DNA from: an uncultured Gammaproteobacteria bacterium
GTDB taxonomy: Bacteria > Patescibacteriota > Microgenomatia > Levybacterales > UBA12049
Assembly: GCA_964637955.1 (NCBI GenBank)
Contig: CAZWXQ010000002.1
Coordinates: forward strand, 199,782-263,781
Reading direction: 5' to 3'
Length of the DNA: 64,000 nucleotides
Position numbers and translations under genes: made by a program
The notes under the pieces: generated by a model
The model's database searches: none
What the model saw: the letters and a program-made list of their open reading frames with translations, nothing else
What the model was told of the DNA's origin: nothing
Part shown: positions 1 through 64,000 of the stretch, in pieces
Layout: each line of letters begins with the position of its first letter
Numbering within the stretch: position 1 is the first letter of the stretch

Positions 1-890
1 ACGATTAGCCCTTGGTAAAGTGCTTGCATAATGCTACTACCTCTTACTCTTACGAACCATGTACCAATGATACTAGTTACTATTGAAATCGCACCAAGAA
101 GTAATGGGAAAATAATTACATTTGTGTTTCCGCGAAAAGCAAGATCTCCTATGATCATTGCAGCAACTGAAGTGATTACATAAGTTTCAAAAAGATCTGC
201 TGCCATTCCTGCGTCATCACCGACATTGTCTCCAACTAAATCCGCGATAACCCCAGGGTTTCTTGGATCATCTTCCGGAATTCCCTTTTCAATTTTTCCT
301 ACCATGTCAGTTCCAACGTCAGCTGATTTGGTATAAATTCCTCCTCCAAGTCTAGCAAAAACTGAAATAAGTGATCCTCCGAATCCAAGAGCTATTAATG
401 GTGCTAAATTTGGGGTTGCATCTTGGCGGGTTAAAAACAAATAAAATCCTGTAACAGATAATATTGCAAGACCGTTTACTAAAAGTCCTGTCACTGCCCC
501 ACCCTTAAATGCCATATCAAATGCTTTTGCTAAGCCTGATTTAGCAGCTTGAGCTGTTCTAATATTGCTTTTAACGGCTATGGACATACCAAAAATTCCT
601 GCAGCTGCTGAGAAAATAGCACCAACTGCAAATCCCAAAGCCGTGTACATGTCAAAGGCAAAGAACAAGATTGCGAAAATAAGGGCACCTATAATTGTAA
701 TTACTAGGTATTGTTTTTTCATGAAAGCGATTGCACCTGTTTGAATTGCATCAGCAATTGCATTCATTTTCGAATCTCCTCTGGGACTCTTAACAATAAC
801 GAAGCTTAAGTAGATACCATAAAGAATTGAGAGAATGCCTGCTCCAAGACAAATCGCAATTGCATTATTTGTTATTAAAGATAATTCCAT
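1..890 (-). CDS. hppA: Membrane-bound pyrophosphate-energized proton/sodium pump (V-type PPase), N-terminal ~296 aa; continues beyond window start
   Basis: Reverse translation from ATG at 890 gives MELSLITNNAIAICLGAG... and the ADLVGDNVGDDAGMAADLFETY motif typical of H+-PPases. The ORF is open to position 1. It is absent from the ORF track because it is partial. Confidence 0.8.
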   Translation of the reverse strand, partial: MELSLITNNAIAICLGAGILSILYGIYLSFVIVKSPRGDSKMNAIADAIQTGAIAFMKKQYLVITIIGALIFAILFFAFDMYTALGFAVGAIFSAAAGIFGMSIAVKSNIRTAQAAKSGLAKAFDMAFKGGAVTGLLVNGLAILSVTGFYLFLTRQDATPNLAPLIALGFGGSLISVFARLGGGIYTKSADVGTDMVGKIEKGIPEDDPRNPGVIADLVGDNVGDDAGMAADLFETYVITSVAAMIIGDLAFRGNTNVIIFPLLLGAISIVTSIIGTWFVRVRGSSIMQALYQGLI

Positions 891-901
891 TATAAAAAAG
901 T

Positions 902-929
902 ATTATACCAATTGCAGCCTCATTGTAAA
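902..929 (-). promoter_or_regulatory. Sigma70-like promoter for hppA (TTTACA-16-TATAAT), ATG ~11 nt downstream of -10
   Basis: Minus-strand -35 TTTACA (plus 924-929) and -10 TATAAT (plus 902-907). Confidence 0.4.
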
Positions 930-1007
930 TAGGTTTTATACATCAAGAACTGCTGTCTTCGCCCATTGCTCATTTGCGAATTCGCAAGGACTCAAACTGC
1001 ACCAATT

Positions 1008-3044
<2,037 letters not shown>

Positions 3045-3083
3045 TTAAATTATCGTAAAGATTATATTAGCAAATAAAATCAA

Positions 3084-3127
3084 GTATTTCCACAGCGAGT
3101 ATCAAGTATTTCTCCGGCGAGTCCTGG
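3084..3127. repeat. Tandem 22-nt direct repeat x2 (ATCAAGTATTTCYMCRGCGAGT) upstream of gyrB
   Basis: atcaagtatttccacagcgagt / atcaagtatttctccggcgagt read directly, followed by the 7-bp inverted repeat CTCCGGC..GCCGGAG. Confidence 0.5.
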
Positions 3128-3151
3128 GTCCTTAGACTGCCGGAGAAAAGC

Positions 3152-3463
3152 TTAAGCCTCTTTAGGCTCTGCAGCTGCTGGAAGACCAAGTCCTGATCTT
3201 AAGTCTTCTGGGATCTCAAAAGCATCAGCTATACTTCCTAGCAATCGATCAACTGCTTTGTTTAGATCTGAACGATCTACAAAGAGCGTCTGATGTTTTA
3301 CCGCTACTGCATCAACTAAAATGTCGGGAATACCTGCCGCTCTAAGTCTTTCTTCAGAGCTAGCTGCTTCGAAGCGTATGTCCGATCTTCCAAATGCAGT
3401 ACTTGACCGTCCGCGAGAAACGGCTTGAGCATCTTCGAGCAATGATCTTTGTCTTTCACTCAT
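3152..3463 (-). CDS. Small hypothetical protein (~103 aa) with strong Shine-Dalgarno site; member of the leader-attenuator gene set
   Basis: ORF 3152..3472. ATG at 3463 is preceded by AGAAGGAGGTGATAATT. Protein is R/E/A-rich (MSERQRSLLEDAQAVSRGRS...). No family recognised. Confidence 0.55.
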   Translation of the reverse strand: MSERQRSLLEDAQAVSRGRSSTAFGRSDIRFEAASSEERLRAAGIPDILVDAVAVKHQTLFVDRSDLNKAVDRLLGSIADAFEIPEDLRSGLGLPAAAEPKEA

Positions 3464-3485
3464 AATTATCACCTCCTTCTAAAAC

Positions 3486-3510
3486 CACAAAAAAACTCCC
3501 TTACGGGAGT
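3486..3510 (-). terminator. Intrinsic terminator/attenuator hairpin ACUCCC-GUAA-GGGAGU plus U7 in the leader of the 3152..3463 gene
   Basis: Plus strand reads aaaaaaactcccttacgggagt. The minus-strand RNA has the hairpin followed by UUUUUUUGUGG, then the SD and ATG 25 nt later. Confidence 0.55.
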
Positions 3511-3615
3511 CAGGTTTTCTAAAGCAAAAAATTAATTTAAATCAAAAATACGCTAGCTCCCAAGAGAGTTAGCTCGCAGCATTTTTGATTTGATAGTCTT
3601 CTTAACATTAGCTTT

Positions 3616-3624
3616 ATAATACCA
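3616..3624 (-). promoter_or_regulatory. Extended -10 promoter (TGGTATTAT) upstream of the leader of the 3152..3463 gene
   Basis: Minus-strand TGGTATTAT lies ~150 nt upstream of the start codon. An upstream GGGAG box (CUCUCUUGGGAGCU) could pair with the terminator 5-prime arm. Confidence 0.3.
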
Positions 3625-3694
3625 AATTAAGATACGGTTTTCTAGTCTTTAATTAAATATACATTTGATTTAGTGGACAACTTCTAATTATTTC

Positions 3695-3940
3695 TTATTC
3701 CTCAGGCTGAGGAATAATTGGCTCACCTGTGGTATGTAGATCTGAAATTATTCCCAGATTCCATGCACCTGATACTTCGACTATTCCTCTTTCCACATAG
3801 TCTCTTAATTCCTCATCAACAATATCCTTTAAAATTTGATCCAATTCTGGATTTGGTGGGAGATCATCGAACAAATTTCTGTTAAAAGGAGGTCTTGGTG
3901 GGCTTTCCACCCAAGTTATCTGTGGGATTGGTCTTTCCAT
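3695..3940 (-). CDS. Hypothetical protein (81 aa); overlaps the 3-prime end of the next gene by 25 nt
   Basis: ORF only. Its stop codon is embedded in the palindrome TTATTCCTCAG-G-CTGAGGAATAA. Confidence 0.3.
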   Translation of the reverse strand: MERPIPQITWVESPPRPPFNRNLFDDLPPNPELDQILKDIVDEELRDYVERGIVEVSGAWNLGIISDLHTTGEPIIPQPEE

Positions 3941-4551
3941 AGTGGAATTAAAGCATTATTAGTTTCGATTTGCTTGGTTTGGCGGGTTTTTTTGAGGAAT
4001 CGAAAATCGCCTTCTTCGACAGATTCTGCTTCACCAGTTTCTACAAGTTTTCCCCACACAGCAGTTGCTGACGGGGAGGGCCAGTCTGAGTGTAATGGCG
4101 TATCGGACAGATATGCTAAAGTTAATGCATTCATCATTCTGTATCTTCTTATTCCTAGCCCTTTTCTTTTAAATGGCTTAAATGTGTATGTTCCTTCTAC
4201 TCGTGGTCTTTCTTCATCCGAATTTTCTCCTACCATAGTTACGCTCGCCATTCCTCTTCCTGTTACTATTCCCATTCTATTTTTATCAAATAGCTCTAGC
4301 GCCCATCCTAAATTTGATCCATCTTCTTGTTCTGATTTCCAGATTATTCCATAAGACGCTGTGTCATCAGAATGATAAACGCCAAAGTATTCTGGCTTTG
4401 AGCTCTTAACTTCTTCTGCTTTGAAATATCTTTTTATGGCATCAATATTATCATCTGGAGATAGTGGAACCAAAATGCCAGACGGAAAATGTTCTCTAAA
4501 AATTTTTTGCCTATCATCTTCCCTGTGTAAATAATTTTCGTTTTCTAACAT
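3916..4551 (-). CDS. Putative GNAT-family N-acetyltransferase (211 aa)
   Basis: RKGLGIRRYRMMNALTLA resembles the GNAT motif A (R/Q-x-x-G-x-G/A). Extended -10 TGTTATAAT lies 8 nt upstream of the ATG. Confidence 0.4.
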   Translation of the reverse strand: MLENENYLHREDDRQKIFREHFPSGILVPLSPDDNIDAIKRYFKAEEVKSSKPEYFGVYHSDDTASYGIIWKSEQEDGSNLGWALELFDKNRMGIVTGRGMASVTMVGENSDEERPRVEGTYTFKPFKRKGLGIRRYRMMNALTLAYLSDTPLHSDWPSPSATAVWGKLVETGEAESVEEGDFRFLKKTRQTKQIETNNALIPLWKDQSHR

Positions 4552-5064
4552 AAGAGTGAATTATAACATTTTTTTGCTTCGATTTACTTGGTTTGGCGAC
4601 TTTGGAGTTAAATCATACTATATTTTCTAAGCAGAAATGTTTTGTTATAATTTTTCATTATGTATTTGCCAGATAGAATTGAAGAAGGTTTGAGGCCCAG
4701 TAATGCATATCATCTTATTCTCCTCTGGACTCCAAATGTTCTTAATCCTCACAAGCTTTTTGCGAATCTTCGACATCCCATTGGTGAAGTTTTTCATACG
4801 AATCATAAGCAAAGGCCAGTGAAAGATTAAAAATGGAATTGCTTATTATATCGTTGAGCATAGACTTTTTGGGCATCTAGTAACTGTAGATGTCGTTAAG
4901 CCCACGAAATTCGCAGATGGAATCTTGCCGCGCGCTAGGCAATTATTTGATAGAAATTTTTATTATGGACATGATAAGGATTTTCCGCAGTCTTTTGAGC
5001 TAATTAACAGGACATTTGTAGTTTGCAATTTCGAGGTTAAGTCTCACTTAAAGAAGCTTCTGAA

Positions 5065-5781
5065 TTAGAGATTAAATCTTTTTATAAATTCTGCAATTAC
5101 ATTATTAACTTCCTCTATTTTATCTGGGTATTTCCTGTAATCATGTCCGCAATCTATAGAATATAGTTCTTTTGGTTCTTTGAAGTCTTCATAAGTCTTG
5201 ATTGATTTTTCATAATTAATAATCTGATCACCTTTTCCATATATAAATAGTTTCGGCTTATCATATTTTAGCAACTCTTCGGTTATAAGATAATTTTTTT
5301 CATCTTCAAAAAAGCTTTCTGGGAGTTCAAATTTTTTAACCTTCTCCCCTCCTCCAGGTGGAAGATCTCTCATGGAAACGTTATTGGTTAGTGGAGTAAG
5401 AGAATCTTTAGAGATTCCTGGCATTACTGCCGCATAGCCAGCTATATTTGGATTCTGAAAGGCAGAGAGAAGAGAAACACTTCCTCCCCTGCTATGTCCC
5501 ATTATGAAGGTGGGTCTATTCCCAAAATATTCTATGAGTTCATTTACAGCATTAATATAATTGGTGGTGGTGTAAAGACTTATGTCACCTGGACTTTCCC
5601 AGGTTCCCGGTGGATCAAATGAGAGCGCGAAAAATCCAAGGCTTGCAAGCATTTCTACGTGACTATGCATGTGAGCATAATCCTTGGAGTCTAATTTTCC
5701 TGGAAGAACTAAAGCGAATTTTTCGGAGTTTTCATCTCCTTGTTGGTAAACAGCTAATTCAAAGTTCTTTGTCTTAATCAT
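5065..5781 (-). CDS. Alpha/beta-hydrolase fold esterase/lipase family protein
   Basis: 238 aa. GHSRGG nucleophile elbow (GxSxG) and a C-terminal GHDY His. Confidence 0.6.
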   Translation of the reverse strand: MIKTKNFELAVYQQGDENSEKFALVLPGKLDSKDYAHMHSHVEMLASLGFFALSFDPPGTWESPGDISLYTTTNYINAVNELIEYFGNRPTFIMGHSRGGSVSLLSAFQNPNIAGYAAVMPGISKDSLTPLTNNVSMRDLPPGGGEKVKKFELPESFFEDEKNYLITEELLKYDKPKLFIYGKGDQIINYEKSIKTYEDFKEPKELYSIDCGHDYRKYPDKIEEVNNVIAEFIKRFNL

Positions 5782-5802
5782 AACGAGATTATAGCAAAGT
5801 TA

Positions 5803-6216
5803 TTATTGGTAGTAGTTTGCTGAATTAATACTATTAATAGTTGTATTCACCATTTCTAAGTATTGTTTGATGAATATGATAAATAAGACAGTCGCTATTA
5901 TCGTCACTATTATTGCAAGAGCTCCAATTAGCTTTGCTTTTTTATCTTTATTCTTCAGGTATCTAATTCCAGGAATGAGTCCAAAGGGGGGAAATAAAAA
6001 TGATATAAGAAGTATGCTGATTGTTCCTATGATTGTGAAGTGGTAAGGTGGTTCTTTAATTTTATGTCCACAGTGTGGGCAAAAATAAAATGAAGAATTT
6101 ATTTCACTATGACACCTATTGCAGTGTGTTTGGACTGGGGCGACTTCAGTAGGTGTGTTTTGTAAGATCGTAGTTGGCGGAGTTTGGATCTGTGATGTTT
6201 GGTTATTCTGTTCCAC
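5803..6216 (-). CDS. Zinc-ribbon (CxxC..CxxC) membrane protein, hypothetical
   Basis: CNRCHSE...CPHCGH followed by two predicted TM helices. Confidence 0.35.
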   Translation of the reverse strand: MEQNNQTSQIQTPPTTILQNTPTEVAPVQTHCNRCHSEINSSFYFCPHCGHKIKEPPYHFTIIGTISILLISFLFPPFGLIPGIRYLKNKDKKAKLIGALAIIVTIIATVLFIIFIKQYLEMVNTTINSINSANYYQ

Positions 6217-6253
6217 AATCCTAGCATTTCATAATTTAGTTGAATCGTCAATT

Positions 6254-6284
6254 TAGCCTCGTAAGGCCAGGCCTTGCAAGGCTA
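6254..6284. repeat. REP-like palindromic element, diverged copy (AGCCTCGTAAGGCC-A-GGCCTTGCAAGGCT)
   Basis: One of 5 copies of the 29-nt palindrome family. One mismatch and one wobble in the stem. Lies just downstream of the holB stop. Confidence 0.7.
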
Positions 6285-6288
6285 GAGG

Positions 6289-6939
6289 TTAGATGTTTAA
6301 GAATAGGTTTTCCATTGTAAGGCGGGTGTTGGTATTTGTAGTTTTCAAATCATAATGAGCTAGCTCAAGCTTGTGAATGATTTTCCTAAGTTTTAGGGCT
6401 TTTTCTGATTTGTTATGCTGAACTTGTTTCAGCATCTCGTCCCTGGCTCCCAAGATTGATTGTTCTAAAAAATTTATTGCTTCAGTTTTTTCTTCTGAGA
6501 TTTTCGAAGCTAGATAAAGCATGCCTCCTTCTCCATCTAGTTCTAGAATCTGATTAATTGCTTCGGGGTCAATCTTAATTTCTTCTTTAATCTCAATTAT
6601 TTTTGCACGAGAAAGAATAGTCGGTAGAAAAGAATGATAATTGTTGGTAATTAAAATTATCATAGAGCTTGGGGGAGGTTCTTCGAGAAGTTTTAGCATA
6701 GCGTTTTGGGCATCAACTGTCGCGCTATTTCGCATATATATAATAGTAGATTTTTTTTCTCCTTTGAAAGGCTTTAGAAATATTGTTTTTTGAATGTTTC
6801 GTACGTCTTCAATTCCCAGGGCTTTTTCAAACTCTTTTATATCGACATCGAACTTATCAATTTTATTTTTTTTGTTAAGTTCCTGCGCTTTTTCCAGAGA
6901 TTTTTCAAAGTTGTTCGCAGAAATAATAAAGGTATTCAT
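6289..6939 (-). CDS. holB: DNA polymerase III delta-prime subunit-like clamp-loader protein (short form)
   Basis: LLKLLEEPPPSS and TILSRA motifs of clamp-loader AAA+ proteins. 216 aa. Confidence 0.55.
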   Translation of the reverse strand: MNTFIISANNFEKSLEKAQELNKKNKIDKFDVDIKEFEKALGIEDVRNIQKTIFLKPFKGEKKSTIIYMRNSATVDAQNAMLKLLEEPPPSSMIILITNNYHSFLPTILSRAKIIEIKEEIKIDPEAINQILELDGEGGMLYLASKISEEKTEAINFLEQSILGARDEMLKQVQHNKSEKALKLRKIIHKLELAHYDLKTTNTNTRLTMENLFLNI

Positions 6940-7063
6940 AGGTCAATTTTCAATTTTAAATTTATAATTCTCAAAGAATTTTAAAAGGACAATTTTTATA
7001 ATTTTAACATTTAAATTTCAATAAAAATTTCAAATTTTAAATTTAAAATTATTTATACTTTCC

Positions 7064-7093
7064 TTGACATTATAGCTAAAATTTAAATACTAT
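7064..7093 (+). promoter_or_regulatory. Sigma70-like promoter of the pilus operon (TTGACA-18-TACTAT); ATG 16 nt downstream
   Basis: TTGACA at 7064-7069. The AT-rich upstream region carries three ATTTTAAATTT-type palindromic repeats. Confidence 0.4.
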
Positions 7094-7108
7094 ATTATAG
7101 TAAGTGTT

Positions 7109-8827
7109 ATGGATCCATCTGCCCAACCATCCAGCCTAAGTTTAATTGATATTTTAGCAAGCGAGCGTCTTCTTACTCAAGCTCAGTATAATGACATTAA
7201 GTTAAAGGCAGCAACCCAAGGAGTTAGCGAAGAGTCAATAATTGAGAGTAATAGGCTTGTCACTGAGGAAAAGATGTCCGAAGCAAAGGCTAAAATGCTC
7301 GGCATTCCATTTGTTTCAATTGAAAATGCTTCTTTTTCACCTGAAGCACTGGGCTTGGTTCCTGAGGCTGTGGTTCAAAGATTTAATTTAATCCCCTTTC
7401 TTTATGATGCAAAAAGTCAAACGCTCTCGATTGCCATGGGAAATCCCGTAGATCTTGATGCGATTACTTTCGTCAGACAAAAAACAGGACTTATCATAAA
7501 AGCATTTGCTGCAGCTCCAAGTGCTGTTAAGGCGGCGATCGATATGCAATATAAACAAGAGCTAGTCGGTCAAGTTGGTGAAGCCCTCAAAGAAACTGCA
7601 CCAGATCCTAGTAAAGCAAAGACAGTTGATTCTACCCAAATTGCCCAGATTATAAAGGAAGCTCCTATTGCCAAGATTGTTTCGACGATTCTCGATTATG
7701 CTGTAAAAAGTAGATCATCAGATGTTCATATAGAGCCTCAAGATGACAGAGTTAGAGTTCGCTATAGAATTGACGGAATTTTATATGATCGACTTAGTCT
7801 TCCTAAGTCAGTTCAGGAAGCTGTTATTTCGCGTATAAAAATTCTTTCTGAAATGAAAATTGATGAGCATAGAATTCCTCAGGATGGAAGATTTAATTAT
7901 AAATCTGATGATAAAGAAGTAGATCTTCGTATTTCAGTTCTGCCTGCAAATCATGGTGAGAAAATTGTTATGCGTTTACTTCGTAAAAGTGGCGGAATAC
8001 CTACCTTACAGGAATTGGGGCTTGAAGGAACTGCCCTTCGAAATCTCGAGGTAAATATGCTTCGTCCCCACGGAATTATTTTGGTAACAGGTCCTACAGG
8101 TTCAGGAAAAACCACTACGCTTTATTCCGTTCTTAATAAGCTTAATAGTCCTAAGATAAATATTATGACTCTTGAAGATCCTGTCGAGTATGAAATGCCG
8201 GGGATAAATCAGGTTCAAGTTAACACTGCAGTTGGTTTGACATTCGCATCAGGGCTCAGGTCTTTCTTGAGGCAGGATCCAAATATAATTCTTGTTGGTG
8301 AAATTCGTGATAAAGAAACCACAGATTTGGCTGTTCAAGCAGCATTGACAGGTCATTTGGTGTTCTCTACTCTTCATACTTCAAATGCTGCTGGAGCAAT
8401 TCCGCGTCTTATAGACTTGGGAGCAGAATCATTTTTGCTTGCGTCATCGATTAGTGCGATTGTGGGGCAAAGAATCGTTAGAAAAATCTGTGCGACTTGT
8501 AAAACTGATTTTGACGCAGCCCCGGCAATCCTAGAAGACATAAAAAAAACTTTAGGAACTATGTTTCCTCAGGGTTCTATTAAATTTTCTAGAGGTCAGG
8601 GTTGCAGTGAATGCGGTAATTCTGGATACTTAGGAAGAGTCGGAATTTTTGAAGTGCTTCCTGTTACGCAAAAAATGTCAGACCTTATACTTAAACGTGC
8701 AGATACAAATACAATCGAAAATGAAGCCATTGCTGAGCATATGATTACTATGAAGCAAGACGGTTATTTAAAGTTAATTCGCGGAGTCACAACTCTGGAA
8801 GAAGTTTTGCGCGTTGCTCAGGAATAA
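7109..8827 (+). CDS. pilB: Type IV pilus assembly ATPase PilB (GspE family)
   Basis: 572 aa. GspII_E N-domain, Walker A GPTGSGKTTT, tetracysteine C..C...C..C motif. Confidence 0.9.
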   Translation: MDPSAQPSSLSLIDILASERLLTQAQYNDIKLKAATQGVSEESIIESNRLVTEEKMSEAKAKMLGIPFVSIENASFSPEALGLVPEAVVQRFNLIPFLYDAKSQTLSIAMGNPVDLDAITFVRQKTGLIIKAFAAAPSAVKAAIDMQYKQELVGQVGEALKETAPDPSKAKTVDSTQIAQIIKEAPIAKIVSTILDYAVKSRSSDVHIEPQDDRVRVRYRIDGILYDRLSLPKSVQEAVISRIKILSEMKIDEHRIPQDGRFNYKSDDKEVDLRISVLPANHGEKIVMRLLRKSGGIPTLQELGLEGTALRNLEVNMLRPHGIILVTGPTGSGKTTTLYSVLNKLNSPKINIMTLEDPVEYEMPGINQVQVNTAVGLTFASGLRSFLRQDPNIILVGEIRDKETTDLAVQAALTGHLVFSTLHTSNAAGAIPRLIDLGAESFLLASSISAIVGQRIVRKICATCKTDFDAAPAILEDIKKTLGTMFPQGSIKFSRGQGCSECGNSGYLGRVGIFEVLPVTQKMSDLILKRADTNTIENEAIAEHMITMKQDGYLKLIRGVTTLEEVLRVAQE

Positions 8828-8930
8828 AAAGAAATTTATCATATATTATTTATTATTGAATATTAAAAAAAATGATTAATTGACCAAATTCATTAAATAG
8901 TCTTTAATAAAACTAGGCAGAAATTATTTT

Positions 8931-9998
8931 ATGGAAATTCAGGAATTATTAAATCTTACAGTTAAAAATAAAGCATCGGATTTACATCTTTTGGTTGGTA
9001 TTCCTCCTACAATTAGAGTTGATGGGGTCCTTAATTCCCTTCAAAACTACCCTGTTGTTTCACCGCAGGCTATGGAGCAAATGATTTTTTCACTTCTAAA
9101 ACCAGCTCAAAAAGATGCGCTTCTTGCAAACAAAGAGCTTGATTTCTCTTTTGGAATTGGCGGTGGACCATATGGAGATATGGGTCGTTTCAGAGTGAAT
9201 ATTTATTACCAAAGAGGTTATATGTCAGGAGCATTCAGGTATCTTGAGCCGAAAATTAGAACCATTGAAGAGTTAAAGCTTCCACAAGTTGCTCACAATT
9301 TTGCCGCCCTTAGACAAGGGTTCGTTTTAGTAACCGGTCCTACAGGACACGGAAAATCGACCACTCTTGCAGCAATCATAAATGAAATAAATCTTTCCAA
9401 ACCTGCACATATCTTAACAATCGAGGATCCGATCGAATATATTTATCCTCAGGGAAAAAGTATAATTTCGCAGCGTGAAATGGGGGAAGATTCACACTCT
9501 TGGAACTATGCGCTTCGCGCAGCTCTTCGTGAAGATCCTGATGTAGTTTTAATCGGAGAAATGAGAGATCCTGAGACTATCTCTTCAGCTATAACTATTG
9601 CAGAAACTGGCCATTTGGTGTTCTCTACTCTTCACACGAATTCTGCTTCTCAAACTATTGATCGTATTATAGATTCATTTCCTGCGAACCAGCAGCCGCA
9701 AATTAGAACTCAACTTGCAGGAACTTTAAAAGGAATTATTTCTCAAAGACTTCTTCCTCAGATAAATGGAGGAAGAATACCAGCCGTAGAAGTGCTTATT
9801 GGAAATAATGCAGTTGCTACCAACATCCGAGAAGGAAAAACTCATCTTATTGATTCTATTATTGAAACATCACAAGATGTCGGAATGATAAGTCTTGAGT
9901 CTACTTTGTCCACTATGGTTTCAGCTGGAAGTATTAGCCTTGAGACTGCAAAGAGTTATGCATCTCATCCAGAAGATCTGCTAAGAATGGTAGCATAG
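8931..9998 (+). CDS. pilT: Twitching motility retraction ATPase PilT
   Basis: 355 aa. GPTGHGKSTT and ETGHLVFSTLHT motifs. Confidence 0.9.
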   Translation: MEIQELLNLTVKNKASDLHLLVGIPPTIRVDGVLNSLQNYPVVSPQAMEQMIFSLLKPAQKDALLANKELDFSFGIGGGPYGDMGRFRVNIYYQRGYMSGAFRYLEPKIRTIEELKLPQVAHNFAALRQGFVLVTGPTGHGKSTTLAAIINEINLSKPAHILTIEDPIEYIYPQGKSIISQREMGEDSHSWNYALRAALREDPDVVLIGEMRDPETISSAITIAETGHLVFSTLHTNSASQTIDRIIDSFPANQQPQIRTQLAGTLKGIISQRLLPQINGGRIPAVEVLIGNNAVATNIREGKTHLIDSIIETSQDVGMISLESTLSTMVSAGSISLETAKSYASHPEDLLRMVA

Positions 9999-10005
9999 CT
10001 TTCGT

Positions 10006-11208
10006 ATGAAATTTAGATATAAAGCTATTTCACAAGATGGAAAAAGAGTAAGGGGATTTATTGAGGCCAGTGAGAAAAAAGATGCCATAAATTATCTTCA
10101 TCAAAAAAACCTTATTCCTTTGGATATCAAGGAAGATAAAGAGCTTGAGTTTTTTAAAAAATTACCATTTGTAGGAAAAGTAAGCTCTAAGGATCTTGTA
10201 GTTTTTACAAGACAACTTTCCTCAATGCTTACCTCAGGTCTAACTCTTATTAAATCTCTTCAGATTTTAAAAAGCCAATTAAGCAATAAAACACTTCAAG
10301 AAACAATTGGTGGTTGCCTACTCGACCTTGAAGAAGGAAAGAAATTTTCAGAAGCTATATCCAAGTATCCTGAAATTTTTTCACCTGTTTATGTTTCGCT
10401 TGTTAGCGCAGGAGAGAAATCTGGGCTTCTTGATAAAGTTTTTTTACAATTAGCAACAAATCTTGAAAAACACTATAAATTAAAAAATAAGGTACGAGGT
10501 GCCTTAATTTACCCAATTATCGTAATAATGTTAATGATAGTGGTGACATTTATCTTGATGATTTTCGTAGTTCCTCAGTTATCCACGCTTTATGATGGAT
10601 TGGGGGTAGAACTTCCTTTCGCTACAAAACTTGTTGTAGGTATGTCATCAGGCGCTACAAAATTATGGCCTCTCATACTGGTTTTAGCTGCTTTAGGAAT
10701 TTATGGATTTTTAAGATGGAAAAAAACTCCCAGAGGACGAGAAATTTACGATAAGAAAATATTAAGCTTTCCACTTTTTGGAAAAATTATTCGAGGATCG
10801 ATACTTACTGAAGTTTCAAGAACATTTGGTTTATTGGTAGGTACAGGAACGTTAATAGTAGATGCTCTAAATCAGTGTGCAGCAGTAGCAGGAAATAAAG
10901 TATATGAAATCGCAATATATGAGATAACTAAAAAGGTTGAAAAAGGAGTTAGTGTGGGTGAAGCCATGGAACAATATGATATTTTCCCTCCTATTTTAGT
11001 TCAACTTATTAAGGTGGGAGAAGAAACCGGGAAGATTGATGAAAATGCACTTAAAGCTTCCGAATATTTCGAAGAAGAAGTAGATCAATCAGTTAAAACT
11101 CTTACTACCGCTATGGAACCATTTATTATGATAGTTCTTGGATTAGGTGTAGGATTTTTAGTATTTTCAGTAATATCACCAATTTATGGCTTACTGTCTG
11201 CATTCTAA
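10006..11208 (+). CDS. pilC: Type IV pilus inner-membrane platform protein PilC (GspF family)
   Basis: 400 aa. Two GspF repeats and three TM segments. Confidence 0.85.
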   Translation: MKFRYKAISQDGKRVRGFIEASEKKDAINYLHQKNLIPLDIKEDKELEFFKKLPFVGKVSSKDLVVFTRQLSSMLTSGLTLIKSLQILKSQLSNKTLQETIGGCLLDLEEGKKFSEAISKYPEIFSPVYVSLVSAGEKSGLLDKVFLQLATNLEKHYKLKNKVRGALIYPIIVIMLMIVVTFILMIFVVPQLSTLYDGLGVELPFATKLVVGMSSGATKLWPLILVLAALGIYGFLRWKKTPRGREIYDKKILSFPLFGKIIRGSILTEVSRTFGLLVGTGTLIVDALNQCAAVAGNKVYEIAIYEITKKVEKGVSVGEAMEQYDIFPPILVQLIKVGEETGKIDENALKASEYFEEEVDQSVKTLTTAMEPFIMIVLGLGVGFLVFSVISPIYGLLSAF

Positions 11209-11328
11209 TTTCCTATTGTCATTCTGAATCTTTTCAAAATCTCGATCCCAAAATAAATTTGGGATGACACAAAAAAGATTGGTTTGAGGCTAAAATACCT
11301 ATTGACATAAAGTTTTAGGTATGAATAA

Positions 11329-11886
11329 ATGTATATAGAAATGAAAAAACTTATAGACGCAATTAAAAAGGTACTTGGTTTGGATAAAAAATCAGGGGAT
11401 TCTTCTTCTGGATTCACCCTTATTGAGCTTTTAGTCGTAATAGCTGTTATTGGAATTTTAGCGGCAGCTCTTCTTGTTGCAATAGATCCTATTGATAAAG
11501 TAAGACAAGGAAATGATACAAAAGTTATAAATGATGTCAGAGCCATATATGACGGTGCAAACAGAGTTTATACTCAAACAGGTTCGTGGCCAACGGGTAC
11601 TAATCAAACTGCAATTGATAATATCGTAAATGCAAGTGAATTAAAATCTGCTCCAAAACCACCTAGTACCCCTTATGGTACTGCATATACAACGCTTGTT
11701 GCTACAGGAGGCAATGATTGGATAGCTGGTGGTATAATTTTGGCTAAAGCATCAAAGGCAAAATCAACAACAACAAATACAATCGGTGGTACTGCATGTG
11801 GTACTAATACATGTTACTTTATCGTTACAGCAGGTAAAGCATGCTACAAACCTGGGGCGCCAGTTGCTGGAGATGTCTGTCCTTAA
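11329..11886 (+). CDS. pilA: Major type IV pilin (prepilin, class III signal peptide) with long leader
   Basis: G|FTLIELLVVIAVIGILAA with E at +5. C-terminal Cys pairs. Leader of at least 24-28 aa. Confidence 0.8.
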   Translation: MYIEMKKLIDAIKKVLGLDKKSGDSSSGFTLIELLVVIAVIGILAAALLVAIDPIDKVRQGNDTKVINDVRAIYDGANRVYTQTGSWPTGTNQTAIDNIVNASELKSAPKPPSTPYGTAYTTLVATGGNDWIAGGIILAKASKAKSTTTNTIGGTACGTNTCYFIVTAGKACYKPGAPVAGDVCP

Positions 11887-11923
11887 CTTGAAGTTTAATA
11901 AAATGATGTTCATGCTCACATAA

Positions 11924-12742
11924 ATGAGCTTTTTTTTTGACAATTATTTATTATTACCCGGATTTATTTTATTTTTAATTGGTTTATTTTTCGGTTCTTT
12001 TCTTAACGTACTTATTGATAGACTCCCCAATGATGAAAGTATTCTTGGAAGATCGCATTGCGAGAAATGTAATCACACATTAAACTGGAAAGATCTAATT
12101 CCTCTTTTATCCTTTGCTTTTCTAAGTGGTCGCTGCAGATATTGTCATACTTCCCTTTCCTATCAATACCCATTTCTTGAGATATTTACGGGAATCATGT
12201 TTGCAGGAACATTTTTATTTACCATTTATCATATACCATTTACAAATGGTCAATGGTCAATGGTCAATGGTCAATTGCTTTCCTTGGTATATCGTTTAAT
12301 TATAGTAAGCTGTCTCATCGTTATTTTCTTTGCAGATTTAAAATATAAAATAATCCCCGATGAGATTCTTCTGGTTTTAGGCGCAACTATTTTTGTCTGG
12401 TTAATTTTTATGAGCCCGAGTCAGATTATCGTTCATTTGTTCGCAGGTCTGGTATCATTCTTATTCTTTCTCTCAATTTATTTACTCACCAAAGGTCGTG
12501 GAATGGGTTTTGGCGATGTTAAATTCGCTTTCGTTATTGGATTACTTCTGGGGTTTCCTGGTACGCTTTTAGCTTTATACATAGCATTCTTGACAGGAGG
12601 ACTCGTGGGCATCATACTAATTTTATGGAAGAAAAAAAGAATGAAATCCGAGGTGGCTTTCGGTCCTTTTTTGGTAATAGGAACTTTTCTAAGCTTTTTC
12701 TTTTCCCCGGTCCTAATTCCAAGAATTCTCCAATTCTTTTAA
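11924..12742 (+). CDS. pilD: Prepilin peptidase / N-methyltransferase PilD (A24 family)
   Basis: N-terminal CEKCNHTL...CRYCHTSL zinc motif, FGDVKF Asp box, multiple TM segments. Confidence 0.85.
   Translation: MSFFFDNYLLLPGFILFLIGLFFGSFLNVLIDRLPNDESILGRSHCEKCNHTLNWKDLIPLLSFAFLSGRCRYCHTSLSYQYPFLEIFTGIMFAGTFLFTIYHIPFTNGQWSMVNGQLLSLVYRLIIVSCLIVIFFADLKYKIIPDEILLVLGATIFVWLIFMSPSQIIVHLFAGLVSFLFFLSIYLLTKGRGMGFGDVKFAFVIGLLLGFPGTLLALYIAFLTGGLVGIILILWKKKRMKSEVAFGPFLVIGTFLSFFFSPVLIPRILQFF
12245..12272 (+). repeat. Heptanucleotide tandem repeat (AATGGTC)x4 inside the pilD coding sequence
   Basis: acaaatggtcaatggtcaatggtcaatggtcaattg read directly. The unit length is not a multiple of 3. Confidence 0.9.
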
Positions 12743-12748
12743 AATCAA

Positions 12749-13507
12749 ATGTATTATGTCTATGTCTTGCAAAATAAAATTAGATCTCAAATCTATGTAG
12801 GATCTACAAATGATTTGAGACGGAGGCTAGCAGAGCATAATCAAGGAAAAGAGAGATCGACAAAAAGATATATGCCTTGGAAGTTAATTTATTATGAGGC
12901 ATTTAATAGTGAAAGTTTTGCAAGACAAAGAGAAATGAAACTTAAATATAACGGAAATGCTATGAAAGAATTAAAAAAAAGAATTGGACTGGATTTACCC
13001 AGCACCTGTTCATCTGAACTAGAGCATAAAGAGAGCCCTTTGCATAGAGGCTTAGGTGAAAATAATAGATTAATTAAAAAGCCAACAGGTGCTGGATTTA
13101 CTCTCATAGAGCTTCTTGTGGTGATTGGAATAATAGGTGTTCTCTCGGCAGGAGTTATCATTGCGATTGATCCTGTGAAACAAATCCAAAGAGCTCACGA
13201 TAAGCAAAGAATTACTGATTTAAAGCAAATTCAGACTGCTCTAGAGCTTTACAGAGCAGATAATGGTCTTTATCCAGCAAATGTAGATTGTGCTGGGGGT
13301 TTAACTGCAACAGTTGACGGAGATACAGTTACTTATTTAAGTGAGGTACCATGTGATCCTAAAGACAACTCTACTTCTTATCCGTATGTTAGAGCTTCTG
13401 GAAACACATCAGACTATACTTTAACAGCGTGCTTTGAAAGCGATAAAGACTATACAGGGTCAGGATCACCTTGCACTAATTATAAATATGAAGTAACTGC
13501 TCCATAA
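12749..13507 (+). CDS. In-frame fusion of a GIY-YIG nuclease-like domain (aa 1-80) to a prepilin with long leader (alternative start ATG at 12962)
   Basis: N-terminus YVYVLQNKIRSQIYVGSTNDLRRRLAEHNQG...WKLIYYE resembles short GIY-YIG proteins. Then LPSTCSSELEHKESPLHRGL...KKPTGAG|FTLIELLVVIGIIGVLSAG prepilin motif. No stop codon between the two parts. Confidence 0.6.
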   Translation: MYYVYVLQNKIRSQIYVGSTNDLRRRLAEHNQGKERSTKRYMPWKLIYYEAFNSESFARQREMKLKYNGNAMKELKKRIGLDLPSTCSSELEHKESPLHRGLGENNRLIKKPTGAGFTLIELLVVIGIIGVLSAGVIIAIDPVKQIQRAHDKQRITDLKQIQTALELYRADNGLYPANVDCAGGLTATVDGDTVTYLSEVPCDPKDNSTSYPYVRASGNTSDYTLTACFESDKDYTGSGSPCTNYKYEVTAP

Positions 13508-14022
13508 TGAAAAATGGAATTAAAAAAGACATTTCTCCCAGAAGTTTTATAGCAAGAAACTCAGGCTTTACTTTAATTGAGCTACTTATAGTAATAACGA
13601 TTATCGGAATACTTTCAGGTGCTTCATTCGCAGTTTTAAATAAATTTAATGGCTCTCAAAATCTAAATATTGCCTCAGAAAATATAAAAAATGAACTTAA
13701 TTTCGCTAAGTCAAATGCATTGTCGCAGGTTTTAAAAAAGTGTACGACTGGCAGATTTGATGGATATAGTTTTCATTACGATCAAGATAGAAATGAATAT
13801 TGGGTCGAAGAAGAATGTACACCTGCTGTCGCAAATAACATAGTTGGTGGTGTAAAAAAGAAACTTCCAGATAAAGTGACATTTCAAGGCAGTGGAGAAA
13901 TTCTTTTTGAACCCTTAGAAGGTGGAGCTGACTTAAGTTCAGCAAGAGTTATAGTTATTCAGAACGAAAGTGGAAGTCGAAGTAAACCTGTAACTGTTTA
14001 TAAATCAGGAGTAATTGAATGA
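13507..14022 (+). CDS. Minor pilin / pseudopilin (prepilin N-terminus)
   Basis: Leader MKNGIKKDISPRSFIARNSG then G|FTLIELLIVITIIGILSG. Confidence 0.75.
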   Translation: MKNGIKKDISPRSFIARNSGFTLIELLIVITIIGILSGASFAVLNKFNGSQNLNIASENIKNELNFAKSNALSQVLKKCTTGRFDGYSFHYDQDRNEYWVEEECTPAVANNIVGGVKKKLPDKVTFQGSGEILFEPLEGGADLSSARVIVIQNESGSRSKPVTVYKSGVIE

Positions 14023-14507
14023 AAAAAAAGAATAAAGGTGCGATTCTTATCGAAGCTATTTTGGGAATTACTATAGCTACGATCATAACAACAGGTTTAG
14101 TCACTGCCCTAGTTTCATCTTTAAGTAATTCCACGTTTTCCAGGGGTCAAACTATAGCTACTGGTTATGCTCAAGAGTCAATGGAACTGATTAGAAGTTT
14201 GAAGGATGTCGATTATGGTTCTTTGGAAGACAGTGTTGGGAGTTGTACTGAAGATAATCCTTGTAAATTTGATCTAAGCACAGGAGACGGTAGACTTGTT
14301 TCTGGCGTTGAATCTATCGATGATGATAGTAATATAGAGTTTGACAGATCTGTTGTGTTAAGTAACGTTAGCGACGAATGTCAAGGGTCCGTGTATGCGA
14401 AGGTTACTGTTGCCTGGCAGGATAGTAAATGTAGTGGTAGTGCCAAATGTCATAAAGTTAACCTTAGATCCTGTTTTTCAAATTTAGATTATGCGCCGTT
14501 ACCTTAA
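14019..14507 (+). CDS. Minor pilin (PilV/GspI-like), short leader
   Basis: MKKKNKG|AILIEAILGITIA. Confidence 0.65.
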   Translation: MKKKNKGAILIEAILGITIATIITTGLVTALVSSLSNSTFSRGQTIATGYAQESMELIRSLKDVDYGSLEDSVGSCTEDNPCKFDLSTGDGRLVSGVESIDDDSNIEFDRSVVLSNVSDECQGSVYAKVTVAWQDSKCSGSAKCHKVNLRSCFSNLDYAPLP

Positions 14508-15177
14508 TAAAAATCATAATAAGAGGGATTTACCCAGCACCTGTTTACCAGAGCTGGAGCATGAAGAAAAAGCTTTGCATAGAGGCTTAGATGAAGATAT
14601 TAAATTGGTTAGAAAATCAGCTGGTGCTGGGTTTAGCTTAATTGAGCTACTTGTCGGCATGGCAATTACTGTGACTGCAACCACTATTATACTTGCGATA
14701 GTAATGTCTGCTTTTCGGGTAAGTAGCAAGGCTACGACTGCAGATTTAGCTCGTCAAAACGGAAATTACGCAATGAATAGGATGATTAAGATGATTCAAT
14801 TTGCGGATAGTTATAATGGCAGGAGTACGAGTCTTCTTTCCACAGCGGGTGAAAGTGGTTACCGTGTTAATGATTGTGATGGATCAAATAATACTGCAAT
14901 TAGCATTACATATAAAAATGAAGAAAAGATACTGCAATGTCGAGGGCACAACTCGCTTTACCTCATAGATCCTGTCGATACAACTAAAAATGAACAACTG
15001 ATTCGTACCAGCAGTGTGGCTGTAAGCAATTGTAATATTAGTTGTTTAGAAGTTAGGCCGGGCGCATCCCCTGTTATAACTATAAAATTTGATTTAACAA
15101 TCGGCGAATCCGACGCTGCAATAGAAAAAAGATCGTCGATACCATTTAGAACAAGTGTAAAAATGCGTAATAAATGA
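14491..15177 (+). CDS. Pilin-like protein with 47-aa conserved leader; paralog of the 12749 gene C-terminal part
   Basis: MRRYLNKNHNKRDLPSTCLPELEHEEKALHRGLDEDIKLVRKSAGAG|FSLIELLVGMAI. About 80% nucleotide identity to 12991-13110. Confidence 0.7.
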   Translation: MRRYLNKNHNKRDLPSTCLPELEHEEKALHRGLDEDIKLVRKSAGAGFSLIELLVGMAITVTATTIILAIVMSAFRVSSKATTADLARQNGNYAMNRMIKMIQFADSYNGRSTSLLSTAGESGYRVNDCDGSNNTAISITYKNEEKILQCRGHNSLYLIDPVDTTKNEQLIRTSSVAVSNCNISCLEVRPGASPVITIKFDLTIGESDAAIEKRSSIPFRTSVKMRNK

Positions 15178-16091
15178 GGTGGTTTATTGACACTAGGCAG
15201 CCTAGTTGTTACTCTAAATATATGCCATTTAATGTGAATAGGCGTTTTCGGGATGAATCGGGACAAGTGCTTTTAATAGTAGTTCTTGTGGCTGTTATAT
15301 CTCTCACAGTAGGACTAGCTGCAGTAAGTAGATCTATAACCAATACAAGAGTATCTACGGAAGAATCAAATTCCCAAAAAGCTCTTTCAGCTGCCGAGGC
15401 AGGGCTTGAAGCTCAGATTAATAAAGCAAATGAAAATCCCGATGCTGCTATACCAGAACTTGATAAAAATTTTGATAGCAGTACAGGTTATAAAGCAACC
15501 GTCACTAAAAATACTGACCCACAGATTTTAATTAATAATGCTGAAGTAGATGTATTAAAGACTGAAGGAGCAGACGTTTGGTTGTCTAAATACCCAGATT
15601 TTACTGATCAAAAAAGTCCAAACATCAGTGTTTATTGGAGCGCAAACTCAGGTCCATGCTCAAATGACGCAGCTATAGAAATAGTAATATTAAGAGGAAG
15701 AGATACTACTCCGGCTGCGAAGAATGATCCGATACTTGAGAGATATGCTGTTGATGGGTGTAGTTCAAGACCTGGTGGCGATAATAATTTTGATGATGCA
15801 AGTGCATCAACGGATCGTGGTAGCAGCGTAGCCTCACTTACTCTCAAAGGAAAAAAGTTTGACTATAGATATAATATTCCAAACCAAATTATTAATGGTT
15901 ATATTATGAGAATTATTCCTATTTATAATGACGCAAAAATAGGAGTAAGTAGTGATATACCTCTTCCAGCTCAGGGTTTTGATATAGAATCTGAAGGTAC
16001 TTCTGGAGAAACAAAGCGAAAAGTAAAAGTATTCCAGAGTTTTCCTACTGTTCCTATTGAAATTTTCCCTTATAATTTATTTAACCCATAA
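15174..16091 (+). CDS. PilX-like minor pilin / pilus-associated protein (likely start at internal Met near 15219)
   Basis: ESGQVLLIVVLVAVISLTVGLAAVSRS resembles the PilX N-terminal domain. Confidence 0.5.
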   Translation: MRWFIDTRQPSCYSKYMPFNVNRRFRDESGQVLLIVVLVAVISLTVGLAAVSRSITNTRVSTEESNSQKALSAAEAGLEAQINKANENPDAAIPELDKNFDSSTGYKATVTKNTDPQILINNAEVDVLKTEGADVWLSKYPDFTDQKSPNISVYWSANSGPCSNDAAIEIVILRGRDTTPAAKNDPILERYAVDGCSSRPGGDNNFDDASASTDRGSSVASLTLKGKKFDYRYNIPNQIINGYIMRIIPIYNDAKIGVSSDIPLPAQGFDIESEGTSGETKRKVKVFQSFPTVPIEIFPYNLFNP

Positions 16092-16094
16092 AAT

Positions 16095-17138
16095 ATGAAT
16101 AAAAAATCATTTGGTCTAGATATTGGAAATTCCACTATAAAAGCTGTAGAAGTCGAGCTTACTAAAGCTGGGCTTGATCTTTCGGCTTGCATTATCTCCC
16201 CGACTCCTACTAAAGGAATGATTTCAGAATCAGAGGCAGATGAAGAAGAAATGGCAAATGCAATTAAAAAAACTATTGCTGATGCAGGAATAAAGAATAA
16301 AAATGTTCACATAGCTCTTCCGGATAATCAGGTATATACAAAAGTCATCGACATGCCTTATTTATCAGACAGGGAGCTTTCTTCAGCTATTTATTGGGAG
16401 GCAGAACAGTATTTGCCAATTCCTCTTGCTAACGTTTCCCTTGCATGGAATGTTCTTTCAAAACCTGTAAAGCACTCATCATCTGATAAAATCCGTGTTC
16501 TTATGGTAGGTGCCCCTACTATTCTTGTAAATAAGTATCAGAAAGTGATGGAAATGGCAGAGCTAAATATAACCTCCATCGAGACAGAGGCACTAGCGGT
16601 AATTAGAGCACTTACCTACTCTCTTCCTGAAAATAGTATTGCGCCAACAATCATAATTCACATTGGAGAAATCAGTAGCTCTCTGGCTATAGTTATAAAA
16701 AGTGATTTATATTTTCTTTATTCAATTCCATATGGCAGTCTCGCTATAAACAGAGCTATTTCTGCTGATTTTGGCTTAACAGATGTGCAAGCTGAAGAAT
16801 ATAAAAGAGCATACGGAATTCTGAAAAATCCAATGGGGCAAAGAATAGGTCAGGCAACTGGGCCAATTCTTTCTTCAATCCTTGCTGAAGTTAAAAAAGC
16901 TATATTTTTCTACACAGATAAATACAAAAACAGTAAGATTGAGCAGATAGTAATATCTGGTGAAACCGCGAAGCTTCCTGGAATTGACATGTTTTTTACT
17001 GATGGATCAGGAATAGAAACTGCGATAGGAAATCCATGGAAGTCTTTTATCAGCGATAAAATTCCTAAAGAAATCCTAACCAACGCTCCTGCCTACTCTA
17101 CTGCAGTTGGGCTTGCCCTTAGAGATTATGAGCGCTAG
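16095..17138 (+). CDS. pilM: Type IV pilus assembly protein PilM (actin-like ATPase fold)
   Basis: 347 aa. N-terminus FGLDIGNSTIKAVEV. Confidence 0.8.
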   Translation: MNKKSFGLDIGNSTIKAVEVELTKAGLDLSACIISPTPTKGMISESEADEEEMANAIKKTIADAGIKNKNVHIALPDNQVYTKVIDMPYLSDRELSSAIYWEAEQYLPIPLANVSLAWNVLSKPVKHSSSDKIRVLMVGAPTILVNKYQKVMEMAELNITSIETEALAVIRALTYSLPENSIAPTIIIHIGEISSSLAIVIKSDLYFLYSIPYGSLAINRAISADFGLTDVQAEEYKRAYGILKNPMGQRIGQATGPILSSILAEVKKAIFFYTDKYKNSKIEQIVISGETAKLPGIDMFFTDGSGIETAIGNPWKSFISDKIPKEILTNAPAYSTAVGLALRDYER

Positions 17139-17646
17139 TATTAATTTAGTTAATCAGAAGAATCCTAAAAAAGATAGGCAAGAAAAAGTTCGTAAGATAA
17201 AAGGAATTGCTTATTCTGTTCTTGCTATTACAGCGCTTGTTGTAATAATTATTTTTTCTCTTGAATATAGATTTTCTGCATCTTACGTTAAAAAGCAGCA
17301 GGCGAAGTTACTTGCTGAATTAGACCAATATTCTCAAAAATCTGCCAATTTTTTTATAGTTAGTTCAAATTTGACGGAGATTGGAAATCTTTTAAGTCAA
17401 AGAAAAAACTATCAAGAAACCACCAAGGAAATTTTTAATGTTAAACCTTCTGATGTTACTGTTACAGAATATACATTTGATGAATCAGGAGTAAAGTTAA
17501 GTGCTTCTACTCCTTCACTTGAAAGTATTGATAGTTTTTTAAATTCCTTAATTGAATTAAAGCAAAATAAGAAGATAAATAGTGTAGTTTTGCAAAGCCT
17601 GTCAATGGGAGAAGGTAAATATACATTAGAAATTACAATGCAATGA
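17107..17646 (+). CDS. pilN: PilN-like pilus assembly protein (single TM)
   Basis: Position after pilM. N-terminal TM helix and coiled coil. Confidence 0.55.
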   Translation: MGLPLEIMSASINLVNQKNPKKDRQEKVRKIKGIAYSVLAITALVVIIIFSLEYRFSASYVKKQQAKLLAELDQYSQKSANFFIVSSNLTEIGNLLSQRKNYQETTKEIFNVKPSDVTVTEYTFDESGVKLSASTPSLESIDSFLNSLIELKQNKKINSVVLQSLSMGEGKYTLEITMQ

Positions 17647-18371
17647 AGTTAATAAAAAGTTTTGAAAAAGAAGATTTGGCAAATAGAATTGAAGACAATA
17701 AAGATTTTTTATTGCCAATAGTTGTTTTAATTACAGGAATATTCATGGTGCTAGTTTTTATTCTGCCTCAATTAATCTCACTTCCAACTAAGTTAACGGA
17801 AAGAAATTCTGAGATTGCAAGACTTAATGAAATTAAGATAGCTAAGGAGATCCTCTCGCGTACTAGTGATGATGAAGTAAATATCCAAGTAGAAACGGTT
17901 TCAAATGCACTTCCTATTGATAGAAATTTTGAGGGTATTTTTAATGCGATCTCTACAGCCGCAAATTCATCAAACACACAGATATCAGGATATAAATTTA
18001 GCGAAGCTGTTCAGGCTGGGCCACGTAGCGAAGAAGCGGCAGTGTCTAGAAGGCTAACATTCACGATTACAATTAATGGAGCCCCAGATCAGGCTGGTCT
18101 ATTTCTTGAAGAGTTATATAAAGTAGGTCCGATTTCTGATGTAAAGAAAATTGATTTCGAAGGTGGAGAAACAAAAGTAGAGGTAGATTTCTTTTACAAG
18201 CCTTTTACTAAGCTTGATCAAAATAGCTATCTGCCTAAAGAATTAAGTGCTGATCAACAGCAAACATTAAATGTGATAAATGCTTTTGTAAAGCCAATTT
18301 CTGAACCGGTTTTTGATATTCCAGAGGATGCTACTTCTTCGTCTGATCTTTCTGAGCCTTTAGAGAATTAG
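17643..18371 (+). CDS. pilO: PilO-like pilus assembly protein (single TM)
   Basis: Position and topology. Overlaps the convergent trmD end by 41 nt. Confidence 0.5.
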   Translation: MKLIKSFEKEDLANRIEDNKDFLLPIVVLITGIFMVLVFILPQLISLPTKLTERNSEIARLNEIKIAKEILSRTSDDEVNIQVETVSNALPIDRNFEGIFNAISTAANSSNTQISGYKFSEAVQAGPRSEEAAVSRRLTFTITINGAPDQAGLFLEELYKVGPISDVKKIDFEGGETKVEVDFFYKPFTKLDQNSYLPKELSADQQQTLNVINAFVKPISEPVFDIPEDATSSSDLSEPLEN

Positions 18372-19002
18372 TCTTTTTCCAATTTTCAATCTGTGCATGG
18401 TTTCCATTTCTTAAAACTTCAGGCACGCTTTTGCCTTCAAATATTTCAGGTCTGGTGTAGTGTGGATGTTCAAGGACTGTTTCTACGGAGTGGGATTCGT
18501 TTTGGGTGACTCCCTCTTTTAAAACTTGTGGAATAAGTCTGGTTACAGAGTCGATCATAGCCATTGCAGGAATTTCACCGCCTGTAAGAACAAAATCACC
18601 AATCGAGACTTCCTCATCGATATAATCCTTAATCCTCTCGTCTACCCCTTCATAGTGCCCACAAATAATTATCAAATGTTTAAGTGTGGAATATTCTTTT
18701 GCTTTCGACTGCTTAAAAGTTTCGCCTGCTGCACTTGTTAAAATTATTCTTTGCTCGAATTTGTCCATTTTTGGATCGATCACGGAATCTAAGGCTTTTT
18801 TAAGAACATCAACTTTAAGAATCATTCCAAATCCCCCCCCATAAGGCTTGTCGTCTACTGTTTTATGAGATCCAATTCCAAAATCTCTAATGTCTATGAA
18901 ATTTATTTCGACAAGTCCTTTTTCTACAGCATGCTTAATGATTGAGAAATCAAATGGACCTTGGAACATCTGAGGAAATAATGTGAGAATTGAGATTTTC
19001 AT
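18331..19002 (-). CDS. trmD: tRNA (guanine37-N1)-methyltransferase
   Basis: GHYEGVDERI and SPOUT-knot motifs. 223 aa. Confidence 0.9.
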   Translation of the reverse strand: MKISILTLFPQMFQGPFDFSIIKHAVEKGLVEINFIDIRDFGIGSHKTVDDKPYGGGFGMILKVDVLKKALDSVIDPKMDKFEQRIILTSAAGETFKQSKAKEYSTLKHLIIICGHYEGVDERIKDYIDEEVSIGDFVLTGGEIPAMAMIDSVTRLIPQVLKEGVTQNESHSVETVLEHPHYTRPEIFEGKSVPEVLRNGNHAQIENWKKTNSLKAQKDQTKK

Positions 19003-19025
19003 GAGTTCCTTACTTAAGTTTGAGG

Positions 19026-19262
19026 TTAGTTAACTTCAGCAAGTGTAATGTAAATTTTCTTGTTCTGTTTCATTGCAGGGATTCTCATTACGTTTCTGAT
19101 AGCTTTAATAACTTTTCCTTCTTTTCCAATTACTCTTCCCATGTCGGTTGGATCAACGCTTACTGTTAGATTTACGATTCCTTGATTTTCTTCTTGCGTA
19201 ATTTCGACTTTGTCGTCATTGTCTACTATTCCTTTAATGATATAAGTTAGAATATCTTTCAT
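19026..19262 (-). CDS. KH-domain RNA-binding protein (YlqC-like)
   Basis: VIGKEGKVIKAIRNV GXXG KH motif. Conserved rpsP-KH-trmD gene order. Confidence 0.7.
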   Translation of the reverse strand: MKDILTYIIKGIVDNDDKVEITQEENQGIVNLTVSVDPTDMGRVIGKEGKVIKAIRNVMRIPAMKQNKKIYITLAEVN

Positions 19263-19496
19263 TTATTTAGCTTCAAATATTTTTGCAACTCTATCGCTTG
19301 GTCTTGCGCCAACTGAGAGCCAGTAATTATATCTGTCTCTTTTTAAATTTTGAGCACCATTTTGAGGACCCATTTCGAAGGATCCAAGTGCTTCAATATT
19401 ATCACCGTCGCGTTTGCTTCTTTTCTCTTTAACGACGATTCTAAATTTTCTTTCTCCCTTTTTTCCCATTCGGGAAAGTCTTATTACAACTGACAT
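19263..19496 (-). CDS. rpsP: 30S ribosomal protein S16
   Basis: MSVVIRLSRMGKKGERKFRIVVKEKRSKRDG. Confidence 0.9.
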   Translation of the reverse strand: MSVVIRLSRMGKKGERKFRIVVKEKRSKRDGDNIEALGSFEMGPQNGAQNLKRDRYNYWLSVGARPSDRVAKIFEAK

Positions 19497-19528
19497 GGTG
19501 ATTATTTTACCAAATTTAAGCTATTTAC

Positions 19529-20191
19529 TCAAGAAGATAACTTAGTAAGTGCAGCTTCTGCTGCTTGCTCTTCTGCTTCTTGCTTACTCTTACCTTTTCC
19601 CTCGCCCAGTAGCTCATCCTGAACAAATACTCCTACCGTGAATTTTCGGGCGTGAGCTGGTCCTTCTTCAAGAGTAACTTTGTAATGAGGTGAGCCTTGT
19701 TTTCTTGATTGGACGAGCTCTTGGAATCTGCTTTTCGGATCTTTAAGCATATTTTTTTCTAAAAATGCATCAGCTTGAGGGATAACTGCCATATAAATAA
19801 AGTCTTTAACTGCTTCTACGCCTTGATCTATAAAAAGTGCTCCTAAATAAGCTTCAAATGTGTCTGCTAAAATGCTTTGATTATTTCGTCCACCTGACTC
19901 CTCTTCTCCTTTTGAGAGCCTTAGTTTTTCTCCGAGATTACAATCTTTTGAAAGTATGGCAAGCATTTTCGTATTTACCAAAAGAGATCTGAGGTTGGTG
20001 AGCTTTCCTTCATCAAAGTCTGGATATTTTTCAAATAAGTAACTTGAAACTATAAAAGAAAGGATGCTGTCTCCTAGAAACTCTAATCTTTCGTTTGAAG
20101 GGACTTTTTCTTTAACCTCATTTAAATATGATCTGTGAGTTAAGGCTTCTTGAAGTAATTTTTCGTTTGAGATTTTTGGGATTTGAATCAT
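19529..20191 (-). CDS. rnc: Ribonuclease III
   Basis: ERLEFLGDSILS signature and C-terminal dsRBD. Confidence 0.9.
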   Translation of the reverse strand: MIQIPKISNEKLLQEALTHRSYLNEVKEKVPSNERLEFLGDSILSFIVSSYLFEKYPDFDEGKLTNLRSLLVNTKMLAILSKDCNLGEKLRLSKGEEESGGRNNQSILADTFEAYLGALFIDQGVEAVKDFIYMAVIPQADAFLEKNMLKDPKSRFQELVQSRKQGSPHYKVTLEEGPAHARKFTVGVFVQDELLGEGKGKSKQEAEEQAAEAALTKLSS

Positions 20192-20234
20192 AATTTATTA
20201 TATACTCTTTATGCTTAGGCTTACAATTAATGTA
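20192..20234 (-). promoter_or_regulatory. rnc promoter (TTGTAA-16/18-TATATAAT), ATG ~5 nt after -10 (leaderless)
   Basis: Near-identical to the hflX promoter at 38484-38513. Confidence 0.45.
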
Positions 20235-20293
20235 GTATGCCCTGAGCTTCATTTTGCATGATTTAGTTACAAAATGAAGCGAGAAGGGTATAC
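20235..20293. repeat. 59-nt palindromic element (GTATGCCCTGAGCTTCATTTTG..CAAAATGAAGCGAGAAGGGTATAC), copy 1 of 2
   Basis: Second copy at 38417-38475 in the same orientation relative to the downstream gene. 9-bp outer and 11-bp inner stems. Confidence 0.8.
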
Positions 20294-20294
20294 C

Positions 20295-20642
20295 TCAGCC
20301 ATTTATTATTTTGCCTAGAGCGCCGTTGATAAAAGCAGGGCTATTGTCTCCCCCGTATTCTTTTGCTAGTTCGATTGCTTCATCAACGATTACTTTTGGT
20401 GGTTCTTTTTTCGCTATTAAAAGCTCAAATGTGGCAAGTCTAAGAATAGCTAAGTCAGTTTTATTAATTTTATCTATCGGAAATTCAGGGGCTGCGGCTT
20501 TAATTTTTCCATCAATAAACTCAATGTGTGTCATTACTTCTTTTGCATCTGGACCGATTGGTTGGGTGTGGAATTCTACTTTAAAAATGTCCTCTACTAT
20601 TTTTTGTCTTTTTTTATGGCGAGGGTCAAGCGCTGTTTTCAT
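20295..20642 (-). CDS. nusB: Transcription antitermination factor NusB-like
   Basis: 115 aa. LAILRLATFELL helix typical of NusB. Confidence 0.55.
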   Translation of the reverse strand: MKTALDPRHKKRQKIVEDIFKVEFHTQPIGPDAKEVMTHIEFIDGKIKAAAPEFPIDKINKTDLAILRLATFELLIAKKEPPKVIVDEAIELAKEYGGDNSPAFINGALGKIING

Positions 20643-20861
20643 TTATGCAGTTTCAGCTTGAGTCTGTGGGACTTTTGTGGACTTAGATTTATTTATAACT
20701 TCTTTTCCGCGATAATAACCACAGTTTTTGCAAACGCTATGAGCAATCATCATCTCTGAGCAATTAGAGCAAACAATAGCATTTGGAACGGTGAGTTTAA
20801 TACTCGCACGTCTTTTGCCTTTTCTTTGCCTCGAATGTCTTCGTTTTGGTTCACCAGCCAT
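20643..20861 (-). CDS. rpmF: 50S ribosomal protein L32
   Basis: KRRHSRQRKGKRRAS...C..C...C..CGYY zinc ribbon. Confidence 0.85.
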   Translation of the reverse strand: MAGEPKRRHSRQRKGKRRASIKLTVPNAIVCSNCSEMMIAHSVCKNCGYYRGKEVINKSKSTKVPQTQAETA

Positions 20862-20943
20862 ATGTGTATTTTAGCTTATTTGAGGCTAGCTTGCAATAAG
20901 GACTAAATAATAGTTGTAATACATTGAATTTAAGGTAATGATT

Positions 20944-20972
20944 AGCCTCGCAAGGCCAGGCCTTGCGAGGCT
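20944..20972. repeat. REP palindrome AGCCTCGCAAGGCC-A-GGCCTTGCGAGGCT (perfect 14-bp arms), 5-prime flank of the RAYT gene
   Basis: Read directly. Flank is GATTAGCCTCG...GAGGCTG. Confidence 0.9.
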
Positions 20973-20997
20973 GACATCAAGGTGATATCGTTAGATT

Positions 20998-21666
20998 ATG
21001 CCATCGAAAAATTCAAGAAAAGAGTTTTTAGAAAATGGATATTATCATATTTACAATCGTGGTGTAGAAAAAAGAAAAATTTATCTAGATCAACAAGATT
21101 ATGCTGTCTTCCTTTCTTATCTTAAAGAATATTTGACTGAGAAAAATGAAAAAGAGCTTTATGAAATTTTAAATAATCCACAAACTTCTTATCAAGAAAA
21201 AGACAAAATATTAAAGCAAATCAGATTAAATAATTTTTATCAAGAAATAAAATTAGTCGCATATTGTCTGATGCCAAATCATTTTCATTTTTTTATAAAA
21301 CAAAATAAATATAACTCTATTTCTAAATTTATGAATTCATTATGTACGAGATATACTATGTACTTTAACAAGAAATATGATAGGGTAGGTTTTCTATATC
21401 AAGGAGTTTATAGGGCTGTTTTAATTAAAAACGAATCTCAATTTTTACAGCTTTCTCGTTATATACATAAACAGGCATTGCCTTTTCAGCCATCATCATT
21501 TAAAAGATATTTGAATCAGAATAAAACAGAGTGGATATATCCGGAGGAAGTATTATCCTATTTTTCGATCGAGCATCCAAAATTAAGTTATCAAGATTTT
21601 GTTATTGGAGAAAACGAAGAAAATATAAATTTTGCCTTAAAAGATATTATTTTGGATGATGATTAG
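20998..21666 (+). CDS. IS200-like HUH tyrosine transposase (REP-associated tyrosine transposase, RAYT)
   Basis: 222 aa. GYYHIYNRGVEKRKIY N-terminus, HUH motif LMPNHFHFFI, catalytic YIHKQ (Y-x3-Q). Flanked on both sides by identical REP palindromes. Confidence 0.75.
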   Translation: MPSKNSRKEFLENGYYHIYNRGVEKRKIYLDQQDYAVFLSYLKEYLTEKNEKELYEILNNPQTSYQEKDKILKQIRLNNFYQEIKLVAYCLMPNHFHFFIKQNKYNSISKFMNSLCTRYTMYFNKKYDRVGFLYQGVYRAVLIKNESQFLQLSRYIHKQALPFQPSSFKRYLNQNKTEWIYPEEVLSYFSIEHPKLSYQDFVIGENEENINFALKDIILDDD

Positions 21667-21692
21667 CCTCGCAAGGCCAGGCCTTGCGAGGC
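21664..21692. repeat. REP palindrome (perfect copy), 3-prime flank of RAYT; supplies the RAYT stop codon (gatTAGcctcg)
   Basis: Identical 29-nt palindrome. Same flank orientation as the 20944 copy. Confidence 0.9.
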
Positions 21693-21827
21693 TGGAGAGT
21701 CCCTTTGTCTTAAAATTTGCCTATGGGTTCCTGCAAATGCTTTTATAGTAATTAAATAAGTGTTATTATAATTAAAGAGAGCCGTGGGCCCTATATATAA
21801 TAGTGTTTTAGTAATACTACTATGGGC

Positions 21828-21855
21828 TTGACAAGTAGTAAAAAGGGTGTATAAT
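21828..21855 (+). promoter_or_regulatory. Consensus sigma70 promoter TTGACA-16-TATAAT; ATG 10 nt downstream (leaderless mRNA)
   Basis: cttgacaagtagtaaaaagggtgtataatacatttaaatATG. Confidence 0.6.
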
Positions 21856-21865
21856 ACATTTAAAT

Positions 21866-22819
21866 ATGTCAGCAGAAACACCTACACCATCTATTCAAGA
21901 AGCTACTCAAGCTCCAGTTAATTCTGGAGAAAATGTGTTGCTTTCATCTCCTGTTCTCCGCCTTTCTGAAGGTATTGTAAAAAGTCGCAGATCAAATGTA
22001 CGAAGAGCTGGAGCTTTTGCCGGCGCTGTTTTAGCAGTTGCAACTCTAGGAAGTTCGCTTAATATTGGAGGACGAGCTAACGCGCAAGGTCCTGATTATG
22101 TTCCACCATCCCCTGCTGCATCATCTGAGCCTATTCCATCTGTAGATCCAAATGGTGAAACTGCACAGGGAGAAGTTCCATGCGAACCAGAAGTAATCCC
22201 AGCAGCTCTTTTTGATCCAGCACCATCAGTAATTCCATCAACTGCACCTGAATCTTTTGCCCCATTACCTTCGGGGGGAGATTTGATTGGTGGAGATTTG
22301 GGAGGAGAAAATTGTACGGTTGCACCAGAAAAGATGCATGCAGCTTTAAATGAAATATTGGATCAAAATGACAAAGATATTAATAAAAATGTTAAGCCAA
22401 AGCAAATAAAGAAAAAGTTTAATCTACTTTGGAATGGTCAAGAGAAAACAAACAAAGAAACAGGAGAAAAAATAATAATTCCAGGCATAAAAGATAAAAT
22501 TGCTGGATATGTTGTGCCTCGTTTTGAAGATCAATCATTGTATGAATATCTATCAAACAATATTGGAGTAGCATTAGATCCCAAGACGGATAAATATAGG
22601 AGAACTGGTTATGGTAGTGATACAATAGGAATCTTGAGTTCAGCGGGGTTTTACTTGTCTGAAGAAGAATATGCACGCGTTATTGAATTTATAGATCCCT
22701 TTTATGATTATGTGGTTACTCACACAGATCCTGGTAATGAAGTTGTTGTTAAAGAATTAATGAAAGAAGCAAGCGTAAAAAGTTTAGATTTTTTCCTCTC
22801 GAAACTTATTCCGCAGTAG
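21866..22819 (+). CDS. Hypothetical secreted/membrane-anchored protein (Pro/Ser-rich linker)
   Basis: 317 aa. Hydrophobic segment AGAFAGAVLAVATLG. No family recognised. Confidence 0.45.
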   Translation: MSAETPTPSIQEATQAPVNSGENVLLSSPVLRLSEGIVKSRRSNVRRAGAFAGAVLAVATLGSSLNIGGRANAQGPDYVPPSPAASSEPIPSVDPNGETAQGEVPCEPEVIPAALFDPAPSVIPSTAPESFAPLPSGGDLIGGDLGGENCTVAPEKMHAALNEILDQNDKDINKNVKPKQIKKKFNLLWNGQEKTNKETGEKIIIPGIKDKIAGYVVPRFEDQSLYEYLSNNIGVALDPKTDKYRRTGYGSDTIGILSSAGFYLSEEEYARVIEFIDPFYDYVVTHTDPGNEVVVKELMKEASVKSLDFFLSKLIPQ

Positions 22820-22882
22820 ATATTGACTGTCATTAAAGTAATTGATACTCTAATTTTAAGGCTCATTTAGCTTTGTCTGCTC

Positions 22883-23551
22883 GTGAATAAAAATAGAAAA
22901 ATTATTTGGTTGTTTTTAATTTTAATTTCAGTCGTATTGACTTTGGTAATAGGTGCATTAATCTACTTGAATTTTCTTACTTCAAAAATAACTGATGATT
23001 CTTCGCAATATTTCTCAAACAATATAAAAAAAGTAATAGTAGAGGATTTAAAAAAGGAATACCCAGATTCAATAAAAAGACAAGTTGATATCGTTCAGGA
23101 CTTAAATAAATCAGAAAAAGAAAGATATCAGGCATTAGTTGCACTTTCTTTCTACTTTGAAAGTGAATATACGCAAACTCGTAATCCAAAAGTAAGAGAA
23201 TACAATGAGAAAATTATTAAATCCTATGCTCAGAAAAATTTTAAAAAAATGTTTAAAAATGGAGATTTTACTATTTTATGTTCAGATCCAGAATGTGGTC
23301 AGCAGCTAGATAAAGAAATTGTTGAAATATTAAATATCATTGCAAAAAGTGATTTGCCATCAGAAGTAAAAGTGCCTGTTAGGGATAATCTTACTACAGC
23401 AGGTCTTGCTCCTGATAAAGATATCATAAATAAGCAATTTGGTTTTAAACTAGTTTTTAGTCAGCTGAATGAATCATCAAATAATGAAGCTTCCCGTGCT
23501 GCAAATTTGCTAAAAGCCTACGCCAAAGTAAAATATAAAATGGATTTATGA
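22883..23551 (+). CDS. Hypothetical membrane-anchored protein
   Basis: 222 aa. N-terminal TM IIWLFLILISVVLTLVIGALIYL. Confidence 0.45.
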   Translation: MNKNRKIIWLFLILISVVLTLVIGALIYLNFLTSKITDDSSQYFSNNIKKVIVEDLKKEYPDSIKRQVDIVQDLNKSEKERYQALVALSFYFESEYTQTRNPKVREYNEKIIKSYAQKNFKKMFKNGDFTILCSDPECGQQLDKEIVEILNIIAKSDLPSEVKVPVRDNLTTAGLAPDKDIINKQFGFKLVFSQLNESSNNEASRAANLLKAYAKVKYKMDL

Positions 23552-26421
23552 AAAAAAAATTATATTTAATTATATCTTTAGTCTCTTTTTTTATTTTTTT
23601 TATACCTATCAATAAAGCAGAAGCTCTTAACATTGAATACTTTTTTTACAGTGACAATGCAAGTAATATAATCTGGCAAGCTGGATTTAGGATAGTTAAT
23701 AGATTGCATGATCCGATTACTTCTAGGTATACGGTTATGGTAAGAGACCCTTGTTTTCAGGGGTCGAATAATTGTCAAACTGATTTGCTCGACAACATTG
23801 TATCATCATATGCGGAAGATGAAGTGGAATTTCAGTGGGGTACTGGATGTATTGATCCATATGTTGATATAGGTAGGGTTGGAAAAGATTCATTTGGAAG
23901 AATTGTACATTATACTGGTCGTTTGAATGTCACCTTAAGTCATGCAAACATAAATGATTTGCAGGGTCAATCATCGCCTTCCCATGCTTTTGTAGATGAT
24001 ATTCAGTGGTATGAAAAAAACGGTGGGAAGACTATTTGGTTTGGTGGATTTGGAGATATTGATAATTGCCCACATAAGCCTGCATTTTCATGTAATACAA
24101 ATGGAAATGGAGCATGTATTCAGAGGTTTTGTGATCCCGCAACGGATAACAATTGCTATGCTGGAAGTTCATGTGGAGGAACAGATTGTAATGGGCCGAT
24201 TTCTGGACAAGTTTTTCTTCCCAACGGGAATCCTTTAAATGGAGCTGAGGTTGATAGAAATGGCGGGACGAATCAAACAACAAGAAATATAAATGGTGTG
24301 AATGGAAGCTTCAGATGGACTGGGTTGAATATATTCTCCAATCACACTATCCGACTTATAAGGTCTAGTTATGATCAGTGCGCTTATGACATAGCAGATA
24401 ATACCCAAAATGCTCAGGTTATAGATAATAATGTAAATTTCAGACTTAGCAATGTTTTATATAACATAAATGCACATGCTTACTGGGATGCTGAAGGCGA
24501 TGGAATTGATGCTGGAGACCCGGATTATAATAGAGACAGGATAACGTTTGGCGTAGAGCCAAGCAATCCTAATAGAAACTGTACGACTACTGATGGAACC
24601 TGTGCGATAACTGGAAATCCTACAGATCCTGGAGGAAAGAGATATGACATTACAGTCTCCGGGCTTCCTGCTGGTGACATAGTATATAGTAATAATCCTA
24701 TATCTAGAACTATAACTTGTGGTAATGTTGGAGCACCTTTCGCAATAGCTAAAGGCTATAGAATATCTGGCTCTATTTTTAAAGATTTAAATTATAATGG
24801 AAGATATAACCCCGCACTCGGTGAAGAGCTTTATACCACTGCAAATAGTGGAAATACTGTAGGTACAAACACAGTAAGAATAGAAGGTCTCGGAAGTAGG
24901 GGTGGTTATAGAGATCAGCAAACAGTAACAGACGGAACCTACCAGTTTGGCGGATTATTTAGAGGTCAGTATAGGGTAACTATTGATGATGGTGACTTTA
25001 ATCCTCTTGGATATAGGTTTTCTGCTCCTGTAAATAATCCTAAATCTTTTACTGTTACGGTCGCACCCGGAGCTGCTTGTACTCCTGATCCAACAAGTCT
25101 ACAGGATAGTTGTGTAACTGTAGCGCCTTGGGGTGGAAGTATTGAGGATCTTAATTTTGGAATAACACCTATTTATTCTATTTCGGGTGGAGTATTCGAA
25201 GATTTAAATGATAATTTAAGGAGAGATATAAGCGCAAATCCAAATGTAAATGAGCCTTATATGGCAGGTCAGCAAATGAGGTTAACTCAGGGTGGAGTTT
25301 TGTTTTCAGATGGAGCGCCATTTGCTTCTGCCAATCCTCAAGATACTAATCCAGATTATAACTTCTCTTTCCTTCTTCAGGATTCTTATAGAGTTGCATT
25401 TAACTGGTCACCTGCTATATATCAGCAGTATGATGCAGTAGGTCCAGTTGCCACTCCTCCAAGTGCAGCAAATGCCCCTTCTTTTCTAGTAAATTTAGAT
25501 CGCCCAGCGCTAGCTTCGTGCCCTACTCCGGATCTTAGTTATTTAGCTTGTAACGGTCTTGGAATAGCTAACTTAGATTTCGCATTGAAAAAAATTACTC
25601 AAGGGCCTTGGATGCAGACTTTTGGGGGAGATGTAAGATTTGATAAAAATTTCACCAACAAATTACCAGATGGTGAGAGGTTTTCAAAAATAATTCCTAA
25701 TATAAGTTCCTACGGAATTATATTTAATAAAATTGGATCAACAATAAACTTAGGTGCAAATGGAGATTACAACGCTACAAATAGACATGTAGTAGATTCA
25801 GGATTGCCGGGTTCTATAAAGATGGGTTATTCCCAGCTCTCAAGCTTAATTGAGAAGAGTGGAAATAGGGCTACGAATGTAGCATGTCAAACTCCATGTG
25901 CCTTGAGTAGCTTTACAAAAACTGATAAGACTTCAATATATAACCTAACTTCAGCTTCAGGTACAGTGAGTATTGATGGTCTTTTTGATGTTCCAGCTGG
26001 TAGAAATTATATATTTCTAGTGCCTGGAAACTTAAATATTAATACAGATATTCAAGTTCCAAATGGATCAGGATCAACTGTTACATTTGCAGTTGGTGGC
26101 AAAATAACTGTAAATGGATCAGTGAAAGATCTTCAAGGTATTTATGCAACAGATGGAGCTTTTGAGTTTGCTACTCTTGGATTTGATGCTACAGGTAAAA
26201 GTCTTGATACTGTAATTAATGTAGAAGGGAGCATCATTGTCGGGGGTACATTTATGCGTACGAGAAAATTAACACCTAGGGAAAGTGCTTATGGAATTGG
26301 TGGATCTGGAGGTCCTACATCCACGATAAATATTTCTTACAGACCAGATTTTGTTCTAAATATGCCTGCAATCATAAGAACTGCACTTTCTAAGCGAATC
26401 GAGGTTGTTCCTGGAAACTAA
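23548..26421 (+). CDS. Large secreted cell-surface protein (957 aa) with repeated SdrD-B/Cna-B-like Ca-binding beta-sandwich modules
   Basis: Signal peptide MKKKLYLIISLVSFFIFFIPINKAEA. Repeats of the form GSIFKDLNYNGRYN.. and GGVFEDLNDNLRRD.. Starts with an A9 tract (23551-23559). Confidence 0.5.
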   Translation: MKKKLYLIISLVSFFIFFIPINKAEALNIEYFFYSDNASNIIWQAGFRIVNRLHDPITSRYTVMVRDPCFQGSNNCQTDLLDNIVSSYAEDEVEFQWGTGCIDPYVDIGRVGKDSFGRIVHYTGRLNVTLSHANINDLQGQSSPSHAFVDDIQWYEKNGGKTIWFGGFGDIDNCPHKPAFSCNTNGNGACIQRFCDPATDNNCYAGSSCGGTDCNGPISGQVFLPNGNPLNGAEVDRNGGTNQTTRNINGVNGSFRWTGLNIFSNHTIRLIRSSYDQCAYDIADNTQNAQVIDNNVNFRLSNVLYNINAHAYWDAEGDGIDAGDPDYNRDRITFGVEPSNPNRNCTTTDGTCAITGNPTDPGGKRYDITVSGLPAGDIVYSNNPISRTITCGNVGAPFAIAKGYRISGSIFKDLNYNGRYNPALGEELYTTANSGNTVGTNTVRIEGLGSRGGYRDQQTVTDGTYQFGGLFRGQYRVTIDDGDFNPLGYRFSAPVNNPKSFTVTVAPGAACTPDPTSLQDSCVTVAPWGGSIEDLNFGITPIYSISGGVFEDLNDNLRRDISANPNVNEPYMAGQQMRLTQGGVLFSDGAPFASANPQDTNPDYNFSFLLQDSYRVAFNWSPAIYQQYDAVGPVATPPSAANAPSFLVNLDRPALASCPTPDLSYLACNGLGIANLDFALKKITQGPWMQTFGGDVRFDKNFTNKLPDGERFSKIIPNISSYGIIFNKIGSTINLGANGDYNATNRHVVDSGLPGSIKMGYSQLSSLIEKSGNRATNVACQTPCALSSFTKTDKTSIYNLTSASGTVSIDGLFDVPAGRNYIFLVPGNLNINTDIQVPNGSGSTVTFAVGGKITVNGSVKDLQGIYATDGAFEFATLGFDATGKSLDTVINVEGSIIVGGTFMRTRKLTPRESAYGIGGSGGPTSTINISYRPDFVLNMPAIIRTALSKRIEVVPGN

Positions 26422-26431
26422 TTTTACCTAC

Positions 26432-26460
26432 AGCCTCGCAAGGCCTGGCCTTGAGAGGCT
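26432..26460. repeat. REP palindrome, diverged copy (AGCCTCGCAAGGCC-T-GGCCTTGAGAGGCT) between convergent gene ends
   Basis: One arm substitution. Located between the stop of the 957-aa gene and the recG stop. Confidence 0.7.
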
Positions 26461-26468
26461 AGATAGCT

Positions 26469-28487
26469 TTAATCGGGGTTAACTTCTTTTATATTTTTTT
26501 CTTCAACTTTTTCTGCCAATTTCGGATACTTACTAATATTTGGTGCAATATTTTCTGCTTCAGTTCTTGTAGTTTTTATGAGTTCAAAGTCTGAAAAACT
26601 GGCAATTTTTAAATAATTTCTTCCAGATTGCTTAGTGCCATATATCTCCCCTGGCCCGCGAAGTTTGAGATCCAGTTCTGCAAGCTGTGCGCCCACATTG
26701 GTTTTTTCCATAGCTTTTAGTCTTTCTAGGGTTATTGGTGAAGTGCTCTCTGTAAATAAAAGACAATAGGCTTGTCTGTCGCGTCTTCCTACTCTACCTC
26801 TAAGTTGGTGAAGCCCAGAAAGGCCAAATCTTTCAGATGCTTCAATAAGAATTATGTCAGCATCCGGAATATCAATTCCTACTTCGACAACAGGAGTTGC
26901 AACCAAAATATCATATTTCTTTTCTTTAAAATCATTTAGAACTATCTCTTTTTCTTTTGGTTTTAGTTTTCCATGGAGGAGAGCTACTTTATAATCTTTA
27001 AAAATATTTTCTTTTAGATTTTCATATTCTTTTGTAGCTGCTTTAACTGTCGTCATTGATTCTGACTCCTCAATAAATGGACAAATCACAAAAACTTGAC
27101 TACCTTTTTCATCAATCTCTTTTTTTATCCAATCATATGATGCATCTCTTTTCTCATTCGGAACCAGCCAGGTTTTTACTTCAAGTCTTCCTTTGGGCAT
27201 TTCATCAAGAAGAGAAAGATCCAAATCTCCATAAAGAGTTAGAGCTATGGTTCTAGGAATTGGCGTTGCGGTCATAGTTAGAACGTGAGGGTTATTTCCC
27301 TTCTTTCTAAGTATTCCTCGCTGCTCTACTCCAAAGCGTTGCTGTTCGTCTATGATGATCAATCCAAGTTTTTTAAAATTTATATTTTTTTGGATAACGG
27401 CATGAGTGCCTATTAAAATATCAAACTCATCAAGAGAAACTTTTTTACTTCCAGTGGCATATCCAATCTTAATTCCGAGTGGAGTTAAGAGGCTTGAAAT
27501 TGTATCAAAATGCTGATTGGCAAGTATTTCAGTAGGTGCCATAATTACGCTCTGAAAGCCGTTAAAATGCCCTAGAAGCATAGCAATAGTCGCAACCACT
27601 GTCTTTCCACTTCCGACGTCTCCTTCAAGAAGTCTATTCATGGGCTTATCTTTTGAGAGGTCATTAAAAATCTCTTTGATTGATCGGTTTTGCGCTTGCG
27701 TAAGAGTAAATGCGAGATCCTTAATGAAATTTTCAATTTTCGATTTATAATTTTCAATTTCGAAAGGTTCGCTGTTTAGTTCTTTATTCCACGCAATTTT
27801 TCTGAGATTTGATGCAAGCTGAGTAACGAATAGTTCATCAAAACTGAGTCTTCTTTTTGCTGTATCTATGTCGCTTAACTGATCTGGGAAATGGATTTTG
27901 TAAATAGAATCTGATAGGTTTTCAAGTTTATTTTTAGTTTTTAGTTCATTTGGTAAAAAATCTTCAATTTCATTCTTAGAATCATTGAGAATTTTAAAAA
28001 CTTGGCGTCTTATCCATTTTGATGAAATTCCCCGAGTTTCAGGATAAACTGGAACAAGTCGACCGGTATGAATAAAATTATTTTCAGTTATCTCATAATC
28101 TGGTGTGTTTATCTGAAGTTTACCGGCTTTAAATTCTATTTTTCCAGAAAGCGAAATATGGTCAGACTTATGAATATTTTTGGCAAGATATGGTTGATTA
28201 AACCAAACAGCTTCTATTTCACCAGTGTCGTCTTTTATTTTCGCTTTTTGAAGTGTGAATCTGCTTCTTGTGTATTGGTTTTTTATTTCAATTACTTCAC
28301 CTCGGATAGTTACAGTTTCTCCTGGCTGAAGATTTGAAATGCTAGAAATTATGCGAAAGTCGTCGTATCTGAAAGGGATATGATATAAAAAATCATTTAT
28401 TGTTATGATTCCTAGTTTTTCTAGTGGAGCGGCGTAGCGCTTGTAAATTCCTCCAAGCGAACGGATTTGCGTATTAAGTGAGGTCAC
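26469..28487 (-). CDS. recG: ATP-dependent DNA helicase RecG
   Basis: 672 aa. N-terminal wedge domain, Walker A GDVGSGKTVVA, DEQQRFG, helicase C motifs. Confidence 0.9.
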   Translation of the reverse strand: MTSLNTQIRSLGGIYKRYAAPLEKLGIITINDFLYHIPFRYDDFRIISSISNLQPGETVTIRGEVIEIKNQYTRSRFTLQKAKIKDDTGEIEAVWFNQPYLAKNIHKSDHISLSGKIEFKAGKLQINTPDYEITENNFIHTGRLVPVYPETRGISSKWIRRQVFKILNDSKNEIEDFLPNELKTKNKLENLSDSIYKIHFPDQLSDIDTAKRRLSFDELFVTQLASNLRKIAWNKELNSEPFEIENYKSKIENFIKDLAFTLTQAQNRSIKEIFNDLSKDKPMNRLLEGDVGSGKTVVATIAMLLGHFNGFQSVIMAPTEILANQHFDTISSLLTPLGIKIGYATGSKKVSLDEFDILIGTHAVIQKNINFKKLGLIIIDEQQRFGVEQRGILRKKGNNPHVLTMTATPIPRTIALTLYGDLDLSLLDEMPKGRLEVKTWLVPNEKRDASYDWIKKEIDEKGSQVFVICPFIEESESMTTVKAATKEYENLKENIFKDYKVALLHGKLKPKEKEIVLNDFKEKKYDILVATPVVEVGIDIPDADIILIEASERFGLSGLHQLRGRVGRRDRQAYCLLFTESTSPITLERLKAMEKTNVGAQLAELDLKLRGPGEIYGTKQSGRNYLKIASFSDFELIKTTRTEAENIAPNISKYPKLAEKVEEKNIKEVNPD

Positions 28488-28491
28488 GGTA

Positions 28492-28602
28492 TTAAATAAA
28501 GATGTAAACTACAGAAGACAAGATTAGTGAAACTGCGATAAGTCCAAAAAGAAATATTAAAATAATTCTGTGTTTTTTACTGTATGTATCTAAATTATCC
28601 AT
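28492..28602 (-). CDS. Possible small single-TM protein (36 aa) between tyrS and recG
   Basis: MDNLDTYSKKHRIILIFLFGLIAVSLILSSVVYIFI. Below the ORF-track cutoff. Confidence 0.2.
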   Translation of the reverse strand: MDNLDTYSKKHRIILIFLFGLIAVSLILSSVVYIFI

Positions 28603-28613
28603 ATTTTTGAGCT

Positions 28614-29780
28614 TTACTCGATTATTAATTTTACCATTTTTTTGCCAATTCTCAAGATTGTGTTTTCTTCTTTCTCCCCCGCCAAGCCTTCCCCATTTCG
28701 TATTTTTTCTTCGTTTAAAGAAACACCATTTTGTTCGAAAAGTCTTTTTGCATCAGATTTGGAGTTGGCTAATCCGTGTTGTACTAAAAATTCATCGTCT
28801 ATCACAGTATCTTCTTTGACCTCTATTTCTGGAATATCTTTTGGAATTTCGTGATTTTGGACAACGCTTTGAAATGCTTCCATTGCTTTATTTGCTTCTT
28901 CTTCTGAGTGAAGTTCAGATACTATTATGCTTGCTAATTTTTTCTTAACTTCCATTGGATTATTTTTTATTTCATCATCATTTGGAATTTGATTTATAGG
29001 AGTATTTGTCCCTAATTCAAAATAACTTTTAATCTGGTCATCATTTATAGCCATAACTTTTCTATACATCTCAAAAGGTTCGTCTGTCAGCCAAATTGCA
29101 TTTCCCCAACTCTTGCTCATTTTTCTTCCATCGGTTCCCATAAGATAGTCAGTGCAAATAACAAAACTGTCTTTGTTTCTTAGTACTTTTTGGAGAGTTC
29201 TTCCAGCCTGCATGTTGAAAACCTGATCGGCGCCACCAATTTGAATATCTGTATCCATAAAATAACTGTCATATCCTTGCATTACTGGGTACATAAATTC
29301 ATGAAGTCCAACTCTCTTTCCTTCCCCAAGTCTTTTTTTAATTAGTTCGCGACTTACGAAGTCCCCTACTGAGAAGTTCTGACAAAGCTTAATTATTTCC
29401 TCAAAAGAAAGTTTTGAAAGCCACTCACTGTTGTGTTTTACGCTTACTTTATCAAAATCAACAATTTTTGAAGCCTGTTCTTTATACGTTTGAAAATTTT
29501 CTTCGATTTGTTCTTTTGTTAGTACTGGCCTTTCAGAATCTTTGTCTGAGGTGTCGCCAATCAGAGATGTAAAATCGCCAATTAGAAAAGTGACATTATG
29601 CCCTAACTCTGAAAATTGTTGAAGCTTTCGAAGTGGCATAGCATGACCCAGATGGATTTGAGTTGCGGTTGGATCAATTCCTAGATAAACATTCAGCTTT
29701 TTATCAGTGCTTAGTGCTTTTTCTAGATCTTTTTTATTTGAAATAATGTTCGCAATTCCTCTTGTTAATATACCGTCCAT
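28614..29780 (-). CDS. tyrS: Tyrosyl-tRNA synthetase (likely start MDGILTRG at 29780)
   Basis: HLGH (HIGH) and KMSKS motifs. C-terminal S4-like domain. Confidence 0.85.
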   Translation of the reverse strand: MDGILTRGIANIISNKKDLEKALSTDKKLNVYLGIDPTATQIHLGHAMPLRKLQQFSELGHNVTFLIGDFTSLIGDTSDKDSERPVLTKEQIEENFQTYKEQASKIVDFDKVSVKHNSEWLSKLSFEEIIKLCQNFSVGDFVSRELIKKRLGEGKRVGLHEFMYPVMQGYDSYFMDTDIQIGGADQVFNMQAGRTLQKVLRNKDSFVICTDYLMGTDGRKMSKSWGNAIWLTDEPFEMYRKVMAINDDQIKSYFELGTNTPINQIPNDDEIKNNPMEVKKKLASIIVSELHSEEEANKAMEAFQSVVQNHEIPKDIPEIEVKEDTVIDDEFLVQHGLANSKSDAKRLFEQNGVSLNEEKIRNGEGLAGEKEENTILRIGKKMVKLIIE

Positions 29781-29833
29781 AGCCTTGAGTATAGCATATA
29801 AATTCTTAAATTTGATATAATTAAGAGTATAAA

Positions 29834-32125
29834 ATGGTTGACTACGCAGCGGCCTCAAGGCGCACAAGATCAAGATTAAATAAGCCTAAAAAAGCACCAA
29901 AATTAAACAACAACTTATTTCTTTTTTCAAAACTATCTAAGTTTGCGTTATTTGGACTTATTGGTCTTATTATTCTTACGTTCGGTGTTTTCTTCTGGTT
30001 TAGTCGTGATCTTCCAGAGCCTGGTAAACTTGTTGAGGCTCAAGCCGAGAATTCTACAAGAATTTATGATCGTAATGATGTCCCGCTTTACTCAGTTTAT
30101 GAAGATGTAAATAGGACTTATGTAAAGATTGATAAAATTCCAAAAAATCTCCAAAACGCTACAATCGCAGTTGAAGACAAAAATTTCTACAAAAATGATG
30201 GTTTTTCAGTGACAGGTTACGCCAGAGGACTTATTATAGATCCAATCTTCAGAAGAAGAATAAGTGGAGGTTCGACTATTACTCAGCAGCTTGTTAAAAA
30301 CGTACTTCTTACTTCAGAAAGAAGTCTACCTCGTAAGATTAAAGAATTAGTCCTCGCTATTCAGGTAGGAAAAAGATATTCAAAAGAAGAGATCTTAGAA
30401 ATGTACTTGAATGACGTTCCTTATGGAGGAACTGCGATTGGCGTAGAAGCAGCATCTGAGAACTATTTTGGTAAAAAAGTAACCGACTTAAATTTAGCTC
30501 AGTCAGCATTTCTAGCTGGTCTTCCTCAGAGTCCGAGCACTTATTCACCTTACTCAGGGAATAAATATTATATAGATAGAAGCGCAGTTGTGCTTAAGGC
30601 TATGAAAGACCAGGGTTATATAAATGACGATCAAAAGAAAAAAGCACTTGATGAAATAACGAAAATGAAATTTGAAAAGCAAAATGCAGTGTCTATGAAG
30701 GCTCCCCACTTCGTAATTTATGTAAAGCAGCTTTTAGCTGCTCAGTTCGGTGAAGCAGCAGTTGAAACAGGCGGGCTTCAAGTTAAAACTACCCTTGATT
30801 ACGAAATTCAGGAAGAATCTGAAAAAATTGTAAAAGATCACATTGATAAATTAAAGAGTTATAAAGTTGGAAACGGAGCTGCTATGGTGACTGATCCTAA
30901 GACTGGTGAGGTTTTGGCTATGGTAGGAAGTAAAGATTATTTTGACACGGAAGCAGATGGAAATTTCAATGTTGCTATTGCAAATCGTCAACCTGGATCT
31001 TCTCTTAAGCCTGTTGTTTTTGCTGCAGCATTTGAAAAAGGATATAGTCCAGCAACCATGCTTATGGACGTACCGACAGATTTTCCAAACGGGAGTGGAG
31101 GCATGTATAGTCCTGTCAATTATGATGGTAAATTCCGCGGACCAGTTCAGGTGCGATTTGCTCTTGGAAATTCTTTAAACATTCCCGCCGTAAAAATGCT
31201 TGCCAAAGTAGGCATTGAAGATGTTATGGAAAAGGGTTATGAGATGGGCCTAACGAATTGGCAGCCAACTAATTCAAACATGCAAAACGTAGGACTCTCT
31301 CTGGTTCTTGGGGGACGCGAGGTTTCGCTTATGGATGAGATGACAGCTTATGGAGTATTCGCAAATAAAGGAGTAAAAATGGAACCCATTACGATTCTTG
31401 AGGTAAAAGATAATAATGGAAAAACGCTTTATAAAGCAAAGAAAAAAGAAGGTCAAAAAGTTCTTAGTGAGGAAATTTCATTTTTAATTTCTCATATTCT
31501 TCTTGATAATAATGCCAGAAGTGATGCTTTTGGTCCTAATTCTCTGCTTAATGTAGCAGGAAAAACAGTTGCTGTAAAAACAGGAACCACCGATCAAAAA
31601 CGCGATAACTGGACGATTGGATACACACCTTCTTATGTGGTTGGGGTTTGGGTTGGGAATAATGATAATAGTCCAATGAATCCAGCAATCGCTTCGGGAG
31701 TTACAGGAGCTTCACCTATCTGGCATGATATTATGGCCTCCATTCTCAAAGGTAAAAAGGATGAGGCTTTTGCAATTCCAAAAAATGTAGTTGCTGTTCA
31801 GGTGGATACTGTAGGCGGAGGAATGCCTACGAGTGGACGTGCGACTAGATCTGAGTATTTTGTAAAAGGTACAGAGCCTACATCAGAGTCTCAGATTATT
31901 AAGAAAAAAGATGATAAAGTTTATTACTGGATTCGTGAATCAGATCCAGTTTCTACGGACGGTGTAAACAGATGGCAAGAAGCAATCGACAAGTGGATAG
32001 AACAGTTCCATAAGGATGATCCTGTATATCATCCTCCTTCTGAAATAACAGGTGGAGATAACAATGAGCATAAAGATGAATCACAGAGCCCTACCCCAAG
32101 TCCTACAGTGACACCTACTCCTTAG
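29834..32125 (+). CDS. mrcA: Class A penicillin-binding protein (glycosyltransferase GT51 + transpeptidase)
   Basis: EDKNFYKNDGF, GGSTITQQL, RKIKE (GT51). SSLKP, SLN, KTGT (transpeptidase). Confidence 0.9.
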   Translation: MVDYAAASRRTRSRLNKPKKAPKLNNNLFLFSKLSKFALFGLIGLIILTFGVFFWFSRDLPEPGKLVEAQAENSTRIYDRNDVPLYSVYEDVNRTYVKIDKIPKNLQNATIAVEDKNFYKNDGFSVTGYARGLIIDPIFRRRISGGSTITQQLVKNVLLTSERSLPRKIKELVLAIQVGKRYSKEEILEMYLNDVPYGGTAIGVEAASENYFGKKVTDLNLAQSAFLAGLPQSPSTYSPYSGNKYYIDRSAVVLKAMKDQGYINDDQKKKALDEITKMKFEKQNAVSMKAPHFVIYVKQLLAAQFGEAAVETGGLQVKTTLDYEIQEESEKIVKDHIDKLKSYKVGNGAAMVTDPKTGEVLAMVGSKDYFDTEADGNFNVAIANRQPGSSLKPVVFAAAFEKGYSPATMLMDVPTDFPNGSGGMYSPVNYDGKFRGPVQVRFALGNSLNIPAVKMLAKVGIEDVMEKGYEMGLTNWQPTNSNMQNVGLSLVLGGREVSLMDEMTAYGVFANKGVKMEPITILEVKDNNGKTLYKAKKKEGQKVLSEEISFLISHILLDNNARSDAFGPNSLLNVAGKTVAVKTGTTDQKRDNWTIGYTPSYVVGVWVGNNDNSPMNPAIASGVTGASPIWHDIMASILKGKKDEAFAIPKNVVAVQVDTVGGGMPTSGRATRSEYFVKGTEPTSESQIIKKKDDKVYYWIRESDPVSTDGVNRWQEAIDKWIEQFHKDDPVYHPPSEITGGDNNEHKDESQSPTPSPTVTPTP

Positions 32126-32143
32126 TGTAAGTTTTGGGAGAAA

Positions 32144-34087
32144 CTATTTTACTGAAGCTTTAAATTTAGTTTTAATCGAGTTAATTATTTGATTTCTTAT
32201 TTCTGAAACTTCTTGGTTTGTTAAATTTCTGTCTTCAGCTTGATAAGTTATGTGATAAGTTTTTGCGTCTTTAAAACTGTCTTTAAGAGTCACTTCTCTA
32301 ATTAAAAAGCTTTGAAGTTTTATTTCTTCTGTTACATCCTCAGTCTTAATTCCCTCATTTAGTACAAAAGTTATATCTTCATAAACTGCAGGAAATTTAG
32401 CAAGTGGCTTATAAATCTTTTTAAGAGTTGCATGCTTAAGGATAATTTCAAAACTTAATTCAAAATCTAAAGTATCTTTATTTAAAATTTCTATATATCC
32501 AAGCATATCTTCACCAATAAGAATATCAGCGCCTGACTGCGCTCGATTTTTAAATTTATAATTTTTAATTCCAAGATCAATTAATAATTGCTCGATCAAT
32601 CCCTTTATTTCAAAAAATGATGCGTTTTTGTGTTTGAAAACACCAGCGAGCATAAGATTTTCTTCTGGTAAATCATTTTCCCGTTTTTTATAAACATTTG
32701 AGAGTTCAAAAATTTTAACCTCTTCCCTAGTCTTATTTTCATCAAGAACTTTTAGAAGACTTGGCACAAGTGAATTTCTCATGTATTCCATGTCAGTCGT
32801 TAGTGGATTTTTTAGCTTAACCGCATTGGATATGGGTCCGTCAAACATATCTTCAGAAATAAGTGAATATGTGTAGACTTCAGTATATCCCCAATATTTC
32901 AATGCTTCTTTAACTTTATTCTCAAAATAAAATTCATTTCCATGCTGCTTGGTCTTTGTGCTAAAAAATCCTGGAATTACACTTGGTAGCTTGTGATATC
33001 CATAAATTCTGGCGATTTCTTCAATGATGTCTTCAGTAATTTTTACCTCATCTGCACGGATAGTTGGAACTTCGACCTCAAGTGAACCCTCAAGTTTTTT
33101 AACACCAAAGCCCAGCTTTTCAAGAATTGCAATTGATTTTTCCATAGGAATTTCAACTCCGATTAGAGAATTTATTTTATTTAAATCTACTTTGACTGTA
33201 TGAGCCTTTGATTTGTTTGGATAAATATCAAGAACTTTTGAAATCACTTTTCCATCTGCAATTTCTCTAAATAATTGAACTCCTCGTTTGAAAGCTATTT
33301 CAGTAAGCTCGGGATCAATTCCCTTCTCATTTATAATCGCTGCTTCAGTACGGATTCCAAGATTCATGGAAGTTTGTCTGACAAGTCTAGGATTTAGGTT
33401 ATCCAAGAAAAACATAATGCGCTTTGTGTCATTTTGAACAACAGAATTTTTGGTACCCATTACTCCAAGAAGATCTATGATTTCTCCAGCATCATTTACT
33501 CCGACTATATCTCCGCCGGTAAGCTTGTAGGTTTTATCATCAAGTGTAGTTAGTTCTTCTCTTGGCTTCGATTTTCTGATAATCATTTTTTTAGTTTTTA
33601 GTAAATCATAATCGAAGACATGGGTAGGATGGCCAATTTCTCGCATTACGTAGTTAGTTACATCAATTAAATTATTTAGACTTCTTATTCCTGATTGCTC
33701 AAGTCTGTTTGAGATTTCCTTAGGACTTGGTCCAATCTTTACTTCCATGATAACTGCCATGATTCTGTTTGTAAGGCTTGGATCAGTGATTATCTCAAGT
33801 GGAAAAGAAATATCTGCGCTTGGTACTTCAAGGAATTTTTTGTCCACAAATTTTGCATCAATTTTCTCTTCACTAAGTGCAGCTGCGGCTTCCAAAGCAA
33901 TTCCACGGGCGCTCATTAGGTCCGGTCGATTCGTGGTGACTTCAATTTCATATACTGTTTCATTTCCAATTTTTTCAGTTCGTTCCACAGAAACTGCACG
34001 AAGTGATAGCTCTTTTGCAAGCTGGGCGTTCGTAGCTTTTGTATTTAAATATTCCCTAAGCCAACTGTCTACTATTTTTATATTCAT
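32144..34087 (-). CDS. pheT: Phenylalanyl-tRNA synthetase beta subunit (short form, 647 aa)
   Basis: B3/B4 and B5 domain architecture. Adjacent to pheS. Confidence 0.75.
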   Translation of the reverse strand: MNIKIVDSWLREYLNTKATNAQLAKELSLRAVSVERTEKIGNETVYEIEVTTNRPDLMSARGIALEAAAALSEEKIDAKFVDKKFLEVPSADISFPLEIITDPSLTNRIMAVIMEVKIGPSPKEISNRLEQSGIRSLNNLIDVTNYVMREIGHPTHVFDYDLLKTKKMIIRKSKPREELTTLDDKTYKLTGGDIVGVNDAGEIIDLLGVMGTKNSVVQNDTKRIMFFLDNLNPRLVRQTSMNLGIRTEAAIINEKGIDPELTEIAFKRGVQLFREIADGKVISKVLDIYPNKSKAHTVKVDLNKINSLIGVEIPMEKSIAILEKLGFGVKKLEGSLEVEVPTIRADEVKITEDIIEEIARIYGYHKLPSVIPGFFSTKTKQHGNEFYFENKVKEALKYWGYTEVYTYSLISEDMFDGPISNAVKLKNPLTTDMEYMRNSLVPSLLKVLDENKTREEVKIFELSNVYKKRENDLPEENLMLAGVFKHKNASFFEIKGLIEQLLIDLGIKNYKFKNRAQSGADILIGEDMLGYIEILNKDTLDFELSFEIILKHATLKKIYKPLAKFPAVYEDITFVLNEGIKTEDVTEEIKLQSFLIREVTLKDSFKDAKTYHITYQAEDRNLTNQEVSEIRNQIINSIKTKFKASVK

Positions 34088-34199
34088 AATATTAATTCAA
34101 AATTTAAGACTCAAAAATCAAAAATTAAAGTAAAAAGTACTTAATTTTAAGATTTTTAATTTCAGTTTTACCTTTTGCATTTTGACTTTTGAGTTACAT

Positions 34200-35234
34200 C
34201 TAGAATTGTTCCAAGAATTCAAGCTTTGTTGAATACGTCATTCTCACGTCATCGAGCTTAATTCCATCTCTCATCATAAGAACTCTCTCGACTCCCCATC
34301 CAAAAGCAAAACCGTTATATTTTCCTGGATCTACTCCAGAGTTTTTTAATACATTTGGATGTACCATTCCTGCTCCTCCTAATTCGAGCCAGCCTTCTTT
34401 ACAAAGCTTACATCCCTCGCCACCGCACACTCCGCATGAGAGATCAACTTCAAATGATGGTTCAGTAAATTCAAAATGATATGGCCTGATTCTGCTTTTT
34501 CTATCTGGGCCAAAAAAAGATTTTACGAAATAATCAAGTACACCTTTAAGATTTACGATCGAAAGATTTTCATCTATTGCTAAGCCTTCAAACTGATGAA
34601 ACATAGGGACATGACTGACATCGCTTTGTCTTCTGTAGCATTTGCCGATATTTAACATTTTTATTGGAGGTTTATTCGTAGTAAGTTCTCTTATCTGACC
34701 ACTTGAAGTATGTGGAGTTAAAAGCATGGGGCCGTATTTTTTACTCGGATCCTGATCAATAAAAAAAGTTTCCCAATCGTCTCGGGCTGGATGACCTTCT
34801 GGGAAATTTAGAGCACCAAACGCATACCAATCCCATTCGATCTCTGGATATCTCACTCTACTAAATCCAATCCTTTCAAAAATATCAGTTATTTCAGTGA
34901 TTGCTTGAGTTACTAAATGAAGATGTCCAAGTGTGGGTCGAATTCCAGGATTCGTAACATCTAGTTTTTCGATATGCTCCCTGACAATTTTAGTTTTGGT
35001 TTCATGAGTTTTTTCACCGAGTGCATTTTCTATAGTTTCTTTTACTTCGTTTGCAAGAATTCCCACTTCCTTTCGCTTTGAGGGGTCAATTTTTGGCAAC
35101 TCTTTCATGGCAACTGTCAGTTTTCCACTGCGTCCCAGAAATTGAAGTTTAATTTCTTCTAGCTCCATAGGATCCGTAGTAGAGAGAATCATCGAAAGCG
35201 CAGTGTTTTTGATCCTGATTAGTTCTTCTTCCAT
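34200..35234 (-). CDS. pheS: Phenylalanyl-tRNA synthetase alpha subunit
   Basis: Class II motifs FEFTEPSFEVD and GFAFGWGVERVLM. Confidence 0.9.
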   Translation of the reverse strand: MEEELIRIKNTALSMILSTTDPMELEEIKLQFLGRSGKLTVAMKELPKIDPSKRKEVGILANEVKETIENALGEKTHETKTKIVREHIEKLDVTNPGIRPTLGHLHLVTQAITEITDIFERIGFSRVRYPEIEWDWYAFGALNFPEGHPARDDWETFFIDQDPSKKYGPMLLTPHTSSGQIRELTTNKPPIKMLNIGKCYRRQSDVSHVPMFHQFEGLAIDENLSIVNLKGVLDYFVKSFFGPDRKSRIRPYHFEFTEPSFEVDLSCGVCGGEGCKLCKEGWLELGGAGMVHPNVLKNSGVDPGKYNGFAFGWGVERVLMMRDGIKLDDVRMTYSTKLEFLEQF

Positions 35235-35271
35235 AGCTCTAAGGATATCAAATTTTGAGGCAAAATGGGAG

Positions 35272-36108
35272 TTAGCTGATATTGTCTACCACAAAGGGAT
35301 TTTTTTCTCCCTCATCGAGTGGAAGTAAATCGTATTGAGCTGTAATATGAACTATTTCTCCTTCTTTTATAGGGAGTCTTTCAAGAGGTGTTTCAGATTT
35401 CCCCCCATCTGGCAATTTCCATTCTTGAGATTCTGGATCAAAATATTCGGTTTCACCAGTATCAGCATTTACCATTTTTATGCCTTCCATTTGTTTTTGG
35501 AACGAAATAATTTCTACTTGATTTCCTTCCTGATTGTTAAATGCTTGATAAAAAAGTTCAATTAATTCAGGGGAAATATCAATTTCCTGTTGCTCAATTC
35601 CTGAGCCTTGGCTTTTTAAATCATTTGATTTTACTAAAGCCTTCCAATAATTGTAAGGTTCTTGTGAATACCCATCTTCGAGGGAAAAACCTGGTTGAAT
35701 ATGATTTGTTAAATTAATGCTTAAGAAGTAATTTGGATATGAAAAAAAGATATTAAATTCCCTGGAATGATATCTGTCAGTGGTATCATAAGGTCCAAAG
35801 TCCTGAACTGATAAGGATATATTGTTGGTATCATCAAATGGGAGTTCAGTTCTATCTACTTTCCAGCTTCCATCATCTTCCTGATAATGCTCATACCCTC
35901 TAAGTTTAATTAAAGCTTGTCCTGCATCACTTGTTTTAACCATACTTTGAATTTGAGCTGCTGAGTCTTCGGGTGGTTTAAATGCAGCTACTTTCCAAAC
36001 AGCAGTCTGCATTGTGCCATTTTCCATAGCATGGTCACCAAGGGCATTTAATTGGTCTGTTAAGAATACAATTTTTATTTCTTTGGCACTTGGTCTTGGA
36101 TTTTCCAT
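35272..36108 (-). CDS. Hypothetical acidic cytoplasmic protein (278 aa)
   Basis: ORF only. Confidence 0.4.
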   Translation of the reverse strand: MENPRPSAKEIKIVFLTDQLNALGDHAMENGTMQTAVWKVAAFKPPEDSAAQIQSMVKTSDAGQALIKLRGYEHYQEDDGSWKVDRTELPFDDTNNISLSVQDFGPYDTTDRYHSREFNIFFSYPNYFLSINLTNHIQPGFSLEDGYSQEPYNYWKALVKSNDLKSQGSGIEQQEIDISPELIELFYQAFNNQEGNQVEIISFQKQMEGIKMVNADTGETEYFDPESQEWKLPDGGKSETPLERLPIKEGEIVHITAQYDLLPLDEGEKNPFVVDNIS

Positions 36109-36174
36109 GCCGAGAGTTTAACATAACTTATAGTAAATTTCAAGGAGAGCAAAGTTTACAAATTTCAAGGCAAA

Positions 36175-36834
36175 ATGCGAGCAGTGGAGTTTGACTATGA
36201 ATGTTTTATGTCCTATAATGCTGCAATTATGGCTGGAAATGTAGAAAATGGAGAAAGAGAATTAAAATTACCTCTCGAAATTGAGCTAGGAAAAGAATAT
36301 TTTCCATTTGTGGGTGAAGATTGGGGTGATTTAAGTGTTACTCGCGGAGTATTATCTGAATGGAAATTTAAGTTTGGTGAATTAAATGGTGGAGTAACTG
36401 CCTCATTGGCAGAGCCATTTTTTGAAGTACATGGTGACGATGAATTAGAAGGAATTGAATATGATGCTGATGATACACCAGCATTTCCCTTAGGTTCTAC
36501 AAATTATGAAGGTTCAAATATTCCTGAGCAAGCAGGAGTTATGTTCAGTCTAAATCCAGAATTCGATTCTTTAGAGAAATATAACTGGGTTAAAAACTTC
36601 AGAGTTGTATTTAGTTTTGGAGACCAGAAATATTTGTTGGGATTTGAAGGAGATGGTTTAATAGATGATGGTGAGGATTTTAACGATACAGAGGAGCTTT
36701 ATAATGATTTAAATGATGGTAAACTTCGTAAACTAAGTAATTATAGAATGTATCAATCATCTAAAGGACATTTTCAAGTCGCAGTGCCTAGAAATTCAGA
36801 TTTATCTAAAATATCAGTTAAATTTTACCACTAG
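36175..36834 (+). CDS. Hypothetical acidic protein (219 aa), divergent from 35272..36108
   Basis: ORF only. Confidence 0.4.
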   Translation: MRAVEFDYECFMSYNAAIMAGNVENGERELKLPLEIELGKEYFPFVGEDWGDLSVTRGVLSEWKFKFGELNGGVTASLAEPFFEVHGDDELEGIEYDADDTPAFPLGSTNYEGSNIPEQAGVMFSLNPEFDSLEKYNWVKNFRVVFSFGDQKYLLGFEGDGLIDDGEDFNDTEELYNDLNDGKLRKLSNYRMYQSSKGHFQVAVPRNSDLSKISVKFYH

Positions 36835-36921
36835 TTGATGCTGCATTGATGTCGCATGTAGAATCTATGTCAAATGAAGATCGTGCGCAATTCTTTTCTG
36901 ATTTAATTGAAAATATTGACA

Positions 36922-37860
36922 CTACAGATTCTTAAGAATAGTTTTTAATTTTTCCAATGACTCCAAATCATGAATTGAAGCTGTCAAGATTTCTTTCCCT
37001 TTAAAATATTTGGCTTTTTCTTTTACTTCATCTTCGGTTGCTAGATCGGTTTTGGTAAGAAGTATTATTTCTTTTTTATTCAGGAGTTCTTTATTAAATT
37101 TGGAAAATTCTTCTCTAACTGTTTCATAACTTTTTAGCGGATTTTCGTCATTACTTGCTATACAATGAAGAAGGATTTTGGTTTTTTCGATGTGCTTTAG
37201 GAATTTTATTCCTAGTCCTTTTCCTTCTGCTGCACCCTCGATTAGTCCTGGGATATCAGAAAGGATTAGTTTATCCAGTACGCCGAGATTTGGTTCAAGA
37301 GTCGTGAACTGATAGTTACCTATCTTAGGATTGGCATTAGTGAGTTCTTTAAGAAGCGAGCTTTTTCCTGCATTTGGAAGTCCGATTAATCCTATGTCTG
37401 CAATTAAAGTTAGAGTTAGATGGAGAGTTGTAGATTGGCCGATTCGCTTTACTGTTTGTTTGCCTTCCATCTTGGTCAGGTGATAGCTCCCTAATTCTCC
37501 TTCCCCACCCTTTGCCATTAGAACCTTATTCTTAGTATCTGTGAGCTCATATTCACGACCATATTTTTCATCTTTTATTTTTGTTCCGACTGGCACGAGA
37601 ACTATAATGTCAGAAGCATCTTTTCCATTGTGATTCTTTATAAGTCCTTTGGCGCCGTGCTCTGCTTTTATAGCATTTCTGTTTTGAAATCTGGAGAGAT
37701 CATTTTCGTTATGTGATGCTAGAAAATATATGCTTCCACCACGTCCTCCATCTCCACCACTAGGGCCGAACTTAACACCTTTTCGACTTCCTATAAATGT
37801 TTGTGCACCTTCCCCACCGTTCCCTGCTATTAAATCAATTCGTACATCATCAACTAACAT
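36922..37860 (-). CDS. obg: GTPase Obg/CgtA
   Basis: Obg fold GNGGEGAQTF..GPSGGDGGRGGSIYF. G1 GLIGLPNAGKSSLL. Confidence 0.9.
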   Translation of the reverse strand: MLVDDVRIDLIAGNGGEGAQTFIGSRKGVKFGPSGGDGGRGGSIYFLASHNENDLSRFQNRNAIKAEHGAKGLIKNHNGKDASDIIVLVPVGTKIKDEKYGREYELTDTKNKVLMAKGGEGELGSYHLTKMEGKQTVKRIGQSTTLHLTLTLIADIGLIGLPNAGKSSLLKELTNANPKIGNYQFTTLEPNLGVLDKLILSDIPGLIEGAAEGKGLGIKFLKHIEKTKILLHCIASNDENPLKSYETVREEFSKFNKELLNKKEIILLTKTDLATEDEVKEKAKYFKGKEILTASIHDLESLEKLKTILKNL

Positions 37861-37888
37861 ATGTATATTTTACCAGAGGATGTATAAA

Positions 37889-38347
37889 TTATATGGGGGA
37901 AGATGGGGGAATTGTTGGATCTAGATTATCTAACGCTTTTCTAAACACTCTCAAGGCTTGATTGACACCAATAATTGTAGTCATATTATCTGCATTTGAT
38001 CTTTCATGCCAAATAAGAGTTCCATCGAGCGATGAATCACAATGCCAGATTCTTCCATCTGGAGTAGCATAATATTCTGGTTCATAAACACGAGTAAGTC
38101 CCATTACTTCAGATTCACCAATTCTTCCTAGGGGAATCACATGAATAGGCGCCTTGACAATTTCATTTCCAACTTTAACTTCTACTGTTCGTTGCGGATA
38201 TCCTCCCGCTTCTATTAATTTTGCAGATTCTCTTCTCAAGAGTACTTCAGCAGTATCTCTATGTCTAGATTCTATGATTCTCAATTCGGCTTGTGTTTTA
38301 GAAATATCGTCTTGCAAAGCTTCAATAGTTGGTCTTGGTGTTTCCAT
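37889..38347 (-). CDS. Hypothetical protein (152 aa)
   Basis: ORF. Leaderless promoter TTGACA-17-TAGAAT lies 6 nt upstream. Confidence 0.45.
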   Translation of the reverse strand: METPRPTIEALQDDISKTQAELRIIESRHRDTAEVLLRRESAKLIEAGGYPQRTVEVKVGNEIVKAPIHVIPLGRIGESEVMGLTRVYEPEYYATPDGRIWHCDSSLDGTLIWHERSNADNMTTIIGVNQALRVFRKALDNLDPTIPPSSPI

Positions 38348-38352
38348 GCTGG

Positions 38353-38381
38353 CATTCTATCAAATGATTCTAAATGTGTCA
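38353..38381 (-). promoter_or_regulatory. Sigma70 promoter TTGACA-17-TAGAAT, ATG 6 nt after -10 (leaderless)
   Basis: -35 at plus 38376-38381. -10 at plus 38353-38358. Confidence 0.5.
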
Positions 38382-38416
38382 AAGAGTATCATAAATATAA
38401 TTAAAGCTTAGTTAAG

Positions 38417-38475
38417 GTATACCCTTCTCGCTTCATTTTGAACAAAAATCATGCAAAATGAAGTTCAGGGCATAC
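38417..38475. repeat. 59-nt palindromic element, copy 2 of 2 (inverted relative to the 20235 copy on plus-strand coordinates)
   Basis: Its reverse complement is near-identical to 20235-20293. Sits between divergent promoters, directly upstream of the hflX promoter. Confidence 0.8.
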
Positions 38476-38483
38476 TACATTAT

Positions 38484-38513
38484 TTGTAAACCTGAGTTTA
38501 TGGAGTATATAAT
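38484..38513 (+). promoter_or_regulatory. hflX promoter TTGTAA-N16/18-TATATAAT; ATG 7 nt downstream
   Basis: Same module as the rnc promoter. Confidence 0.45.
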
Positions 38514-38520
38514 GTAGAGC

Positions 38521-39627
38521 ATGATTAAAAGTGAAAAAGAAAAGCTAAAATTTCTGGCAGTACATGTAATTAATCCAAGAGCAGATAGAGAGGAATCTAT
38601 CCAAAACGGTGAGGAATTGGAATCTTTGATCTCAACTCTTGGTGGAGAGATTGAAAATCGAATAATCCAAAAGCTAGAACGGCCTGATTTGAGAACTTTC
38701 GTGGGTCGAGGAAAAGTTCAATCTATTATTGAAATCCTTAAAGAAAAACAGGCTGACATAGTAGTTCTAAATGCTATGGCAAAACCAGGGCAGGTTTTTA
38801 ATTTAAAATCAGAACTCCAGAAAGAATTTCCTCAGATTGAGGTTTGGGATAGGGTAGATCTTATTCTTCATATTTTTGATAAACATGCTGTTTCTTCTGA
38901 AGCGAAATTACAAATTGAATTAGCTAGGATGCGGTATATGGGGCCGCGCATTTATGGCATGGGAATGGTGATGTCTCGCCAAGGTGGCGGAATTGGCACT
39001 GTAGGTGTTGGAGAAACTAATACTGAGCTTATGAAACGACACTGGAGAGATGAAATGAAAAATGTGCAAGATCAGCTTAAAAAGCTAACAGAAGAGCGCG
39101 AAAAACAGATCGAAAGAAGAAAAGAGCAGGGTTATAAGACAGTGTCTATTGTGGGTTACACAAACGCTGGCAAGACTTCCCTTTTTAATCTACTGACTAA
39201 GAAAGCCAATCTAGTAGAAAATGCCTTGTTTGCTACTCTAGATAGCGCTGTTGGGAAGTTATATTTACCAGATTTGGGACGAGAGATATTGCTTACTGAT
39301 ACGATTGGATTTATAAGAAGTTTGCCCCCAAGACTTATCGATGCATTCAAGTCTACTCTCATAGAGTCAATACATGCTGATGTACTTTTGCATGTAATTG
39401 ATGCAAGTGACCCTGAAATGGATTTAAAGATAGACGTCGTAAATAGAATACTTGGTGAAATAGGGAGAACAAATGAGAGAATGGTTTTCGTATTTAATAA
39501 GATTGATAAAGCTGATATAGACGCGTTAATCGATAAATACAGTTATTATTCACCGGTATTTATTTCTGTTAAGAAAGAAGAAGGAATCGAGGAGCTAAAG
39601 AATGAGATATCTAAATTACTGCTCTGA
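38521..39627 (+). CDS. hflX: GTPase HflX
   Basis: HflX N-domain. G1 GYTNAGKTSLFN, G3 DTIGF. Confidence 0.85.
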   Translation: MIKSEKEKLKFLAVHVINPRADREESIQNGEELESLISTLGGEIENRIIQKLERPDLRTFVGRGKVQSIIEILKEKQADIVVLNAMAKPGQVFNLKSELQKEFPQIEVWDRVDLILHIFDKHAVSSEAKLQIELARMRYMGPRIYGMGMVMSRQGGGIGTVGVGETNTELMKRHWRDEMKNVQDQLKKLTEEREKQIERRKEQGYKTVSIVGYTNAGKTSLFNLLTKKANLVENALFATLDSAVGKLYLPDLGREILLTDTIGFIRSLPPRLIDAFKSTLIESIHADVLLHVIDASDPEMDLKIDVVNRILGEIGRTNERMVFVFNKIDKADIDALIDKYSYYSPVFISVKKEEGIEELKNEISKLLL

Positions 39628-40137
39628 TGCGTATCTAGCTTTACCTTCATTAATTATTCTAAAAGCTTCATTTTTTCCTAACCAGCCATCTACATTCACT
39701 TCTTTATTTTCAAGAGTTTTATAAACTTCAAAAAAGTGTTGAATTTCGTTTTTATGGTGTTCATCAAGGTCATCAAGTGAGTTTACTTCTTTAAGTCTTG
39801 GATCTGAGTTACAAATACAAATAATTTTGTGATCTTCACCTTTATCATCAGTCATTGCTAGAACTCCAATTGGGCGCACTTCCATGACACACCCAGGAAA
39901 AGTAGGTTCAGAAATTATAATAAGAGCGTCTAAATGATCTCCGTCTCCTCCTCTGGTATCAGGAATAAATCCATAATCTGTAGGGTAAAAAACACTAGAA
40001 TGAAGCACGCGATCAAGTTTGATCTCATGCATCTTTTCATCATATTCATATTTGTGATGAGATCCGCGCGGTATCTCAATCACAACATTTAATTTTTCAG
40101 GAGACTGCTCTCCAATCCTTACGTTTGTAAAAGACAT
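39616..40137 (-). CDS. ppa: Inorganic pyrophosphatase (family I)
   Basis: DGDHLDALII and PRGSHHKYEYD motifs. Confidence 0.85.
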   Translation of the reverse strand: MSFTNVRIGEQSPEKLNVVIEIPRGSHHKYEYDEKMHEIKLDRVLHSSVFYPTDYGFIPDTRGGDGDHLDALIIISEPTFPGCVMEVRPIGVLAMTDDKGEDHKIICICNSDPRLKEVNSLDDLDEHHKNEIQHFFEVYKTLENKEVNVDGWLGKNEAFRIINEGKARYASEQ

Positions 40138-40178
40138 AATGATATTATAGCATAAATAGGCCTATAATGCTAGTTTTT

Positions 40179-40403
40179 TTAAATCTCGGGATATAAAGTC
40201 TTAATGACATGATCCGGTGCATCAGCCACTAATTTTACCAATGTTTTAATTGATTCAGCGTCAGGTTGACCACCCTGTATTTTTCCCTTCACTACTCTAT
40301 TATGCGCTACCGCTATAGTAAGTGCGTCAGGTTTTTGTTCACCAGCCTCATTTATAATAATATCAGTTTTATCTATAGTTCCAATACTACTTTCTCTTTC
40401 CAT
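40179..40403 (-). CDS. Small hypothetical protein (~74 aa) with strong SD; leader-attenuator gene set
   Basis: AAAGGAGGTGATTATT then ATG at 40403. Protein MERESSIGTIDKTD... Confidence 0.5.
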   Translation of the reverse strand: MERESSIGTIDKTDIIINEAGEQKPDALTIAVAHNRVVKGKIQGGQPDAESIKTLVKLVADAPDHVIKTLYPEI

Positions 40404-40585
40404 AATAATCACCTCCTTTCTTTTAATTTATTTGCTTTTCCGTTAGGAAAAGTTTAGTAAAATCTTATGCTATCTTTAGGTCGAATATATTTAAGTCTCT
40501 TATTGAGTACCGAATGGTACGAGATTTAGAGTTAATTATCCTAACTAATGACGGTTAGGACTTTAGTCACTTTACTTTTTTGACC

Positions 40586-40610
40586 ACAAAAAACCTCCCA
40601 TTCGGGAGGT
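40586..40610 (-). terminator. Leader terminator/attenuator ACCUCCC-GAAU-GGGAGGU plus U6, ~180 nt upstream of the 40403 start
   Basis: Plus strand reads acaaaaaacctcccattcgggaggt. An upstream P1 hairpin ACUUCC-UUUAAC-GGGAGGU could pair alternatively with the terminator 5-prime arm. Confidence 0.55.
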
Positions 40611-40695
40611 CAGTGACCTGTTATTTTACAACAGCACCTTACCTCCCGTTAAAGGAAGTAAAGTAAAAATATACTGCTGTTCTAATCATGGATTT

Positions 40696-40724
40696 ATAAT
40701 AGCAAAATTATCATAAACTTTCAA
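40696..40724 (-). promoter_or_regulatory. Promoter TTGAAA-17-TATTAT for the 40403 leader
   Basis: Minus-strand TTGAAAgtttatgataattttgcTATTAT. Confidence 0.45.
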
Positions 40725-40751
40725 TTAAAACCTGTTAGCCTCGATTAGCCT

Positions 40752-40780
40752 CGCAAGGCCAGGCCTTGCGAGGCTGGAGT
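40752..40780. repeat. REP palindrome (perfect copy) with partial duplication of its 5-prime flank (tagcctcgaTTAGCCTCG)
   Basis: Read directly. Lies 42 nt downstream of the truncated greA stop. Confidence 0.9.
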
Positions 40781-40822
40781 AGGTGGAGTACTTGGTTGAT
40801 CGTGAGTTGGTTAAGATCTTTG

Positions 40823-41107
40823 CTAGTTAATGCGCCTTAAGATTACCGTGTGGCCTATTTGCACAGTTTCATTTTGCTTTGGTTTTTCAATAATTTTGGC
40901 GTTTTCCATAAGATGAGATAAGTGTCTAATTTTTCTATCCAAATCAGAGAGTTCAAATCTGGCTCCTTTATAAAACCCGTTTTCCGAGAGATCCCCCATC
41001 GCCCTTGCTCTAGCAAGTGTCGCTACAGCTTCAGGTCGTCTTTTCTTAGCATCCTCGAGATCATTTTTAAATTTAGCAAATCCTTCCTTTGTAAATAAAT
41101 ATGCCAT
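40823..41107 (-). CDS. greA: Transcription elongation factor GreA, N-terminal coiled-coil domain only (truncated; possible pseudogene)
   Basis: GDLSENGFYKGARFE matches the GreA N-domain. The ORF ends ~20 aa into the C-terminal FKBP-like domain (VQIGHTVIL then stop). No downstream frame continues the protein. Confidence 0.6.
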   Translation of the reverse strand: MAYLFTKEGFAKFKNDLEDAKKRRPEAVATLARARAMGDLSENGFYKGARFELSDLDRKIRHLSHLMENAKIIEKPKQNETVQIGHTVILRRIN

Positions 41108-41111
41108 AATT

Positions 41112-41669
41112 TTATTTTAGTATTTTTTTAAGATCATTGATAGCTTTTGTGGGAAGTCCTAATACATTTAGCATATCTCCATCAATCTTTTCTACGAATT
41201 TATCAGCGCCGTCTTGAATTCCATATGCTCCCGCAAACCCAAGTACATTAGTACTATTTATATAATCATCAATTTCATTATTTGTTAATACTTTAAATTT
41301 AACGAAGCTTATATCGTATGAAGTAATTGATTCTTTTGCGCTAATAATTGTATATCCAGTAATTACTTTGTGTCTGGTTCCAGATAAATCTTGTAGCATT
41401 TTTTTTGCATGGTCTAAATCTTTTGCTTTGCTAAGGATTTTTCCATCTAAATCAACTGTGGTATCTGCTCCAATCACAATATTATTTTTAAATTTGACAA
41501 ATATTTTTTCAGCCTTAAGTTTTGATAATATTTTTACCATTTCCAGAGGACTTAGGTTTTCATATTCCTCTTCCTTGATATCAGCAGGTTCCATGACAAA
41601 ATCAAATCCACTTTCTTTAAGGATTTTTTGTCGCCTTGGAGACTTCGAAGCTAAAATTAGCTTAGACAT
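41112..41669 (-). CDS. maf: Maf-like nucleoside triphosphate pyrophosphatase
   Basis: LILASKSPRRQKIL N-terminus. Confidence 0.8.
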   Translation of the reverse strand: MSKLILASKSPRRQKILKESGFDFVMEPADIKEEEYENLSPLEMVKILSKLKAEKIFVKFKNNIVIGADTTVDLDGKILSKAKDLDHAKKMLQDLSGTRHKVITGYTIISAKESITSYDISFVKFKVLTNNEIDDYINSTNVLGFAGAYGIQDGADKFVEKIDGDMLNVLGLPTKAINDLKKILK

Positions 41670-42013
41670 TACTTAACTGAGGAAACGATTTGCTTAAATG
41701 TTTCAGGATCGTTTTGAACTAATTCATTTAAAATTTTTCTATCTAGTTCGATATTTGCTTTCTTAAGCTTATTCATAAACACAGAATATGAAACTCCTTC
41801 TTTTTTAGTGGCTTCAGAGATTCTGGTTATCCAAAGAGCTCTGTTATTTCTTTTTCTGAGCTTTCTTCCGTGATATGCATATTCACCAGCATGAAGATAC
41901 GCTTCTTTCGCATCTTTTGTAAGCCTACTATTGGTACCAATATAGCCTTTATTGCTTTCGTGTAATTTGTTATGTTTTCTTCGGGATACTACTCCTCTTT
42001 TTACTCTACTCAT
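41669..42013 (-). CDS. rplT: 50S ribosomal protein L20
   Basis: RVKRGVVSRRKHNKL...KGYIG. Confidence 0.9.
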   Translation of the reverse strand: MSRVKRGVVSRRKHNKLHESNKGYIGTNSRLTKDAKEAYLHAGEYAYHGRKLRKRNNRALWITRISEATKKEGVSYSVFMNKLKKANIELDRKILNELVQNDPETFKQIVSSVK

Positions 42014-42017
42014 ATTT

Positions 42018-42221
42018 TTATGCTACGTTTAACATTCTCTTTATTCTTTTTCCAAATGCACCAGTTAGTTCGCCTTGAGCACGACCTCGTCTTATTTGAC
42101 CTTTACTTTTATGTGATTTTCTGTGTCCTGCATTCTGGCGTGAGTGTAAAACTTTTCCGGTTTTTGTAACCTTAAAGCGTCTACTTACTGCTCTTTTTAC
42201 TTTTATTTTATTTTTTTTCAT
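42018..42221 (-). CDS. rpmI: 50S ribosomal protein L35
   Basis: Basic 67-aa protein. infC-rpmI-rplT gene order. Confidence 0.8.
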   Translation of the reverse strand: MKKNKIKVKRAVSRRFKVTKTGKVLHSRQNAGHRKSHKSKGQIRRGRAQGELTGAFGKRIKRMLNVA

Positions 42222-42223
42222 TT

Positions 42224-42817
42224 TTATTGTCTTTCAGGATTTATTTCTTCCTGGCCTTCAGCTGTTTTTACTTCCTTATGTTTTTCTGGAGAAAGCATCG
42301 TGATAAGCTGTCTTCCTTCAAAATGTGGACTTTTATCCACTTTTGAAATGTCTGAGAGCATTTCTGTTGCTTTTCCTATTACCTTATGTCCGAACTCTGG
42401 ATGACCCATCTGTCTGCCTTTGAATCTGACTACAAGTTTTACTTTGTCATTTTCTTCAAGAAACTCGCGGGCTCTATTTACCATTGTTTCCAAATCATGT
42501 TCATTCATGAATGGGCCAAGGCGAATTTCTTTGGTTTCAGAATTCTTGGCTTTTTTCTTTTCTTCTCGTCTCTTTTTCTCTTCCTGATAAAGAAACTTCT
42601 TAAAGTCAATAATTCTAGCAACCGGCGGTTTAGCAGTTGGGGCAATTTCTACTAAATCAAGTCCGAGCTCTCTGGCTTTATCGATTGCTTCCTGTTTTTT
42701 AAGAATTCCTATTTGCTTTCCTTCCGAATCTAAAACTCGAAGTTCAGAAGCAAATATACGCTCGTTTAATTTATAGAACTTTACCGGTGTTTTATTTTTA
42801 TTGTACTTTTTTACCAA
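42224..42817 (-). CDS. infC: Translation initiation factor IF-3
   Basis: INERIFASELRVLDSEGKQIGIL...LDLVEIAP. True start may be a non-ATG codon, as usual for infC. Confidence 0.85.
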   Translation of the reverse strand: MVKKYNKNKTPVKFYKLNERIFASELRVLDSEGKQIGILKKQEAIDKARELGLDLVEIAPTAKPPVARIIDFKKFLYQEEKKRREEKKKAKNSETKEIRLGPFMNEHDLETMVNRAREFLEENDKVKLVVRFKGRQMGHPEFGHKVIGKATEMLSDISKVDKSPHFEGRQLITMLSPEKHKEVKTAEGQEEINPERQ

Positions 42818-44576
42818 TTTCTTCTTTGACCTTTCGCAAAAACTGGGAAAGCTCTAGTTTTCCTAGGTCTTCCCCGTCGCGAGATCTAACAGAAATTGAA
42901 TTATCTTCAATTTCCTTATCGCCTATTATACCTAAATATGGCACTTTTTGCAAAGTGGCTTCTCGAATCTTCAATTGTAGCCTTTCAGATCTAGTATCTA
43001 CCTCACATTTTATGCCGTTTTCGATCAGCTCACTGTTAATTTTTAAGGCAAAATCTATGTGTTTATCTGAAATTGGAAGCAGTTTAACTTGAACTGGAGA
43101 AAGCCAAATCGGAAATTTTCCAGCGTAATGTTCAGTGAGAATTCCTATAAATCTTTCAAAGCTTCCCAGAATTGCCCTGTGAAATACAAAAGGCATTTGT
43201 TCTTTCCCTTCATTATTAATGTAGTTTAGTCCAAATCTTTTTGGTTGCTGAATATCAAGCTGCACAGTTCCTGTTTGCCATTCTCGATTCAGCGAGTCGC
43301 GCATAAGAATATCTACTTTTGGTCCATAAAAAGCTCCTTCACCTTCCTCCGTATAAAATTCCTTGCCTGAAGCTTCAAGTACTTCTCTAAGTATTTTTTC
43401 TACATTCTCCCAATCAGAAATTTCACCAAGTGCTTTTTCAGGTCTTGTCCCAAAACGAAGTTTGTATGAAAGTCCAAATGGAACATACATTTCTTCAATC
43501 ATATTCATAAGGTTTTTAAATTCTTCCTGCGCTTGATCTGGAGTTATAAAAATATGAGCATCGTCCTGTCTAAATTGCCTAATTCTAAAAAGCCCATTTA
43601 GTGTTCCTGAAAGCTCATATCTATGAAGTATGCTTGTGTCAGCAAGTCTCATTGGCAAGTCATTGTATGATCTTAGTTTTGAACCAAAGATGGTCATGGC
43701 GTTTGGACAGTTCATAGGTTTTACTCCGAATACTTCAGCGCCCTCAAAAACTTCGTTGGATTCGCCGGTGATATAACTCATTGGAGAAACAAACATGTCA
43801 TCCTTATAATGAGACCAATGGCCTGATGTTTCATATAACTCTTTTTTATTTAGAATTGGAGTTGAGACTTCGCGGTATCCATATTTTTTATATTTTTCTC
43901 TCACGAAATCATAAAGAGTGTTGTATAGAGTTAGGCCATTTGGAAGCCAATAAGCCATTCCAGGAGCAGTTTCTTCAAAAATAAATAAGTCTAGTTCTCG
44001 ACCCAATTTTTTATGGTCTCGTTTCTTTGCCTCCTCAAGCATTTCAAGATATTTGTCCAGTTCTTCCTGGCTCGCAAAAGCTGTGCCATAAATGCGAGTT
44101 AGCATTTTATTTTTTTCACTTCCCCGCCAATAAGCTCCAGCTAGACTAAGAAGTTTGAACGCGCCGATTTCTTCTGAAGGATTTTCGCAGTGGCCTCCTC
44201 GGCAAAGATCTTCAAATTCCCCAGCTTTATAGAAAGTAATTTTTTCATCTTTTCCGACTATTTCATCGATAAGTTCCAGTTTGTATGGATTATTTTTATA
44301 AAAATCTTTTGCTTCGTTTTCGATTAATTCCCTGTGAGAAAATGATGTCCAAGTTGGAAGGATTTTTTTCATCTCCTCTTCAATTTTTGGTAAATCATCT
44401 TCAGAGATTGATGAGCTCATGTCTAAATCGTAGTAAAAACCATTTTCAATCGCAGGGCCTATTGTTAGCTTCGTGTCAGGATAAAGATTAAGAATCGCTG
44501 CTGCGAGAAGATGCGCAGATGAATGTCTAATGTTTGAGAGATTATTTGAATCCATAGCTAATTCGCATTTTATCAA
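42798..44576 (-). CDS. thrS: Threonyl-tRNA synthetase (592 aa, short N-terminus)
   Basis: Class II motifs (RFGLSYKLRF, HRAILGSFERFIGIL). Upstream of infC. Confidence 0.85.
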   Translation of the reverse strand: MIKCELAMDSNNLSNIRHSSAHLLAAAILNLYPDTKLTIGPAIENGFYYDLDMSSSISEDDLPKIEEEMKKILPTWTSFSHRELIENEAKDFYKNNPYKLELIDEIVGKDEKITFYKAGEFEDLCRGGHCENPSEEIGAFKLLSLAGAYWRGSEKNKMLTRIYGTAFASQEELDKYLEMLEEAKKRDHKKLGRELDLFIFEETAPGMAYWLPNGLTLYNTLYDFVREKYKKYGYREVSTPILNKKELYETSGHWSHYKDDMFVSPMSYITGESNEVFEGAEVFGVKPMNCPNAMTIFGSKLRSYNDLPMRLADTSILHRYELSGTLNGLFRIRQFRQDDAHIFITPDQAQEEFKNLMNMIEEMYVPFGLSYKLRFGTRPEKALGEISDWENVEKILREVLEASGKEFYTEEGEGAFYGPKVDILMRDSLNREWQTGTVQLDIQQPKRFGLNYINNEGKEQMPFVFHRAILGSFERFIGILTEHYAGKFPIWLSPVQVKLLPISDKHIDFALKINSELIENGIKCEVDTRSERLQLKIREATLQKVPYLGIIGDKEIEDNSISVRSRDGEDLGKLELSQFLRKVKEEIGKKVQ

Positions 44577-44725
44577 TCCAGCTTCGATTTAGCAATTAGA
44601 TACCCCAGCACTTTTAATTATAAATTACTTTTAATACAATTAAATGCTGGTTCAGGCGTAAAACTGCTGCTTCCAGATAAAAGGCACTACTGGAGCTAAT
44701 AAAATTAAGAGAAATAAAAGTCTTT

Positions 44726-44953
44726 TCATCTTCCAGGAACTTGTTCACCGGTTAGCACAATATAGTTTATGACTTTTGCGGCAAAGTCTCCCACCACTGG
44801 AACCAAATCTATTCTAGAGCCAATAAATGCAAGTACTCCCAAAAAAACAGAAAGGCCAACTGTGATTCCGAGGCCCCAAGCGATTCCCCCAATAAAGTTA
44901 TTTGTAAAAATAGCTTTTTTAGTCCTGTTTATATTAAGATGTTTTTCTTCCAC
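44726..44953 (-). CDS. Small membrane protein (75 aa), hypothetical
   Basis: Two predicted TM helices. Confidence 0.35.
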   Translation of the reverse strand: MEEKHLNINRTKKAIFTNNFIGGIAWGLGITVGLSVFLGVLAFIGSRIDLVPVVGDFAAKVINYIVLTGEQVPGR

Positions 44954-45007
44954 TAATATATCTTAGGCAAAACTTCCCGGAAATGTCAAAGTTTGAGGTA
45001 GTTTGTG

Positions 45008-45081
45008 TGGGCCCGACAGGATTCGAACCTGTGACCTCAGCAATGTCAATGCTGCGCTCTAACCAACTGAGCTACGAGCCC
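45008..45081 (-). tRNA. tRNA-Val (anticodon GAC)
   Basis: GGGCTCGTAGCTCAGTTGGTTAGAGCGCAGCATTGACATTGCTGAGGTCACAGGTTCGAATCCTGTCGGGCCCA. Cloverleaf verified by hand. CCA not encoded. Confidence 0.85.
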
Positions 45082-45125
45082 GTGCTGGTTAATTTTAACA
45101 AAACCAGCCTGCGCTTACAAACCCT

Positions 45126-45377
45126 TTAGCTTATAGCACCTGTATTGTCCACTAAAACATTTTCTATAACAGGAGAGGTTGCTACTTCAATTACAGGCTG
45201 AGCAGCAGTTAATGCTCTCTCTGCTCGTTTTTGCGCTGACAATTGTATAATTTCTAGTCTTGAAGCAGGATACGATTCAATTGCTTCACCAGAAACTAAA
45301 TCTTCAACTAGTACATGGGTAATGCCCCCAATTCTAGCTAGTCTTGCTTTTTCCACATAATGTGCTTTATCTATCAT
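45126..45377 (-). CDS. Small hypothetical protein (83 aa) with strong SD; own promoter plus attenuator
   Basis: AGAGGTGATTAATT then ATG. Protein MIDKAHYVEKARLARIGGITHVLV... Confidence 0.5.
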   Translation of the reverse strand: MIDKAHYVEKARLARIGGITHVLVEDLVSGEAIESYPASRLEIIQLSAQKRAERALTAAQPVIEVATSPVIENVLVDNTGAIS

Positions 45378-45428
45378 AATTAATCACCTCTATTCTCCGC
45401 CATGATTTATTGAAGGCTGATTTTTCCA

Positions 45429-45454
45429 CAAAAAAACCGCCCATAAGGCGGTTC
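45429..45454 (-). terminator. Leader terminator/attenuator AACCGCC-UUAUG-GGCGGUU plus U7
   Basis: Plus strand reads cacaaaaaaaccgcccataaggcggtt. Upstream box AACGGCGGUU is complementary to the terminator 5-prime arm. Enclosing stem GUUCUUGC..GCAAGAAC. Confidence 0.55.
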
Positions 45455-45529
45455 TTGCTCATGCAAATAAACCGCCGTTAGGAGGTCATGCAAGAACACA
45501 TAAATACGTTATTTTTCATAGGTTAAGAC

Positions 45530-45558
45530 ATGATATAAAATTGGCTTAATTAAGTCAA
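45530..45558 (-). promoter_or_regulatory. Promoter TTGACT-17-TATCAT for the 45377 leader
   Basis: Minus-strand TTGACTtaattaagccaattttaTATCAT. Confidence 0.45.
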
Positions 45559-45566
45559 TAAATAAA

Positions 45567-45836
45567 TTAGTCTCCTTGGGCTTCCATAATTGCTACTGAT
45601 AATATGTCTGCATGAGCCATAGAATCAAAGATAGTTTGCTGACCAATCTCCTCTGTAATTTCAGAAGCCAATCCTTGCTTGGCTCTTTGTTCGTGCCATC
45701 TTCTATTTGAATCAACAATATTTTGAACAACCATGCCTTCCATACAGTCCCGAATTATTGCAGCGTCTAGTCTGCGATGCGTTTCTCTGGTCTCTGCTAT
45801 TCGTATTACATCTATTTGTTCTGTTTCAATTGTCAT
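45567..45836 (-). CDS. Small hypothetical protein (89 aa) with strong SD
   Basis: AAAGGAGGTGATTAATT then ATG. Protein MTIETEQIDVIRIAETRETHRRLDAA... Confidence 0.5.
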   Translation of the reverse strand: MTIETEQIDVIRIAETRETHRRLDAAIIRDCMEGMVVQNIVDSNRRWHEQRAKQGLASEITEEIGQQTIFDSMAHADILSVAIMEAQGD

Positions 45837-45864
45837 AATTAATCACCTCCTTTCAAGTAAAGTT

Positions 45865-46122
45865 TTATGCATCAGGTCTTGCATTTGCTGCAGTTTTTTC
45901 TGCAATCTGAGCTAATTCTTCCCCTATATTAGCTATGTTTCCTTTCTGTGATGCTATATAAGTTGCCTGCGGTCTTTCAAGAACAGTAGCTTCGCCTGTA
46001 TCGAAAATTGAAACATATCCAGGAGGCGTAACTCTATCTTCCGGATTTATTCCAGGAACATGTCCAGTATAAACCGGTATTTCTCTTGAGCCCTCAACTA
46101 TTATTAATTCGTTATCTATCAT
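45865..46122 (-). CDS. Small hypothetical protein (85 aa) with strong SD (start MIDNELII)
   Basis: AAAGGAGGTGAAAAGAAT then ATG at 46122. Confidence 0.5.
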   Translation of the reverse strand: MIDNELIIVEGSREIPVYTGHVPGINPEDRVTPPGYVSIFDTGEATVLERPQATYIASQKGNIANIGEELAQIAEKTAANARPDA

Positions 46123-46183
46123 ATTCTTTTCACCTCCTTTCATTCATATAATTAAAATTAGTACATAAATTTTCATTATTCGT

Positions 46184-46621
46184 TTAGGTCATATTTGTAA
46201 GATGATGTATATCTCTAGCTCTGTATTTAGCCCTTATTCCTTTTGGAGTTAGTCTCTGTCCATTTGAATAAAGTTCAACTATTTCTCCTTCTATAGTTCC
46301 TTGAAATATAGAGACCGATCCATCTCCCATTTTGGCAAGTGCCTGTAATTCTCTAACTATTTCACCTGCTGTAAAATGACCTGCTGTAAAATTACTGGTT
46401 TCTTCATTTGTTTGTTGTATTATTCCTAGAACACAAGCGCCTGGATTTATCACCGCTTTTACTAATGTTCCTCTTTGAATGTTCCTAATTACTTCTCCTT
46501 GTGGAATATCTAATGGTTTAGTGTCAGACTCGCTGGGTATAGCGAGAAAAGCACTTGAAAATGCCGTTTCGCTTTCCCCATCAATTAATTGTGAATCAAC
46601 TTCGCTCATATTTTTAGCCAT
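46184..46621 (-). CDS. Hypothetical protein (145 aa); first gene of an SD-bearing operon
   Basis: ATG lies immediately after the terminator U7 (GGGAGGUUUUUUUAUG). Contains internal FTAGHFTAG. Confidence 0.5.
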   Translation of the reverse strand: MAKNMSEVDSQLIDGESETAFSSAFLAIPSESDTKPLDIPQGEVIRNIQRGTLVKAVINPGACVLGIIQQTNEETSNFTAGHFTAGEIVRELQALAKMGDGSVSIFQGTIEGEIVELYSNGQRLTPKGIRAKYRARDIHHLTNMT

Positions 46622-46646
46622 AAAAAAACCTCCCTTGTGGGGAGGT
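46622..46646 (-). terminator. Leader terminator/attenuator ACCUCCC-CACAA-GGGAGGU plus U7, directly abutting the start codon
   Basis: Plus strand reads taaaaaaacctcccttgtggggaggt. The only SD for the gene (GGGAGG) is in the hairpin 3-prime arm. An upstream UUACGGGGAAC box could pair with UCCCC. Confidence 0.55.
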
Positions 46647-46741
46647 CTAAGTTTCTGCTTCTGGCCTTATTACGCCACAAACTTAGTTCCCCGTAAGGAG
46701 TTAAGAAGGACGAGAATAAGGTTTCTATTTAACATAGAGTG

Positions 46742-46771
46742 AGTATATCAAAGTGGAATTTTTTCTGTCAA
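46742..46771 (-). promoter_or_regulatory. Promoter TTGACA-18-TATACT for the 46621 operon leader
   Basis: Minus-strand cTTGACAgaaaaaattccactttgaTATACT. Confidence 0.5.
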
Positions 46772-46818
46772 GAAGAAAAAATAAGATGCAGAAACAAGTT
46801 TAGCATGATTGTTTTACT

Positions 46819-47469
46819 TTATCCAACTGAAGTAGCTACCTGACGTTCATTGTTCATAGTAAATGAAGTTCCATGTTTTTTGGCCATAGATTTATACTGA
46901 CGTGCTTGTTTTTTGCCATTAATTGCACTGAACCATGCCAAAGAATCATCAACGCTCATTCGAAGCTCATGAATGAAGCTAAGCATTTTATCTAAGAAGT
47001 TAAGGTGATAAATTCCAACCTGTTCTCCAGTTTGTTCCATAGCAATAACTTCTACTTTTTGCTTTAACTCTCCTGAGCTTTCAGTTAGTTGTTTAATTTC
47101 AATCATTATTTGATGAAGTCTAACTTCAACCTCTTGGGAATGCTTCGCATCTGCTCTTTCTCCCGCATGCGTGATTTCACGCATATATTTTTGCCCTGCT
47201 TCTGTAACTGCATGTGCTTTTTCATGGAGACTGCCTAGGTCAAACTCATGGCCCTCTTCTAAAACTCCATGACTCGAGCTATGACCGCCTTCATTGTGGT
47301 CTTCCTGTGGAATTAGAAGTTGGTTCCATGTATCATGGGCTACGCCGTCTGCATTTACTTTAACTTGATCAACTGTGGATCTTACTACGCCGGTTAATGA
47401 CTCTAGGACGTTGTCATTCGTATAGTGTTTTTCCTTCTTTTTGCTGCTAAGAAGCTTAGGTAGATTCAT
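46819..47469 (-). CDS. Hypothetical His-rich protein (216 aa)
   Basis: ORF only. Confidence 0.4.
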   Translation of the reverse strand: MNLPKLLSSKKKEKHYTNDNVLESLTGVVRSTVDQVKVNADGVAHDTWNQLLIPQEDHNEGGHSSSHGVLEEGHEFDLGSLHEKAHAVTEAGQKYMREITHAGERADAKHSQEVEVRLHQIMIEIKQLTESSGELKQKVEVIAMEQTGEQVGIYHLNFLDKMLSFIHELRMSVDDSLAWFSAINGKKQARQYKSMAKKHGTSFTMNNERQVATSVG

Positions 47470-47485
47470 AATTGGCCTTAATTTA

Positions 47486-48367
47486 TCACAGGTTCTTTAG
47501 AAAATCAAGCGTTTTCTGTTGCCTGATTATGCTGGCTAGAAGATATTTATTTGCCTCGAGGCTGGCTTTCTCTTCCGGTACTGCATTCTCAATTGTTTTT
47601 TGAATTTCAGCTTCTTCAACAGTTATTTTTTCATCTTGGGCGATTTTCTGAAGAATGAATTCAAGCTTTAAATCAGCTTCTGCCTTTTTTGCATAATCAG
47701 CCCTTAAATCTTCAGCGCTTTTTCCTGTCGAAGTTAGATAGCTTTCAAGAGTCATTCCAAGCTTTTTGATTTCATCAAGCATTTGAGAGATAAGCCTGTC
47801 AGCTTCTCTCTGAATAAGTATGCCAGGAATTGTAATCTTAGCGGTTTCAAGTATTTTTCCCACGATCTCTTCAAATTTTGGAGCTTCTGTTTCTTTTCCT
47901 GGAACAACGATCTTACTTTTAGCTGTTATTTTTTTAACCTCAGCCTTATAATTTCCTAAATCAATTTCCGGAAATTCGCAAGTAATTGCATGAAATAGCC
48001 AATCTTGACCTTCTGTTAATTCTCCATCAACATGAATTTGAGGATCAATAATAGGTTTTATATTATTTTCTCTAATCGCGGATGCATAGGCTGGAGGTAA
48101 AAGATGCTTTATGACTTCATCCTTAATTTTTGCTTTGTCTAATCTTTCTTCAACAAGCTTAACTGGAGCCTTCCCTTTTCTAAATCCTGGAAGATTTACA
48201 TTAGCTGCCATTGCTTGGACTGCTTTTCCCCACTCTGCTTGAATATCCTTCCAATAAAGAGTAATTCTCAGTTCAATTGTGCCATCCTGACCCCTCTCAA
48301 TTGGCTTGTGAGCTACTTCTGCTGGTTCTTTGACTGTCTTTGTTTCTTTTTTAACTGCTTTTGCCAT
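47486..48367 (-). CDS. tig: Trigger factor-like chaperone (293 aa, short form; PPIase domain apparently absent)
   Basis: N-terminal ribosome-binding signature GFRKGKAPVKLV. Confidence 0.65.
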   Translation of the reverse strand: MAKAVKKETKTVKEPAEVAHKPIERGQDGTIELRITLYWKDIQAEWGKAVQAMAANVNLPGFRKGKAPVKLVEERLDKAKIKDEVIKHLLPPAYASAIRENNIKPIIDPQIHVDGELTEGQDWLFHAITCEFPEIDLGNYKAEVKKITAKSKIVVPGKETEAPKFEEIVGKILETAKITIPGILIQREADRLISQMLDEIKKLGMTLESYLTSTGKSAEDLRADYAKKAEADLKLEFILQKIAQDEKITVEEAEIQKTIENAVPEEKASLEANKYLLASIIRQQKTLDFLKNL

Positions 48368-48391
48368 ATTGTTTATTTTATTTGTTGAATT

Positions 48392-48736
48392 TTACTGTTT
48401 TGTTTCTCTGTTTGCAAGTTCTTCTCGTATCTCATTTAGTCTAGTCTGAGTATTTACAAGTCTTTGAAATCTAGTAATAGGGCTTATTAAATCATTGCCA
48501 GCACCCTCTGTTAGTCTTGAAATGTCCACCATTCCTTCATCAGTTCTGGGCAACTGACTTAAGTGATAGTCGACCATGATTGAATGACCGAATTGCTGAG
48601 TTTCTAATTCAGCTGTTTCCATAGCTTTTAAGTCGATTTCTATACTTTTTATCATATTAATTCTGCAGATTTGAAAATATTTTTTTCTTGAGTATTGTTC
48701 TATGGATTCCTTTGCGAATCTGGTGCGGATCAGCAA
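48392..48736 (-). CDS. Hypothetical protein (114 aa)
   Basis: ORF only. Confidence 0.3.
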   Translation of the reverse strand: MLIRTRFAKESIEQYSRKKYFQICRINMIKSIEIDLKAMETAELETQQFGHSIMVDYHLSQLPRTDEGMVDISRLTEGAGNDLISPITRFQRLVNTQTRLNEIREELANRETKQ

Positions 48737-48787
48737 GCATATTATTCCCTACTTGTCTTGCAATCCCACCGAGTTTCGCGAAACTCG

Positions 48788-48804
48788 GTGCGGATGAGAG
48801 GACT
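48788..48804 (-). repeat. 17-nt direct repeat of the tRNA-Leu 3-prime end (GTGCGGATGAGAGGACT), 108 nt downstream of the tRNA
   Basis: Identical to 48912-48928. Adjacent perfect 12-bp hairpin CACCGAGTTTCG/CGAAACTCGGTG. A third partial copy GGTGCGGAT at 48722-48730. Confidence 0.8.
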
Positions 48805-48912
48805 TCCTTCGTCTACGCTCAGGATTGCCATTGCTTTCGCAATGTCTGACTTCTCGTCCTTTCCGCCCTTCGCCTCGTTTTGCTTAATAAATAAGCAAAT
48901 CGTGTCGAAGTG

Positions 48913-48996
48913 TGCGGATGAGAGGACTCGAACCTCCACGCTTTTTAAGGGCACAAGATCCTAAATCTTGCGTGTCTACCATTCCACCACATCCGC
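48913..48996 (-). tRNA. tRNA-Leu (anticodon TAG), class II with long variable arm
   Basis: GCGGATGTGGTGGAATGGTAGACACGCAAGATTTAGGATCTTGTGCCCTTAAAAAGCGTGGAGGTTCGAGTCCTCTCATCCGCA. Confidence 0.8.
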
Positions 48997-49148
48997 GCGT
49001 CGAATGCACAGCTTTTGGTCTTCGCTTCGACTTTGTCGAAGCTTTAACCTATCGCTGGCTTCTCCTTTTCAAAATCCTTCAGATTTTGAGCAAGAAACTG
49101 GCTGCGGCCAAAAAAGGACGAGCCCAGGACGCGAATATTATATCCTAT

Positions 49149-49697
49149 TTATAAAGCTAGGGATAGAGTGGTTTTAGATTTTTTTACTCTGTAATCTTCA
49201 ATTTGATTCATGAAATAAGTAACTCTAACTGCCCATGTGGGTGAAGCAGCATATTTAGGACCAATTAGGTATGGATCAGAATACTGACCTTCAGCTAAAT
49301 AGCCTTCATGTATTCCCTTAGAGATAGTTCCAATTCCCTCATCCCATGAATTAAATCTTTTAACGTTGTCTCCGTATATTCCCCAACCCCATCCATTATA
49401 AGAGTTATATGGAATATGTTTTCCGAAAGATGATTCAAGCCCAGCAATTGAAGCTACAAGCCTCCAGTCAAGGTTATATTTGTCAGCATTTTCCACGAAA
49501 TCCTGCGCATATGGCGCAAGCGGAGAATTTTTTTCTTCAAGATATTCTCTTAATATAGCAATACGATTATCTTCATTTTTAAGCGCGATAGCTGAGTTAA
49601 GTGACGCAGATGTCCTCGATGCTTCATAAGCAAAGGTATCTTGCGTACTTATAAAAAGTAATAAAATAACAGTAATGATAATAAGGAATTTTTTCAT
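49149..49697 (-). CDS. Secreted peptidoglycan hydrolase, GH73 glucosaminidase-like domain (paralog 1)
   Basis: Signal peptide. PYAQDFVENADKYNLDWRLVASIAGLESSFGK resembles the FlgJ/AcmA glucosaminidase core (A.LESGWG). Confidence 0.45.
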   Translation of the reverse strand: MKKFLIIITVILLLFISTQDTFAYEASRTSASLNSAIALKNEDNRIAILREYLEEKNSPLAPYAQDFVENADKYNLDWRLVASIAGLESSFGKHIPYNSYNGWGWGIYGDNVKRFNSWDEGIGTISKGIHEGYLAEGQYSDPYLIGPKYAASPTWAVRVTYFMNQIEDYRVKKSKTTLSLAL

Positions 49698-49807
49698 AGA
49701 TTTTTTATTTCTACTTCAAGTGTTTTTGAAGTATTAAATTTTATGGTTCACTAAATTGAGTATTTAGTTCAGAGTCCTACTTCGCTAATGCTTGTAAGAT
49801 TTAAACC

Positions 49808-49852
49808 ATAAAAAAATCCTAACGTGAGCATTTGGAAAGGCACACCTTAGGA
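49808..49852 (-). terminator. Intrinsic terminator (AUCCUAA..UUAGGAU long hairpin plus U7) downstream of 49972..50541
   Basis: Plus strand reads aaaaaaatcctaacgtgagcatttggaaaggcacaccttaggat. Confidence 0.5.
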
Positions 49853-49862
49853 TCTAAAAAGA

Positions 49863-49891
49863 ATTATAACATGGACTATAGGGTTTGTCAA
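49863..49891 (-). promoter_or_regulatory. Perfect consensus sigma70 promoter TTGACA-17-TATAAT located immediately upstream of the terminator hairpin
   Basis: -35 at plus 49886-49891 (tgtcaa). -10 at plus 49863-49868 (attata). Confidence 0.5.
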
Positions 49892-49971
49892 GTACCAACT
49901 ATAGGTCACATGTTGTGACATCTATTTATTTAGCCTTGAAATTGAGGGTTTTAAAGTATACTTGAGGCTAA

Positions 49972-50541
49972 TTACTCTAGTTCAGCCATGAAGTGGGACA
50001 CCTTTTCAGCCCAATTATTGGTATTGCTTGGGTTATACATTTTTCCTATTTCAAATGGAGTTACTAAGCCTCTATCTCTATATTTGGTTGAAAGTGTCTT
50101 AGAAATGGTTTCAATGGCTTCAGGATAGTTACTAAAACGCGTTACCTTTCCTCCATATATTCCCCATCCCCAACAATTATTCGAGTCTACTGGAGTCCTT
50201 TTGCAAAGATTACTTTCCTGCATAGCTATTGCTGGTAAAAGCCTGAAATCTAGGTCATAACGTTTTGCAGCAGCGACTATGTCAGGAGCATAAGGTTCAA
50301 GTGGTGAATTGTGTTTTTCTAAGAATTGTCTAACTATCTCAGTCTGAGAATCTTCCTGGCCGATTGTAGCTGAAAACGCTTCATCAGACGGTGGAAGCGC
50401 AGCATAAGCTATGCCTGTGGACCTGGCTCCTAGGACCTGCCCATCTTTTACAGTATATAAATAGGATAAGTAGAAGATGCAGAGAAAAATCATAAGAGGA
50501 GTCCCGACAAAGAAGCTAACCATTACTAGAATTTTTCTCAT
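49972..50541 (-). CDS. Secreted/membrane-anchored GH73 glucosaminidase-like peptidoglycan hydrolase (paralog 2)
   Basis: PYAPDIVAAAKRYDLDFRLLPAIAMQESNLCK. Same domain as 49149..49697. Confidence 0.45.
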   Translation of the reverse strand: MRKILVMVSFFVGTPLMIFLCIFYLSYLYTVKDGQVLGARSTGIAYAALPPSDEAFSATIGQEDSQTEIVRQFLEKHNSPLEPYAPDIVAAAKRYDLDFRLLPAIAMQESNLCKRTPVDSNNCWGWGIYGGKVTRFSNYPEAIETISKTLSTKYRDRGLVTPFEIGKMYNPSNTNNWAEKVSHFMAELE

Positions 50542-50652
50542 GTCAAACTATTTTGCCAAATCTTGCACTTTTAAGTCAACTGAAACGAAATAGCTCAAAG
50601 AGTAATTTTCTAACACCATTCTAAGTCCTATAGTTGACTTATTGAGCCTAAA

Positions 50653-51477
50653 ATGTTAATATTGCGCATGAGTTTAGAAGCAGGACCTATTGGACCATTT
50701 AGATTTGCGAGTCCTGATGCTGGGCAATCTCCTCGAATAGATGGCCTTCACATCCCGCCAGAAAACCCCTACGATCGAATCCTGAGAATGAATGAGCAAG
50801 AGCTATTTGACTATCTTCGTAAAGATATTACAAGAGCTGAGTATGAACTTTATGGTGAAACTGATGTAGAAGCAAAGCTGGCGTTTGCAGGAGGTTCATT
50901 AGAGGACGATATTTCGCAGTTAACAACTTTTGAAGGGAACACGATTTATGCAAATCCACCTAAGTATGCGAAAGATTCAGAAGCAATTGAATTTATTTCA
51001 ATGGCAGGACGCGTTTTAAATGAAGGCGGAGATGTTGTTGATTTAGTATCTGAAGCTTCGGATTTATTTTATAATTTCACATATTTAGCTGAGAATGACA
51101 AGGATAAAGGACATAGAGAGAGAGGGCATAAACATGCTCCGGACTATGTTTATTTAATGAGTCAAATTGCAGGTTCATTAGGATGGGAGCCAATCCATGC
51201 TCTCCGAGCAGCTACAATGAAGTATCACAGAAGATTTATTGATAAAAAAGAAAAAGATCCAAAAGGAGAAAAAGCTATGATGAGTGAATTAATGTATGGA
51301 ACACAGCTAAAATCGTCTTCGATTCCAGTTCCTAATCTTGATCAGGTAAATACAGCTCGAAGGATAGTATCAGGAATCACTAAAAATACACTTCATCATA
51401 GGTATTTAGAGATTAGAGAGCAGAAGAGGCTTGCTGCTTCAGGTCAGATATATCCCTCCTGGTCAATTAAAGCTTGA
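50653..51477 (+). CDS. Hypothetical protein (274 aa)
   Basis: ORF only. Confidence 0.4.
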   Translation: MLILRMSLEAGPIGPFRFASPDAGQSPRIDGLHIPPENPYDRILRMNEQELFDYLRKDITRAEYELYGETDVEAKLAFAGGSLEDDISQLTTFEGNTIYANPPKYAKDSEAIEFISMAGRVLNEGGDVVDLVSEASDLFYNFTYLAENDKDKGHRERGHKHAPDYVYLMSQIAGSLGWEPIHALRAATMKYHRRFIDKKEKDPKGEKAMMSELMYGTQLKSSSIPVPNLDQVNTARRIVSGITKNTLHHRYLEIREQKRLAASGQIYPSWSIKA

Positions 51478-51576
51478 GTGGCGGATAAGTTTTGAGCCTA
51501 CAACATCAAATTAGTAGCATTAATAATATTAAATATATTTGAGTAATTTAGCCTCTTTTGTTATAATTCCAATACT

Positions 51577-51647
51577 GCGGGTATAGTACAATGGTAGTAC
51601 ACCTGGTTGCCAATCAGGTTACAGGGGTTCGATTCCCCTTACCCGCT
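51577..51647 (+). tRNA. tRNA-Gly (anticodon GCC)
   Basis: GCGGGTATAGTACAATGGTAGTACACCTGGTTGCCAATCAGGTTACAGGGGTTCGATTCCCCTTACCCGCT. Cloverleaf verified by hand. Confidence 0.85.
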
Positions 51648-51733
51648 CTGGATTCGGCAAGCTCACCATTCGCGGTGTGCTGGTGGAATCCAGAATGGAG
51701 CGATGAGGAGTTTGCCCTGAGGATGCCGAATGG

Positions 51734-51751
51734 GATTCCCCTTACCCGCTC
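51734..51751 (+). repeat. 18-nt direct repeat of the tRNA-Gly 3-prime end (GATTCCCCTTACCCGCTC), 86 nt downstream
   Basis: Identical to 51631-51648. Confidence 0.8.
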
Positions 51752-51908
51752 AAATTCTGAAGAATTTGAAGGGGTTGAGAACAAATCAATGAAAAACATG
51801 CTTGACCCGTACATGATTTATTTTATAAATAAGTACTACCTTGATTTCTAGCGAAATCAATGGGGGATCCAAATTAAAGAATGCACCTGCCTCATTTATT
51901 AGCCTCTT

Positions 51909-52523
51909 TTGAATATGGAAAAAGACGCAGTCACCGAAAAACCTAAAATCATATCGAAAAGAATATATATAAAATGTCCGGTTGTAACTCCAGATCCGAT
52001 TGTGACAATACAGCAAGATTTAGGTTTGAAGCAAAATGATAGAGTTCCCGTGAATAAGCTTCATCTAACTTTGTTTCATTTAGGAAAACCGGATGAATTA
52101 TTTAATGAAGTTGCTAATAAGAATCCCGATATACATCCAGGTCTTTTTGCTGAGGAATTGTCCAGGGTCTTAAGAGGCACATTGGTCGAAAAAGAAGAGA
52201 TTGACGTTGTGGGAAAAGAACTGGGTTTGTTTGAGAAAAACGCAAAGCCAGTTATTGTCCTTAGGCTTCAAGAGAATGATGAGATCAGAGAGCTTCGAGG
52301 TGAGTTTTTAGGCAGATTTGAGAAATTTTTGGCTAGTTGTGGAATTACTGACATTCCTTCATATATGGAATCTAGTCCAAATCTTAGGTATCAGTCTCAG
52401 GAGAATTTTGATCCTCACATTTCGATAGGATTTCCAGGAGTAAATGTTATTCTTCCGAGGCTAGGCGTATCAAGAATGGGTTTGGTTTTGGGTTCACCGA
52501 GATTGGCAAATAGTGATTTTTAA
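51909..52523 (+). CDS. 2H phosphoesterase family protein (LigT/ThpR-like RNA 2',3'-cyclic phosphodiesterase)
   Basis: Two H-x-T/S-x motifs: HLTLFHLG and HISIGF. Confidence 0.6.
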   Translation: MNMEKDAVTEKPKIISKRIYIKCPVVTPDPIVTIQQDLGLKQNDRVPVNKLHLTLFHLGKPDELFNEVANKNPDIHPGLFAEELSRVLRGTLVEKEEIDVVGKELGLFEKNAKPVIVLRLQENDEIRELRGEFLGRFEKFLASCGITDIPSYMESSPNLRYQSQENFDPHISIGFPGVNVILPRLGVSRMGLVLGSPRLANSDF

Positions 52524-52570
52524 GTTTATTGTTCCATCCGCGAGATCTGGTCGTAGCTGTAGATTAGATA

Positions 52571-53182
52571 TTACTCTATTTCATCATCATTATAATCGTT
52601 ATCATAAAAATTTACTTTTCCGTCATAATCTGTGTCTATGGTATGACTAAAAAAGGGATCAGGTGTTGAGTCAAGAAAATTGCGATTTGGATAAGAATCT
52701 AAGTAATCATAAATACCGTCATGGTCGGTATCAATCTTAAGATAATCAGGAATTTGTTGTGGTGGTGACAGCGGTTGTTCAGGATTAGCATAAACTACTA
52801 TGGTTGGCGCTGGAATAATATGCCTATTGTCAGTTGGATCTTTAAAATCAGGAATTCCATCTTTATCTAAGTCAAAAATCCAATCATTTAGCCCAGGATA
52901 TAAATCAAATTGATTGTAAACACCATCTAAATCTATGTCCTGCAGTAGTGCTAGATCATCTTGACCAGGATGTTTATCATCCATGTTATTTACTGTGTCA
53001 CAATCAAGATCTCCAAGATTAAAAATTATAGGATTATTGCTGTCGCAACTACTTGGGTATGGACCATTATTGTTTGAATTGTCTAAATATACTGAAATTC
53101 CTCCTATTGTAAGTGCAGTACCTAAAATAATCGTAACATACTTAGAAGTGGTTGAATCTTTTTTAATCGGTATTTCGGTCAT
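52571..53182 (-). CDS. Membrane-anchored protein with thrombospondin type-3-like Ca-binding repeats (DxDxDGxxD)
   Basis: Repeated DLDGVYNQFD, DLDKDGIPDFKD, DTDHDGIYDYLD, DTDYDGKVNFYD. Confidence 0.45.
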   Translation of the reverse strand: MTEIPIKKDSTTSKYVTIILGTALTIGGISVYLDNSNNNGPYPSSCDSNNPIIFNLGDLDCDTVNNMDDKHPGQDDLALLQDIDLDGVYNQFDLYPGLNDWIFDLDKDGIPDFKDPTDNRHIIPAPTIVVYANPEQPLSPPQQIPDYLKIDTDHDGIYDYLDSYPNRNFLDSTPDPFFSHTIDTDYDGKVNFYDNDYNDDEIE

Positions 53183-53184
53183 AG

Positions 53185-54003
53185 TTATTGATTCCAGCCT
53201 CTGGATCTTGCATAATTATATACTAATTCCGAAGCTCCGCCATATGCTTTTAATCCTGCTTCTACTCCACCATGTGCGGCCAGGAAGTTTGCAGCTCCAA
53301 AAATAGCATCTATTGCATTATTTATGTCCGCGTTTCCATCGCCATTTCCATCAATTCCATATGCTGCCCAAGTTCCAGGCATGAATTGGAGTGGGCCTTG
53401 TGCTCCCGTTCCGTATCCTGAAGTTATGGCTCCGTCTCTCCCTCCTGTTTCCATGTGATGTATTCCATAAAGAATCTCCCATGGCACGCCAAATCTAGAG
53501 CCAGCTTGTCGGTATGCCTCGTCAAAATTTGAAGGGCCAGCTTGAGGGACGTTTATTCCTTTTATCTCACCTGTAGGAGTAGGGGCTTGGCTTGGTGTCG
53601 GTGAAGGTTTGGTTAGTACATCGTAAATAGTTTGTAAATCTTCGTTTAAATCTTCCACTTTTTCAGGCTTAGTACTTTTAATTTTAATTTCCATTCCTGC
53701 ATGTATTACTCTTGGATCCTTTATAGAAGGGTTATCGTTCCAAAGATTAGTCCAAAATTTTGATCCTCCATAATAATCCTTAGCGATGCTGTCTAAAGTT
53801 TCCCCCGATTCTACTACATGGATAGTTGGCTCAACTGGTTTTTCTGTTGGTTTGGGAGTCGGTGAGTTTTTTACTGTTTGAGTGAGGACTGTGGAAGTTG
53901 AAGGCGAAGGAGCTGGAGTAATAGATTTTTGAATCTTCTCCTGCGCACTGCTAGTCGGAAAAATGGTAAGCAGAATAATAGCTCCTGCGACTATCATTTC
54001 CAT
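53185..54003 (-). CDS. LysM domain-containing lytic transglycosylase (SLT/MltB-like C-terminal domain)
   Basis: LysM: HVVESGETLDSIAKDYYG. C-terminus: GPLQFMPGTWAAYGIDGNGDGNADINN. Confidence 0.6.
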   Translation of the reverse strand: MEMIVAGAIILLTIFPTSSAQEKIQKSITPAPSPSTSTVLTQTVKNSPTPKPTEKPVEPTIHVVESGETLDSIAKDYYGGSKFWTNLWNDNPSIKDPRVIHAGMEIKIKSTKPEKVEDLNEDLQTIYDVLTKPSPTPSQAPTPTGEIKGINVPQAGPSNFDEAYRQAGSRFGVPWEILYGIHHMETGGRDGAITSGYGTGAQGPLQFMPGTWAAYGIDGNGDGNADINNAIDAIFGAANFLAAHGGVEAGLKAYGGASELVYNYARSRGWNQ

Positions 54004-54033
54004 GAGAATAAATATTAGCAGAAGGATATTTTT

Positions 54034-54639
54034 TTGTCAAAAATGAGGCTAATTTTATGCTATGCTAAATTAATGAATATCAGATTTATTCTGTGGTTGT
54101 CCGGATGCTTTTTAATCACTATATTTTGTGGACTAGTTTATATTTCTTCTCAGCAAATCATCAGACATTCTGCCAATTATCCCCTAGTGGAAATTGCTTC
54201 AGATATTTCCAATGCGTCAAGAGTAAGTCAGATTGAGCTTGATAATTCTTTGCCCAAACAAAAAGTAGATGCAATTTATAGTAGTGGTTCACCATATGTA
54301 ATAATCTTTGATTCCAAATTTAATATTATTGCTACAAATGCAACAGCCGAGGGAAAGCAAATTGAGGAAAAACCACCTTTTGGTGTATTTGAGAATGTAT
54401 CTGATAATTTGCCTTACTTTTTTACCTGGGAGCCGGTGTCTAGCTTTAGGTATGCCACTGTAGTTCGGGAAATTAAATTAGACAATAAAAAAGGCTATGT
54501 TTTAGTAGCCAGATCGTTAGGATATGTTGAACAGCTTGGGAAACAAATGTTTATTTATGCTGTATTTGCCTGGATTTTGGGTATTGGTGTCGTATCCATT
54601 GCAGCTATTCTAATTTCAAAATGTTCAAAGAAAAAATAA
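54034..54639 (+). CDS. Hypothetical membrane protein (201 aa)
   Basis: N- and C-terminal TM helices. Confidence 0.4.
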   Translation: MSKMRLILCYAKLMNIRFILWLSGCFLITIFCGLVYISSQQIIRHSANYPLVEIASDISNASRVSQIELDNSLPKQKVDAIYSSGSPYVIIFDSKFNIIATNATAEGKQIEEKPPFGVFENVSDNLPYFFTWEPVSSFRYATVVREIKLDNKKGYVLVARSLGYVEQLGKQMFIYAVFAWILGIGVVSIAAILISKCSKKK

Positions 54640-54668
54640 AACTCCGCTTTTAAAACGGAGTTTTATTT
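54636..54668. terminator. Bidirectional intrinsic terminator (AAACTCCG-loop-CGGAGTTT flanked by A- and T-runs)
   Basis: aaaataaaactccgcttttaaaacggagttttatttat, between convergent genes. Confidence 0.6.
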
Positions 54669-54681
54669 ATATTTGTTAAGT

Positions 54682-55101
54682 TTAATTTCCAGAATCTACT
54701 TTGACCTGAATTTTTTTAGGTTGAGATTTGGGAGATTTTGCAAAAGAAATTTTCATTACACCATGCTTATAATTTGCAGATGGTTCCTGATTTTGATCTA
54801 TTTCTCCTGGAACTGCAACCCTATACGAGAATGATCTTGTAGCTTCTCTATAATATTTTCTTGATTTGTCTTTTTCTTCCTCTTTTGTTTCGCCTTTTAT
54901 CCATAGATTTCCATCGTGGAAAGTTATATCTATATTTTTTGGATCGATTCCTGGAACTGAAGCCTCAACATAGATATGAGTATCATCTTCTGAAACTGAA
55001 AGTCCACCTGTGGTGTTAGAGATTGTTGGAATCAGATCTTCATCCTCGTTCCAGATAGATGGGAAATTAAATAACCTACTTGGAACTAAATCATATGACA
55101 T
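54682..55101 (-). CDS. Small heat-shock protein, Hsp20/alpha-crystallin family
   Basis: Alpha-crystallin domain (GVMKISFAK, IPGIDPKNIDITFHDGNLWIKGE). ATG at 55101 preceded by GAAAGGAGGTGAATTAT. Confidence 0.75.
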   Translation of the reverse strand: MSYDLVPSRLFNFPSIWNEDEDLIPTISNTTGGLSVSEDDTHIYVEASVPGIDPKNIDITFHDGNLWIKGETKEEEKDKSRKYYREATRSFSYRVAVPGEIDQNQEPSANYKHGVMKISFAKSPKSQPKKIQVKVDSGN

Positions 55102-55129
55102 ATAATTCACCTCCTTTCTTGTTCTAGTA

Positions 55130-55166
55130 TTAGCACTAATATACTACGAGTGCTAACTCTTGTCAA
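55130..55166 (-). promoter_or_regulatory. CIRCE-like HrcA operator (TTAGCACT-N10/9-GAGTGCTAA) overlapping a TTGACA-17-TATATT promoter of the hsp20 gene
   Basis: Plus strand reads ttagcactaatatactacgagtgctaactcttgtcaa. CIRCE consensus is TTAGCACTC-N9-GAGTGCTAA. Confidence 0.65.
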
Positions 55167-55220
55167 GAGATAAATTTATATGAGTTATTAAGATTAAAAT
55201 AAAATTTAAATAATGAAATT

Positions 55221-55958
55221 TTAAATTAAGCCTAGTGTGAGATTTTCGTAGGTATCTATAAATAGATCTTCTTGAGGGGTTTCAGTTCCATTCCATGCTC
55301 CTAGAAATCCTGTTGCAAGGTATATTCCAGCTACAGTTTTTCCACATTGTAGTTGCATACCTTCAAATTCTTTGAATGTAAACCAGTCCTTTTCGGAAGC
55401 TACTATATCTTCTCCTGATTCAAGAGCTTGGGCGTAATCTTTATCATTATAATCGACTTCAGCTAAGAAAAATGACATTGGAGATTCAGAGTTTGCTGCA
55501 TCAAGATATAAATCTCTCATTAATGTTAATTTATTCGGTGTAAATCCAGTTTCCTCTCTTATCTCTCTAAGAGCAGCTTCTTCTGGTGTTTCATCTTTCC
55601 AAACTTTTATTCCTCCTTGAGGAATATTTCTAATCCAAACACTTCCCTGTTCTCTATCCGGACTCGCAAGATCTCTTAAAACTACTCTGTTTTCGAATGG
55701 TATAAAGTATTCTATTTGATTATTTTTTTCAGGATTAACTCTATAAACGACAATAAAAACACCAGGATTCCACTCTATATTGAGTTTGTCATAGCTTGAT
55801 CCATCAGGATTTGTAACTTTTATATGGTGTATTGTTCCATATTTTTCGTCTTTTATTTGAGTCCAGTTTGGGCCTTGCCCAGTTGCTGTCCAATTTGTTT
55901 CAACGGGTATTTCTGTAGCTTGTAGTTGAGAATAGTTTGTGACTTCAATTCCTGCCAT
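55221..55958 (-). CDS. NUDIX hydrolase
   Basis: Nudix box GGIKVWKDETPEEAALREIREETGF. Confidence 0.7.
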   Translation of the reverse strand: MAGIEVTNYSQLQATEIPVETNWTATGQGPNWTQIKDEKYGTIHHIKVTNPDGSSYDKLNIEWNPGVFIVVYRVNPEKNNQIEYFIPFENRVVLRDLASPDREQGSVWIRNIPQGGIKVWKDETPEEAALREIREETGFTPNKLTLMRDLYLDAANSESPMSFFLAEVDYNDKDYAQALESGEDIVASEKDWFTFKEFEGMQLQCGKTVAGIYLATGFLGAWNGTETPQEDLFIDTYENLTLGLI

Positions 55959-55993
55959 GTGCGGAGTATACTTCCGATAATTTGTAGTGTCAA

Positions 55994-56221
55994 TTAACTT
56001 TCCAATCTGGATTTTTTAATTAAATTCCCTAAATATTGTGCAACTTTTTCAAAGTCATCATCTTTTACTTTTAGCCTAAATCTTGCAGGTACATTAAATT
56101 CCTGAATAGGAATTCCATCAAATTTATCTTCTGAAATTTCTGATTCAAAACCACCTTTTTTAAGTTCTTTTTGAGCATCTTTTACTTCTTCTTCTGAATC
56201 AAAAATTCTAATTGTAATCAT
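55994..56221 (-). CDS. Hypothetical protein (75 aa)
   Basis: ORF only. Confidence 0.3.
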   Translation of the reverse strand: MITIRIFDSEEEVKDAQKELKKGGFESEISEDKFDGIPIQEFNVPARFRLKVKDDDFEKVAQYLGNLIKKSRLES

Positions 56222-56840
56222 TAAGCTTGATCCATTTCTCTTTCAATTGTTTAATTTCATTTTCAGCATCTGTTTTGATTTGAGGATTATTAATCATTTC
56301 TTTCCAATTCCCTCTTTCAGGTTTTCCTAAGGCATTTGCAATACGGTTACGGAAAAATCTCGGCTCAGCAATGCTTACGTTTATTACATATTCCTTGCCT
56401 TCAATTGAAATATAGAGATACCCTCCATCATTTCCATAGATTTTTTTAAGTTCTTCTATGCTTTTAATTTCAGAAATCTTATCCTTTTCTGGAACTATAT
56501 CGTTTAAATCACCTTTAAATGGCAAATAATGTACGTGGGAATGAAAAACGGTTTGACCAAAAACTCCATGTTCAAATGATGCGACATTTCCATAAGTTTC
56601 GATTATAAATACTGAAACCTGTTTGTCTAGAATTTGAAATTCTTTAAATTGTGCATCATCAAATTCACCAACACAAGGAATGTGTTTTTTAGGAATTATT
56701 AAAATGTGACCCTCAGTTATGGGATTTGCATCACAAACTATATAGAAATTTTCAGTCTCTCTAAGGATTGAACTAGGTGCTAGCTGTTTCTGATTACATA
56801 GCGGACAATTATTTGCTCTTTGAATTTTATAATCTGTCAT
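56208..56840 (-). CDS. HIT-family (histidine triad) nucleotide hydrolase/transferase with N-terminal CxxC
   Basis: HSHVHYLP HxHxHxx motif. Confidence 0.65.
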   Translation of the reverse strand: MTDYKIQRANNCPLCNQKQLAPSSILRETENFYIVCDANPITEGHILIIPKKHIPCVGEFDDAQFKEFQILDKQVSVFIIETYGNVASFEHGVFGQTVFHSHVHYLPFKGDLNDIVPEKDKISEIKSIEELKKIYGNDGGYLYISIEGKEYVINVSIAEPRFFRNRIANALGKPERGNWKEMINNPQIKTDAENEIKQLKEKWIKLNDYN

Positions 56841-56864
56841 TTGTGAAATTATACCACTCAGGGT

Positions 56865-59363
56865 CTATTTCCGAAGCAAAAGACTTACCCATTTTCGTAT
56901 TTCTATTAGTGAGAAAATTATGACAGATGTAATGCCAATCAGCACATATTCAGTTAACCCAAGAGGGACTGCGTCAAACCAATCGCTGAAGACATAGATT
57001 GCGAGGAATTGAAGAATAATTCCTGCTAAGATTCCTACCCAAATATATTTATTTATAGTAAAGCTTCTTTTTATATTTTTGAAGAACGGTTCTTTTTGTT
57101 TCTGAGATTGAATTCCATTAACCCACTGAGAAACTACCATGGATGTAAAAATTGTTGTTGAAGTTATCTCTGGGGAAAATCTATTAAGCATAAAGACATA
57201 GAGAATTAAATTCGGGACTCCTATTGCGAGAGTTCCGTAGGCCATATTTATGAGCTGACTCCTGCTGAAAAACATTTGAGAGATTTTCTTTGGAGGATGG
57301 CGCATAACGTCTCCCTCCTCTTTAATAAATGGAAACGTTTTGTCTAAGACCCCATCTGTAACTAAATTTATCCAAAGAATTTGAATCGGCTTTAGAGGGA
57401 AAGGCAAATTCAAAATAATTGAAGAGAAAATAAGAAAAATTTGAGAAAGGTTTGTTGATACCAAATAATAAATTACTTTCCTAATGTTATCTGCGATTAT
57501 TCTTCCTCGCCTTATGGCATCAACTATTACATTAAGATGATCATCAAGTAGTATCATCTTGGCAGTAGATTTGGCAGCTTGAGTTCCAGATCCCATTGCA
57601 ATTCCTAAGTCGGCTGCCTTAAGCGCTAAGACGTCATTAACGCCGTCGCCTGTTACTGCTACTACTTCACGATTTTCAAGAAGCTTTACTATTTTATATT
57701 TATGTTCTGGAACAATTCTTGCCAGTACGGATGTATTTGAAATTTTCTTAAGAAGATCGTCGTCGGTCATTTTCTCAATTTCAATTCCGGTTAGAACATG
57801 ATCACCTTCTCTGTAAATTCCTACATCGCGAGCAATTGCCTTTGCAGTGAGTGCGTTATCTCCAGTTATCATTATGATTCTAACTCCTGCATTTCTTGCA
57901 GCTGCGACAGCTTCTTTTACACCGTCTTTGGGTGGATCAATAAGTCCAACAAGTCCTACAGTTTTTATTTTCCATGAATCAAAATCACCCCCTGAATGTG
58001 TTTGACCGAATGCTATAACTCGAAGTCCATCCTCTGCCATCGCGTCATGTTCTTTTTTAAATTCTTCAAGCTCTTCTTTTGAATTATCAGATTTTTCGCT
58101 AAGAGATTCGTAAGCGCCTTTAATATATGTAATATTTTTGTCTGAGTCTTTTATAGTTGCTGCCATATATTTGAGCTGAGTATCAAAAGGATAAATTTTT
58201 TTGTCTTCAAATTTAAATTGCATATCCTCAAATTCTTTTCCCAGCCAATTTATCAGCGCAACGTCCAGTGGGTCTCCATCAGATTCGTCCTTAGATTCAT
58301 TTGCAATTGCGGCAATTTTTTTAAGAAGATCTAGATCTTTTGTAAAATGTTTGTAAACCGAAAGTTCACCTTTTGTAATAGTGCCGGTTTTGTCAGATGC
58401 GATAAGGGTCGTGCTTCCGAGCGTTTCGACGGATGGAAGATGACGAGTGAGGACGCTTTTTTTCGCGAGCTGAAGCGAGCCTACAGCGAGCGAAAGAGTT
58501 ATTACGATCGGAAGTCCTTCTGGAACTGCTGAAACTAGAATTGCTAGCAGTGTATAAAAAATATCTTTTGGAGCCTCATTCTCAATAAACATGAATGTTC
58601 CTATCAGCGCAATTAAAATAAAAATTACTACGATATATTTTTTTGAAAAACTAGAAAGAGCTTTTGTAAGAGGACTGTCTGGAGATTTTTCCATTACTTT
58701 TTCTGCGATTGAAGCCAGGTAAGTATCTTTTCCAGTTGCTATTACTACACCTTTCCCCTTTCCTTTTACGACAATAGTGCCAGATAAGGCCATGTTTAAT
58801 AGATCAAATGCCTGTGTGTTTTCAGGCAGAACCTTATCGGCGTTTTTCTCAACAGGAATTGACTCACCTGTAATTGATGATTCATTAATCATTAGGCTAT
58901 TTGTTTCAATAAGTCTGATGTCAGCTCCTACCACTGCCCCCTCCTCCAGAATTACGATGTCCCCTGTCACAAGTTCTGATGAGGGAATATCAATTTCCTC
59001 ATTGTCTCTAAAGACTATTACGTGGGTTTCGGTCATTTTCCGAAGAGCTTGAGTTGAGACTTCAGCTTTTACTTCCTGCCAAAATCCGATAGTAGAATTT
59101 ACCAAAATAACTATAGCAATAACTGTAAAATCTTTTACATCGCCTACGAAAATTGAGATTAAAGCGGCTACGATGAGGATATAAATAATAGGGTTTTTAA
59201 ATTGTCTAAGAAAAATTTCAAAGTGATTTACTTTTTCTTCTTTTAGTACATTTTTCCCAAACTTAAGAAGCCTTTGTGTTGCTTCATTTTTACTAAGTCC
59301 ATTTATGGAGCTTTCAAGTTTTTCTAATGCAAATTCTTTTGAAGAAGCATAAAAAAGTTCCAT
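56865..59363 (-). CDS. Cation-transporting P-type ATPase (P2-type, Ca2+/Mg2+-like)
   Basis: DKTGTIT phosphorylation site, TGDN, GDGVNDVLALKAADLGIAMG. 832 aa. Confidence 0.85.
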   Translation of the reverse strand: MELFYASSKEFALEKLESSINGLSKNEATQRLLKFGKNVLKEEKVNHFEIFLRQFKNPIIYILIVAALISIFVGDVKDFTVIAIVILVNSTIGFWQEVKAEVSTQALRKMTETHVIVFRDNEEIDIPSSELVTGDIVILEEGAVVGADIRLIETNSLMINESSITGESIPVEKNADKVLPENTQAFDLLNMALSGTIVVKGKGKGVVIATGKDTYLASIAEKVMEKSPDSPLTKALSSFSKKYIVVIFILIALIGTFMFIENEAPKDIFYTLLAILVSAVPEGLPIVITLSLAVGSLQLAKKSVLTRHLPSVETLGSTTLIASDKTGTITKGELSVYKHFTKDLDLLKKIAAIANESKDESDGDPLDVALINWLGKEFEDMQFKFEDKKIYPFDTQLKYMAATIKDSDKNITYIKGAYESLSEKSDNSKEELEEFKKEHDAMAEDGLRVIAFGQTHSGGDFDSWKIKTVGLVGLIDPPKDGVKEAVAAARNAGVRIIMITGDNALTAKAIARDVGIYREGDHVLTGIEIEKMTDDDLLKKISNTSVLARIVPEHKYKIVKLLENREVVAVTGDGVNDVLALKAADLGIAMGSGTQAAKSTAKMILLDDHLNVIVDAIRRGRIIADNIRKVIYYLVSTNLSQIFLIFSSIILNLPFPLKPIQILWINLVTDGVLDKTFPFIKEEGDVMRHPPKKISQMFFSRSQLINMAYGTLAIGVPNLILYVFMLNRFSPEITSTTIFTSMVVSQWVNGIQSQKQKEPFFKNIKRSFTINKYIWVGILAGIILQFLAIYVFSDWFDAVPLGLTEYVLIGITSVIIFSLIEIRKWVSLLLRK

Positions 59364-59390
59364 CTAATTATTGTACGATATTTTATATTA

Positions 59391-60920
59391 TTGAAGCTAC
59401 TATTGAGAGTAAAACTCTTCTTAATTTACACATATGCTAGAATGCACGTAATTAAAATGAATATATCTTGGAAAAGGATAAATATTTATTTAAATCCAAT
59501 TAAAAGACTTGGGTATCCTCGTTATTCCATAATGTTCCCAATTGCTCTAACTGTTTTTATATATGCTTTATTGGAATTTATAGTTTATTTTATAATTCGT
59601 GACCCAAATGCAGTTGGGTATCCGGCAATAGTTTTATCGATAATCCTAATCGTTTATTTGGCGTTTAGAGATGGGATTTTGGGTGGAGTAATCGTTGCGA
59701 CAATTACAATTGCATACTACTTATTCATTGTTTACACAAGACATTATTCAGGTAATCAATTAAAAACAAGCGTAATTACCATAGCTATTCTTGGTGTCGT
59801 TTATTTTTTAATTGCAGGCTTAATAGGTTGGCTGAAAGAAACTATCGATGGCCTTATAGAGAAGCAATTGAATGAGAAGAAAAGATTAAAGGCCATTCTA
59901 CAGGAGCTTCCGGTGGGAGTTGTGGTTGCTGATGATGATGGAAAACTTGTTCAAGCAAATAAGCAGGCAGAGTATTTTGCAGGCGGAAAAATTGGATCTA
60001 ATTTAACAATTGGAAAAGACCTTTTTATTAATATTATGCAAAACGGAAAAGCTGTTCATACTTCAGTTGCACCACTTACACTTGCTCTCAAGGGCAAAAC
60101 CACATTAAAAAAAGAATTTGAAATAAAAAATGAAAACAAAGAATTTGTGGTGAGTATTACATCTTCGCCAATTAGAAATAAAAATGGAAAAATAATTGCT
60201 GCAGCTTCGATAATTAATGATATTACGGCCCAGAAAGAACTTGAAAAAAGAAAAGACGATTTTATCAGTATGGCATCTCACGAGCTGAAGACTCCACTTA
60301 CCAGCATGAGTCTTTATTTAAGTGTTTTAAAAGCTAGAGTAGGTAAAAGTGATCTAAAGACATTGAAAATCTTAAATAGTGTTCAGAATCAGACGCTCAG
60401 ATTGTCGGAGTTGGTTAATGATTTACTTGATGTTTCAAAAATTCAAACAGGTAAACTTAATTTTAATTATGAAGTTTTTCGAATTGATGAATTAGCGCTT
60501 GAAGTAGTTACAGATCTTCAAAATACTACTACTCAATCGATAGTTTTATCTAAGTCCAGCCGAACTTTAGTTTATGGTGATAAATTTAGAATCTATCAAG
60601 TTTTAACAAACTTGATAACGAATGCAATTAAGTATTCTTCAGATAAGATTTTAGTAAAAATAACTAAAGATAAAAACGATGTGACACTTAGTGTAAAAGA
60701 TTTTGGAATTGGTATTTCTATTGAACAGAAAAATAAAATATTTGATAAGTTATACCAAGTTACTGGTAATAATGAAAAAACTTATCCTGGACTTGGAATG
60801 GGTCTTTATATTTCTAAAGAAATTATAAAGAGGCATCATGGAAAAATTTGGGTAGAAAGCAAGAAAGGATCAGGATCTACTTTTTATTTTAGCTTGCCTG
60901 TAAAAAATAAAGCACTATAA
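59391..60920 (+). CDS. Sensor histidine kinase (TM + PAS + HisKA + HATPase_c); true start may be an internal Met
   Basis: H-box SHELKTPLTSM and G-boxes GLGMGLYISK..GSGSTF. Confidence 0.75.
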   Translation: MKLLLRVKLFLIYTYARMHVIKMNISWKRINIYLNPIKRLGYPRYSIMFPIALTVFIYALLEFIVYFIIRDPNAVGYPAIVLSIILIVYLAFRDGILGGVIVATITIAYYLFIVYTRHYSGNQLKTSVITIAILGVVYFLIAGLIGWLKETIDGLIEKQLNEKKRLKAILQELPVGVVVADDDGKLVQANKQAEYFAGGKIGSNLTIGKDLFINIMQNGKAVHTSVAPLTLALKGKTTLKKEFEIKNENKEFVVSITSSPIRNKNGKIIAAASIINDITAQKELEKRKDDFISMASHELKTPLTSMSLYLSVLKARVGKSDLKTLKILNSVQNQTLRLSELVNDLLDVSKIQTGKLNFNYEVFRIDELALEVVTDLQNTTTQSIVLSKSSRTLVYGDKFRIYQVLTNLITNAIKYSSDKILVKITKDKNDVTLSVKDFGIGISIEQKNKIFDKLYQVTGNNEKTYPGLGMGLYISKEIIKRHHGKIWVESKKGSGSTFYFSLPVKNKAL

Positions 60921-60929
60921 TTATAAAAT

Positions 60930-61283
60930 ATGTCAAAAAAAATTCTTGTCGTTGATGATGATATTTCAATTCTCGATGCCGTCTCTTTGATACTTGAAGA
61001 AAATGGATATGAAGTCGAAACAGCGTTTAAAGGTGATGAAGCTTATCAAAAAGCTTTAAGCTTTAATCCAGATGTGATAGTTCTTGACGTTCTCCTTTCA
61101 GGAAAGGATGGACGAGAAATTTGTAAAAATTTGAAGTTAGATGAAAAGACAAAAAAAATTCCAGTAATTATGGTTTCGGCTCATCCAGGAGCGAGTGAAA
61201 GCACAAAAGAAGTAGGAGCTGACTTTTTCCTCGCCAAACCTTTTATGCCAGATGATTTACTCAGTGCTGTAGGTAATTGTTAA
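60930..61283 (+). CDS. Single-domain response regulator (CheY-like receiver)
   Basis: KILVVDDD...DVLLSGKDG...K. 117 aa with no output domain. Confidence 0.7.
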   Translation: MSKKILVVDDDISILDAVSLILEENGYEVETAFKGDEAYQKALSFNPDVIVLDVLLSGKDGREICKNLKLDEKTKKIPVIMVSAHPGASESTKEVGADFFLAKPFMPDDLLSAVGNC

Positions 61284-61335
61284 CTAGATATTCTTAAATT
61301 GTACGTTGGGAATATGTATAGTATAATCCCCTCTT

Positions 61336-62619
61336 ATGTCTATGCCAGAGATGTCAGGTGATAATTTTTCTCAGATTCAAGAAGCTGAGATTCAAGAAGT
61401 AGTTTGGGATAATCCTCTTGCTGTAATTACTTATGCCAGTTCCACCAAGGCAATAATTATAGATAAAGATGAAATGGGTCTTTTTCGACAAACGACTCAT
61501 TCCATTCCTGCTTCACAGGATTTCGGAGAAGTAGAAGGAAGAGTAAGAAGACTTGATAATTTCTCAGATGTGGAAGTAAGACAGGTTCAATTATCTCAAG
61601 GAATTCCAAATGCGCATAAGTCAATTACTGGAGTTGATTATATAAGTTTTAGGTATTTTTACGACAGTCCGCAAGGCGGAGAATCGGATTTAGTTGAGGG
61701 TGAAGATATATTAAACTTTTTAACTGATAATAGTGGTGGAATTTTAGTATTTGAAGGTCAGGAAAAGCCTCAAGATTTGGCAGTTTTTTTTGATAGAGTT
61801 GATGAACCTAAAGCAACAGTTTTATTTTTTCATCCGGATTACACTCAAGCCGGCTTAGATTCCTTTGCTGGGTTCGAAGCATTTTTTAGAAGTTTAAATA
61901 TAGAAATTTCTCAGCTAATCGGAAATCCAGATCTTAGAGAATATCTGAAAGAATTTGATAAGGAAATTATTGAAGGAGATACTCATCACGATTTAACTGC
62001 GGTCTTAGAAGTTTTTCGTGCGCGTGTAGTTGCTTCATTGTATTTGTATGAGACGACTCACGATAAAAGATACATGCAGTTTCCATTATCGCAATTTAGA
62101 AATGGTAAGCTAGACATTTTTGATGTTAATAATACTGATCCTCAGGAGGCGTTAAATGAACTGCTTTGGGATGATCAAATTACTGTGAGGCCAGTAGAAA
62201 AAGTGAGCCTAACGCCTGCTCAATTAACAGAAGCTGACAAAAAAGTAATTCTAAGCCTTTCAACTCAAGCAGGAAAAAGATTAAGAGAGGCAGTTTCTAG
62301 TCCAACTTCTATCTATTCTTTTGATGTTATGGCTGCATATCTAACAAAGGTATACGAATTAATTAGGTCTCATAGTTCAAAAGCTCATGATGATGCCATT
62401 AGATTAATGCGAGAACTTCAAGAGTCACCACTACAAAATCGTGATTTTTACTTTAAAGTAGGAAAGAAAAAAGTTCAATTGTCTGAAAGTGAATATGGCA
62501 TTTCAAGTGATTATTACCAAAGAGGAAATTTGGGAGAATTAATAAGTGAATTAAATTTGAAGCTAAGATCTATTCAAGATGAAATCAGATATAACAATAT
62601 CTTGCAAGAGTTAAGCTAA
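61336..62619 (+). CDS. Hypothetical cytoplasmic protein (427 aa)
   Basis: ORF only. Confidence 0.4.
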   Translation: MSMPEMSGDNFSQIQEAEIQEVVWDNPLAVITYASSTKAIIIDKDEMGLFRQTTHSIPASQDFGEVEGRVRRLDNFSDVEVRQVQLSQGIPNAHKSITGVDYISFRYFYDSPQGGESDLVEGEDILNFLTDNSGGILVFEGQEKPQDLAVFFDRVDEPKATVLFFHPDYTQAGLDSFAGFEAFFRSLNIEISQLIGNPDLREYLKEFDKEIIEGDTHHDLTAVLEVFRARVVASLYLYETTHDKRYMQFPLSQFRNGKLDIFDVNNTDPQEALNELLWDDQITVRPVEKVSLTPAQLTEADKKVILSLSTQAGKRLREAVSSPTSIYSFDVMAAYLTKVYELIRSHSSKAHDDAIRLMRELQESPLQNRDFYFKVGKKKVQLSESEYGISSDYYQRGNLGELISELNLKLRSIQDEIRYNNILQELS

Positions 62620-62634
62620 AAAATACTAGATAAT

Positions 62635-63330
62635 TTACAATAATCCTTCCGCTTGCATGCGTCTGGCGCATCCTGGAAATTGATGAAAAATGCTTGATCT
62701 TGCTACTAGTCTTTGGACTGCATCAATTTGAACTTCAAGTGGTGCTAAATCCGCCCTTTCATAGGCAGTTCCCATACTCTTCCAAGTTCCATATGAGAAC
62801 TGAAATGCGCCGTAATATCCATTGCCACTATTTCTGGTGGGATTCATCCCGGCTTCACAATTTCCCAGGAAAGTAATTTGAGCTTCATTTAAAGGCCCGT
62901 TTGAAGATGTTTGTACGACTGACTGAGGAGTTGGTGTTGTGGCTATTTGTTCAGGTGATGATGACATGGTTGGCGTGACGGTTGGTATTGGTGTATTTTC
63001 AGTATTAACAATCTCTTGATCAAATGTACTTGGCTTTACAGGTTTTATGTTTCTAATTTTAATTATCCATCCCTTTTCAATAATATCAGGATTCTTTATC
63101 CAGCTATTATCGTTCCATATGGTAGTCCAAAATTCTTCTGATCCATAAATATTCTTCGCAATAGAAATAATACTATCCCCTTCTTCCACGCGATAATCTC
63201 TCATCTCTTGGATTGGCGCTTGATGAGAAGTTGTGTTTATATTGTTAATCGAAGATGGGTTCAGTAGTGCTACGGATATTGCTAAGGCACCTGTAATTAC
63301 TGATTGTTCCATAAGCATTAAAAAAGCCAA
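62635..63330 (-). CDS. LysM domain protein with C-terminal Rpf-like transglycosylase domain
   Basis: LysM: YRVEEGDSIISIAKNIYG. C-terminus GNCEAGMNPTRNSGNGYYGAFQFSYGTWKS resembles the resuscitation-promoting-factor transglycosylase-like domain. Confidence 0.55.
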   Translation of the reverse strand: MAFLMLMEQSVITGALAISVALLNPSSINNINTTSHQAPIQEMRDYRVEEGDSIISIAKNIYGSEEFWTTIWNDNSWIKNPDIIEKGWIIKIRNIKPVKPSTFDQEIVNTENTPIPTVTPTMSSSPEQIATTPTPQSVVQTSSNGPLNEAQITFLGNCEAGMNPTRNSGNGYYGAFQFSYGTWKSMGTAYERADLAPLEVQIDAVQRLVARSSIFHQFPGCARRMQAEGLL

Positions 63331-63458
63331 CTATTAGTTAGTTGGCGAATTAGATGTGAATGATACCGAAATTTGAGTTAAAAGTCAAATTTGAAGTGTC
63401 CTTTTTAGGCACAATTTAGCTTCAAGCAGCGAATTAAATTAATATTTTTTTATTATTA

Positions 63459-63806
63459 CTATTGTGGTGCTTCTTCCTTTTCTACTCCTGCAATTTTAAG
63501 GATCTTGAGTCTGTCGCGAGTTTCATTCGTTTTATTCCACTGAGTCAAAACAGTATTATTTTTATCTATCATATTTGCTGTTTGTGTGTTAACTGCATCT
63601 TGATCTACGATAGGCGTTTCTTTAGGTTTCCTGGGATTGGTAGCAAGATAAAGACAAATAATGCTTGTTACAACGAAAACTAGAGAAATAATTAGAAAAA
63701 TAAAATTTGAGCCATTATTTATGCTTTTTAGAAATAGATATCCGGTAAATATTCCTACAGCGCCACAAACTAATCCGACTAAAGTAAAAATTGCCAAATT
63801 TTTCAT
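63459..63806 (-). CDS. Small membrane protein (115 aa), hypothetical
   Basis: Two TM helices. Confidence 0.35.
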   Translation of the reverse strand: MKNLAIFTLVGLVCGAVGIFTGYLFLKSINNGSNFIFLIISLVFVVTSIICLYLATNPRKPKETPIVDQDAVNTQTANMIDKNNTVLTQWNKTNETRDRLKILKIAGVEKEEAPQ

Positions 63807-63869
63807 CTATATTAAAGCATAAAAAAATCTGAAAATATTTGCAATGAGTTTTGCGAAGTATCTATTGAT

Positions 63870-64000
63870 TTAGGTTGCGTTTGTAGATATCTTCTTGAGA
63901 AGATAATTAAAATCTGAGAATTGTTGCTCTGCTGTGAATTTTTCGAGAACAGTTTTTATCCCAGCATCAATGAATTTTTCTTTAAGTTCATCTTCGCTTA
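63870..64000 (-). CDS. C-terminal fragment of an unidentified gene running off the window end
   Basis: Minus-strand open frame ...SEDELKEKFIDAGIKTVLEKFTAEQQFSDFNYLLKKISTNAT ending in a stop at 63870. Confidence 0.3.
   Translation of the reverse strand, partial: SEDELKEKFIDAGIKTVLEKFTAEQQFSDFNYLLKKISTNAT

Follow-up and report, generated by a model that had tools for sequence, protein, structure and literature searches.

A putative ribosome-mediated transcription attenuator with a presumed leaderless leader ORF precedes an orphan small-protein gene and recurs in Patescibacteria-like sequences

Introduction

The closest described systems are the enterobacterial attenuators trpL, pheL, hisL, thrL, leuL and ilvL, in which codons for the amino acid being sensed lie in a short leader ORF, four RNA segments offer the alternative pairings 1:2, 2:3 and 3:4, an intrinsic terminator stands before the regulated gene, and the leader stop codon lets a finishing ribosome mask segment 2. 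The locus described here resembles them in its short leader ORF, predicted RNA segments, terminator and stop position, with two Cys codons as candidate regulatory codons, and the match between leader residue and regulated pathway is found in its relatives. It lies in a 64-kb stretch of DNA, analysed in full and referred to as the window. The family differs from the enterobacterial attenuators in that the leader ORF has no Shine-Dalgarno sequence (SD) and lies at the presumed 5' end of the transcript, a single scaffold, with CCUCCC/GGGAGG in each hairpin, serves many amino acids, and the regulated genes in the window code for small orphan proteins instead of biosynthetic enzymes. The apparent lineage, Patescibacteria-like judging from the related loci, also differs, and that label is nominal for many of them.

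Two actinobacterial systems provide further points of comparison. The ilvBNC genes of C. glutamicum have a leaderless IlvL leader and a three-hairpin model (PMC11857589), with the same logic of anti-antiterminator, antiterminator and terminator. In mycobacteria, polycysteine leaderless short ORFs are described as a 'Cys ribulon', in which Cys codons act as the sensor as they may here, and in which a ribosome-binding site is unmasked without an intrinsic terminator, unlike the locus under study (bioRxiv 10.1101/834739). A sensory short ORF is common to all of these, its leaderless 5' AUG being established there and presumed here, as is the presence of several independent units that might respond together. 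The present locus differs from the mycobacterial leaders in having two Cys codons and no Cys tract, and from both systems in belonging to a different phylum and sharing no sequence similarity with them.

Attenuator RNA can also act elsewhere. rnTrpL of Sinorhizobium meliloti is described as an attenuator-derived sRNA with a role in trans (PMC6614838), and premature termination at the present locus would likewise free an RNA of ~120 nt with a leader peptide encoded in it. No trans target of this RNA was found, in contrast to rnTrpL as described there; a trans role would be a possible second function. Our literature search found no paper on attenuators in Patescibacteria/CPR.

Results

An earlier note on this DNA had listed an extended −10 promoter, a GGGAG box, a terminator with a U7 tract, an SD and a 103-aa gene as one arrangement. 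Sequence inspection revealed every one of these parts on the minus strand at 3152-3644 (copy A), where they are commoner than chance predicts. The leader ORF at 3537-3608 and the idea of leader-peptide attenuation were absent from that note, and it is this ORF that holds the key to the proposed mechanism. The features of copy A, in the direction of transcription, are as follows.

3639-3644, minus strand: −35-like hexamer TAGAAA of copy A's own promoter (promoter scan)
3616-3624, minus strand: extended −10 element TGGTATTAT (sequence inspection and promoter scan)
3537-3608, minus strand: leader ORF MLRRLSNQKCCELTLLGASVFLI, 23 codons plus stop, without SD, presumed leaderless
3539-3591, minus strand: hairpin P1 (segments 1:2), putative anti-antiterminator (MFE folds)
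3576-3581, minus strand: candidate regulatory codons, a tandem pair of Cys codons (UGC UGC) within the P1 5' arm
3557-3561, minus strand: GGGAG box (segment 2), complementary to the CUCCC of the terminator 5' arm
3512-3538, minus strand: A/U-rich linker from P1 to the terminator
3494-3511, minus strand: intrinsic terminator hairpin GACUCCC-GUAA-GGGAGUU (segments 3:4)
3485-3495, minus strand: U7 tract followed by GUGG
3456-3488, minus strand: GUG-initiated mini-ORF of 10 codons (VVLEGGDNYE, then stop) after the U tract
3468-3478, minus strand: strong SD AAGGAGGTGAT of the 103-aa gene
3152-3463, minus strand: gene of the 103-aa orphan protein (MSERQRS...), ATG at 3463, stop at 3152

The unit sits between genes on the same strand, with the genes of an upstream operon at 3695-4551. 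The promoter scan found TAGAAA, a 17-nt spacer, TATTAT and the TG of an extended −10, and the leader ATG follows the −10 box at a distance of 7 nt. The leader ORF traverses P1 and ends downstream of the GGGAG box, with its stop codon 28 nt before the terminator; it contains two Cys and six Leu codons, and no residue forms a long run. The terminator (3489-3511) combines a 7-bp GC-rich stem, a GUAA loop and the U7 tract and was the best match of the terminator scan. Its pattern, CTCCC-N4-GGGAG-N-T5, occurred twice in the window against 0.03 occurrences expected.

With its SD starting 6 nt beyond GUGG, the 103-aa gene has no space for a promoter of its own and should therefore depend on read-through of the terminator. 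Only about six sites in the window have an SD as strong as AAGGAGGTGAT, none of them in front of any of the 30 long genes. The encoded protein (protein A) has codon usage that is native in its own frame (+0.39, compared with −0.68 and −0.80 in the other two), and a single-sequence structure model was all-helical with low confidence (pLDDT 64.8, pTM 0.38). In a homologue search of 5.8 billion proteins, protein A and the protein of another copy in the window (copy D, below) matched only themselves, and protein A is present in sequencing run SRR14271332; Pfam and NCBIfam searches of the small proteins gave nothing significant, and a protein cluster look-up returned no names. An N-terminus MIIM(S)ER that the earlier note had read as shared by two of the small proteins proved to be largely an artefact of the ORF caller, produced by a GTG inside the SD (GGAGGTGAT); the starts are the ATGs, giving MSERQRS in copy A and MERESS in copy B. 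For the mini-ORF, the 3' arm of the terminator is a possible SD, and the stop codon is 5 nt beyond the first base of the main ATG. For 13 of 34 cases across the family, no more than 9 nt separated the mini-ORF stop from the main ATG, these distances being short anyway. An ATG or GTG stood straight after the U tract in 8 of 13 units that had not been selected for that feature, compared with 5.6% of other T tracts (P = 9e-8). A separate observation on the strong SDs is that one of the approximately six sites belongs to a CIRCE-controlled hsp20 gene.

As proposed earlier, the window holds four such units: A at 3.5 kb, B at 40.6 kb, and two with variant stems, C at 45.5 kb and D at 46.7 kb.

40584-40724, minus strand: copy B, with promoter, leader ORF 40639-40689 (MIRTAVYFYFTSFNGR), GGGAGGU box and terminator 40592-40611
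45426-45558, minus strand: copy C, with promoter, leader ORF 45478-45519 (MKNNVFMCSCMTS) and GGCGGUU box
45435-45453, minus strand: terminator of copy C, AACCGCCU-UAU-GGGCGGUU
45126-45377, minus strand: regulated gene of copy C
46618-46771, minus strand: copy D, with TTGACA/TATACT promoter, leader ORF 46670-46735 (MLNRNLILVLLNSLRGTKFVA) and terminator 46627-46647

The gene of copy B starts 180 nt further on, at 40403, and that of copy D at 46621 or 46609. The suggestion of a recurring regulatory module in front of unrelated small genes held, given the architecture shared by the four units and the absence of homologues for the A and D proteins. That the module had been duplicated held only in part: the architecture is common to all, but the copies are not simple duplicates, with a mean column identity of 57% over the four aligned leaders and a different leader peptide in each. 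The motif of hairpin, U tract and GUGG that had been put forward for a genome-wide search fared similarly, the earlier note's own refuting condition being half triggered. Alone, as hairpin, U tract and RUGG, this motif is generic, with about two thirds of 128 public-genome matches lying at ordinary 3' ends of genes or tRNAs in unrelated bacteria, and specificity resides only in the composite of promoter, leaderless ORF, box and terminator.

To look beyond the window, we used explicit pattern and terminator scans in place of a covariance model, since MAFFT aligned P1 and the variable linker poorly. Pattern scans of public genomes and metagenomes recovered roughly 45 additional units from Patescibacteria-like contigs, together with over 100 metagenome matches. 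When 38 related loci and the window were put through a generic terminator scan, 48 units showed the same layout, with a density of up to four units in 8 kb in some loci. In these units, an ATG lay 6-9 nt after an independently predicted −10 element in 28 of 48 cases, against 6.9% under the null (P = 1e-20), and the leader ORF stop fell 24-37 nt before the terminator in 25 of 28, against 7.6% in shuffles (P = 3e-25). Throughout the family, leader ORFs and downstream genes were partly picked by our own rules. Over the same 997 codons as the leader reading frame, the other two frames contained 87 and 72 stops. An SD-like tetramer was present upstream of the leader ATG in only 3 of 46 units. None of the window's 30 long genes has an SD; by eye, about half of them have a −10 element ending 6-8 nt before the ATG, and the genome appears to be largely leaderless. 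The copy A transcript is presumed, from its sequence, to start at the leader AUG.

We then considered the pairing of the RNA. Leader ORF, P1, GGGAG box and terminator are arranged as four segments, as in attenuators of the trp/phe type. When segment 1 was masked, the nascent RNA of each of the four copies in the window had the 2:3 helix as its minimum free energy structure, with energies of −15.3, −24.9, −16.7 and −21.3 kcal/mol; in copy A (−15.3 kcal/mol) the box pairs with 3505-3509. The helix core of copy A is only 5 bp (GGGAG/CUCCC), compared with 6-8 bp in most units. Boxes fit their own terminators more closely than they fit those of other units: the longest Watson-Crick match averaged 6.76 versus 5.95, a value reached in none of 2000 permutations. 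Box and terminator were altered together in copy C (GGCGGTT/AACCGCC) and in the related units L044 (GCGGGG/CCCCGC) and L072 (AGGAGGCC/GGCCTCCT). At the flank positions, a comparison of box pairing with the 5' arm against box copying of the 3' arm gave 8 versus 11 versus 6 positions, which does not separate the two, and subfamily alignments contained few compensatory or otherwise informative changes. As far as computed folds can tell, the 1:2, 2:3 and 3:4 pairings would be mutually exclusive in all four copies. Sequence and statistics together show the parts, their geometry, their complementarity and, across the family, the agreement of leader residue with regulated enzyme described next.

The leaders of many relatives contain clustered codons, among them FFYFFF, IIII, TTTTT, CCC, HHH and SSSS; runs of at least three identical residues were present in 19 of 46 leaders in frame, compared with 10 and 8 for the two alternative frames. 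The leader FFYFFFAF precedes a prephenate dehydratase with an ACT domain, WFYFTS a DAHP synthase, and EIIEIIIT a citramalate synthase (TIGR00977, 459 bits, above cutoff). TTTTT and TTIT precede SerB-like HAD-IB genes in two genomes, TT.TT an amino-acid kinase, FFF a chorismate mutase with prephenate dehydratase, and SSSS a fusion of HAD, 2-hydroxyacid dehydrogenase and ACT (SerB/SerA-like). CCC or CC precedes PALP (cysteine-synthase-like) genes in four cases (L132, L148, L184 and L191); in L184, two adjacent Cys codons stand alongside an enzyme of the Cys-pathway type. The predicted leader amino acid thus agrees with the pathway of the annotated enzyme for Phe, aromatic, Ile, Cys, Ser and Thr units. 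Inspection by eye of whether each downstream protein is devoid of its leader's amino acid gave no consistent pattern.

Rfam searches of the whole window at gathering thresholds identified three tRNAs only, and copy A had no match, including to Phe_leader, even at E ≤ 10. The Phe_leader family of gammaproteobacterial pheA (RF01859) aligned over its full length, from AUG to U tract, with copies D (33.5 bits) and B (29 bits) and with the Phe unit L072 (43.7 bits), all below the gathering score of 55. Its terminator consensus is likewise GCCUCCC...GGGAGGC-U6; the leaders differ in encoding other amino acids. This likeness may reflect either common descent or convergence. Candidate readings that were tried and rejected were a riboswitch or protein-binding leader (no Rfam match at threshold, P1 variable apart from the box), CsrA-, PyrR- or TRAP-type protein sites, a T-box, and an independent sRNA gene with no other role.

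Discussion

Our preferred reading is that 3485-3644 (minus strand) acts as a ribosome-mediated transcription attenuator of the trp/phe/his type that controls the 103-aa gene; judging from the sequence, we put its probability at roughly 0.8. The family would then be a new sequence family with a textbook mechanism. For the start site, ribosome stalling, the amino acid sensed by copy A and the actual switching, we infer the following course. Transcription would start ~7 nt after the extended −10 element, placing the 5' end of the RNA on or beside the leader AUG, where a ribosome would load without an SD. The leader ORF would span P1, with segment 1 as the 5' arm carrying the two Cys codons and segment 2 as the 3' arm carrying GGGAG. 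Its stop codon (3537-3539) appears to be placed so that a terminating ribosome would mask segment 2: under fast translation a ribosome would sit there, segments 3:4 (GACUCCC/GGGAGUU plus U7) would form the terminator, and RNA polymerase would halt before the gene. With zero translation P1 would form, and the terminator as well. If a ribosome stalled in segment 1, GGGAG would be free to pair with CUCCC, and the resulting 2:3 antiterminator would block the terminator and allow the gene with the strong SD to be transcribed. The likeliest stalling cue would be scarce Cys-tRNA at UGC UGC, with Leu codons or generally slow elongation as further possible cues. Copy A probably senses Cys, by analogy with the CC/CCC leaders before PALP genes, or translation stress generally; the sensed amino acid is uncertain because the leader has only two Cys codons and six Leu codons.

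The same architecture could instead serve a leader ORF that reads general translation capacity or stress, through cues such as ribosome availability, elongation inhibitors or global starvation, with the strong-SD small genes forming a stress regulon. A leader that lacks long runs of a single residue, regulated genes that in this window are orphans without a link to amino-acid metabolism, and the CIRCE-controlled hsp20 gene among the strong-SD sites would all suit such a role, but the close correspondence between leader composition and downstream pathway in the relatives, including the paired Cys codons before the Cys-pathway-type enzyme of L184, would not, and we consider this reading rather unlikely. 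It is improbable that the ~120-nt transcript from promoter to terminator is mainly a trans-acting sRNA, working for example via SD-like and anti-SD-like segments, with its position before a gene being secondary. Its own promoter and strong terminator do predict a discrete short RNA, the unit holds CCUCC/GGGAGG-like segments, and attenuator RNAs with trans roles have a described precedent in Sinorhizobium (PMC6614838). A purely trans role, however, leaves the leader ORF geometry and the leader/enzyme matches unexplained, the gene depends on read-through with its SD only 6 nt after GUGG, and trans and cis roles are in any case compatible.

The variability of P1 between units apart from the box argues that it contains no conserved ligand pocket, and this bears on the view that P1 is a metabolite or protein site (riboswitch, PyrR/TRAP-like) and the short ORF incidental. 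Hairpin-plus-terminator platforms are typical of riboswitches, and one relative gave a weak PyrR-site match (25 bits, gathering score 54); against this, no Rfam family reached threshold and the start and stop of the ORF are placed far too regularly for an incidental feature, so that such a site is very improbable. Least credible of all is that the hairpin simply terminates the upstream operon (3695-4551) and is followed by an ordinary gene, with promoter, box and ORF present by coincidence. Hairpin, U tract and RUGG are indeed common at 3' ends in many bacteria, and the unit is flanked by same-strand genes. Nevertheless, the composite is present in four copies in the window and in dozens of further cases outside it, its geometry being strongly non-random, and insulation against upstream read-through would be compatible with an attenuator.

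A wider picture can be sketched, which as a whole we regard as less likely than not. The scaffold might have multiplied in small, regulator-poor Patescibacteria-type genomes to form a multi-amino-acid 'ribulon', in which the leaderless leader peptide of each unit is tuned to a different amino acid and the units together are the cell's main read-out of charged-tRNA supply. They would drive a few biosynthetic enzymes and islands of fast-turning-over orphan small proteins with strong SDs, which could be effectors of starvation or host interaction, and the SD-like 3' arm of the terminator with its start codon would add a second, translational layer.

CPR bacteria are mostly uncultured and commonly seen as poor in transcription factors and largely dependent on their hosts for amino acids, and to our knowledge their gene regulation is little understood. 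A dense family of amino-acid-reading attenuators would provide a sequence-level handle on what these cells sense and would flag small orphan proteins as likely to be starvation-induced, and hence worth testing. The units are currently unannotated, and the family could enter RNA-family libraries. Between related genomes the attenuator is conserved while the downstream gene differs, which suggests, from sequence comparison, a modular exchange of regulated genes behind a fixed switch. The unit of copy D has an ortholog in the related locus L097, with 77% nucleotide identity.

The copy A module and its leader ORF

The earlier note had placed a promoter, a GGGAG box, a terminator, a Shine-Dalgarno (SD) sequence and a 103-aa gene at copy A, the attenuator unit at ~3.5 kb, and had counted four such copies in the window. 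Sequence analysis combined with promoter and terminator scans recovered every one of these elements on the minus strand, confirming that the module is real. The two scans chose the same copy A sites, and the hairpin was the top terminator candidate of the first 20 kb. The copy A terminator pattern occurred twice in the window compared with 0.03 expected; together with two variant units this gives four copies, all on the minus strand. The shared "MIIM" N-terminus of the regulated proteins proved to be an artefact, as the ORF lister begins at the GTG within GGAGGTGAT.

Elements of copy A and extent of copies B, C and D
3639-3644, minus: -35-like TAGAAA (promoter scan, sequence)
3616-3624, minus: extended -10 TGGTATTAT (promoter scan, sequence)
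3606-3608 (ATG) to 3537-3539 (stop), minus: leader ORF (sequence)
3539-3591, minus: long hairpin P1 (fold)
3557-3561, minus: GGGAG box (sequence)
3494-3511, minus: terminator hairpin GACUCCC-GUAA-GGGAGUU (terminator scan, sequence)
3485-3495, minus: U7 then GUGG (sequence)
3456-3488, minus: mini-ORF, 10 codons, GUG start, stop 5 nt beyond the main ATG's first base
3468-3478, minus: SD AAGGAGGUGAU of gene A (sequence)
3463 (ATG) to 3152 (end), minus: gene A, 103 codons (sequence)
40584-40724, minus: copy B unit, leader peptide MIRTAVYFYFTSFNGR
45426-45558, minus: copy C unit, leader peptide MKNNVFMCSCMTS
46618-46771, minus: copy D unit, leader peptide MLNRNLILVLLNSLRGTKFVA

Our analysis also revealed an element absent from the earlier note. 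In copy A, an ATG lying 7 nt past the -10 and without an SD opens a 23-codon ORF (MLRRLSNQKCCELTLLGASVFLI) that spans both P1 arms and stops 28 nt 5' of the terminator; equivalent ORFs were identified in B, C and D. This geometry was examined in 48 units with an upstream box, obtained by re-running the terminator scan; for each box, the best promoter on its upstream side was predicted without using ATG positions. In 28 of the 48 units, the next ATG lay 6-9 nt past the -10, compared with 6.9% of random windows from the same loci (p=1e-20), and 25 of these 28 ORFs stopped 24-37 nt before the terminator, compared with 7.6% in shuffles (p=3e-25). Summed over the 997 codons of 46 leader ORFs, stops numbered 87 and 72 in the two alternative frames. 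An SD-like tetramer preceded the leader ATG in only 3/46, in agreement with the long genes of the window, where no SD-like sequence was found in any of 30. In roughly half of those genes a -10 hexamer ended, by eye, 6-8 nt 5' of the ATG (for example at 5782-5800, 40138-40155 and 56841-56860). Leaderless initiation is thus apparently common in this organism, which seems to depend mainly on leaderless mRNAs.

Alternative RNA structures

The minimum free energy (MFE) fold of the full leader comprised P1 and the terminator. A ribosome on the leaderless leader ORF would govern transcription attenuation ahead of the regulated gene: stalled on the P1 5' arm (segment 1), it would free the box to pair with the terminator 5' arm. 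When this was modelled by masking segment 1 and truncating the RNA ahead of the terminator 3' arm, the box paired with the terminator 5' arm in the MFE fold of all four window copies (A -15.3, B -24.9, C -16.7 and D -21.3 kcal/mol). Boxes matched their own terminators better than those of other units (mean longest Watson-Crick match 6.76 vs 5.95; 0/2000 permutations reached 6.76). In units whose terminator deviates from CCUCCC, the box changes along with it, as in copy C (GGCGGUU/AACCGCC) and at two related loci from public genome and metagenome scans, L044 (GCGGGG/CCCCGC) and L072 (AGGAGGCC/GGCCUCCU, with the 3' arm pairing partly G-U). Flank positions did not separate a box that pairs with the 5' arm from one that copies the 3' arm, and covariation was slight in the small subfamily alignments.

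Leader amino acids and downstream genes

As judged from sequence, the leader run matches the downstream gene wherever that gene is recognisable.

Leader runs and the genes behind them
MNNLRKFFYFFFAFRKEGGLV: prephenate dehydratase + ACT
...NWFYFTS...: DAHP synthase
MLISIKEIIEIIITS...: citramalate synthase (TIGR00977, 459 bits, cutoff 450)
...TTTTT... and ...TTIT...: one SerB-like HAD-IB family, two genomes
HHH / HH: HAD-IA hydrolases
CCC/CC (n=4): PALP (cysteine-synthase-like) enzymes, 1/4 with CBS domains (metagenome scan)
FFF: chorismate mutase + prephenate dehydratase (metagenome scan)
SSSS: HAD + 2-hydroxyacid dehydrogenase + ACT fusion (metagenome scan)
Thr-rich: amino-acid kinase (metagenome scan)
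YYWH: aminotransferase (metagenome scan)

In frame, 19 of the 46 leaders had runs of at least three identical residues, compared with 10 and 8 out of frame. At L184, two adjacent Cys codons in the leader precede a Cys-type enzyme, and from this pairing we propose that copies A (KCCE) and C (MCSCM) respond to Cys. The copy B leader looks aromatic and that of copy D branched-chain. L070:4014-4223 carries two tandem attenuator units with Thr-run leaders (MANQFISTTTTIS then MKKYIFIIETTTTTQFFWEC) and one SerB-like HAD gene behind them.

Relatives of the module and competing explanations

Whether the motif is a generic terminator family had been raised in the earlier note. A scan for CTCCC-N4-5-GGGAG-N0-2-T6-RTGG, using one genome per species, returned at least 120 loci. 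About two thirds of the matches listed were ordinary terminators behind genes or tRNAs of unrelated bacteria (e.g. Pseudomonas, Flavobacteria), so the hairpin alone is generic; the full composite (promoter, ATG, box-bearing hairpin, linker, terminator) was found in ~40 of the matches listed, on AT-rich contigs. Scanning those loci and the window for terminators of any type gave 60 strong ones, ~50 of the CCUCCC/GGGAGG type. Record names, where given, were Curtiss-, Davies-, Levy- or Woesebacteria or "Patescibacteria group", and several others read "uncultured Gammaproteobacteria". MAGs with the latter label (L016, L018, L024, L028, L053, L072, L079, L092, L097 and others) share their modules with named Microgenomates MAGs, and these labels look unreliable.

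For the family, we give a probability of about 0.9 that the units work by ribosome-mediated attenuation from a leaderless leader ORF; for copy A we consider this likely. A plain terminator of the upstream operon is improbable given the very regular start and stop geometry of the leaders, and a riboswitch or protein-binding site is likewise unlikely because P1 lacks a conserved core. For units ahead of orphan genes, the same architecture could plausibly serve as a general translation-stress sensor, and the terminated RNA might possibly have a trans-acting role in addition.

The mechanism proposed, ribosome-mediated attenuation, is that of the textbook leader-peptide attenuator, and the units are a new sequence family of this known kind of switch. 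Rfam Phe_leader aligned over its full length with D, B and the Phe unit of L072 at 33.5, 29 and 43.7 bits against a gathering score of 55 and gave no match to copy A, so by that family's criterion the units are not members. In Actinobacteria, a leaderless sensory ORF has been described at C. glutamicum ilvBNC (PMC11857589), as have leaderless mycobacterial polycysteine short ORFs (10.1101/834739). Within the literature searched, no paper on leader-ORF attenuators in Patescibacteria was found, which is no proof that none exists. The units are of interest for their density in these genomes, for the many amino acids served by one reused scaffold and, in the window, for the orphan, fast-changing genes under attenuator control.

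Downstream of the terminator

In copy A and at the equivalent positions of other units, an SD-like sequence (GGGAGGU in general form) in the terminator 3' arm lies at SD distance from a start codon directly behind the U tract; this codon is GUG or AUG, in most cases with G as the next base. Among 13 units not selected for it, 8 had ATG or GTG straight after the U tract, compared with 5.6% at other T tracts (p=9e-8). The hairpin may therefore additionally hide a ribosome-binding site. This codon opens the long downstream ORF in some units, where it may be the gene start, as it may be in copy D; the L097 ortholog of D has ATT at this position and conserves the following ATG. The mini-ORFs frequently start M/V-E-K, and their ends are often no more than 9 nt from the main ATG. 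Copy B has 180 nt between GUGG and the gene start (40404-40583, minus), with three more small hairpins (CCUAACCGUCAUUAGUUAGG, CUCGUACCAUUCGGUAC... and UUUUCCUAACGGAAAAG).

Regulated genes

The 103-aa protein of copy A had no relative among 5.8 billion clustered proteins and no Pfam or NCBIfam match; a single-sequence model was helical at low confidence. Gene A is a real gene, as its codon usage is clearly native in frame (+0.39 vs -0.68 and -0.80; GC3 0.24). SDs matching AAGGAGGTGA in strength are confined to about six sites in the window: genes A and B, two small genes of the 45-46 kb cluster, C (weaker) and an Hsp20 gene with a CIRCE-like operator. Four small genes without annotation (145, 92, 89 and 83 aa) cluster between copies C and D.

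L097 is syntenic with window 40.8-50.5 kb (GreA-N, L20, L35, IF3, ThrRS, DUF5660 and others; 48-81% aa identity) and carries a D-type attenuator in the same place, after the DUF5660 gene (window 46184-46830 vs L097:3994-4675), with 77% nt identity reaching from the promoter into the opening codons. The small genes that follow this attenuator showed no similarity between L097 and the window; conservation ends just past the start codon, a few codons into the gene (AUGAGCGAAG vs AUGACAGAAGG). Behind many units, unrelated regulated proteins start alike (MSER, MER, MTER, MTDR, MASER; e.g. window 3451-3463 and 40391-40403, L016, L028, L012, L043, L044). The conserved module apparently takes in the first few A-rich codons as well, which may be why many of these proteins begin M-S/T-E-R.

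Other sites in the window

The Hsp20 gene (54682-55166, minus; Pfam HSP20 E=2e-16) has a strong SD and a TTGACA/TATATT promoter that overlaps a CIRCE-like inverted repeat (TTAGCACTC-N9-TAGTGCTAA, 55130-55156); a 16-bp bidirectional terminator lies at 54634-54668. At 40747-40775 and 40823-41107 (minus), an ORF of only 94 aa, whose sole match is to the N-terminal GreA/GreB domain, has behind it a perfect, GC-rich palindrome of 14 bp (AGCCUCGCAAGGCC/GGCCUUGCGAGGCU) and two copies of a short repeat (CGAGGCUAA), without a U tract. Between gene A and gyrB (minus), a hairpin (UCUCCGGC...GCCGGAGA, 3115-3146) precedes a direct repeat of GAAATACTTGAT (3101-3112 and 3079-3090, spaced 22 nt) that lies shortly before the gyrB promoter. 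One repeat unit contains the DnaA-box-like TGTGGAAA, and the 3079-3146 region may be a regulator site.

Follow-up and report, generated by a model that had tools for sequence, protein, structure and literature searches.

A GIY-YIG nuclease gene fused in frame to a type IV prepilin gene in a Patescibacteria pilus cluster

In the window (the whole 64,000-nucleotide stretch of DNA analyzed here), a gene for a small GIY-YIG nuclease has been inserted where the leader and mature parts of a type IV prepilin gene meet, and the two genes are joined in a single open reading frame. Similar in-frame fusions recur on unrelated pilins in other genomes. The insert is probably a selfish GIY-YIG cassette that is bounded by inverted repeats and occupies prepilin leader/mature junctions, with the pilin being freed from the fusion by the prepilin peptidase PilD.

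The fusion gene and its insertion site

The fusion gene sits in a type IV pilus cluster with PilT (8931), PilC (10006), a major pilin (11329), PilD, PilM (16095) and four further pilin-like genes. The pilD gene is directly upstream, and the ATG of the fusion begins 6 nt past its stop codon with no Shine-Dalgarno-like sequence upstream of that ATG. The bounds of the insertion come from a three-way alignment of the window with two relatives, L001 (empty site) and L002 (occupied site). The features are as follows.

11924..12742, + strand: prepilin peptidase PilD (Pfam A24_N_bact E = 2.5e-30, Peptidase_A24 E = 2.7e-15)
12625..12777, + strand: remnant ORF of the native pilin leader (MEEKKNEIRGGF..NSKNS), overlapping the 3' end of pilD in another frame
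12729..12740, + strand: inverted repeat 1, left arm (TCCAATTCTTTT), at the left insertion boundary
12730..13093, + strand: whole insertion, 364 nt relative to the L001 empty site; boundary ambiguous by 2 nt (CT)
12749..13507, + strand: GIY-YIG–prepilin fusion ORF, 252 aa, ATG start, 0 internal stops
12749..12988, + strand: GIY-YIG nuclease domain, residues 1–80, catalytic set intact (Y5, Y16, R26, H30, E62, N70)
12977..12988, + strand: inverted repeat 1, right arm (AAAAGAATTGGA), coding for K-R-I-G
12989..12998, + strand: direct repeat copy 1 (CTGGATTTAC), target duplicate, 10/10 identical to 13092–13101
12999..13095, + strand: ORF-less palindromic element with arms CCAGCACCTGTT (12999–13010) and AACAGGTGCTGG (13084–13095) and a 73-nt loop
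13092..13101, + strand: direct repeat copy 2, the native target, holding the G116|F117 codons
13097..13507, + strand: mature pilin and stop codon, 136 aa, GspG/PilE-like (T2SSG Pfam)
14491..15177, + strand: minor pilin bearing a solo palindromic copy
14526..14632, + strand: nuclease-less palindromic copy with arms at 14532–14541 and 14623–14632, in frame in the leader

In the fusion protein, a disordered linker of 35 residues joins an intact GIY-YIG domain (residues 1–80) to a canonical prepilin with the G|FTLIE motif. Residues 1–73 match the Pfam GIY-YIG family PF01541 (E = 4e-18, 65.9 bits; cut-off 22.6 bits), which bears out the preliminary description of this domain. Residues 115–136 match N_methyl (PF07963) above the cut-off, residues 144–226 match T2SSG (PF08334), and the protein matches the NCBIfam model TIGR02532 (IV_pilin_GFxxxE; 25.4 bits, cut-off 16.3 bits). 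The AF2 model has two confident domains separated by a disordered linker, with pLDDT values of >90 for the nuclease domain, <50 for linker residues 85–114 and ~90 for the mature pilin. Foldseek matched the nuclease domain to UPF0213 BH0048, the Slx1 nuclease domain and I-TevI (1zg2 at 5e-4; Slx1 at 29–36% identity) and the mature pilin to PulG (1t92). A profile of the nuclease searched against the PDB returned 1zg2 (E = 4.6e-7), SLX1 (6e-5) and 1ywl (2.5e-4). The nuclease belongs to the UPF0213/YhbQ-Slx1-like branch of the GIY-YIG superfamily (PF01541). In 23–24 aligned fusions, Y16, R26, H30, E62 and N70 never vary, and Y5 is kept in at least 90%. Pfam and AF2 detected no DNA-binding domain beside the 80-residue catalytic domain, and Pfam detected no Hint domain in the fusion. 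GIY-YIG is present in one copy only within the window. Rfam gathering thresholds applied to the whole window returned three tRNAs, no RNA family in the linker and no self-splicing intron at the fusion.

The pilin part is a type IV prepilin with G at −1, F at +1, E at +5, a hydrophobic helix (residues 119–139 in the AF2 model) and an A24 peptidase encoded next to it. The predicted PilD cleavage site lies at codons G116|F117 (13094–13099) with E121 at +5. Typical prepilin leaders are ~5–30 aa long, and the leaders of the uninterrupted pilins of the examined loci (n = 56) are mostly much shorter than that of the fusion, typically 3–40 aa. In place of a short basic leader, the fusion encodes 116 residues that hold a folded domain, and such a leader might hinder membrane targeting or PilD access.

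L001 is a syntenic relative with the same gene order and a PilC that is 92% identical, and its orthologous site reads ..AAGAATT|CTGGATTTAC|TCTC. This empty site confirms the earlier proposal that a nuclease module was inserted upstream of the pilin. The 364-nt insertion and the solo copy at 14526 are both absent from L001, giving occupied and empty alleles at two sites between the species. L002 carries the cassette at the same site as the window and is more distant from the window than the empty L001, with 82% identity in GIY-YIG and 69% in PilC between window and L002. Loss and repeated gain may both fit this pattern, and dating one against the other by dS was dropped because dS is saturated.

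The cassette supplies the last four PilD codons and the stop (LQFF*, 12729–12742), and the PilD C-terminus departs from that of L001 (..PRILDLLS*) starting at the insertion point. The native leader ORF was severed from its pilin by the insertion; its L001 homologue (6001..) continues directly into G|FTLIELL, and L002 retains a homologue at 5877–6029. This native leader (ORF 12625–12777) differs in sequence from the segment joined to the pilin in the fusion. That segment had been taken for a 45-aa prepilin leader and is instead a palindromic DNA element of ~105 nt, of which L001 lacks both copies and in which the differences between copies fall evenly on the three codon positions (7/6/9).

Inverted repeat 1 brackets the GIY-YIG ORF with 12-nt arms that are 100% complementary, and a 12-bp match of this kind arising by chance in AT-rich DNA is no more than moderately improbable. 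Its sequence differs from the canonical arm of the cassette family. Downstream, the palindromic element is a 12-bp inverted repeat flanked by two identical 10-bp copies of the target, the same 10-mer that is uninterrupted in L001. The folded stem has z = −2.7. When translated, the element is the disordered linker (residues ~84–116), and it is stop-free only in the frame used, on the coding strand. Local alignment of the 73-nt loop with the GIY-YIG ORF scored no better than shuffles (p about 0.4–0.6), and we do not claim the loop as an internally deleted GIY-YIG ORF. A search for a promoter within the loop returned one weak 9/12 match (13039–13066), with promoter-like sites fewer than in shuffles.

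The minor pilin at 14491 has ~105 nt in common with 12991–13100. The preliminary description correctly saw that the two genes share this stretch, but it is an inserted DNA element and not the native leader that it was taken for. The two copies align with 86/108 identical nucleotides (80%; 0 matches expected by chance) and are identical at 20/20 positions at GGATTTACCCAGCACCTGTT. The L001 orthologue of this pilin has no element, and its leader reads MLNYLNKNHKNNK|GFSMIE. The left repeat of the solo copy is that of copy 1 (GGATTTAC), unlike its own target (GGGTTTAG), which suggests that the solo copy arose by gene conversion rather than by de novo insertion. The window contains no palindromic copies beyond these two; a near-match cluster at 22198–22224 was rejected as a third copy because it is not palindromic.

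The nuclease and pilin halves are both under purifying selection. The dN/dS is 0.08 for the GIY-YIG domain against L002 and 0.18 for the mature fusion pilin against its L001 orthologue, with neighboring genes at 0.04–0.28 and the mature part of pilin 14491 at 0.09. The mature fusion pilin is 68% identical to its L001 orthologue.

Recurrence in other genomes

Among the best 120 protein clusters in the census, 94 carry PF01541 in proteins of 156–437 aa, and 52 of these also have a pilin-domain call; assemblies from NCBI, JGI, ENA and Logan together contribute ~100 independent fusion clusters. Scanning the GTDB species representatives yielded 507 loci. The best 80 of these, examined together with the window and L002, comprise 34 in-frame fusions and 6 pairs of separate genes (L010, L016, L026, L030, L031, L048). 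This bias toward the open frame (34/40) has P = 2e-11 against a one-third chance of a common frame, with loci that are not fully independent. The fusion hosts are at least 34 species-representative genomes of CPR/Patescibacteria. The in-frame, stop-free fusion first noticed in the window is thus real and recurs at 34 loci in other species. Relatives with separate genes had been named as a finding that would speak against a fusion; they exist, but the fusion is not refuted by them because they are a minority (6/40).

The pilins that carry the nuclease are not orthologous to one another, their mature parts ranging from 114 to 880 aa, and the GIY-YIG domains are 48–83% identical between fusions on differing pilins. 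In aligned fusions, G114, A115, G116, F117 and E121 (G-A-G|F..E) are invariant. One MAG holds two loci (L027 and L034) with GIY-YIG ORFs that are ~90% identical in DNA and protein on pilins and upstream flanks that are unrelated. Near-identical cassettes on unrelated pilins of one MAG, together with the 34 fusions elsewhere, corroborate the early suggestion that the GIY-YIG module is mobile. Several pilins per genome bear copies, footprints or decaying remnants, and every stage of decay, with the frame kept, is represented among five loci (L032, L037, L038, L046, L054).

The arms of the palindromic element also occur in 62 prepilin genes elsewhere, and the 7-nt flanking repeats are identical at 6–7/7 positions in 44/62 of these pilin-associated elements. 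The arms covary (CCCAGCACC/GGTGCTGGG, CCCCGCACC/GGTGCGGGG and CCCCTCACC/GGTGAGGGG, the last giving GEG|F), and inner stem positions, which lay outside the selection criteria, are 84–93% Watson-Crick with 3–5 pair types. Depending on the gene, the 5' arm is translated as GFTQHHF, GLPSTTF or GVYPAPL, so that all three frames are used. Between genomes, the arms alone of this ~100-nt hairpin class align; the loops are lineage-specific with no conserved sequence or structure. Upstream of full elements the short native leader (M..KKG-F-T) is still intact, and therefore the target GGNTTYAC is duplicated. Some of the native mini-leaders end with a stop just past the 5' arm.

Distant relatives of the nuclease lie, without a pilin, in hairpins of 23S rRNA, 16S rRNA and RNase P RNA, with stems of 12–30 bp and the same CACC/GGTG repeat core. 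Some relatives have a hairpin-gene-hairpin layout (L016, L044). Searches of viral contigs returned no exact match to the 3' arm plus target, and matches to phage homing-endonuclease PHROGs are weak and confined to the N-terminal motif; a phage origin or phage carriage of the cassette was rejected on these grounds. A role as a defense system was also rejected, the PADLOC matches being marginal (E > 1e-3).

Proposed release of the pilin and alternative explanations

The sequences themselves show the insertion, its anatomy and recurrence, the in-frame bias, the purifying selection on both halves and the spread within a genome; from these we infer single-chain translation, PilD cleavage, the activity and specificity of the nuclease and the chemistry of its mobility. 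The cassette consists of a ~80-codon GIY-YIG (UPF0213/Slx1-like) gene within inverted repeats, followed in the window by an ORF-less palindromic derivative, and would target GGN-TTY-AC at the prepilin leader/mature junction. The nuclease gene of this sub-family has lost its stop codon, and the 3' repeat arm reads ..K-x-G-A-G in frame with the target Gly-Phe. With no stop and the arm in frame, the pilin would be reachable only by way of a GIY-YIG-linker-prepilin polyprotein from ATG 12749. The hydrophobic prepilin helix would then enter the membrane with the N-terminus kept inside the cell, and PilD, encoded just upstream, would cleave past G116 to give a normal mature pilin and set the nuclease and linker free in the cytoplasm. 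Release of a cytoplasmic GIY-YIG fragment by the prepilin peptidase is the most plausible outcome and fits the predicted topology and the invariant G-1/F+1/E+5. The insertion would be nearly silent in phenotype because cleavage restores the normal mature pilin; its removal can be likened to that of an intron or intein, but would be performed by a host leader peptidase. The freed nuclease presumably acts on the hairpin or cruciform of the repeats and may favor copying of the cassette into further GGN-TTY-AC sites, which are the most conserved DNA of every pilin paralogue. We know of no strand-transfer chemistry for GIY-YIG hydrolases; the direct repeats suggest the products of a transposon rather than of homing.

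Other explanations account for parts of these data. An assembly or sequencing artefact, considered early as a cause of the read-through, is for practical purposes excluded because the identical 252-aa protein is on record on a 314-kb contig and ~100 related fusion clusters exist, with 34 fusions in different species representatives. It is rather unlikely that two proteins are made from one ORF, with the pilin translated from an internal start and the GIY-YIG frame merely stopless. The internal ATG at 12962 (M72) that was offered as the pilin start is present, as are ATG 12935 (M63) and a TTG at −18, most fusions likewise contain in-frame starts, and among the six relatives with separate genes the pair in L026 is joined by an ATGA stop/start overlap. 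However, no internal start codon is conserved across the fusions (many homologues have I, L, V, T or K in place of M72), Shine-Dalgarno-like motifs are absent before most candidates, and three fusions (L028, L035, L071) have no ATG, GTG or TTG from domain residue 51 to G-1. The 34/40 in-frame bias would also go unselected if the pilin had its own start. Inactivation of the pilin by the insertion, with the open frame a recent accident in a nascent pseudogene, is very unlikely. The insertion has parted the pilin from its native start and leader, and pilins are multi-copy, so that one could be dispensable, but the mature part is intact, its dN/dS resembles that of its neighbors, no fusion departs from G-1, F+1 and E+5, the loci are strongly biased toward the open frame and L002 keeps the same state at the same locus despite saturated dS.

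Removal at the RNA level would require that RNase III cut the stem or that ribosomes hop between the duplicated GGN-TTY codons. The classic intervening-sequence positions of the rRNA and RNase P RNA relatives with their 12–30-bp stems, the duplicated codons that resemble take-off and landing sites around the hairpins, and the mini-leaders that stop just past the 5' arm are all consistent with such a process. It is nevertheless extremely unlikely: an mRNA cut without ligation would part the pilin body from its start codons, the window stems are only 12 bp, a ribosomal hop of ~290 nt would to our knowledge be unprecedented, and selection for stop-free in-frame inserts indicates that ribosomes read through. 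A domesticated bifunctional protein, in which the nuclease is coupled to the pilin for processing of uptake DNA or for activation by PilD and the palindromes are regulatory RNA or DNA, is also unlikely. CPR bacteria are thought to depend on pili for DNA uptake, which counts for domestication, as do the location of the fusion gene always within pilus gene clusters, the intact catalytic residues and the strong conservation of the nuclease relative to PilC between window and L002. A further point in its favor is the modulation of natural transformation by the related Ssn nucleases of Neisseria (PMC11893778). Against domestication, the partner can be any pilin type (major-like, GspH-like or 880-aa minor pilins), the cassette is missing from orthologous pilins of close relatives, copies, footprints or decaying remnants are spread over several pilins in a genome, hairpins of rRNA and RNase P RNA house the same nuclease family with no pilin attached, and cleavage would leave the nuclease loose in the cytoplasm.

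The selfish cassette released by PilD may represent a hitherto unrecognized strategy of selfish DNA, "leader-peptide parasitism", a proposal that is about as likely as not. The cassette would home or transpose to where prepilin peptidase discards the upstream sequence. This peptidase would serve as its 'splicing' enzyme, and translation of the pilin would both produce the nuclease and set it free; the rRNA and RNase P RNA hairpins would be other safe havens. If this is true, a structure-specific Slx1/Ssn-like GIY-YIG nuclease drives a new hairpin-mediated mobility. Our search of the literature on GIY-YIG/UPF0213, pilins, Patescibacteria and inverted repeats found no description of such fusions. 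Mobile elements are known to hide inside genes in three ways, as self-splicing introns, as inteins and as intervening sequences excised by RNase III, and the host prepilin peptidase would, if confirmed, provide a fourth. Confirmation would also give a testable model for the movement of small single-domain GIY-YIG nucleases with palindromic repeats, a question left open by the recent Ssn work, and account for the long pilin leaders of CPR genomes and for many of their oddly long 'GIY-YIG nuclease family protein' or 'prepilin' annotations. It would suggest a tolerance of prepilin peptidases for very large cargo at the N-terminus, with possible use in protein engineering, and would tie an active source of rearrangement at pilin loci to the pilus genes, which have a central part in DNA uptake and the epibiotic life of CPR bacteria.

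Relation to known systems

The nearest solved structures to the cassette nuclease are UPF0213 and Slx1, and the nearest characterized analogues are the Ssn nucleases, whose genes are flanked by NTS/SRM hairpin repeats (Chenal et al. 2025, Nat Commun, PMC11893778), a layout that those authors likened to an insertion sequence and that recurs in L016 and L044. Both are single-domain GIY-YIG proteins of ~80–95 aa tied to short palindromic repeats, of which a genome holds several copies, and the Neisseria system is likewise linked to competence and pilus biology. The Ssn repeats are ~28-nt self-contained hairpins with an ATTCCC..GGGAAT core, found mainly in Pseudomonadati. In the pilin cassettes, by contrast, the arms usually pair around the gene, the target is coding and the gene is fused to it. 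SRM/NTS flanks are absent and the cassette repeats differ from them (CCCAGCACC/GGTGCTGGG); the window contains 4 matches to the Ssn-type NTS/dRS3 motif against 2.8 expected, none near the fusion gene.

Non-intron insertions with GIY-YIG ORFs are described in CPR rRNA genes in the account of Tsurumaki et al. 2024 (J Bacteriol, PMC11270868), which cites Brown 2015. These insertions, and the classical RNase III-cut 23S intervening sequences, recall the rRNA and RNase P RNA hairpins at insertion-tolerant sites that hold more distant members of the cassette nuclease family with the same CACC/GGTG core. Only those distant relatives have the location of an rRNA-type intervening sequence, in a peripheral helix of a structured RNA and bounded by a long stem, whereas the window copy lies in an mRNA and has 12-bp stems, and tolerance in pilins must stem from protein processing rather than RNA processing.

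GIY-YIG homing endonucleases such as I-TevI and the Seg proteins resemble the cassette in their catalytic fold, conserved coding target, presence/absence alleles and degeneration cycle, and the fusion nuclease has weak matches to I-TevI and to phage homing-endonuclease PHROGs. Occupied and empty target alleles exist for the cassette, but unlike I-TevI and Seg it has no C-terminal DNA-binding domain, no intron or intein and no viral-contig match. The inverted repeats and target duplications that bound the cassette are not products of homing. Inteins with homing endonucleases are likewise selfish nucleases carried in frame and removed post-translation from a host protein that stays functional. 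The fusion differs from them in having no Hint/splicing domain and in the N-terminal rather than internal position of the insert, and removal of the insert would fall to a signal peptidase of the host acting at a site that was already present.

The cassette shares terminal inverted repeats, a target-site duplication and ORF-less derivatives with transposons and MITEs, but its sole ORF is GIY-YIG and not a recognized DDE, HUH, serine or tyrosine transposase. IS200/IS605, REP/RAYT and MITEs such as Correia elements are also small palindromes with ORF-less derivatives that outnumber the ORF-bearing ones and with copies inside genes. The enzyme of the cassette is a GIY-YIG hydrolase rather than an HUH/DDE transposase, and the cassette has direct target repeats of 7–10 bp whereas IS200/IS605 makes none. 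IS608 of the IS200/IS605 family inserts 3' of TTAC, and the cassette target is likewise short and fixed and ends in TTAC.

A GIY-YIG nuclease and a prepilin in one reading frame

The fusion gene (12749-13507, +) is an ORF of 252 codons that starts with ATG and contains no internal stop. Pfam matches in the predicted protein comprise a GIY-YIG domain (residues 1-73, E = 4e-18), a prepilin N-methylation motif (residues 115-136) and a GspG-type pilin domain (residues 144-226), and the TIGR02532 match exceeds its cut-off. The single-frame arrangement of nuclease and prepilin proposed in the preliminary description is thus confirmed. In the AlphaFold2 model, residues 1-80 and residues 117-252 each form a confidently predicted domain (pLDDT about 90 or above), and residues 85-114 are disordered. 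By Foldseek and profile searches, the nuclease domain lies closest to UPF0213 (1zg2, 1ywl) and to the nuclease domain of Slx1, which is structure-specific; I-TevI is a more distant match, and the C-terminal part matches PulG. The catalytic residues Tyr16, Arg26, His30, Glu62 and Asn70 are invariant across fusions, and Tyr5 is nearly so.

The gene is fifth in a type IV pilus cluster that encodes PilT, PilC, the major pilin, PilD, the fusion protein and three further pilin-like proteins. An additional, unassigned gene (15174-16091) and PilM follow, and uncharacterised ORFs downstream of PilM occupy the usual PilN/PilO positions. The G+C content of the window is 36%, and the relatives found derive from Patescibacteria/CPR MAGs. 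Directly 3' of the major pilin gene, overlapping the start of pilD, lies a terminator-like hairpin with a T-run (11914-11929); this arrangement would fit attenuation between the major pilin, which is highly expressed, and the genes downstream.

The insertion site and the anatomy of the element

L001, a metagenomic contig of 443 kb that matches the window in gene order (PilC 92% identical), carries the orthologous pilin without a nuclease. Its uninterrupted site reads ..CCAAGAATT-CTGGATTTAC-TCTCATAGAA; in the window, AATTCT and GGATTTAC are separated by an additional 364 nt (12730-13093). Judged against this site, the nuclease module of the window pilin is an insertion, as had been suggested. 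A more distant contig, L002 (PilC 69% identical), has the nuclease at the same position with an 11-nt loop in its element, compared with 73 nt in the window. The cassette may have been lost from L001, or the window and L002 may have gained it separately; between these two carriers the nuclease is 82% identical, PilC 69% and the pilin 54%.

The L001 pilin leader (MEEKKNEIRGGF..NSKNSG|F) is read in a different frame over the final 121 nt of pilD. The window retains this native-leader ORF (12625-12777), severed from the pilin by the insertion, and the new PilD tail and stop (LQFF*) come from inserted DNA. Coding of the leader in a second frame within the final ~120 nt of pilD is also seen at 6001-6121 in L001 and 5877-6029 in L002, and the leader ORF is open in all three genomes at PilC identities down to 69%.

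Parts of the element in the window
12729-12740, left arm (TCCAATTCTTTT) of a perfect 12-bp inverted repeat bracketing the nuclease ORF, beginning at the insertion boundary
12977-12988, right arm (AAAAGAATTGGA) of the same repeat
12999-13095, second unit with arms CCAGCACCTGTT and AACAGGTGCTGG and a 73-nt loop
14526-14632, nuclease-less solo copy with a 10-bp inverted repeat, in the leader of the minor pilin at 14491

On either side of the second unit stands CTGGATTTAC, a direct repeat of 10 bp without mismatches that is identical to the uninterrupted L001 site, and the Gly-Phe codons lie within the right-hand repeat. The L001 orthologue of the minor pilin has a normal 14-residue leader, and the window version has a net gain of 33 codons. 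Because the left repeat on the solo copy is that of the fusion-gene element and not that of its own target, gene conversion is a probable route of spread, among others.

The preliminary description, right in substance, had assigned both pilins the same 45-aa prepilin leader. About 105 nt are indeed common to the pilin at 14491 and the region of the fusion gene that separates its nuclease domain from the predicted PilD cleavage point (G|F); the peptide reading is wrong. Between the two copies in the window there are 22 differences in 108 positions, distributed 7/6/9 over the codon positions, and on the coding strand the frame in use is the only one free of stops. From gene to gene across genomes, the 5' arm (GGGTTTACCCAGCACCACTTTT) is read variously as GFTQHHF, GLPSTTF or GVYPAPL. 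The arms covary as pairs (CCCAGCACC/GGTGCTGGG, CCCCGCACC/GGTGCGGGG, CCCCTCACC/GGTGAGGGG, which yields GEG|F, and CCGAGCACC/GGTGCTCGG), and at inner stem positions, which were unused in hairpin selection, 84-93% of pairs are Watson-Crick, of several types. ORF-less hairpins form a size class with 64-87-nt loops of unconserved sequence. The shared "leader" is, on these alignments, a DNA element and not a peptide motif, and the Gly-Ala-Gly ahead of Phe, invariant in fusions and missing from those window and L001 pilins that are uninterrupted, is the translation of its 3' arm.

Recurrence, mobility and selection

PF01541 is present in 94 of the 120 best protein clusters, and these 94 are 156-437 aa long; 52 of them have a precomputed pilin-domain match and GAG|FTLxE is visible in several others. 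With the nuclease domain alone as query and one genome per GTDB species, 507 loci were found and the best 80 kept. Together with the window and L002, these include 34 in-frame prepilin fusions and 6 separate pilin genes directly downstream, an in-frame excess (P = 2e-11 against one third) that is overstated as far as loci share ancestry. The fused pilins are unrelated, their mature parts ranging from 114 to 880 aa, and the nuclease domains are 48-83% identical. The same loci contain 56 uninterrupted pilins and about 27 with ORF-less hairpin footprints in their leaders. Repeat pairs with a CACC/GGTG core adjoin G|FxxxE in 62 of 121 distinct cases, and in 44 of these 62 the 7-nt flanking direct repeats agree at 6-7 positions. 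An intact short native leader ending in Gly-Phe-Thr (e.g. MKKG|FT, MEPQKKG|FT) typically lies upstream of full elements, and therefore the element follows GGNTTYAC and the target is duplicated. Taken at the sequence level, these comparisons show that an inverted-repeat-bounded cassette and its ORF-less derivative inserted at the prepilin GGN-TTY-AC. The cassette is stop-less and in frame with the pilin, a state shown to be recurrent and selected. No description of GIY-YIG-prepilin fusions was found in the literature searched. Several CPR-type pilin/GIY-YIG loci (L003, L025, L029, L031, L036, L045, L046, L052, L055, L057, L072) are titled "uncultured Gammaproteobacteria" or "Bdellovibrionales" and may be mislabelled MAGs.

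Two cassettes in one MAG (CAZFTX01 contigs 10 and 5; L027 and L034) have nuclease ORFs ~90% identical in DNA and protein, joined to unrelated pilins and preceded by unrelated DNA. One has an extra mini-hairpin, and the difference, a 42-nt palindromic extension, is a possible snapshot of mini-hairpin origin. Adjacent pilins in L002 carry a pair of identical 39-nt mini-hairpins. A single pilin leader in L049 (2111-2265) holds four tandem 39-nt 5'-arm units, translated as four copies of KGFTPHLFSIR, which suggests slippage or repeated insertion at a regenerated target. Nucleases are decaying yet in frame in L032, L037, L038, L046 and L054. Both halves of the fusion are under purifying selection: dN/dS is 0.18 for the mature pilin (window versus L001) and 0.08 for the nuclease domain (window versus L002); the mature part of the solo-hairpin pilin gives 0.09 (window versus L001). 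In L016 a ~100-nt hairpin element precedes each of three paralogous pilins (2025, 3364, 4820), whose apparent start is a TTG within the hairpin loop, and the element may supply start or expression signals.

A wider family, a proposed mechanism and known systems

Less similar, free-standing nuclease copies are 80-100 aa long, have their own stop and lie between inverted repeats of 12-30 bp that share the CACC/GGTG core; a few (L016, L044) have a hairpin-gene-hairpin layout.

Hosts of free-standing copies, assigned by Rfam and flanking sequences
Inside 23S rRNA: L041, L064, L069, L080, L081 and L076/77/79 (an Alteromonadaceae genome)
Inside 16S rRNA: L051, L055
Inside the RNase P RNA gene: L058
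RNase P RNA, in or at the 5' edge of the gene and directly before the conserved AGGAAAGTCC: L043, L056, L063, L065, L070, L073, L082

The P3 hairpin is expected at the site 5' of AGGAAAGTCC. In L065 and L082 the place where P12 would be expected also holds ORF-less hairpins. The Alteromonadaceae host falls outside CPR. No report of RNase P RNA as host of such nucleases was found in the literature searched.

Translation of the fusion would begin at ATG 12749, only 6 nt downstream of the pilD stop, so coupling to pilD translation is possible. The pilin helix would enter the membrane with its N-terminus on the inner side of the cell, and PilD would cleave after Gly116, removing a 116-residue leader. 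A normal mature pilin would result, the nuclease and linker would remain cytoplasmic, and by acting on the repeats or on the target site the nuclease could spread the element. Internal starts may contribute to pilin translation alongside the start at 12749. In L009, L012, L014, L019, L035 and L071 a native mini-leader ORF (M..G-F-T-Q-H-H-F) ends about 0-12 nt before the ATG of the nuclease; this frequent placement hints at translation of the fusion by termination-reinitiation coupling to the mini-leader. The target is the most conserved DNA common to all pilin paralogues and the sole position where upstream additions are discarded, which would explain its status as a preferred site alongside peripheral RNA hairpins.

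In CPR bacteria, rRNA insertions that are not introns are known to contain GIY-YIG ORFs (Tsurumaki et al. 2024, PMC11270868); that study reported no repeats, RNase P sites or pilin sites. SsnA, a 94-aa GIY-YIG protein, cuts single-stranded DNA beside its flanking hairpin repeats, and the IS-like layout of its gene and repeats was remarked upon (Chenal et al. 2025, PMC11893778). The kinds behind the present element are known, namely GIY-YIG selfish elements, palindromic repeat elements and intervening sequences; its proposed way of being tolerated is conceptually new.

Follow-up and report, generated by a model that had tools for sequence, protein, structure and literature searches.

The long leaders of two pilin genes in a type IV pilus operon are most probably two copies of a palindromic element of the Patescibacteria (CPR) that is linked to a GIY-YIG nuclease and lodged at the codons of the prepilin cleavage site, where the prepilin peptidase PilD could remove what it encodes. 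A first-pass annotation of the window (the whole 64,000-nucleotide stretch of DNA that was analysed) had drawn attention to these leaders and offered three explanations for them: an mRNA structure controlling pilin translation, a recombination site for pilin variation, or a leader with a function of its own. Overall that interpretation is partly supported, in that the comparisons below point to a process acting at the level of the sequence and not to a peptide function. Throughout, an arrow marks the predicted PilD cut.

Results

Two insertions at prepilin cleavage codons

The type IV pilus operon lies at 7.1-18.4 kb of the window and, by Pfam assignment, runs pilB, pilT, pilC, one pilin gene, pilD, five pilin-like genes and pilM/N/O, with the pilD gene adjoining that of pilin A (Table 1). 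The products of the 252-aa and 228-aa ORFs, which end in pilin A and pilin B, are already recorded as called proteins. A syntenic locus of another metagenome (L001), reached via PilM, carries both orthologous pilins with short leaders and without either insert, and the breakpoints are clean; the segments that are missing from these orthologues are thus insertions in the window, and both directly precede the GG-TTT (G↓F) cleavage codons. Identity of the flanking genes between the window and L001 is only ~70-81%, and on this comparison a loss in L001 is as possible as a gain in the lineage of the window. The long leader that the first-pass annotation saw as shared by the two pilins is therefore real as a nucleotide-conserved segment present in both genes, but not as an intrinsic part of the leaders.

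Table 1. Positions of the features of the two insertions and the neighbouring genes in the window.
Feature	Position	Strand	Remarks
pilD, prepilin peptidase	11924-12742	+	Pfam A24_N_bact, Peptidase_A24
Orphaned ancestral pilin A leader ORF, MEEKKNEIRGGF…PNSKNS	12625-12777	+	Equivalent ORF in L001
Insertion A (GIY-YIG cassette and palindromic element), 364 nt	12730-13093	+	Absent from L001
Left arm TCCAATTCTTTT, second 12-bp perfect repeat	12729-12740	.	Brackets the GIY-YIG ORF
Right arm AAAAGAATTGGA, codons K-R-I-G	12977-12988	.	Pairs with TCCAATTCTTTT
Nuclease-prepilin ORF, 252 aa	12749-13507	+	GIY-YIG reads in frame into pilin
GIY-YIG coding part, 81 aa	12749-12990	+	Pfam PF01541, E = 4e-18
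Left direct repeat GGATTTAC, copy of pilin G-F-T codons	12991-12998	+	Identical to 13094-13101
Left arm CCAGCACCTGTT, copy A	12999-13010	+	Core CCAGCACC conserved in CPR loci
Interior of element A, 73 nt	13011-13083	+	Open in the pilin frame
Right arm AACAGGTGCTGG, encodes T-G-A-G, supplies Gly-1	13084-13095	+	Inverted-repeat search
Right direct repeat GGATTTAC	13094-13101	+	Gly-1 13094-13096, Phe+1 13097-13099, then Thr
Mature pilin A, GspG/T2SSG-like	13097-13507	+	Partial Pfam T2SSG and NCBIfam GspG-like matches
Pilin B ORF, 228 aa	14491-15177	+	Native start and first ~12 codons common to L001
Insertion B, 103 nt, no nuclease ORF	14526-14628	+	Absent in L001 and L003 orthologues
Left direct repeat GGATTTAC, insertion B	14526-14533	+	Within insertion B
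Left arm ACCCAGCACC, insertion B	14532-14541	+	Inverted-repeat search
Interior, insertion B	14542-14622	+	In-frame TTG at 14575, 14605
Right arm GGTGCTGGGT, insertion B	14623-14632	+	Inverted-repeat search
Right direct repeat GGGTTTAG: Gly-1, Phe+1-Ser	14629-14636	+	Pilin B
Pilin A leader from ATG 12749			116 aa
Pilin A leader from ATG 12962			45 aa
Pilin A leader from TTG 13040			19 aa
Pilin B leader from ATG 14491			47 aa

For insertion A the breakpoints fall at 12729/13092 in the window and 7039/7038 in L001 (blastn; MAFFT agrees), and the inserted DNA comprises the nuclease ORF and ~103 nt more, the latter being copy A of the element (12991-13093) adjoining the intact GIY-YIG ORF. In L001 an ORF at 6935-7489 reads …PNSNSKNSG↓FTLIELL, with the leader unbroken into pilin A (35 aa from the only in-frame ATG, overlapping pilD) and a single GGATTTAC-type copy as the empty site; in the window the same ancestral leader is cut off from its pilin, out of frame, by the insertion. 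The final pilD codons (…LQFF, TCCAATTCTTTTAA) also come from inserted DNA, and the end of that gene is now formed by the left arm TCCAATTCTTTT. The PilD of L001 terminates …PRILDLLS, reading into the pilin start.

For insertion B the breakpoints are 14522/14629 in the window and 8522/8530 in L001, and the 4-nt difference upstream brings the net gain to +99 nt, so that the native pilin B ATG stays in frame. The orthologue in L001 begins MLNYLNKNHKNNKG↓FSMIELL; to this normal 13-aa leader the ORF-less copy B adds 33 in-frame codons, which follow the native ones and are followed in turn by G↓FSLIELL. The 8-bp direct repeat is identical on the two sides of copy A and agrees at 6/8 positions in copy B, with GGATTTAC on the left and GGGTTTAG on the right. 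The left repeat of B matches that of A and not the local target, the empty site being GGCTTTAG, which fits copying from A but could also be drift.

At two further syntenic loci, L002 and L003, the nuclease is again present at pilin A. One and the same 41-nt hairpin recurs in two pilin genes of L002, the next pilin being one of them, and this locus has a variant at pilin B; L003 has no insert at pilin B and a copy of the element in the pilC-pilin spacer. The linkers of the orthologues that carry the insert are DLPSTSSRVARTGAG in L002 and a different 35-aa linker in L003, and the C-x5-H-x5-H spacing that had been called conserved is absent from both. Upstream of pilin B in L002 the order is right arm, single repeat, left arm, without interruption (GGTGCTGG-ATTTAC-CCAGCACC), which looks like an end-to-end junction.

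The repeats shared by the two insertions

The observation that set the two leaders apart, an identical 20-mer in both, holds: GGATTTACCCAGCACCTGTT has exactly two sites in the window, at 12991 and 14526, against 0 expected, and has no exact match in the metagenome contigs searched. The likeness of the copies also holds, with 77% ungapped identity over 141 nt and a mean column identity of 83% in a 200-nt alignment, as does the 12-bp perfect inverted repeat of copy A (CCAGCACCTGTT and AACAGGTGCTGG, 73 nt apart). The repeat of copy B, given earlier as 8 bp, is in fact a 10-bp perfect one, displaced 2 bp outward relative to that of copy A. Perfect 12-bp inverted repeats at a spacing of at most 120 nt occur at ~8 loci of the window, against 1.3 pairs simulated; such a repeat alone is therefore not rare, and what makes this one significant is the paralogue, together with the enrichment of CCAGCACC (6 sites in the window, 0.49 expected) and conservation across other genomes. 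Further perfect inverted repeats, at 6952/7039 and 17403/17529 of the window, are AT-rich and unrelated to the element.

A GIY-YIG nuclease fused in frame to a prepilin

The first-pass annotation had placed the start of the pilin A ORF at ATG 12962; the frame is already open from ATG 12749, and the region so missed encodes a GIY-YIG nuclease that runs into pilin A. The catalytic domain occupies residues 1-73 of the 252-aa product. An AlphaFold model of the nuclease (pLDDT 92.8) has UPF0213 BH0048 and the structure-specific Slx1 as its nearest folds, ahead of I-TevI and UvrC, and the nearest PDB sequences are UPF0213 BH0048 and EF2693. Within the 81-aa nuclease no DNA-binding domain was found; a TIGR01453 match to residues 4-40 is below cut-off. 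Between the window, L002, L003 and L005 the nuclease has a dN/dS of 0.08-0.17 at a dS of 0.7-1.7, which indicates that it is intact, old and under purifying selection.

A scan of one genome per GTDB species gave 569 nuclease relatives, and the best 80 of these all come from CPR-type MAGs. The first 142 aa of the ORF, used as a query, matched 432 proteins, and ~41 of the best 120 protein clusters are GIY-YIG-prepilin fusions of 190-250 aa; the stand-alone relatives have 81-102 aa. The pilin C-domains of the fusions are unrelated to one another, and every fusion ends its leader in …(K/S/N)GAG↓F(T/S)L(I/V)E. In the literature searched, no description was found of GIY-YIG-prepilin fusions or of the ACCCAGCACC…GGTGCTGGGT palindrome.

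The cleavage motifs of the window are …TGAG↓FTLIELLVVIG in pilin A and …AGAG↓FSLIELLVGMA in pilin B, with PF07963/TIGR02532 matches; the N_methyl/TIGR02532 match of pilin A covers residues 115-136, and the predicted cleavage site of this pilin coincides with its right direct repeat. Both pilins have Gly-1, Phe+1, Glu+5 and a hydrophobic helix, and from most of the starts in the window neither has the short basic leader of typically 6-30 aa. The 47-aa leader from ATG 14491 is probably the translated form of pilin B. In pilin A the in-frame TTG at 13040 has AAAGAGAG directly before it.

At every GAG↓F junction examined there is an upstream start and an open frame with no stop. Junctions next to a nuclease are in-frame fusions in 17/23 cases (binomial p = 8e-5 against one third), and at the others an ATG or GTG within the element opens a short lysine-rich leader, for example MGLKNNFINKINKNGAG↓F. 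A Met at the position equivalent to 12962 is found in 15/37 fusions and 11/73 stand-alone nucleases (Fisher p = 0.004, uncorrected for relatedness), an enrichment which hints that internal initiation is sometimes used.

A palindrome family of the CPR

The core arms of the element are ACCCAGCACC…GGTGCTGGGT. Among the best 80 of the 569 nuclease relatives, many loci have CCAGCACC ~10-40 nt upstream of the ORF, GGTGCTGG at 4-142 nt beyond its end, or a complete hairpin following it. The canonical layout in this set is GGNTTTAC-CCAGCACCACTTTT-(0-30 nt)-ATG…GIY-YIG…-AAAAGTGGTGCTGG-GTTTAC, of which the right arm and its flank encode K-S-G-A-G↓F-T. Arms that flank GIY-YIG ORFs stand ~300 nt apart. 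Copy A of the window is of the last of these kinds, a complete hairpin after the nuclease ORF with arms on the downstream side only. The nuclease ORFs of the window, L002 and L003 are without the canonical upstream arm and are bracketed by TCCAATTCTTTT/AAAAGAATTGGA instead, the left arm TCCAATTCTTTT being found also in L003 and, with 1-2 mismatches, in L002. ORF-less hairpins of ~40-120 nt exist as well, some of them in the leaders of neighbouring pilins.

The core is invariant in a set of more than 30 different hairpins, whose inner stems vary yet remain complementary (ACTTTT/AAAAGT, AGTTC/GAACT, TGTT/AACA, TATT/AATA, ACCTGT/ACAGGT), with 915 Watson-Crick pairs against 57 mismatches; G·U and A·C account for 14 mismatches each, counts that do not tell constraint on the RNA from constraint on the DNA. 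The interiors of the hairpins are either 8-36 or 78-87 nt long. Alignment of homologous leaders had been proposed earlier as the means of judging the stem, with loss of the stem in relatives counting against it. The alignment supports one half of that proposal: the stem is preserved across relatives and covaries, so it does not fall on this count, but no conservation of the interior was found between genomes, where the ends alone align; the interiors of A and B do match. Two origins or roles for the interior were tried and rejected: descent by deletion from the nuclease gene, for which local alignment scored within the range of shuffles, and an outward promoter (TTGCAT…TAATAG), promoter-like matches being at or below chance.

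The element is found well outside the pilins. In many Saccharibacteria the nuclease gene lies within the 23S rRNA gene, bracketed by the same arms as a 21-bp inverted repeat, and in one locus (L041) the arms flank a copy within an RHS-like gene, with intergenic copies too. Across different proteins the motif TTTACCCAGCACC is translated in all three frames, giving FTQH, LPST or YPAP, and stand-alone relatives of the nuclease often end in these same frames (…PSTTF, …YPAPL or …GFTQHHF). Its occurrence in three frames, in 23S rRNA and at non-pilin sites argues for an element at the DNA level and against a leader peptide or riboswitch.

In an unbiased metagenome scan the canonical short hairpin has at least 120 dispersed copies; among the 80 that were read, ~15-17 are at prepilin junctions and ~61 elsewhere. 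By these counts the palindrome is dispersed, with strong over-representation at one very small class of sites, and part of the pilin enrichment could reflect tolerance and not targeting. Copies at pilin sites lie at GGN-TTY-ACN codons (Gly-1/Phe+1/Thr) with direct repeats of the target alongside, and their right arm encodes (K/S)GAG directly before Phe+1, thereby providing a new Gly-1; the 'GAG↓F' of element-bearing junctions in other genomes corresponds to GGTGCTGG. The direct repeats follow rare local variants in L003 (TTTTC) and L023 (TTCAC), not in L025 and L043, and are missing from most non-pilin copies. Many of them are imperfect, which makes them no more than candidate target-site duplications of the classical type.

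Discussion

Prepilins sit with the N terminus inside the cell and PilD cuts them at the cytoplasmic face. Even as a folded domain of 9 kDa, an N-terminal extension would not need to cross the membrane. Each insert keeps the reading frame open up to a valid cleavage motif at its end, so PilD would be expected to cut it off on the cytoplasmic side; the mature pilin would then be normal and, with copy A, the nuclease would be set free by the same cut. Such removal may explain why insertions at the cleavage site are tolerated and accumulate. By analogy with Ssn and Slx1, the nuclease may recognise the hairpin or cruciform formed by the arms, and it may drive, or may once have driven, copying of the element into TTYAC-type sites. 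The similarity between A and B would then reflect copying within the genome, possibly from A by way of a repair that used the conserved N-terminal codons of the pilin and, at the opposite end, the 8-nt repeat.

A narrower proposal, put forward tentatively, is that the cassette is specialised on the prepilin junction and has PilD as its 'splicing' enzyme, which would yield normal pilin and free cytoplasmic nuclease. If true, the arrangement would do at the protein level what selfish nuclease genes do with introns or inteins. It would be widespread in the CPR and have a parallel in 23S rRNA, from which the same cassette would be removed through RNA processing. A folded N-terminal domain of ~90-120 aa would then be an acceptable 'leader' for prepilin peptidases.

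It is possible that the fusion serves the host: PilD would free an Ssn-like nuclease that would process or restrict incoming DNA at the pilus or the competence machine, and the hairpins would mark self or regulated loci. The excess of in-frame fusions over chance, their wide distribution and the strong purifying selection on the nuclease fit such a domesticated coupling, as does the finding that in Neisseria Ssn and hairpin repeats modulate type IV pilus-dependent natural transformation (PMC11893778). However, this is unlikely for three reasons: first, presence of the insert differs between related genomes and between pilin paralogues. Second, the pilin partners are of many unrelated types. 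Third, there are copies without an ORF and copies in 23S rRNA, in an RHS-like gene and in intergenic DNA. Variable presence, varied partners and non-pilin copies together fit an opportunistic element better than a fixed module.

The two functional readings of the first-pass annotation, as a cis-acting mRNA hairpin or as a leader peptide, perhaps one based on its Cys and His residues, are very unlikely. In their favour, compensatory changes preserve the stem in relatives, the frame stays open, and RNA structure prediction, which had been suggested as a check, does place copy A below its shuffles (z = -2.7). For copy B the folding is at shuffle level (z = -1.1), so that the two together are only modestly better than shuffles; the promoter-like sites are at chance, and the mismatches in the stems have no G·U bias. 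No Rfam family applies: a search of the whole window, a permissive scan of 12600-15300 and a search of six related loci gave tRNA and rRNA only. The segment is absent in orthologues, and neither its interior nor the Cys/His spacing is conserved. Arms that stand ~300 nt apart around an ORF, or lie in rRNA and at non-pilin sites, make control of pilin translation by an mRNA structure improbable, and the stem is conserved as a mobile palindrome, not as a structured RNA at orthologous positions of the kind expected of a cis-regulatory RNA or riboswitch. As for a peptide function, a profile of the leader run against 5.8 billion proteins retrieved the generic pilin N-terminus and no other proteins, which indicates that the leader peptide motif is not a family.

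The suggestion of a recombination site comes nearest of the three to the present proposal. As a site for pilin variation, in which the shared 140 nt would be a homology patch for gene conversion between paralogues, it is nonetheless highly improbable. The 77-83% identity is indeed limited to this patch, the remaining parts of the two genes being unrelated, and the left repeat of B resembles A and not its own target, as inter-gene copying would have it. Against this, no silent cassettes and no exchange of pilin domains were seen, the shared part ends at the conserved N-terminal helix, and the element is also present outside pilins. That insertion simply inactivated pilin A, and perhaps B, so that nothing is made, is scarcely credible: the ancestral leader of A is severed and out of frame, but the 252-aa frame is open with Gly-1, Phe+1 and Glu+5 intact, and the orthologous fusions of L002 and L003 are still open despite a dS of ~0.7-1.3.

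The nuclease-linked palindrome preferred here has several counterparts among known systems. The Ssn nucleases bind hairpin repeats and cut single-stranded DNA alongside (Chenal et al. 2025, PMC11893778). They and their NTS/SRM repeats share with the present element a single-domain GIY-YIG nuclease (~80-110 aa), a gene between hairpin-forming inverted repeats, repeats dispersed in the genome, an IS-like repeat-gene-repeat architecture and a link to pilus-dependent biology. They differ in the sequence of the repeat (the published SRM motif HGTCWYN(0-2)YYVSBRHN(0-5)WNVSBRGN(0-2)RNCYNB has 0 matches in the window), in that the arms here often bracket the ORF as half-sites, and in that the NTS is rarely intragenic (2%, PMC11893778) whereas many copies here sit at one codon junction; the nearest solved relatives of the nuclease, moreover, are UPF0213 and Slx1. 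Rickettsia palindromic elements are likewise short palindromes in frame in genes and translated harmlessly, but they occupy structurally tolerant spots of many unrelated genes and have no known linked nuclease (PMC10969869); the element here comes with a cognate nuclease gene and favours a site whose product a signal peptidase is predicted to remove. In REP/RAYT and IS200/IS605 systems (as described in PMC11893778) hairpins likewise flank a small nuclease or transposase gene with a short target at the foot of the hairpin, the enzyme being an HUH tyrosine transposase and not a GIY-YIG nuclease.

GIY-YIG ORFs in non-intron insertions of CPR rRNA have been reported, without mention of arms or of a link to pilins (PMC11270868). 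The insertions in 23S rRNA have the same nuclease family and CCAGCACC arms, and the insert is presumably removed by host processing there too, at the RNA level by RNase III in place of the protein level by PilD. Homing endonucleases of the I-TevI type share the GIY-YIG fold and presence or absence at a conserved target in a conserved gene; unlike them, the element here has no DNA-binding domain, no intron or intein, and palindromic ends. It resembles a MITE in its terminal inverted repeats (12 bp in A, 10 bp in B, 14-21 bp in the canonical form), but the only linked ORF encodes a GIY-YIG nuclease and not a DDE-type transposase. The element is therefore placed as a hairpin-repeat nuclease element specialised for the prepilin leader, of which the fusions and the palindrome are new to the literature searched.

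If this is true, hundreds of CPR proteins of ~200-250 aa now called 'GIY-YIG nuclease family proteins' would be prepilins with an embedded mobile nuclease gene, and CPR pilin leaders would currently be misread. A selfish gene would have found a new route to harmlessness by residing in a signal peptide that is discarded. The Ssn-like nuclease, for which both a hairpin (ACCCAGCACC…GGTGCTGGGT) and a target (GGN-TTY-AC) would be defined, might also serve as a sequence- or structure-specific DNA tool. The finding would bear on the diversification of type IV pili, which in these ultra-small, host-dependent bacteria are the main organelle of the cell surface.

The nuclease ORF and the end of pilD

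The window's GIY-YIG ORF, which lies in frame with pilin A, is flanked on both sides by a second perfect inverted repeat of 12 bp (TCCAATTCTTTT / AAAAGAATTGGA), whose right arm consists of the conserved K-R-I-G codons and whose left arm supplies the final codons and stop of the upstream pilD gene. This repeat is kept in L003 and almost kept in L002, two syntenic pilus loci of relatives, and was not seen in the other loci, which have CCAGCACC at that position instead. PilD ends in …PRILQFF* in the window as against …PRILDLLS* in L001, the syntenic locus without either insertion, where pilD runs into the pilin's own GGATTTACTCTCATAG. Judged by this sequence comparison, the altered C-terminus of PilD in the window is an effect of the insertion.

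Inverted repeats of 12 bp are nothing exceptional in the window, in part because it also has three perfect ones of 14 bp, which enclose loops of 3-4 nt and are probably intrinsic terminators. The Rfam scan of the whole window gave, above threshold, three tRNA genes only. A further pilin-like gene, kept in L001-L003, lacks a canonical G|F site (MKKKNKGAILIEAILG…) and matches no Pfam family.

Coordinates of features in the window and in related loci
Feature	Locus	Position
Second inverted repeat (12 bp)	window	12729-12740 + 12977-12988
PilD C-terminus	window	12720-12742
PilD C-terminus	L001	7020-7055
Pilin-like gene	window	14019-14507
14-bp inverted repeats	window	20944-20974, 21665-21695, 40747-40777
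tRNA genes (Rfam)	window	45008-45081, 48913-48996, 51577-51647
Back-to-back arms	L002	7675-7705
ORF-less copy	L003	4368-4461
Complete cassette	L041	2950-3400
Nuclease gene in 23S rRNA	L059	2350-2680
Rfam LSU match	L059	1615-4948

Copies in other contexts

Copies in this lineage are not all found in leaders, since L003 has an ORF-less copy in the pilC-pilin intergenic spacer, with 13-bp arms (TCCAGCACCTATT / AATAGGTGCTGGA) and an interior of 68 nt. Upstream of the pilin-B orthologue of L002, a right arm, a single 6-nt repeat and a left arm are consecutive (GGTGCTGG-ATTTAC-CCAGCACC), an arrangement that resembles the element joined end to end, as a circle or in tandem. A KRIG remnant is present in the leader that follows, MNFNISLSKRIGSFKASAG|F. 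In L041, a complete arm-ORF-arm cassette, flanked by GTTTTAC and GTTCAC, interrupts a gene whose downstream part reads, from its sequence, like an RHS/YD-repeat protein (…AGARYYAQDIGRFTRIDP). Several GTDB records, L007, L015, L025, L031, L034, L038, L046 and L054 among others, have this CPR-type nuclease and pilin context and are titled 'uncultured Gammaproteobacteria' or 'Bdellovibrionales'; their labels look unreliable.

In many Saccharibacteria MAGs (L059-L084) the same nuclease gene is housed within the 23S rRNA gene, and in L059 the LSU match encloses it. There the two arms of a perfect 21-bp inverted repeat (CCAGCACCTTTGAAATCGAGT / ACTCGATTTCAAAGGTGCTGG) enclose it, and gene and repeat together look like an intervening sequence with its processing stem.
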